A stretch of DNA of 12,430 bases from an uncultured archaeon (lineage in GTDB: Archaea; Asgardarchaeota; Jordiarchaeia; Jordiarchaeales; Jordiarchaeaceae). The notes under the pieces were generated by a model that was given only the letters and a program-made list of their open reading frames with translations, did not search any database and had not been told where the DNA came from. This document shows, in pieces, positions 1-12,430 of the stretch; the stretch's first letter is position 1; each line of letters begins with the position of its first letter. The stretch covers positions 1 through 12,430 of the forward strand of contig CAZECW010000160.1 of NCBI GenBank assembly GCA_964510585.1, given 5' to 3'. The translations under genes and the position numbers were made by a program.

Positions 1-1
1 T

Positions 2-307
2 AAGCAAATGCTTCGCAGATGTTAGTAAAACCCTTTTGCCAATTACTCCAGTAGCACCAGCAACCAAGCTTTCCCCCTTAAGTACACCATAGGTGATGAC
101 TTCCTGAGTAGGATATTTATCAACCGCACCCACCAAACAGGCTTCCAGCTCGTCAATGTTCCCGCAATTGATGTCCATGTTGAATCTTTTCTTAGCGTAC
201 TCGTTTGAACTTTTCACAATAAGTTTTAACACCGCATCATTAATTAAAGGCTCGCTTTTGATTCCCTTAATACCTGCTCTTACTACTCTCTCATTTCCAA
301 CGGGCAT
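2..307 (-). CDS. Hypothetical protein, 5' part; runs off the left edge of the window
   Basis: Not in the supplied ORF track; translated by hand. ATG at 307-305 preceded by AAGGGTGGG (SD-like). Open for 102 codons to the window edge: MPVGNERVVRAGIKGIKSEPLINDAVLKLIVKSSNEYAKKRFNMDINCGNIDELEACLVGAVDKYPTQEVITYGVLKGESLVAGATGVIGKRVLLTSAKHLL. No motif recognised with confidence. Confidence 0.8.
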   Translation of the reverse strand, partial: MPVGNERVVRAGIKGIKSEPLINDAVLKLIVKSSNEYAKKRFNMDINCGNIDELEACLVGAVDKYPTQEVITYGVLKGESLVAGATGVIGKRVLLTSAKHLL

Positions 308-899
308 AAAAACCCACCCTTCACAAATCATTTGATTTGTAGTGCTAGATTCATTCTTGAATTTTCACAGCTAAAATGACCTATCATTTTGCGATTTTCC
401 CAATTTTTAATGTAACAATGCCGTATTTTCGCTTATATTTTTGCGAAAAACTTAACTAACATAGTAAATGATTACTTACTTTATATTTAAACATTTTTAC
501 GAAATAATGGAACTGCCAACTCCACATCACTTATATATAGGTGTATGTAGAAGATTTCTCGGTTCAAGTCATAGAATCAGAGTTTAAATAAGAGAAAAAT
601 ACCAAATTTAAGAATTAGAAGGCGAAGAAGCTACAAAAAGCTCCACCCCATATAAGGACATGCTTAAGGAAACAGACTGACGCCTTCCGGTAAATCTAAG
701 CTTTACAAAATTTGGAATCCAATGGGTGTATCTCTAAAAGGCAGTGGAATTATTTGAGCAACAGAAAAATTACCCCAAAATTTCTGGTTATTAATTATAA
801 TCGAACTTGTGTGATATTTTTATTTCAGGTCACGGATTCAATTACAAATTATTTTTGACTCCCAAAAAAATAGAGTAAGAGAAGAAATATTCGCATATT

Positions 900-1245
900 T
901 TAGATTTGGAAGAATTTTGCTTTGCAGTTTGGCGGGTCATATTTTAGTATTTTTACGTCGTATCCTTTTTTTAGGATTAGTTCAGCTACTCCGGCAAAAG
1001 CGACCAGCCGGGTACAGGACACCTGTCCTAGAACGGTGTAGACTCCTTCTTTGTTTAAGTCAAGGCACACATTCATATAGGCGCAGTCGCCGCTCACCTC
1101 CACTTCTACTTCTTCGTTGCCTAGGTCGGTGAGTTTTATGTCTTGATCCTTTACGAATCTTATGGCTACTAGTAGGGCTTTATATTTTTGTAGGAAATCG
1201 TAGAGATTCTTTGCTCCTTTTAGATGTTCTGTTAGGCCTAAATTT
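900..1245 (-). pseudogene. 3' remnant of a V4R/MetOD1-like Cys-containing protein, interrupted at its 5' side by an IS200/IS605-type mini-element
   Basis: The tracked 67-aa ORF (900-1103) extends upstream without a stop to the element junction: NLGLTEHLKGAKNLYDFLQKYKALLVAIRFVKDQDIKLTDLGNEEVEVEVSGDCAYMNVCLDLNKEGVYTVLGQVSCTRLVAFAGVAELILKKGYDVKILKYDPPNCKAKFFQI*. The pattern of beta-strand, C-x5-C, C and a terminal C resembles V4R-type folds (inference). All three minus-strand frames beyond the element (1522-1680) contain stops. Confidence 0.6.
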
Positions 1246-1422
1246 TTGACACTCTCCGCGACTAAAGTCGGGAGATTCTTGCTTCTGGCTCATCGGGAGC
1301 CTTCGAAGCAATGGGTGTTCCATCACCCAGTTAACACGCCCTTCCCTCAAGGGAACGGCGTCTATGTTGGCACCCTCATGGGGGCTGCGTCTTGTTTAGC
1401 CTCCTTGAGCCCAAGCCAAACC
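1226..1422 (-). ncRNA. Putative TnpB-type omega-RNA (re-RNA) scaffold plus flank-derived guide; 5' and 3' limits approximate
   Basis: Lies downstream of an internal TATA box and ends at the IS right end (...GAGAGTGTCAA). It contains consecutive hairpins at 1370-1388, 1337-1360 (CGCC-G-TTCCC/TTGA/GGGAA-G-GGCG), 1313-1328 (GGGTG/CACCC), 1281-1309 (GCTTC..GGCT/AGCC..GAAGC) and 1254-1274. Omega-RNAs are established to overlap the IS605 right end and take their guide from flanking DNA. The guide here would be AAAUUUAGGCCUAACAGAAC (1245-1226). Confidence 0.6.
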
Positions 1423-1521
1423 CTTCAGCTACCAACAACTATTTATATACCCTACTTTCAAATAAGCTTTTTGGCGATTCATCCCCACAACTAAAGTCGG
1501 GGGCTTTCTCGCCAAGGTTTT
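1246..1521 (-). mobile_element. Non-autonomous IS200/IS605-family mini-element (PATE/MITE-like, 276 bp), no tnpA or tnpB
   Basis: Minus strand left end: TTAC | AAAACCTTGGCGAG-AAAG-CCCC CGAC TTTA GTTG T GGGG. Right end: GAAT-CTCC CGAC TTTA GTCG C GGAG-AGTG-TCAA |. Both ends carry near-identical imperfect hairpins with one bulged base (1483-1503 and 1254-1274). The guide/cleavage tetranucleotide pairs AAAG/TTAC and GAAT/TCAA are those established for IS608 (ISHp608). No target-site duplication, as expected for this family. Confidence 0.88.
1442..1459 (-). promoter_or_regulatory. Putative archaeal BRE/TATA promoter inside the mini-element
   Basis: Minus strand GAAAGTAGGG-TATATAAA (TATA at 1449-1442), which predicts a start near 1417-1423. 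The same box reads TTTATATA on the plus strand, so it could be bidirectional. Confidence 0.5.
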
Positions 1522-1740
1522 GTAAGCGTTCTTTTGGGCAAGGGAGCATGATAGGCCTTTTCCTTGACCTTCGAAAAGGATCAGAAGTGTAAAAAACTAA
1601 AACTTGCCTGTCGAGGAATGAGCGTCGCAGTCCCTAGGTTTGGGTGGGTGTAGTTTTCATTAAACTTTTTTGGTTATCATATACTTTTGTGTTACTGTGT
1701 GTGCCTTTCTTTAAAAATTACTAGCAATCATAATCAGCTT

Positions 1741-1755
1741 GGAAAAATATATAAA
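1741..1755. promoter_or_regulatory. TATA-like box (GGAAAAA-TATATAAA on plus, TTTATATA on minus)
   Basis: Canonical archaeal TATA sequence in the divergent intergenic region between the disrupted gene and the hdrBC-glt operon. Direction of use cannot be determined. Confidence 0.35.
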
Positions 1756-1913
1756 TTGGTAGTTGTATACTCCTAACTCAAATTCGAAGAATAACAGGTA
1801 GGCGATGAGTGATTAACTTCGGCATACGAAGTAATTTCCAAAATTTGCAAGAAAAATAAGCATGGAAACGGATGAAGCTCGGAGACGAATGGTGTTATTC
1901 TGGGTGCCTTCTA

Positions 1914-1958
1914 TTTTTAAACTAAAGATATTGTAATGAAAAACATTTCTATCGGTGA
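1914..1958 (+). promoter_or_regulatory. Putative TATA box (TTTTTAAA, 1914-1921) and Shine-Dalgarno (GGTGA, 1954-1958) of the hdrBC-glt operon
   Basis: Spacing fits a short leader that includes the SD. GGTGA also precedes each of the three downstream starts. Confidence 0.45.
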
Positions 1959-1962
1959 TTAA

Positions 1963-3258
1963 ATGAGATATGTGTTATTTTTGGGTTGTTTGATTCCATA
2001 TAGACTTCCCTCGTTAGAGATGACTGCAAGAAGGGTCTTAAAAAGGCTAAATGTGGAGCTAGAAGATTTATCTGATTTCTCTTGCTGTCCGAACACCATA
2101 GCAGTGGAATCCATAAATGAAGATTATTGGTACTTTTTGGCGGCTAGGAATCTTGCATTGGCTGAAAAATGTGGGCTTGATATTTTGTGTCTGTGTAGTG
2201 GTTGTTCTGAAAGTCTTAAAAGGGCTAACTTTGAATTGAAGAAGAATTATGCTTTAAGGGAGAGAGTAAACTCTAAACTTTTAGAAATAGGTTTAAAGTA
2301 TGATGGAAGCATTGAAGTGAAACATTTTGTGGAGGTTTTAATTGAAATAGGGTTAGATACTATAAGAGAAAAAATTGTTTGTCCTCTGCATGGTTTGAAG
2401 GTGGCTTGCCACTATGGTTGTCATCTTCTCAGACCCAGCGAAGTAATTTTCTTTGATAACCCTTTGAAACCAGTGTCTCTGGATAAGTTGGTTCAAGTGC
2501 TGGGAGCGGAAACCGTTGATTACGAAAATAAAATGCTATGCTGCGGGAGCGGTCTCAGTTTAGTGAAATCAGGTGAAGCGCAGCTATTATCAAAAAGGAA
2601 ACTGGACGAGGTTAAGAATAAGGCTGATTGCTTGGTTGTTGTTTGTCCTTCCTGTTTCCAACAGTATGACTCGGTTCAGAAGCTGATGAAGGAAAAACCG
2701 GATGTTCCAGTATTTTATTATCTTGAATTACTAGGATTAGCGCTAGGAATAGAACCTGAAAGTCTAGGATTATCAACCCACAAAATAAGTGTTTCTAACT
2801 TGGTAAATAGAATAAACGAGGGTGTAGAGTCCTTAAAGGTTCTTTCCGAATTTTTTGACCTAGCAGTTCTCAAAAATTGTGCCCGATGCGGCGCATGTTC
2901 TTCGGATTGCCCAGTAGCAGATGAGAATTTTAATCCTCACAATATAGTAAAAATGCTCTTGGAGGGAAAGTTGAAAGAAGTCTTGAATGCAGGAGAATTC
3001 TGGCGATGTACCCAGTGTTATACCTGTCACGAGCTTTGTCCTCAAAACATGGGACTAATAGAAATTTTTTCAAAGCTAAAAGGTATAGCCTCTGAAAAAG
3101 AGCTTATCCCGGAGGATATCAGAAACCAGGCTGCCAATGTTTTAAACAATGGCTTTGCTATTCCGCCCTCACAAACGCTGAGAAAACGCTTTGACCTTCC
3201 TGAACCACCTAAACCGAATCTGGACAAGATTAAGAAATTGGTGAGAAGCAATGTCTAA
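1963..3258 (+). CDS. hdrBC: Heterodisulfide reductase-like HdrB-HdrC fusion (two CCG domains followed by a 2x[4Fe-4S] domain)
   Basis: N-terminal ~285 aa: LFLGC9, SC41C42P, C78SGC81, HYGC153H, LC193C194G, VC228PSC231, i.e. all ten CCG cysteines typical of HdrB. C-terminal part: C306ARC309GAC312SSDC316P and WRC349TQC352YTC355HELC359P, plus an HdrC-like tail (GFAIP...RKRFDLPEPP). Confidence 0.9.
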   Translation: MRYVLFLGCLIPYRLPSLEMTARRVLKRLNVELEDLSDFSCCPNTIAVESINEDYWYFLAARNLALAEKCGLDILCLCSGCSESLKRANFELKKNYALRERVNSKLLEIGLKYDGSIEVKHFVEVLIEIGLDTIREKIVCPLHGLKVACHYGCHLLRPSEVIFFDNPLKPVSLDKLVQVLGAETVDYENKMLCCGSGLSLVKSGEAQLLSKRKLDEVKNKADCLVVVCPSCFQQYDSVQKLMKEKPDVPVFYYLELLGLALGIEPESLGLSTHKISVSNLVNRINEGVESLKVLSEFFDLAVLKNCARCGACSSDCPVADENFNPHNIVKMLLEGKLKEVLNAGEFWRCTQCYTCHELCPQNMGLIEIFSKLKGIASEKELIPEDIRNQAANVLNNGFAIPPSQTLRKRFDLPEPPKPNLDKIKKLVRSNV

Positions 3259-4312
3259 AGTAATAGATGGTTGTGGAATCAGCGGAATTATGAGTACGAA
3301 GAAAAAACTGATTCCCGGATGTGAGATAGTTACTTCTATAGATTCGATGAACTTTAGATATAATGGGTTAGGTGGAGGATTTGCGGGTTACGGAATTTAC
3401 CCCGATTATAAGGATTACTACGCGTTCCATTTAAATTTCGAAGATCGGGAGGCGAAGACTAAAGCGGAAAACTTCCTCTATGAGCAATTAAGAGTCATAG
3501 ACGATGAGCCAATACCCGTAAGAAAATCCGAGCTCATTGATGACACTAAGTCCATAAGTTGGCGTTATTTCGTTAGCCCCCCAAAGGATATAGAAAACGC
3601 TGATGACTACATTGTTAAGGTTGTTATGCACATAAATGAAAATATTCCTGGGGCCTATGTTTTTTCAAGCGGGAAGAACATGGGAGTTTTCAAGGCGGTT
3701 GGTTATCCCAAAGCCGTGGCGGACTATTTCAGAATAGAGGATTACTCCGCATATATTTGGATAGCTCATGGAAGATATCCAACCAATACACCTGGATGGT
3801 GGGGAGGAGCGCATCCGTTTAACATACTAGATTGGTCAGTGGTTCACAATGGTGAGCTTAGTTCTTACGGTACCAACAAGAATTTTTTGGAAATGTGGGG
3901 ATACAAGTGCACCTTGCTAACTGATACTGAAGTTTTAGCATACTTGTTTGATCTACTAGTAAGGAGACATAAGATCCCCGTAGAACTTGCATGTAATGTT
4001 ATTACTCCCATGTTTTGGAGCGAAATTAATTCTGATAACAGCCCGAGAGGAAAAGCTCTTAAAGCATTAAGAATGACTTATGGGGGAGCAATTGTTAATG
4101 GGCCATTCAGCATAATTGTAGCTACTAATCGTTTTATGTTCGGATTAACAGATAGAATCAAGCTTCGCCCATTAATAGCAGCTAGGAAGGACGACTTCTT
4201 CTACATTGCTAGTGAAGAGTGCGCAATAAGAAGTGTCTGTGAAAACCCGGACATTGTCTGGGCACCCAGAGGGGGAGAGCAAGTGATTGCATATGTAAAA
4301 GAGGTGACCTAA
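3251..4312 (+). CDS. gltB1: Archaeal glutamate synthase subunit 1, class II (Ntn) glutamine amidotransferase domain
   Basis: Short propeptide then the nucleophile motif G-C8-GISG; FRYNGLGGGFA, HGRYPTNT, HPF, HNGE, TDTEV, GPFS, DRIKLRP and ASEE motifs. Overlaps hdrBC by 8 nt. Confidence 0.9.
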   Translation: MSKVIDGCGISGIMSTKKKLIPGCEIVTSIDSMNFRYNGLGGGFAGYGIYPDYKDYYAFHLNFEDREAKTKAENFLYEQLRVIDDEPIPVRKSELIDDTKSISWRYFVSPPKDIENADDYIVKVVMHINENIPGAYVFSSGKNMGVFKAVGYPKAVADYFRIEDYSAYIWIAHGRYPTNTPGWWGGAHPFNILDWSVVHNGELSSYGTNKNFLEMWGYKCTLLTDTEVLAYLFDLLVRRHKIPVELACNVITPMFWSEINSDNSPRGKALKALRMTYGGAIVNGPFSIIVATNRFMFGLTDRIKLRPLIAARKDDFFYIASEECAIRSVCENPDIVWAPRGGEQVIAYVKEVT

Positions 4313-5805
4313 TGTTTCCTCCTCAATTCAGTGTGGTAATCGACAGTGATAAGTGTGAAAAATGCAAGAGATGCACAATAAACTGCTCCTTTGAAGCCTT
4401 ATCATATGATGATAGGGAAGATAGAATAGTTTCCGATGACCGAAAATGTGTGGCATGTTTGAGGTGTGCCAGTAAATGTCCTAAAGGCGCCATAACAATT
4501 AAGAAGAATGAAATCACCTTCTCTCCGCATCCAACTTGGACTCCGGAAATACGATTAGATATAATGAAGCAAGCAGAAACTGGTGGTATGATAATCGCTG
4601 GCTGCGGAAACGATTTAGACTATCCTTGCCTATTCGACAGAATAGTCATCGATGCTTGCCAGGTAACTAACCCATCCATAGACCCCCTAAGAGAACCAAT
4701 AGAAGTATCTACCTTTCTCGGTAAAAAACCCAAACAGTTGAAAATTGGAGACGATTTCAGTTTAGAAACCGAAATAGCCCCAAACATTATGATTGATACT
4801 CCCATAGTCATCGGCCACATTTCATACGGCGCCATCAGTCTTAACGCCCATAAAGCTTTAGCTATGGCGGCTAGAAAAGCAGGAACCCTAATGGGTTCCG
4901 GTGAAGGAGGCTTACACCCTGACCTTTACGAATTCGGAGACCACATAATAGTACAAGTGGCTTCAGGGCGTTTCGGCGTTCACTCCACATATTTAGAGGT
5001 TGGTGCCGCCATAGAAATTAAAATAGGGCAGGGTGCAAAACCGGGAATAGGTGGCCATTTACCAGGCGAGAAGGTCACCGAAGATATTGCTGAAACTAGA
5101 ATGATACCAGTTCATACAGATGCCCTATCGCCAGCTCCCCATCACGACATTTACTCCATTGAGGATTTGTCTCAGCTAATCTATGCTCTCAAAGAAGAAA
5201 CAGATTACATGAAACCAGTTTTCGTTAAAATAGCTGCGGTTCACAACAGCGCAGCCATAGCCAGCGGAATCGCTCGAGCGGGTGCAGACGCAATAACTAT
5301 TGATGGTTTTAGAGGAGGAACTGGTGCAGCTCCTAAAATAGTTAGAAACCATTTAGGTATACCTATAGAGATTGCTATTGCCAGTGTGGACAAAAGGCTG
5401 CGTGACGAAGGAATAAGAAATGAAGTTTCACTTATTGCTAGTGGAAGCATAAGATCTGCTGCCGATGTTGTCAAGGCCATAGCTCTTGGGGCTGATGCTG
5501 TAGCAATTGTCACACCAGCACTCATAGCTATGGGTTGTACTGTATGTCAACAGTGTTATAGGGGGGTATGCGCGTGGGGAATATGTACAACCCGACAAGA
5601 TCTGGCTAGAAGACTTAATCCAGAAGTTGCTTCGCGAAAAGTTTACAACTTGATTAGCGCTTGGACTATGGAACTTAAAGAAGTCTTAGGAGCTTTGGGA
5701 ATGAATGCAATTGAAAGTCTCCGATACAACAGAGAACGCTTGAGAGGAGTAGGAATTGATCAAAAGACTTTAGAAATATTGGGAATAAAAGCGGCGGGTG
5801 AGTGA
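4312..5805 (+). CDS. gltB2: Archaeal glutamate synthase subunit 2, FMN-binding domain with N-terminal 2x[4Fe-4S] ferredoxin
   Basis: CEKCKRCTINC and CVACLRCASKCP; ISYGAIS, SGEGG, QVASGRFGV, EIKIGQGAKPGIGGHLPGEKV, SPAPHHDIYSIEDL, DGFRGGTGAAP and the [3Fe-4S] motif GCTVCQQCYRGVCAWG. TAATG stop/start overlap with gltB1. Confidence 0.95.
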   Translation: MFPPQFSVVIDSDKCEKCKRCTINCSFEALSYDDREDRIVSDDRKCVACLRCASKCPKGAITIKKNEITFSPHPTWTPEIRLDIMKQAETGGMIIAGCGNDLDYPCLFDRIVIDACQVTNPSIDPLREPIEVSTFLGKKPKQLKIGDDFSLETEIAPNIMIDTPIVIGHISYGAISLNAHKALAMAARKAGTLMGSGEGGLHPDLYEFGDHIIVQVASGRFGVHSTYLEVGAAIEIKIGQGAKPGIGGHLPGEKVTEDIAETRMIPVHTDALSPAPHHDIYSIEDLSQLIYALKEETDYMKPVFVKIAAVHNSAAIASGIARAGADAITIDGFRGGTGAAPKIVRNHLGIPIEIAIASVDKRLRDEGIRNEVSLIASGSIRSAADVVKAIALGADAVAIVTPALIAMGCTVCQQCYRGVCAWGICTTRQDLARRLNPEVASRKVYNLISAWTMELKEVLGALGMNAIESLRYNRERLRGVGIDQKTLEILGIKAAGE

Positions 5806-6540
5806 ATGCAGATAGATGCTAAAGGCCTTAGCTATAAGGAGTTAAACAGAAAATTAAAAGAGCTTGTATCAAAAGAAGATGCCTTAGAGATAGACGTATT
5901 GAATGTTAATGGACACCGCTACATAGGAACCGGGCTGGAAAACAGTAAGGGCATTATCCGTCTGCATGGTGTTCCTGGAAATGATTTGGCAGCGTTTATG
6001 AACGGTGGTTCAATATTTGTTTATGGAAATGCTGGGGATGGTGTAGGCAACACTATGAATGCGGGACTAGTTGTTATCCATGGAGATGCAAGAGATGTGG
6101 TAGGTTACTCCATGAGGGGAGGAAAAATTTTCATCAAAGGTAATGTGGGCTACCGAGCTGGTATCCATATGAAAGCCTATAAGAACCGTTTCCCAAGCAT
6201 AGTAGTTGGGGGAAGAGCTGAAGATTTTCTAGGGGAATACATGGCTGGCGGTATAATAGTGGTTCTGAATTCTAATAATGAGAAAAATCCTGTGGGAAAA
6301 TTCACTGCAACTGGTATTCACGGAGGAACAATATTCGTTAGAGGCAAAATTTCAGAAGAACATCTAGGAATTGGTGCCCAAATAGGAACCCCTAACGAAG
6401 AAGAAATAAACCTGCTGAATAATTTAATCTCCGAATACTTCTCATATTTCCAAGTTAATGAAAACTTGGACTCATTAGAATTCACCAAAATTCACCCTAA
6501 GAGCCACCGCCCTTTCGCAAAACTTTACGTTCTAGAGTAG
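5806..6540 (+). CDS. gltB3: Archaeal glutamate synthase subunit 3, GXGXG beta-helix domain
   Basis: Repeated G-x-x-G/GxGxG units (GVPGNDLAAFMNGG, GNAGDGVGNTMNAG, GDARDVVGYSMRGG, DFLGEYMAGG, TGIHGG). The ATG directly abuts the gltB2 TGA. Confidence 0.92.
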   Translation: MQIDAKGLSYKELNRKLKELVSKEDALEIDVLNVNGHRYIGTGLENSKGIIRLHGVPGNDLAAFMNGGSIFVYGNAGDGVGNTMNAGLVVIHGDARDVVGYSMRGGKIFIKGNVGYRAGIHMKAYKNRFPSIVVGGRAEDFLGEYMAGGIIVVLNSNNEKNPVGKFTATGIHGGTIFVRGKISEEHLGIGAQIGTPNEEEINLLNNLISEYFSYFQVNENLDSLEFTKIHPKSHRPFAKLYVLE

Positions 6541-6636
6541 TTAATTAAAAAGGAAAATAATGATTCTAATTTAAACAGGGCAAATATAAAAATCTGAAAA
6601 CTTGTTTTTCTGCAAAATAAAAAAGAAGGCTGTTTT

Positions 6637-6888
6637 TTATTTGTGAACCCTTTTGCCAGTGATGCTATCCATGCATAAGTAACATTTAATGTGTTCCACG
6701 TTTGGCAGCTGACGCGCCCTTACCAGCCATTCATATATTGCATTGTATTCTGGAAGGCTTACAATTGTTACCAAATCATGCTCTCCAGCAATCACGTAAA
6801 TGTCTCTTACGGCCTCATCATTCTCTAATGCTTTTAGGACTTCTAATTCGGCTCCCGGCCTTATGTCAAAAATCATAAAAGCCATCAT
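6637..6888 (-). CDS. Stand-alone Lrp/AsnC ligand-binding (RAM) domain protein, no HTH
   Basis: 83 aa; beta-alpha-beta-beta-alpha-beta pattern with IRPG..V, YVIAGEHDLVTIV. SD GGTGAGG and a 4-nt ATGA overlap with the upstream paralog. Confidence 0.8.
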   Translation of the reverse strand: MMAFMIFDIRPGAELEVLKALENDEAVRDIYVIAGEHDLVTIVSLPEYNAIYEWLVRARQLPNVEHIKCYLCMDSITGKRVHK

Positions 6889-7157
6889 GTCTCCTCACCA
6901 CTCTCAACATTTATCAGGGCTGATTTCCAAACTTTCACTACTGGCAAAGTTTTCGTCCTCACTATTTCCCTCAGCTTTCTTATATTCATGACAACCTCAA
7001 AAATTCTCTTTAGACTGTCGGCTGCTATAATAGCGATGATATCATGAGTTCCCGTAACTAAATGAGATTCCTTTACCTCTGGAGCTGCGTGGATTTTTTC
7101 GAAAACAGCGTCCTCGGTTCCCGGAATAACATCTATTTCTAGCAAAAGTACAAACAT
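6885..7157 (-). CDS. Stand-alone Lrp/AsnC ligand-binding (RAM) domain protein, no HTH
   Basis: 90 aa; VIPGTEDAVFEKI, HLVTGTHDIIAII, IRKL..IVRTKT. SD GAGGAG upstream. Confidence 0.85.
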   Translation of the reverse strand: MFVLLLEIDVIPGTEDAVFEKIHAAPEVKESHLVTGTHDIIAIIAADSLKRIFEVVMNIRKLREIVRTKTLPVVKVWKSALINVESGEET

Positions 7158-7253
7158 CTTAATCTCCTCTGTAAAGGATAAGTATATTCAATAACAAGGT
7201 TCAATTTAATATATATTTCTAAAGGAAAAAAGGAATAGAATTTATGGGTGGTT

Positions 7254-8057
7254 TTAAGTTATTGTGGATTTTAAGTATCGGGGGTTACGCATTAGTCCAA
7301 GTTCCTCAATATCTGGTTTAATTTTTAGCTTTCCCTTTTCCATTTCGTTTAAGGTTTTTGAGATGCGGTTTTCAACTTCGCCTTGGAACTTGAGGGTGGA
7401 TGCAAATAGTATAAGAGTTCTAATAAATTCGTCATTGCTTGATAGGTTTGGGTCCTTTATTTCGATGTCGCATTTTCCACCTATGTTTAATATTTTGCTG
7501 TTAATTGTTACAACGTGTTTATTCTTTTCTACGCTGAAAACCTTGTAGTCTGCGCCCAGTGATACACGTTCTCCTATAATCTTGTAAGCCTCAAAAGTTC
7601 CGGTGTTCTCATTATAAATGCTTAAAATATAGGTATCGGTTCTGAGGGGGCCTCGATAAATCTTCTCCACTGTGTGAACCAGCTTGTCCACATCCAAGAT
7701 AACTGCAAAGACCGGAAGAGGCTCACCAGTACCAAAAGATTTTGCGATAGATTTACCAACTAGTTCCTCGATGGTACCCCACCAGGAAATATTTCCCGCT
7801 TCAGACTGTGAAAATGCTTTGACGACAAGTCTCTGATCAAAAATGCTTTGTCCCCCTTTCTTGAGCTCTTCTTCGTCCCAAATCGATTTCCTGTAGCCTA
7901 TCACGCCAAATTTGTTCCTGTCTTTTTTGAGATCTCCAAATAAGTCCATATCCCTTGTGAATTGTCGACTCTGGCTCATAAGAACTTCTTTCTGCCGTAC
8001 GCCAATCTCTTCGTCGTGAAGACTGGAAGACCAGTAGTCAACTGTGTAACTTACCAT
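7254..8057 (-). CDS. Hypothetical protein, possible tubby/LURP-one/scramblase-like beta-barrel with central helix
   Basis: 267-aa ORF with SD GGAGG. Many short beta-strands followed by a hydrophobic helix (GADYKVF..VVTINSKILNIGGKCDIEI..DEFIRTLILFASTLKF). The CDS is well supported; the fold call is pattern-based inference only. Confidence 0.55.
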   Translation of the reverse strand: MVSYTVDYWSSSLHDEEIGVRQKEVLMSQSRQFTRDMDLFGDLKKDRNKFGVIGYRKSIWDEEELKKGGQSIFDQRLVVKAFSQSEAGNISWWGTIEELVGKSIAKSFGTGEPLPVFAVILDVDKLVHTVEKIYRGPLRTDTYILSIYNENTGTFEAYKIIGERVSLGADYKVFSVEKNKHVVTINSKILNIGGKCDIEIKDPNLSSNDEFIRTLILFASTLKFQGEVENRISKTLNEMEKGKLKIKPDIEELGLMRNPRYLKSTIT

Positions 8058-8271
8058 TTTTAGATTTCCTCCATCAACTCTTTTACCTACAAATACAAAT
8101 TCAATGTCACTTTCCCTAGTTGGTCTTTCTTAGTAGACTATTTTACTAGCTTAAGCTAGTGTCCTTTAAATAATATTAGTGCAGGACTAATTTATAAAAC
8201 ATTTTGAGAAGGGCTAAAAATTCAGAAATTTCAGATGAGACCTCTGTTCCGGAACAGAAGAGCGTAAGATT

Positions 8272-9717
8272 TTATTTTCTTTTATTTAGGTGCTCTCTGT
8301 ACTCCCACATCTTACGGATGCATCTGGCTACTTTTCTTGGATCTACGTATGTTGGTATTCCTCGGCTTACAAGCATCTGGGTAAACTCTATATCTCTCGT
8401 AATTCCAAAAACTGGTCTTTTGTATTTCTCCACCAGTTTAGCTGAGTCGATGGCAATTTTTTGCATTATTTGTCTATAATTTTGTTCCGTTCTCCTAAGA
8501 TACTCCTCGCTCATACTGCCCCTTTCTCTCCAGTTTTTAATCATAACTGATAGGTCTCCTGCAAAAAATTGAATAATCAAAGAATCCACAACATCATTCT
8601 CAAATAGGATATCGCCACTCCAGGTCAGAGTATCCACGTCTCGTGTAGCCGCAAGATCTATGGGGTTTCCATGGCTCCAATAGGGAGGGGCTCTCTCACT
8701 TATCCTATCAACAATGTTTTGTGGCAATTTGGTTACTTCAAGTCCATACTCTTCACAAGCATCAGCAGCCAAAACACCCCAACCCCCACCAGGCGTAATA
8801 ATGCCTACTCTTCTACCCTGAGGTAGGATCCCCATTGAAAAAGCCATAGTATAATCAATAAGGTCTTCTGTGCCCTCACAAGTGATAATGTTATTCTGCT
8901 TGGCCACGGCATTAAATATCTGAGTGGCTCCTGCAATGGAGGCAGTGTGAGAGCGTGCAGCATTAGCACCTGCACTAGTTCTACCCGCCTTAACAACTAT
9001 GAATGGTTTCTTCTTGGTTAGCTCCTTTGTAACTTTCAAGAATCTTTCCCCGTTACGAACGCCCTCTACAAAAGCTGCTACAACCTTTGTGTCCGGGTCA
9101 TAGGTGAAATACTCAAGAAAGTCCTCCAGCTTCAAAACTGCTTCGTTTCCACTGCTGACAAATTTGGAAATACCTCCCCCCATTCTAGCTATTTCCCCCA
9201 TGAGTACTAAACCTACAGTGCCGCTTTGGCTCACCATACCAATATTCCCTTTAGGCGGGAAACTGGAAGCCATCAAGGTGTTCAGACTCAGAGAATTATT
9301 AATGTGACCCATACAGTTTGGGCCTACTGTTGCGATTTTGTTTTCTTCTGCTATTTTGACTATTTCTTCCTGCATTTTTCTGCCTTTTTCGCCCACTTCA
9401 CTGAAACCTGCGGTTATTATTATGGAGGCCTTTACTTTCTTTTCGGCACACTCTCTGAATGTTTGAGGAACGTTCTCTGCTGGGATGACGATGACTGCAA
9501 GGTCTACTTCTTCTGGTATGTCAGTTATTTTTGGATAGGTTTCCATTCCATGGACTTTCTCCATGTAAGGATTTACGGGGAAAACTTCGCCCTTGAATCC
9601 CCCGAAAATCAGATTTGAGATAACAGTGTTTCCAATTTTGCGTGGGGCATCCGTTGCTCCAATGACTGCAACTGTTCTGGGCTCAAAAAGCGGCTTTAAA
9701 TCATATTTGCTGTTCAT
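8272..9717 (-). CDS. acdA: Acetate/acyl-CoA ligase (ADP-forming) alpha subunit, paralog 2
   Basis: CoA-binding domain (LFEPRTVAVIGA, PVNP, VDLAVIVIPA, IITAGFSE, VGPNCMG), SQSG, SSGNEA, KAGRT, phospho-His motif ARSHTASIAG, NPIDL. The start was moved from the tracked TTG at 9741 to the ATG at 9717 because GGTGA lies 5 nt upstream of it. Confidence 0.9.
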   Translation of the reverse strand: MNSKYDLKPLFEPRTVAVIGATDAPRKIGNTVISNLIFGGFKGEVFPVNPYMEKVHGMETYPKITDIPEEVDLAVIVIPAENVPQTFRECAEKKVKASIIITAGFSEVGEKGRKMQEEIVKIAEENKIATVGPNCMGHINNSLSLNTLMASSFPPKGNIGMVSQSGTVGLVLMGEIARMGGGISKFVSSGNEAVLKLEDFLEYFTYDPDTKVVAAFVEGVRNGERFLKVTKELTKKKPFIVVKAGRTSAGANAARSHTASIAGATQIFNAVAKQNNIITCEGTEDLIDYTMAFSMGILPQGRRVGIITPGGGWGVLAADACEEYGLEVTKLPQNIVDRISERAPPYWSHGNPIDLAATRDVDTLTWSGDILFENDVVDSLIIQFFAGDLSVMIKNWRERGSMSEEYLRRTEQNYRQIMQKIAIDSAKLVEKYKRPVFGITRDIEFTQMLVSRGIPTYVDPRKVARCIRKMWEYREHLNKRK

Positions 9718-9835
9718 ACGTTTCACCACAAGCCCGGCCAATAATTATTTTACTGATATCCTTCCACCAAGATTAAAAGTAAACTATATTATTGGGGAGA
9801 GCAAATCGGCGAAAACACTATTAGAAATAATTTAT

Positions 9836-11296
9836 TTATTTTTCCACTTCACTGTTCCTCTCTAGGTATTCTCTGTATTCCACCATCTTTGCAATGCACT
9901 TTACTGCTCTTATGGGGCTTCCAAAAACTGGAACTCTACTATTCTTGAGAGTGTTTTGCACTTCACTATCCCTAGTCACAAATAAAACAGGTTTCCCATA
10001 CTTCTCATTTATGCTTGATGCGCTCTCCGCCAAGGCTTTCATAAACAACCTTGAGCCCTTCTTAAAGGTTTCAATCTCCTCCTCACTAAAAATATGTATT
10101 TTGGAGAGGGGATCAAATGAACTTGAAAAATCATATGCTATATACGCATATAGTAATACATCAGCTATGTCCTCTTCGAAGAGAATCTCGCCACAAAATT
10201 TGAAGAGGTTTATATCTAGGCTGGAAACGAGGTCGATAGGATTTCTATGACTCCAATAACTGGGAGCCCGCTCACTAATCTTTTCTACCACACTTGCTGA
10301 CAATGGAGGCACCTCCAAACCATATTCTTCACAAGCATCGGCCGTCAGAACAGCCCACCCTCCAGCTCCACTTAGGATTCCCACCCTTCTTCCCTTGGGC
10401 AAAGGGCACTTGGCAAAGGCGGTGGCATAATCCACAAGCTCATCACTATTCTCTGCCAAAACAATTCCGGTCTGTTTTGCCACAGCGCGAAAAACCTGAA
10501 TTGAGCCGGCAATAGAACTAGTGTGGGAACGGGCGGCCTCAGAACCAGCCTTCGTTTTACCCGCCTTAATAGCTATAAAGGGTTTTTTGCTGGTTAACTT
10601 TCTCGCCACATCAATGAATCTCCTTCCATCTCGAACCCCTTCAATAAAAGCCACAACAACCCCTGCGTCAGGGTCGCTGCTATAATACTCCAGATAATCC
10701 TCCAATTTCAATACTGCCTCATTTCCGCTACTCACAAATTTTGTGAAACCCGCTCCAGTCTTGGAGATGGCATCCATAAGCACCATTCCCAGAGTTCCAG
10801 ACTGAGAAACCATGGCTATGTTTCCCTTATTAGGATTTATGGGGCTCATTATCGCGGTCAGATTTCCAGAAGCGCTATAAACACCCATACAGTTGGGACC
10901 TACTATTTTCATTCCACTTCTCTGACCTATTTCAGAAATCTCATTCTGCAACTTTTCCCCTTCTCCACCCACCTCCTTAAAGCCGGCAGTAATTATGATA
11001 CAGGCTTTAACCCCCTTCTCCTCACACTCCCTTAAAACCTTAACAGCAGTATTGGCAGGAACCGTCAACACAGCTAGATCAACGTCTACCGGAATGGAAG
11101 TAACATTGGGATATGCCTTTAATCCCAAAACCACGCTCTCATAAGGATTCACTGGATAAATTTCACCTCTAAACTCTCCAGAAAGAATAGCGGCCAAGGT
11201 AGCGCCACCAATCTTCCCAAAAGTATTAGATGCACCAACCACCGCAACATTACTTGGTTTAAACAGAGCTTCAAAACCCATTTTTTTACCATTCAT
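9836..11296 (-). CDS. acdA: Acetate/acyl-CoA ligase (ADP-forming) alpha subunit, paralog 1
   Basis: LFKPSNVAVVGAS, PVNP, VDLAVLTVPA, IITAGFKE, VGPNCMG, SQSG, SSGNEA, KAGKT, ARSHTSSIAG, NPIDL. The start was moved from the tracked TTG at 11323 to the ATG at 11296, which has GGAGA upstream. Confidence 0.9.
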   Translation of the reverse strand: MNGKKMGFEALFKPSNVAVVGASNTFGKIGGATLAAILSGEFRGEIYPVNPYESVVLGLKAYPNVTSIPVDVDLAVLTVPANTAVKVLRECEEKGVKACIIITAGFKEVGGEGEKLQNEISEIGQRSGMKIVGPNCMGVYSASGNLTAIMSPINPNKGNIAMVSQSGTLGMVLMDAISKTGAGFTKFVSSGNEAVLKLEDYLEYYSSDPDAGVVVAFIEGVRDGRRFIDVARKLTSKKPFIAIKAGKTKAGSEAARSHTSSIAGSIQVFRAVAKQTGIVLAENSDELVDYATAFAKCPLPKGRRVGILSGAGGWAVLTADACEEYGLEVPPLSASVVEKISERAPSYWSHRNPIDLVSSLDINLFKFCGEILFEEDIADVLLYAYIAYDFSSSFDPLSKIHIFSEEEIETFKKGSRLFMKALAESASSINEKYGKPVLFVTRDSEVQNTLKNSRVPVFGSPIRAVKCIAKMVEYREYLERNSEVEK

Positions 11297-11798
11297 ACTT
11301 ATCTCCAAACCCGAAGGTATCAACTACAAATATAAATAATTTTAGGGAACTTTTCCATCACAAAATAACAGAAATTGTATTTTAGTTTTTACACCGCACA
11401 GCCTCTTCTTACAAGAGTAACCTACAAAATATTAGCATTGCCAACCTTTTCGTCACCTAGCGTGTACTCCATAAAATTTGGATATGCTGCCTTTCCCTGC
11501 TGGTACAGGTGCATTCTATTTCAGGAAGGTGGTGGAGTCTAATCTAGTATATCGTAGTATGCAAAAGAACCTGAGGAAGGCGCAGGCTCTCTTCACTCCT
11601 AGTTATTCTATGAGAATGACGCCACTGAAAAATTTTAAACAGTCCTTTAGGTGTGAAAAAAGGGGTTCCACGCAAAAAATATTTGCGCTATAGATCAAAA
11701 AAGCTGGTTGGCTCCTCCAAATAAACTTAGTTGTTACTATCAAAATATTTATTTGTAAAACTATCTCTAAATTATCTTAGGTTATTGGAGGTTACCTC

Positions 11799-12263
11799 TT
11801 GTTCGATAAATTAAAGAAAGCAGCTGAAGAGGCTGGAAAGCGAGCTACAACTACCGCGGCAAAGAAAGCTGCAGGTGAGGTTGCGGGAAAAATCTCTGAT
11901 GCGGCAATCAAATCAAAAACACCCGAAGCTAAAGGCGACCCCAAGGAAGTAGCAATAAGGGCATATGAATGTCTCCAAAAGGGAGACCGCAAGGGATGGC
12001 TAGAAACACTGTCCCTTCAACTGCAGAAAACCGTCGACGTAGGAGGCTCCGCAAGCTATTGGTGGAAGACGGGAAGACACTACGTCGAGGACTACGGAGT
12101 CTACTACGAATTCCAAAAAGAGGATAGAGCTCCGTTTCCAGATCAGAGAAAATTCTTCTTTAAACGCAAGAACCCCGACGGCAGTGATAGGGGTGCCCCT
12201 GTGCCCTGCACCGTACGCATAGACGAAGACGGAGTCTGGCGGGTAGACCAGCAAAGTGTCTAA
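11799..12263 (+). CDS. Hypothetical protein: Ala/Lys-rich N-terminal helix plus possible NTF2-like C-terminal domain
   Basis: 154 aa, TTG start with GGAGG upstream, followed by oligo-T tracts. DPKEVAIRAY..GD..GW..LS near the start of the domain and DGVWRVD at its end are typical of NTF2-like DUFs (inference). Confidence 0.7.
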   Translation: MFDKLKKAAEEAGKRATTTAAKKAAGEVAGKISDAAIKSKTPEAKGDPKEVAIRAYECLQKGDRKGWLETLSLQLQKTVDVGGSASYWWKTGRHYVEDYGVYYEFQKEDRAPFPDQRKFFFKRKNPDGSDRGAPVPCTVRIDEDGVWRVDQQSV

Positions 12264-12274
12264 ATACTTCCAAC

Positions 12275-12289
12275 TTTTTTTATTTTTTT
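12275..12289 (+). terminator. Archaeal oligo-T terminator candidate
   Basis: T7-A-T7 starting 12 nt after the stop of the 11799-12263 ORF. Confidence 0.5.
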
Positions 12290-12429
12290 CCGTAAACGGA
12301 AAGTATATGTTTTGGGCCACCGCACTCCTTAAATCGACGCAAGCGAACTAGATTTTCGTGTGCAAAAAGCAACAAGACCCAGAACTTGAAAACAAGCCCA
12401 ACAAAAGGATCACAATAAACCACATCTTC
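12280..12429 (-). CDS. Possible 3' end of a gene entering from the right edge
   Basis: One minus-strand frame is open from the window edge to a TAA at 12282-12280: EDVVYCDPFVGLVFKFWVLLLFAHENLVRLRRFKECGGPKHILSVYGKK*. It converges on the preceding gene. Only 49 codons are visible, so it could be chance. Confidence 0.35.
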   Translation of the reverse strand, partial: EDVVYCDPFVGLVFKFWVLLLFAHENLVRLRRFKECGGPKHILSVYGKK

Positions 12430-12430
12430 T

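What the first reader, a model, noticed from the sequence alone, without database searches (positions are those of the whole stretch)
1226..1459. Self-contained omega-RNA expression cassette (promoter + scaffold + guide) without tnpB
Seen: inside the mini-element a BRE/TATA box points toward the right end. It is followed by about 175 nt made almost entirely of hairpins, ending in GAGAGTGTCAA. No TnpB RuvC remnant (such as a DRDxNA motif) is recognisable. Established: TnpB uses a right-end-derived RNA whose 3' guide comes from flanking DNA and cuts the empty donor joint next to a TAM equal to the left cleavage motif. Inference: the element has shed both proteins but kept the promoter and RNA needed to program a TnpB in trans. 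It would target TTAC + AAATTTAGGCCTAACAGAAC, i.e. any restored copy of the gene. In an archaeon this would amount to a distributed set of guide RNAs and could lock in gene inactivation. It also predicts the TAM (TTAC-like) of a not-yet-seen nuclease.
Basis: partly seen in the sequence, partly recalled or inferred. Interest (0 to 1): 0.75.

Follow-up and report, generated by a model that had tools for sequence, protein, structure and literature searches.

The report
Gene-less mini-transposon carrying guide-RNA scaffold
This is one of about 70-80 copies of a 276-base, protein-free mini-transposon in an Asgard archaeon; it keeps its parent's two ends, the parent's promoter and the folded guide-RNA part of the parent's TnpB nuclease gene, which is a kind of element already described, so it is a clear but fairly ordinary case.

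Summary
On the minus strand of window 1246-1521 lies a 276-nt IS200/IS605 (IS608-type) mini-element, inserted 3' of TTAC and ending in GAGAGTGTCAA. It has a TATA-like box and about 185 nt of stacked hairpins. The assembly holds about 70-80 copies, each with a different 3' flank.

- The genome encodes tnpA-tnpB parents.
- The last 123 nt are homologous, also in frame, to the tnpB 3' end plus right end.
- The TATA box matches the parent's tnpA promoter.
- The hairpins show compensatory changes across 64 elements from many phyla.

Three sub-claims fail. A tnpB remnant is recognisable. The nuclease is not unseen. The gene's 5' half is not next to this copy. Transcription and use by TnpB remain untested.

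The kind is known. Standalone mobilised omegaRNAs work in trans (Altae-Tran 2021, as summarised in PMC10691335), and PATEs often carry omegaRNAs (Meers 2023). This scan had already noted the family in 54 windows of this genome, and similar elements in other genomes.

One part is unexplained. A 42-nt hairpin (H0) was found only in protein-free elements.

The parts
1522..1525 (-). TTAC: the target tetranucleotide 5' of the left end, which is also the predicted TAM
   Evidence: Present at all but two of 31 full copies. No substitution in about 74 copies. Orthologous intact genes have TTAC at this exact point.
1473..1521 (-). Left end. AAAG lies at 1507-1504. The subterminal hairpin CCCCCGAC..GTGGGG lies at 1503-1483, inside an outer GGCGA/TCGCC stem.
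   Evidence: 89-96% identical to the left ends just upstream of tnpA (Y1) on contigs C7, C162 and C169.
1430..1472 (-). Spacer with a TATA-like box (TATATAAATA at 1449-1440) and an upstream A/T box (1467-1455). It is the remnant of the parent's tnpA promoter region.
   Evidence: It aligns with the parent's GGTATATTGATAG, which lies about 30 nt before the tnpA ATG. A metagenome variant of the mini-element carries exactly GGTATATTGATAG. This region is the most variable in the family.
1382..1423 (-). H0: a long bulged hairpin at the 5' end of the predicted RNA
   Evidence: 15 pairs, about 97% of cells paired; structure-wide (H0 plus H1, 23 pairs), 8 pairs changed on both sides, across three mini-element lineages. 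Found only in protein-free elements.
1247..1369 (-). Remnant of the last about 40 codons of tnpB together with the right end. In full-length elements this same stretch is the omegaRNA scaffold region.
   Evidence: 74% nucleotide identity over 123 nt to the tnpB 3' end plus right end on C8, C54, C152 and C45. 93% over the last 42 nt to C81. In-frame protein match.
1336..1361 (-). H1 hairpin
   Evidence: 4 of 8 pairs show changes on both sides in alignment A1. All 8 do so across 64 elements.
1312..1329 (-). H2 hairpin (GGGUG/CACCC). In this copy the otherwise conserved loop base at 1319 is changed (GAUGGCAC to GAUGGAAC).
   Evidence: Consensus of the copies.
1279..1311 (-). H3: outer stem UUGCUUC/GAAGCAA around an inner hairpin. 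Relatives carry a variable insertion here.
   Evidence: for example TTGGA/TCCAA in the C8-type IS.
1253..1278 (-). GAAT plus H4, the right-end subterminal hairpin recognised by TnpA
   Evidence: Nearly identical in more than 60 contigs of many archaeal and bacterial phyla. 96% of cells paired.
1246..1252 (-). Terminal GTGTCAA. The element ends after TCAA.
   Evidence: Flanks diverge right after ..GTCAA in all copies. No substitutions in 69 copies.
1226..1245 (-). The 3' flank that would be read as the guide (AAAUUUAGGCCUAACAGAAC)
   Evidence: The 69 copies have 69 different flanks. That it serves as a guide is an inference from how TnpB omegaRNAs work.
900..1245 (-). 3' part (114 codons) of the interrupted host gene, which has no Pfam family
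   Evidence: 85-88% identical to the C-terminal half of orthologues with 218-codon open frames in three genomes of the genus.

Best explanation
Window 1246-1521 (minus strand) is a palindrome-associated mini-transposon (PATE/MITE) of an IS608-type IS200/IS605 family in an Asgard archaeon.

It arose from a tnpA-tnpB element by an internal deletion. The deletion joined the left end and the tnpA promoter region to the last about 185 nt of the element. In full-length relatives, that stretch overlaps the end of tnpB and encodes the omegaRNA scaffold.

Shown:
- The structure of the element.
- The homology to the parents.
- The conserved, covarying hairpins.
- The TTAC target.
- The presence of matching tnpA and tnpB genes elsewhere in the genome.

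Inferred:
- The Y1 transposase of the full-length copies moves it as single-stranded DNA.
- The retained promoter drives an RNA of about 170-185 nt that runs through ..GUGUCAA into the flank. Each of the 70-80 copies would then make a scaffold with its own 16-20 nt guide.
- A TnpB supplied in trans loads these RNAs and cuts the TTAC-flanked empty site left by excision. Recombination with a copy that still holds the element then restores it. This is the homing model of Meers et al.
- For this copy the target would be TTAC+AAATTTAGGCCTAACAGAAC.
For: - The family has 31 full copies, 69 right halves and 80 left halves. It has no terminal inverted repeats and no target duplication. TTAC is invariant and the 69 flanks are all different.
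- The empty site is seen in three congeneric genomes.
- Y1 tnpA and tnpB are present. The left end is 89-96% identical to the left ends of the tnpA-bearing ISs.
- The last 123 nt align with the tnpB 3' end plus right end at 74%, and in frame.
- The TATA box is homologous to the parent's tnpA promoter box.
- For H1-H4, 94% of cells are paired, against at most 58% when the 3' partners are shifted by 1-3 columns. Eight pairs changed on both sides, and 0 of 500 shuffles reached the covariation score.
- A covariance model built from these hairpins matches the right end of 64 distinct elements, where 26 of 31 pairs show compensatory changes. That alignment is fitted to the model, so it leans toward the structure.
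- In full-length elements the match overlaps the tnpB 3' end.
- In the independent mini-element families for which the retained segment was traced (same-genus G004, Hadesarchaea and Hadarchaeota), at least 113 nt before the right end are kept, back to the RuvC-III codons; none of the other families (Nitrososphaeria, Methanomethylicaceae, Hakubella) is reduced to the TnpA hairpin alone, though their 5' boundary was not traced.
- Substitutions shared among copies are 3-5 times rarer in the scaffold than in the promoter and spacer.
- There is no orientation bias relative to neighbouring ORFs, so the element does not seem to depend on host read-through.
- In the literature, standalone mobilised omegaRNAs work in trans (PMC10691335, citing Altae-Tran 2021), and PATEs 'often encode omegaRNAs' (10.1101/2023.03.14.532601).
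Against: - There is no expression, binding or cleavage data of any kind.
- The TATA-like patch is the most variable part of the family. About half of the copies differ from TATATAAATA, and two copies lack it. No clear BRE is seen.
- The scaffold is only 74% identical to that of the closest resident TnpB element, and H1 and H3 differ in sequence. Cross-use is therefore assumed, not shown.
- The resident TnpBs have glycine at the canonical RuvC-II glutamate. Such 'rearranged' TnpBs are predicted, not proven, to be active.
- This copy has a change in a conserved H2 loop base (window 1319).
- One copy's TTAC+guide has an intact match elsewhere in the assembly, which an efficient nuclease should not tolerate. 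It may instead be a strain variant.
- Singleton substitutions are too few to test selection on individual copies.
Confidence: 0.6

Rival explanations
1. It is a passive deletion derivative. The element is mobilised by TnpA through its two end hairpins. The promoter remnant and the scaffold are inherited baggage, and any transcript has no role with TnpB.
For: - The expansion is very recent, with 1.55 singleton substitutions per 1000 sites per copy. Conservation among copies therefore says little about selection.
- The TATA patch varies.
- The scaffold is only 74% identical to the resident parents'.
- An intact TTAC+guide site coexists for one copy.
Against: - In the independent mini-element families that were traced (G004, Hadesarchaea, Hadarchaeota), at least 113 nt before the right end are kept, far more than the single TnpA-binding hairpin.
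- Stems differ from the parents by compensatory changes, while the single-stranded joints stay the same.
- Shared substitutions avoid the scaffold.
- H0 covaries among mini-element lineages.
Confidence: 0.25
2. The conserved hairpins act otherwise than as a guide. They could be single-stranded DNA structure that helps excision or integration. They could also be an RNA that titrates or regulates TnpB (a decoy) rather than directing cleavage.
For: - IS200/IS605 elements move as top-strand single-stranded DNA, which has the same sequence as the RNA. Pairing and G-T wobbles therefore cannot tell DNA from RNA.
- 70-80 RNA copies against a handful of tnpB genes would compete for the protein.
Against: - For IS608-type elements, only the subterminal hairpin and the adjacent tetranucleotide are known to be needed by TnpA (recalled from the literature, not tested here).
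- In full-length relatives the same structure sits where omegaRNAs are encoded.
Confidence: 0.08
3. The element matters mainly as a mobile outward-reading promoter that alters expression of the host DNA 3' of the right end.
For: A promoter remnant points out through the right end. In this copy it reads into the remaining 114 codons of the interrupted gene, in sense.
Against: No orientation bias relative to downstream ORFs (12 same, 11 opposite). The promoter patch is poorly conserved. This would not explain the conserved scaffold.
Confidence: 0.05

Closest known systems
Standalone (effector-less) mobilised omegaRNAs of OMEGA systems (Altae-Tran et al. 2021, as summarised in PMC10691335)
   Same: A guide-RNA scaffold of a TnpB-type element, with transposon ends but without nuclease or transposase. 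It lies in the same genome as effector-bearing loci. Each copy abuts a different flank that would act as the guide.
   Different: Function in trans is not tested here. The host is an Asgard archaeon. The copy number is high (about 70-80). The scaffold sits behind the parent's tnpA promoter. An extra 5' hairpin (H0) was not found in the full-length elements examined.
PATEs (palindrome-associated transposable elements) of IS200/IS605, for example the ISGst family of Geobacillus stearothermophilus (Meers et al. 2023, preprint 10.1101/2023.03.14.532601)
   Same: Protein-free elements with the left-end and right-end hairpins of a resident IS200/IS605 family, mobilised in trans by TnpA. They are said to 'often encode omegaRNAs' that TnpB must use in trans.
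   Different: The domain of life and the IS subfamily differ. No excision or interference assay has been done here.
IS608 of Helicobacter pylori (IS200/IS605 family)
   Same: Insertion 3' of TTAC, a right end finishing in TCAA, AAAG before the left hairpin and GAAT before the right hairpin, and no inverted repeats or target duplication. The IS608 code is recalled from the literature. The motifs themselves are read directly from the sequence.
   Different: This element has no genes. The resident TnpBs carry glycine at the canonical RuvC-II glutamate.
sotRNAs/omegaRNAs of archaeal IS1341-type tnpB genes (Halobacterium; see PMC12558985)
   Same: Archaeal RNAs that overlap the 3' end of tnpB in sense and end at the element's right end.
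   Different: Those RNAs are made from loci that still hold tnpB. No transcript data exist here.

Membership tests
IS200/IS605 protein-free derivative (PATE/MITE) | No terminal inverted repeats and no target-site duplication; insertion 3' of a fixed tetranucleotide | tested here: met
   All copies read TTAC|element|unrelated flank. The empty site TTAC|(C/A)AATTTAGG is seen in orthologues.
IS200/IS605 protein-free derivative (PATE/MITE) | Subterminal hairpins at both ends, shared with a tnpA(Y1)-bearing element of the same genome | tested here: met
   The left end is 89-96% identical to the left ends upstream of tnpA on C7, C162 and C169. The right-end hairpin is about the same as on C8 and C81.
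IS200/IS605 protein-free derivative (PATE/MITE) | No protein-coding capacity; many copies | tested here: met
   Only a stop-interrupted tnpB tail remnant remains. The assembly holds 69-80 copies.
IS200/IS605 protein-free derivative (PATE/MITE) | Mobilised in trans by TnpA | not testable with these tools
   Implied by many near-identical copies at different sites. No excision assay was done.
TnpB omegaRNA (standalone) | The scaffold ends exactly at the right-end boundary and is homologous to the tnpB 3' end plus right end of a cognate element | tested here: met
   123 nt are colinear with the tnpB 3' end plus right end, at 74% nucleotide identity and in frame. The model R1 match overlaps the tnpB 3' ends in full-length loci.
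TnpB omegaRNA (standalone) | Conserved secondary structure supported by covariation | tested here: met
   Caveat: alignment A3 is fitted to the model, and H1-H2 overlap coding sequence in the parents.
TnpB omegaRNA (standalone) | A compatible TnpB with an intact active site in the same genome | tested here: inconclusive
   tnpB is present, but the copies in this genome are split by the assembly. The RuvC-I and RuvC-III aspartates are kept. The canonical RuvC-II glutamate is glycine, as in the 'RIIr' clades, which are predicted to be active.
TnpB omegaRNA (standalone) | Transcribed; the 3' guide is taken from the flank | not testable with these tools
   Only a promoter remnant homologous to the tnpA promoter is seen. 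There is no RNA data.
TnpB omegaRNA (standalone) | Bound by TnpB and directs TAM-dependent cleavage | not testable with these tools
   Not tested.
Any curated Rfam family | Match to a covariance model at the gathering score | tested here: not met
   No match at the gathering score. Only chance-level matches at E up to 10.

The most novel reading that the evidence does not exclude
The 42-nt hairpin H0 (window 1423-1382) may be an RNA module that belongs to the protein-free elements themselves, not to any tnpB gene.

- It is 73-75% identical between mini-element families that have different transposon ends and live in different Asgard families and in a Bathyarchaeota MAG.
- It covaries.
- It was found in 27 of 27 metagenome hits only inside protein-free elements.
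- The full-length tnpB 3' ends examined hold only a short or unrecognisable counterpart.

If so, mini-elements would evolve, and exchange by recombination, their own guide-RNA add-on. Possible roles are stability, 5' processing, or competing for TnpB.
Probability: 0.15. Interest if true: 0.55.

Novelty: new member of a known kind. Interest (0 to 1): 0.35.

Why it matters
It is a clean natural example of the idea that TnpB guide RNAs can live on their own mobile, gene-less carriers. The host is an Asgard archaeon. About 70-80 carriers each offer a different guide to a few nuclease genes. The TAM (TTAC) can be read directly from the insertions.

This gives a ready test system for three questions:
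- trans use of omegaRNAs;
- the activity of TnpBs with a rearranged RuvC-II site;
- which scaffold parts the nuclease needs, using the natural variants of H1 and H3 and the extra H0.

It does not open a new category.

Tried and rejected
- **Rfam.** No family matched, either at the gathering score or at E up to 10.
- **Origin of element positions 97-156 in the resident parents.** A nucleotide search gave only a 14-nt match, barely above shuffles. A hand-read protein similarity (LKGLAWA*EAKQDAA against LKCKQCGIEAHRDVA) needs a frameshift and was not found by tblastn. I dropped it as evidence.
- **An alternative fold.** A hairpin pairing GCAGCCC with GGGUGC was less well supported than H0 (about 80% against about 97% of cells paired).
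- **H0 in full-length elements.** Model R2 gave only H1-like matches at the colinear place. In G314 the parent is colinear but only weakly similar. The origin of H0 stays open.
- **Selection on individual copies.** A test from singleton substitutions had too few events.
- **Sulfolobus SMN1.** I looked for literature on it as an archaeal precedent. Nothing usable is in the held library, so it is not cited.

Full report
**What is there.** Read on the minus strand, window 1525-1226 contains the following, in order:
- TTAC (1525-1522).
- A left end with AAAG and a hairpin (1521-1473).
- An A/T-rich spacer with TATATAAATA (1449-1440).
- About 185 nt of stacked hairpins ending in GAGAGTGTCAA (1256-1246).
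- The flank AAATTTAGGCCTAACAGAAC (1245-1226).

The stretch 1435-1226 folds far better than shuffles (-83.7 against -63.9 +/- 4.2 kcal/mol, z = -4.67). No Rfam family matches.

**It is a repeated mobile element.**
- BLAST against the window's own genome (3.78 Mb, 217 contigs) gives 140 pieces. Many lie at contig ends, so the repeat breaks the assembly.
- Thirty-one full copies all begin TTAC|AAAACCTTGGCGAG and end ..GAGAGTGTCAA. The flanks are unrelated, and there are no inverted repeats and no target duplication.
- I count 69 right halves and 80 left halves, with 69 different 3' flanks.
- TTAC and the last 7 bases show no substitution in about 70 copies.
- These are the hallmarks of IS200/IS605. 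The motifs TTAC, AAAG, GAAT and TCAA are those I recall for IS608.

**The insertion site.** Joining the flanks restores an open frame. Orthologues in three genomes of the same genus have 218-codon open frames. They read ..GTTAC|C/AAATTTAGGCCTAACAGAACAT.. at this codon. The boundaries are therefore 1246 and 1521, and the target is TTAC.

The DNA upstream of this copy is not the gene's 5' half. That half lies on contig C169 (12612-12923), directly beside another copy of the element. Either two copies recombined, or the assembler joined reads wrongly across the repeat.

**Host.**
- The genome has TBP genes, so it is an archaeon.
- Two genomes of the same genus are 100% identical over 3.0-3.3 kb to named records. 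The records are Candidatus Jordarchaeia archaeon QZM_A3 and Candidatus Freyarchaeota archaeon SQRJ_82.
- The host is therefore an Asgard archaeon.

**Parents.**
- The genome has tnpB (PF07282; 5 loci) and Y1 tnpA (PF01797; 4 loci).
- Contigs C7, C162 and C169 carry a left end, tnpA and the start of tnpB. C8, C54, C152 and C45 carry the end of tnpB and the right end. C81 holds a divergent whole element.
- The mini-element's first about 64 nt are 89-96% identical to these left ends.
- Its spacer aligns with the parent's region between the left end and the tnpA ATG. The box GGTATATAAATAG lies opposite the parent's GGTATATTGATAG, about 30 nt before the ATG. A metagenome variant of the mini-element has exactly the parental box.
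- Its last 123 nt align with the tnpB 3' end plus right end of the C8 type at 74%. The last 42 nt align with C81 at 93%.
- In frame they read NIDAVPLREGRVNWVMAHPLLRRLPMSQKQESPDFSRGECQ. A full-length TnpB of the same type from a congeneric genome reads NIGAVHNGGHVNWAVAHPLEALNMSFQESPDFSRGEC (26 of 40 identical).

**Structure.**
- An alignment of 14 right-end regions covers the mini-element, resident ISs, a different 213-nt mini-element of the same-genus genome G004, and Hadesarchaea and Hadarchaeota elements. It gives four hairpins, H1-H4.
- In that alignment, 94% of cells are paired, against 34-58% when the 3' partners are shifted by 1-3 columns. Eight pairs changed on both sides, and 0 of 500 shuffles reached the covariation score.
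- The joints between stems (GUUAAC, CAUUG, AAGAAUC) stay constant, while the stems of H1 and H3 differ between the mini-element and its parents in compensated fashion.
- A covariance model of this structure matches the right ends of 64 distinct elements from many archaeal and bacterial phyla. There, 92% of cells are paired and 26 of 31 pairs show compensatory changes. That alignment is fitted to the model.
- In full-length elements the match overlaps the tnpB 3' end, which is where omegaRNAs are encoded.
- The right-end 24-mer occurs exactly in at least 60 contigs across phyla.

**Independent mini-elements.** Protein-free derivatives were seen in same-genus G004, Hadesarchaea, Hadarchaeota, Nitrososphaeria, Methanomethylicaceae and the bacterium Hakubella. 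Those whose retained segment I traced (G004, Hadesarchaea, Hadarchaeota) keep at least 113 nt before the right end, back to the RuvC-III codons. None of the others is reduced to the TnpA hairpin alone, though I did not trace their 5' boundary. Among copies in this genome, shared substitutions are 3-5 times denser in the promoter and spacer than in the scaffold. Both points argue that the scaffold, not only the ends, is kept for a reason.

**The extra hairpin H0.**
- Element positions 97-156 have no convincing match in the resident parents.
- They are 73-75% identical to the same part of mini-elements with different ends in two other Asgard genomes (G038, G314) and in a Bathyarchaeota MAG.
- They form a 15-pair bulged hairpin with about 97% of cells paired. 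In the tested structure (H0 plus H1, 23 pairs), 8 pairs changed on both sides.
- A model of it, and a pattern scan of metagenomes, found it only in protein-free elements (27 of 27).
- Full-length tnpB 3' ends show only the neighbouring H1 and a colinear but weakly similar stretch.
- Its origin and role are open.

**Weak points of the functional reading.**
- Nothing shows transcription.
- The TATA patch is the most variable spot of the family. It reads TATATAAATA in about half of the copies. Other copies read TACATAAATA, TATGTAAATA, TATACTAATA or TATACCAATA, and the box is absent in two. I see no clear BRE.
- Orientation relative to neighbouring ORFs is random (13:12 and 12:11). This fits an own promoter, but it also fits no expression at all.
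- The resident TnpBs have glycine at the canonical RuvC-II glutamate (IVVGNL, IVLGRL, aligned to MEDL of Cas12f). The literature describes such 'rearranged' clades, with an alternative glutamate, as probably active but untested (PMC10691335).
- This particular copy has a changed base in the conserved H2 loop (window 1319).
- One other copy's TTAC+guide has an intact match on contig C154.

**Comparison with what is known.**
- PMC10691335 summarises Altae-Tran et al. 2021. [quoted passage not shown] - The element here is a member of that kind. Its particulars are the Asgard host, the high copy number, the tnpA promoter fused to the scaffold, and H0.
- This scan had already noted the family in 54 windows of this genome, and one follow-up reached the same conclusion. 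Similar elements were reported in other genomes.

**Verdict.** The element is a new member of a known kind, of modest interest.

Noticed in passing
window 900-1245 and 1526-1960; genome contig C169:12338-12923: The two halves of the interrupted gene lie on different contigs, each next to a different copy of the mini-element. The DNA upstream of the window copy is unrelated to the gene. Either two copies recombined, or the assembly is mis-joined across the 280-nt repeat.
   Followed up: partly
genome contigs C12:8676-8955 and C154:2120-2139: The TTAC plus 20-nt flank of the C12 copy occurs intact and uninterrupted on contig C154. This could be a paralogue, a strain variant or an empty allele. 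If the guide system were efficient, this site should be cut.
   Followed up: partly
L170 (G004 contig C141) 1450-2487 minus; genome contig C81:5072-6787 minus: The TnpBs of this IS family have glycine where the canonical RuvC-II glutamate sits (IVVGNL, IVLGRL) and an acidic residue in VDERGTS/VEEGSEY. This is like the 'RuvC-II rearranged' clades of the literature.
   Followed up: partly
L170 1315-1450 minus: In the congeneric full-length element, the tnpB frame has no stop inside the element. It reads through ..SRGECQ at the right end into the flank, so the stop codon is supplied by the insertion site.
   Followed up: no
genome contig C81:5072-6787 minus: A single 571-codon open frame spans a frameshifted tnpA remnant and an apparently whole tnpB. 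This looks like a decayed autonomous element that has become tnpB-only.
   Followed up: no
loci L040-L099: The 24-nt right-end sequence GACTTTAGTCGNGGRGAGTGTCAA is found exactly in at least 60 contigs. They come from Asgard, Bathyarchaeota, Aenigmarchaeota, Nitrososphaeria, Archaeoglobi, Hadarchaeota and several bacterial phyla. This is an unusually wide and exact conservation for a transposon end.
   Followed up: partly
window 1440-1449 and the same place in other copies: Substitutions among copies cluster in four bases of the TATA-like box (TATA to TACA, TATG, TACT or TACC). This could be relaxed constraint or copy-specific silencing of the promoter.
   Followed up: partly
window 8272-9741 and 9836-11323, minus strand: Two adjacent paralogous genes carry CoA-binding and succinyl-CoA-ligase-like domains (the type of ADP-forming acyl-CoA synthetase).
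   Followed up: no
window 1963-6540, plus strand: A CCG-domain/4Fe-4S fusion protein (HdrB/HdrC-like) is followed by three separate genes for glutamate-synthase domains (GATase_2, Glu_synthase with ferredoxin, GXGXG). Another first-stage note already flags the fusion.
   Followed up: no

Follow-up and report, generated by a model that had tools for sequence, protein, structure and literature searches.

In bacterial GltBD and ferredoxin-dependent glutamate synthases (PDB 1EA0, 2VDC, 6S6S, 7MFM, 1LLW) amidotransferase, FMN/Fe-S and GXGXG modules are combined in one large chain. An F420-dependent enzyme (FGltS) with FrhB-like parts has been proposed (PMC3448663; PMC9012536), and both FGltS and Asgard variants with a ferredoxin and an NAD(P)H-type flavoprotein have three separate GltB pieces, with the electrons presumably delivered by the product of one or more variable genes that flank them in the operon. 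In the searched literature we found no biochemical characterisation of archaeal split glutamate synthase variants.

Modules consisting of CCG and Fe-S domains are known from other systems. In thiol:fumarate reductase TfrAB of Methanothermobacter such a module is proposed to take thiol electrons for a reductive, non-respiratory reaction, and in methanogen HdrABC (PDB 5ODC/5ODR, 7BKB, 8RVU, 9SFI) HdrB carries a CCG pair for non-cubane [4Fe-4S] clusters and HdrC a domain for two [4Fe-4S] clusters. The sulfur-oxidising sHdr-LbpA system pairs an Hdr-type CCG subunit with a lipoate-linked partner, i.e. a lipoate-binding protein, dedicated ligases and a possible link to dihydrolipoamide dehydrogenase (Cao et al. 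2018, PMC6067878).

The window analysed here, a stretch of 12,430 nucleotides, belongs to a Jordarchaeia/Freyarchaeia (Asgard) MAG of hot-spring origin (genome 96% complete). Based on sequence comparisons we consider it reasonably probable that its hdrBC-gltB1-gltB2-gltB3 operon encodes a four-subunit glutamate synthase with an HdrB-HdrC fusion as electron input, fed by a dithiol that is most likely not CoM-SH/CoB-SH.

Operon layout and glutamate synthase subunits

The features of the locus are as follows:

1712..1760, plus strand: conserved A/T-rich block TTTAAAAATTACTA...AAAAATATATAAATT, candidate archaeal BRE/TATA promoter of the operon (blastn and alignment)
1963..3258, plus strand: hdrBC, fused HdrB-like and HdrC-like iron-sulfur protein, 431 aa (two CCG domains, 85 bits, and a Fer4 dicluster)
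1963..2832, plus strand: HdrB-like catalytic domain, aa 1-290, two CCG motifs (cysteines and Foldseek)
2860..3255, plus strand: HdrC-like ferredoxin domain, aa 300-431, two CxxCxxCxxxCP motifs (cysteines and Foldseek)
3251..4312, plus strand: gltB1, class-II (Ntn) glutamine amidotransferase subunit, 353 aa (GATase_2/6/7)
4312..5805, plus strand: gltB2, N-terminal 2x[4Fe-4S] ferredoxin domain (aa 8-66) and FMN/synthase domain (aa 107-465) (Glu_synthase PF01645, 455.5 bits, and Fer4 families)
5806..6540, plus strand: gltB3, GXGXG beta-helix subunit, 244 aa (GXGXG PF01493, 96.6 bits)
6541..6640, no strand: convergent intergenic spacer with oligo-T tracts (sequence reading)
6637..7157, minus strand: two short proteins of 83 and 90 aa, each a free-standing Lrp/AsnC ligand-binding (RAM) domain (AsnC_trans_reg, 30 and 47 bits)

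According to the ORF list and the sequence, the four same-strand genes of the operon overlap or abut. Read directly, the hdrBC/gltB1 junction is ATGTCTAA with an overlap of 8 nt (3251-3258), the gltB1/gltB2 junction is TAATG with an overlap of 1 nt (4310-4314), and at the gltB2/gltB3 junction TGA is followed by ATG without gap (5803-5808), while GGTGA is found at 1954-1958, 3240-3244, 4303-4307 and 5797-5801, i.e. 4-6 nt 5' of each start codon. The preliminary description of four coupled genes, each with a GGTGA, is thus accurate in coordinates and junctions, and so is its statement that GltD, FrhB and a free ferredoxin are missing from the operon, as Pfam and NCBIfam profile searches found no match to any of them among the window ORFs.

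The A/T-rich block, a candidate for the operon promoter, sits within a conserved leader of ~390 nt (1574-1960) that shows 73% identity in blastn over 1574-1960 to genome G003 and over 1712-1839 to G002; the leader gave no Rfam match and its fold is not unusual (z 0.26). At the other end, the spacer probably marks the end of the operon and might act as terminator. Both RAM-domain proteins converge on the operon, a position kept in G005, G002 and G009; a role as amino-acid sensors associated with the operon is possible, which does not imply that they belong to the enzyme.

Judged by their amidotransferase, FMN/Fe-S and GXGXG features, all of which are present, GltB1-GltB2-GltB3 is an archaeal-type split glutamate synthase, sharing these modules and its chemistry with GltBD and the ferredoxin-dependent enzymes. 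The predicted nucleophile of GltB1 is Cys8, following a 7-residue propeptide (MSKVIDG|CGI); this cysteine is kept in 13 of 13 other loci, 12 of which have the motif G-C-(G/A/S)-(I/L) and one (L069) N-C-S. The cysteine motifs of GltB2 are conserved across the compared loci, its nearest solved structures are the large chains of bacterial GltB (7mfm, 1.4e-61), and profile matches connect GltB3 with FwdC and the C-terminal GltB domain. The FMN domain of GltB2 had been assigned a [3Fe-4S] cluster. Its motif, C409-x2-C412-x2-C415-x4-C420 (CxxCxxCxxxxC, aa 409-420), has four cysteines in 14 of 14 sequences, instead of the three of GltBD and ferredoxin-dependent enzymes, and the cluster may therefore be [4Fe-4S]. 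Further differences from GltBD and ferredoxin-dependent enzymes are the division of the large chain among three genes, the extra N-terminal ferredoxin domain of GltB2 and, with respect to GltBD, the replacement of GltD by HdrBC as partner.

Within the 96%-complete genome gltB2 is the sole gene with a Glu_synthase FMN domain, and by this gene content the hdrBC-gltB operon encodes the organism's only glutamate synthase; there is one glutamine synthetase. An NAD(P)H-dependent GltBD is ruled against, as the window contains no GltD and the only GltD-like gene of the genome (C62) is part of another operon, where its neighbours are IorA-like and POR-gamma genes, which also argues for HdrBC as dedicated input. 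Likewise, an F420-dependent FGltS is ruled against by the lack of an FrhB domain in the window, the five FrhB-like genes of the host all being located on other contigs.

The HdrBC fusion and its linkage to glutamate synthase

The cluster ligands of HdrBC are complete: the ten CCG cysteines (C9, C41, C42, C78, C81 and C153, C193, C194, C228, C231) and the eight ferredoxin cysteines (C306/309/312/316 and C349/352/355/359) are all kept in 30 of 30 family members (38-88% identity). Profile matches to the PDB are HdrB (8rvu_b, 7.5e-98) and HdrC (5odc_C, 3.6e-23), the HdrC-like part being aligned to residues 28-149 of 184, so that, compared with free HdrC, ~25 residues are missing at the N-terminus and ~35 at the C-terminus. 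In the AF2 model (pLDDT 89.8) the HdrB-like domain matches 5odc_B in Foldseek with TM 0.91, an rmsd of 1.8 A and 39% identity, and the HdrC-like domain matches 5odc_C/I with TM 0.54-0.57. Nevertheless, HdrBC scores below the curated equivalog cut-off for HdrB (TIGR03288, 279.7 vs 345.15 bits) and below that for HdrC (TIGR03290, 74 vs 160 bits; both CxxCxxCxxxCP motifs are present). It also differs from methanogen HdrABC in being a B-then-C fusion trimmed at both ends of HdrC, in having no HdrA, MvhD or MCR context, and in its presumed direction, thiol oxidation feeding a biosynthetic enzyme. The match to the TfrB NCBIfam model is 87.7 bits (cut-off 385). Unlike HdrBC, TfrB has its ferredoxin part at the N-terminus and works with a fumarate reductase flavoprotein, using CoM-SH/CoB-SH as donor. 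In a tree, the GOGAT-linked HdrB domains fall apart from 16 stand-alone Asgard HdrBs (support of that clade 99/97), and a single origin of the GOGAT-linked set is compatible with the tree test (p-AU 0.75).

The order hdrBC-gltB1-gltB2-gltB3 recurs in six other Asgard genomes with HdrBC identities of 39-91%. Among 301 Asgard genomes 23 carry the fusion; in 21 of these the same contig has gltB2 ~2.5 kb further downstream, and in the remaining two the genes are divided over short contigs. The arrangement is also seen around distant homologues of the fusion (Methanoperedens, Bacillota, Coriobacteriia and others), in 12 of 12 neighbourhoods read, with gltB3 upstream instead of last in five. The proposed check of the gene neighbourhood hence yielded conservation in archaea as well as bacteria, and the recurrence of the order puts the arrangement far beyond chance. 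Many of these operons are found in nitrogen contexts (GS, GlnR-like and ANTAR regulators), and most carriers of the fusion are non-methanogens.

Two variations of the operon suggest that HdrBC is an electron-input module. First, sister Asgard operons whose GltB2 belongs to the same clade (57-59% identity) have a 150-aa Fer4_11 protein and a 430-aa Pyr_redox_2/Rubredoxin_C flavoprotein, i.e. a ferredoxin and an NAD(P)H-type flavoprotein, in place of HdrBC (L069 and L075 Pfam-scanned; L070, L071 and L074 from weak Lpd-like tblastn matches), and genome G047 has both operon types. The extra gene is thus an HdrB-HdrC fusion here, a Pyr_redox_2 protein in the Asgard variant and FrhB-like in FGltS. 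Second, in five of five operons of a Bacillota-like subclade, which are from related genomes (68-83% identical to each other), Lpd and a lipoyl domain of 76-77 aa directly precede the fusion in the order GltB3 - Lpd - lipoyl domain - HdrBC - GltB1 - GltB2, with LipB - LipA between Lpd and the lipoyl domain in two of the five; the Lpd scores 536 bits against TIGR01350 (cut-off 408.8).

Solved structures of HdrABC show HdrC connecting HdrA with HdrB. The HdrBC-linked synthase might accordingly dock on a flavin-based electron-bifurcating HdrA complex encoded elsewhere, with electrons passing from the FAD of HdrA to HdrC; the high-potential branch would then be glutamate synthesis, whether or not a disulfide is also reduced at HdrB. 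The host has ~8 separate HdrC-HdrB pairs, and a study of a genome of the same genus reports high expression of HdrABC and an unidentified heterodisulfide (PMC11291895). Such docking is nevertheless unlikely: no hdrA- or mvhD-like gene is present within 7-9 kb in 12 of 12 distant neighbourhoods (Pfam content) or among the profile-searched ORFs of the window, the fusion is trimmed at both ends of HdrC, and the Lpd-lipoyl insertion constitutes a complete donor chain without HdrA.

The electron donor

The preliminary description worked with CoM-SH/CoB-SH as donor, which we find unsupported. The CoM/CoB contacts of HdrB in 5ODR are Arg14, Gly46, Gly198, Arg201, Phe233 and Arg240 (PMC13261682). Arg14, which HdrBC shares with methanogen HdrB along with most cluster-proximal residues, is kept in 30 of 30 family members, whereas no member has Gly at position 46 (T, S, I or V instead), Leu takes the place of Gly198 in 30 of 30 within a loop shorter by one residue, Phe233 is exchanged for Ser or Ala in 27 of 30, and Arg240 is not kept; for Arg201 the equivalent residue is ambiguous (the window protein has Lys202, and 15 of 30 have Arg at position 200). 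As the family as a whole has lost these pocket residues of methanogen HdrB, the carriers are mostly non-methanogens and McrA was not found in the 96%-complete host genome, where controls matched, CoM-SH/CoB-SH is an unlikely donor. A CoM/CoB-like thiol pool in the host is still conceivable, since a ComA homologue and one stand-alone HdrB (C20) with methanogen-type pocket motifs are present.

The better candidate is a dithiol, which might be a lipoyl carrier, as the genome encodes five GcvH-family proteins (GcvH/LbpA-like, all with the lipoyl lysine), two LplA ligases and one Lpd (644 bits against NF004947, cut-off 592). The potential of the 2-oxoglutarate + NH4+/glutamate couple is about -0.13 V, and that of lipoamide lies well below. 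For lipoamide an E0' of -0.29 V is given, and the dependence of Hdr-like complexes on lipoate-binding proteins is established (PMC6067878). The Bacillota-like subclade, in which hdrBC is accompanied by Lpd, LipB/LipA and a lipoyl domain, resembles sHdr-LbpA. However, the partner is a glutamate synthase, a context of HdrA, sulfurtransferases (DsrE, TusA, Rhd) or sulfur oxidation is missing, the bacterial operons have an E2-type lipoyl domain as carrier instead of a GcvH-like LbpA, and the Asgard window, unlike sHdr-LbpA, has no adjacent lipoyl gene. In the window, in its Asgard relatives and in 7 of 12 distant neighbourhoods the operon is flanked by neither Lpd nor a lipoyl carrier nor any other thiol-related gene, and a PF00364 search of the host genome for E2-type lipoyl domains gave no match.

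The GcvH paralogues and the Lpd of the host have other possible jobs: the P protein of glycine cleavage is present, and the lpd gene adjoins glutaredoxin-like and FtrB-like genes.

CCG-domain proteins also work in non-thiol systems, such as LutA of LutABC, GlcF, GlpC and SdhE. Among NCBIfam models HdrBC matches that of SdhE second best (156 bits), LutA is among its Foldseek matches, and together with the altered CoM/CoB pocket this would fit a CCG domain acting on a non-thiol partner (for example a quinol, as in the type-E succinate dehydrogenase subunit SdhE) or serving as mere Fe-S wire or ferredoxin dock in a ferredoxin- or quinol-dependent enzyme. We regard this as rather improbable, as HdrBC is far nearer to true HdrB (39-46% identity, TM 0.91, E 1e-92 to 1e-98) than to those proteins, GltB2 has a ferredoxin domain of its own, and the Lpd and lipoyl-domain genes immediately before hdrBC in one subclade suggest a dithiol.

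Proposed mechanism and implications

In the dithiol-fed enzyme that we favour, GltB1 as glutaminase, GltB2 as ferredoxin/FMN synthase and the beta-helix protein GltB3 would be joined by HdrBC as dedicated fourth subunit, taking the place of GltD, the ferredoxin or the FrhB-like module of other glutamate synthases. The best candidate for the donor would be a protein-bound dihydrolipoyl arm, re-reduced by dihydrolipoyl dehydrogenase with NAD(P)H; the carrier here would be one of the five GcvH/LbpA-like proteins, or another cellular dithiol may serve. From the HdrB clusters, electrons would run singly across the pair of [4Fe-4S] clusters in the HdrC domain to the two [4Fe-4S] clusters at the N-terminus of GltB2, from where they would reach the Fe-S cluster of the FMN domain and finally FMN, which would reduce 2-iminoglutarate formed from 2-oxoglutarate and the ammonia freed from glutamine by GltB1. 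From these comparisons we infer the physical complex, the direction of electron flow and the identity of the donor.

Amino-acid degradation has been suggested for the host (PMC11291895), whose genome contains two genes of the GDH family. This lifestyle, the potentials of thiol/disulfide couples, which are near enough that sequence alone leaves the direction unfixed, and the mention of glutamate oxidation as an alternative in the preliminary description would agree with HdrBC being a redox sensor/regulator or an electron outlet (thiol/disulfide coupling, or a glutamate oxidase with a disulfide acceptor). This is very unlikely, however, given that glutamine hydrolysis renders the glutamate synthase reaction effectively one-way, that no operon has lost the glutaminase subunit, whose Ntn cysteine is conserved, that bacterial operons lie beside nitrogen regulators and GS, and that an eight-cysteine two-cluster wire, kept in all members, would be needless for a pure sensor.

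Taken together, the core of the preliminary description, HdrBC as dedicated thiol/disulfide electron-input subunit, is well supported by comparison, namely by the synteny, the module swap, the Lpd-lipoyl insertion and the conserved cysteines, whereas CoM-SH/CoB-SH as donor is not. A literature search found no paper describing an enzyme with an HdrBC-like glutamate synthase subunit, and the operon points to an undescribed, probably dithiol-fed and possibly lipoyl-protein-based electron supply for nitrogen assimilation.

An operon for a predicted four-subunit glutamate synthase

The window comprises the whole of contig C160 of a 3.78-Mb metagenome-assembled genome (MAG) that is 96% complete, and positions 1963-6540 are occupied by four co-directional open reading frames (ORFs). 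As predicted from their domains and their conservation in other genomes, they encode a conserved four-subunit glutamate synthase (GOGAT) with an HdrBC-type subunit.

Genes of the operon
1963-3258, forward strand: hdrBC (431 aa), two CCG domains (the cysteine-rich domains of the non-cubane [4Fe-4S] clusters in HdrB), then a two-cluster ferredoxin domain
3251-4312, forward strand: gltB1, class-II glutamine amidotransferase
4312-5805, forward strand: gltB2, Fer4 dicluster domain, then glutamate-synthase FMN domain (455 bits)
5806-6540, forward strand: gltB3, GXGXG domain

The genes hdrBC and gltB1 overlap by 8 nt (ATGTCTAA), gltB1 and gltB2 meet in TAATG, the TGA of gltB2 is directly followed by the ATG of gltB3, and each of the four start codons is preceded by GGTGA at a distance of 4-6 nt. 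The coupled operon of the preliminary description was thus recovered from the sequence in every detail. The same holds for the absence of GltD, FrhB and a free ferredoxin, none of which was matched anywhere in the window when the remaining ORFs were subjected to domain and profile searches. The best curated match of HdrBC is the HdrB model TIGR03288 (279.7 bits, below the cut-off of 345), and the HdrC model TIGR03290 is matched with 74 bits, also below its cut-off (160).

Not one of the ten CCG and eight ferredoxin cysteines varies among the 30 GOGAT-linked HdrBC sequences of our family set. An AlphaFold model of HdrBC (pLDDT 89.8) superimposes on HdrB of structure 5ODC with a TM score of 0.91 and an rmsd of 1.8 Å, and on HdrC with a TM score of ~0.55; a profile of the family matches solved HdrB structures at 1e-92 to 1e-98 and HdrC at 1e-23. 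GltB1 has kept its Ntn cysteine behind a short propeptide, and both CxxCxxCxxxC(P) motifs are present at the N-terminus of GltB2. The four-cysteine motif of the FMN domain (CxxCxxCxxxxC) hints at a [4Fe-4S] cluster rather than the bacterial [3Fe-4S] type, which had been assumed earlier. A structure search returned no solved split glutamate synthase, the nearest structures being bacterial large chains.

Upstream of hdrBC lie 1.6 kb without a convincing ORF (332-1962). The last ~390 nt (1574-1960) are 73% conserved with one other genome (G003), and a core (1712-1839) with A/T-rich, TATA-like stretches and a short conserved hairpin (CTTCGGCATACGAAG) is also shared with a second one (G002). Rfam gave nothing over the window at the gathering threshold and nothing over 1480-1990 at E<=1, there are no tRNAs in the window, and the folding energy of the conserved leader is no better than that of shuffled sequences (z 0.26).

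Convergent to gltB3, two overlapping genes on the reverse strand (6637-6888 and 6885-7157) each encode an Lrp/AsnC ligand-binding (RAM) domain on its own, 83 and 90 aa long and lacking a DNA-binding part. The pair holds the same position in three other Asgard genomes (G005, G002 and G009; 52-95% identity) and may sense amino acids in connection with the glutamate synthase operon. It is followed by a gene for a 267-aa protein (7254-8057, reverse strand) that has no Pfam match and is kept next to the operon within the genus; in G009 its homologue immediately precedes hdrBC and is read in the same direction (locus L031, 2155-2922). An Atlas feature search for this protein yielded hypothetical clusters only, plus a weak tubby/scramblase-like lead, and its single cysteine makes a role as redox carrier improbable. 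Finally, 8272-9741 and 9836-11323 (both reverse strand) are tandem paralogues with ~50% identity to each other, both for the alpha subunit of an ADP-forming acyl-CoA synthetase, and no gene for the beta subunit was seen in the window.

Conservation of the hdrBC-gltB linkage

A search of public genome contigs returned two close relatives only, one a MAG labelled 'Candidatus Jordarchaeia' (91% identity) and the other the complete chromosome CP147778 of a 'Freyarchaeota' (85%), which places the host among the Asgard archaea. DNA of the operon or hdrBC is also present in hot-spring metagenomes, the runs listed being DNA runs only, with no RNA run among them. Among Asgard relatives, three of five congeners encode the full-length fusion, and it recurs in one genome of a second family (54% identity) and, at 39-40%, in a third family. 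All six of these genomes keep the order hdrBC-gltB1-gltB2-gltB3; the two congeners that lack hdrBC also lack gltB2. Of 301 evenly sampled Asgard genomes, 23 contain the fusion; in 21 of these gltB2 follows it at ~2.5 kb on one contig, and in the other two it is on a separate short contig. Outside Asgard archaea the protein database holds many fusions of 427-456 aa at 38-48% identity, whose record names point to Methanoperedens, Methanosarcinales, Bacillota, Coriobacteriia and Actinobacteria. Glutamate-synthase genes adjoin the fusion in each of the 12 non-Asgard neighbourhoods examined, often together with glutamine synthetase and GlnR-like and ANTAR regulators. The linkage on which the earlier proposal depends is hence conserved in close and distant genomes alike.

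In a tree of HdrB domains, 16 stand-alone Asgard HdrBs, including seven of the host's eight paralogues, form one clade (99/97) apart from the GOGAT-linked domains, and a single clade of the latter is not rejected (p-AU 0.75). Because of the conserved linkage and this tree, the fusion is best described as an old, dedicated lineage that, as judged from sequence, moves together with gltB. A recent origin of the fusion from an HdrB paralogue of the host itself was rejected, as the tree argues against it.

A candidate route of electrons into the enzyme

The gltB2 gene is the sole glutamate-synthase FMN-domain gene of the host genome, which also encodes one glutamine synthetase and two GDH-family proteins. 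Searching the genome for gltD and frhB revealed five FrhB-like genes, all on contigs other than the window, and a single GltD-like gene (Fer4_20 and Pyr_redox_2, 539 aa). The latter has a gene for an IorA-like TPP enzyme (611 aa) on one side and one for a POR-gamma protein (208 aa) on the other (contig C62, 8008-12102 for the three genes), which suggests that it is part of an NAD(P)H-coupled 2-oxoacid oxidoreductase and not a GOGAT small subunit, and it was rejected as the missing partner. Since the only FMN-domain gene is that of the operon and the lone GltD-like gene belongs to another one, the electron source of the host GOGAT is a real question.

Two gene arrangements bear on it. Eight Asgard genomes contain a gltB2 of the same clade (57-59% identity) without hdrBC. 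In four of these, and in the second operon of a further genome, G047, two other genes stand in place of hdrBC, one for a 150-aa two-cluster protein (Fer4_11) and one for a 430-aa flavoprotein (Pyr_redox_2/Rubredoxin_C), obviously an NAD(P)H-to-Fe-S input pair (e.g. loci L069, 1302-3030, and L075, 5899-7637, of other Asgard genomes). G047 contains one operon of each type, on the same contig and ~25 kb from each other. Moreover, in a Bacillota-like subclade, whose members are 68-83% identical to each other, all five loci share the order glutamine synthetase (GS) - gltB3 - dihydrolipoyl dehydrogenase (Lpd) - lipoyl domain of 76-77 aa - hdrBC - gltB1 - gltB2, with LipB and LipA between Lpd and the lipoyl domain in two of them; this Lpd matches TIGR01350 with 536 bits (cut-off 408.8). 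The arrangement would spell out a path from NAD(P)H via Lpd to a dihydrolipoyl arm, the HdrB clusters, the HdrC clusters and GltB2. HdrBC is very probably a dedicated GOGAT subunit. The preliminary description had proposed it as the electron-input subunit, a role for which module swap and Lpd-lipoyl order both speak.

We tentatively propose, with slightly less belief than doubt, a new class of glutamate synthase as defined by its donor, i.e. a dithiol:2-oxoglutarate/glutamine enzyme. Its HdrB-type non-cubane clusters would run in the thiol-oxidising direction and would wire electrons from a dithiol into the FMN. The source could be a dihydrolipoyl arm on a protein, with Lpd and NAD(P)H maintaining it in reduced form, or another cellular dithiol. 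Gene transfer may have distributed the enzyme among anaerobes, both archaeal (Asgard, Methanoperedens) and bacterial (Bacillota, Coriobacteriia).

Among other readings, docking of the HdrBC-GOGAT onto HdrA is possible, the host having many Hdr sets, but no neighbourhood examined supports it. A CCG domain with a non-thiol function, as in SdhE, LutA or GlcF, is argued against by the much closer kinship of HdrBC to HdrB and by the Lpd-lipoyl insertion in the Bacillota-like subclade. HdrBC as a sensor, or an enzyme run as glutamate oxidation, fits poorly with a glutaminase subunit that is always present and with operons that lie in nitrogen-assimilation contexts.

The candidate thiol and its meaning for nitrogen assimilation

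In solved HdrB (5ODR) the CoM sulfonate contacts the backbone of Gly46 and Gly198, the CoB carboxylate contacts Arg201, the CoB phosphonate contacts Arg14 and Arg240, and Phe233 lines the alkyl tunnel (PMC13261682). We aligned these positions to the 30 GOGAT-linked sequences.

CoM/CoB contact positions of solved HdrB in the GOGAT-linked family
Arg14: kept in 30 of 30
Gly46: glycine in none of 30
Gly198: invariant leucine, in a loop shorter by one residue
Arg201: Lys202 in the window protein, Arg at position 200 in 15 of 30; the alignment is ambiguous here
Phe233: Ser or Ala in 27 of 30
Arg240: lost

The motifs CCPAPG, CCGAGGG and CPFC are common to all five solved methanogen enzymes. McrA was not found in the host genome, whereas control genomes did match. 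As the pocket is altered (Gly46, Gly198, Phe233 and Arg240 being replaced), McrA is absent and most carriers are non-methanogens, CoM-SH/CoB-SH, the donor favoured in the preliminary description, is unlikely and was rejected.

One of the host's eight stand-alone HdrBs (contig C20, 73261-74142) has the methanogen-type pocket motifs CCPAPGVF and CCGAGGGVR, and a homologue of ComA (phosphosulfolactate synthase) is encoded on contig C156 (281-1009). Although McrA was not found, the two genes together hint that an Asgard archaeon may have a thiol resembling CoM or CoB.

Regarding lipoate, the lipoyl lysine is present in each of the five GcvH-family proteins encoded by the host (in a K-aromatic-(V/I)-G context in three, and with an N-terminal cysteine in two). 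There are also two true LplA ligases, one of them adjoining a free GcvH, and one Lpd above its curated cut-off. Bacterial LipB, LipA and 77-aa lipoyl domain queries found nothing in the host genome by tblastn, nor did PF00364; the lipoyl carriers of the host are of the GcvH type. By its predicted gene content the host can support a lipoyl route, but none of its GcvH, LplA and Lpd genes adjoins the operon in the window and each has other possible roles. The lipoamide potential lies comfortably below that of the 2-oxoglutarate/glutamate couple. Lipoamide has an E0' of -0.29 V, and for sulfur oxidisers it is established that certain Hdr-like complexes depend on lipoate-binding proteins (PMC6067878). 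Altogether, a lipoyl donor in the host archaeon appears conceivable but doubtful, while some dithiol as donor seems reasonably probable.

Two lipoyl carriers of the host are orphans, with no glycine-cleavage genes nearby. One is a DGC-GcvH fusion among two more DGC proteins, a small ferredoxin, TauE and LplA (contig C94, 20268-27494; locus L066), the other a free GcvH directly followed by LplA (contig C193, 51482-53064; locus L064). Elsewhere, Lpd precedes a glutaredoxin-like protein of the YruB family and a protein similar to FtrB, the catalytic subunit of ferredoxin:thioredoxin reductase (contig C144, 10338-12576; locus L067, 4339-6577), which looks like a compact thiol/disulfide redox cluster.

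Glutamate synthases are sorted by their electron donor into NADPH, NADH, ferredoxin and a proposed F420 form; to our knowledge, it was never established which donor the archaeal-type split enzyme uses. Full-text searches of open-access papers, and PMC12054007, PMC9012536, PMC7282089, PMC8097209 and PMC11291895 in particular, yielded no description of an HdrBC-linked glutamate synthase. For a Freyarchaeia genome gltD is absent from the published list, and the supplementary files examined have no large-subunit entry under 'glutamate synthase' or 'gltB' (PMC11291895). Asgard archaea are described as having many Hdr complexes that act on an 'unidentified heterodisulfide' (PMC11291895).

With a dedicated HdrBC-type subunit that accompanies GOGAT in Asgard archaea as well as in Firmicutes and Actinobacteria, these enzymes would gain a class driven by thiols. 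If this is true, the chemistry of the non-cubane Hdr clusters extends from energy metabolism to biosynthesis, and lipoate and Hdr chemistry take part in nitrogen assimilation; should the lipoyl link be borne out, protein-bound lipoate would have a further function. HdrBC-GOGAT may serve as a concrete enzyme for finding the physiological thiol of Asgard archaea.
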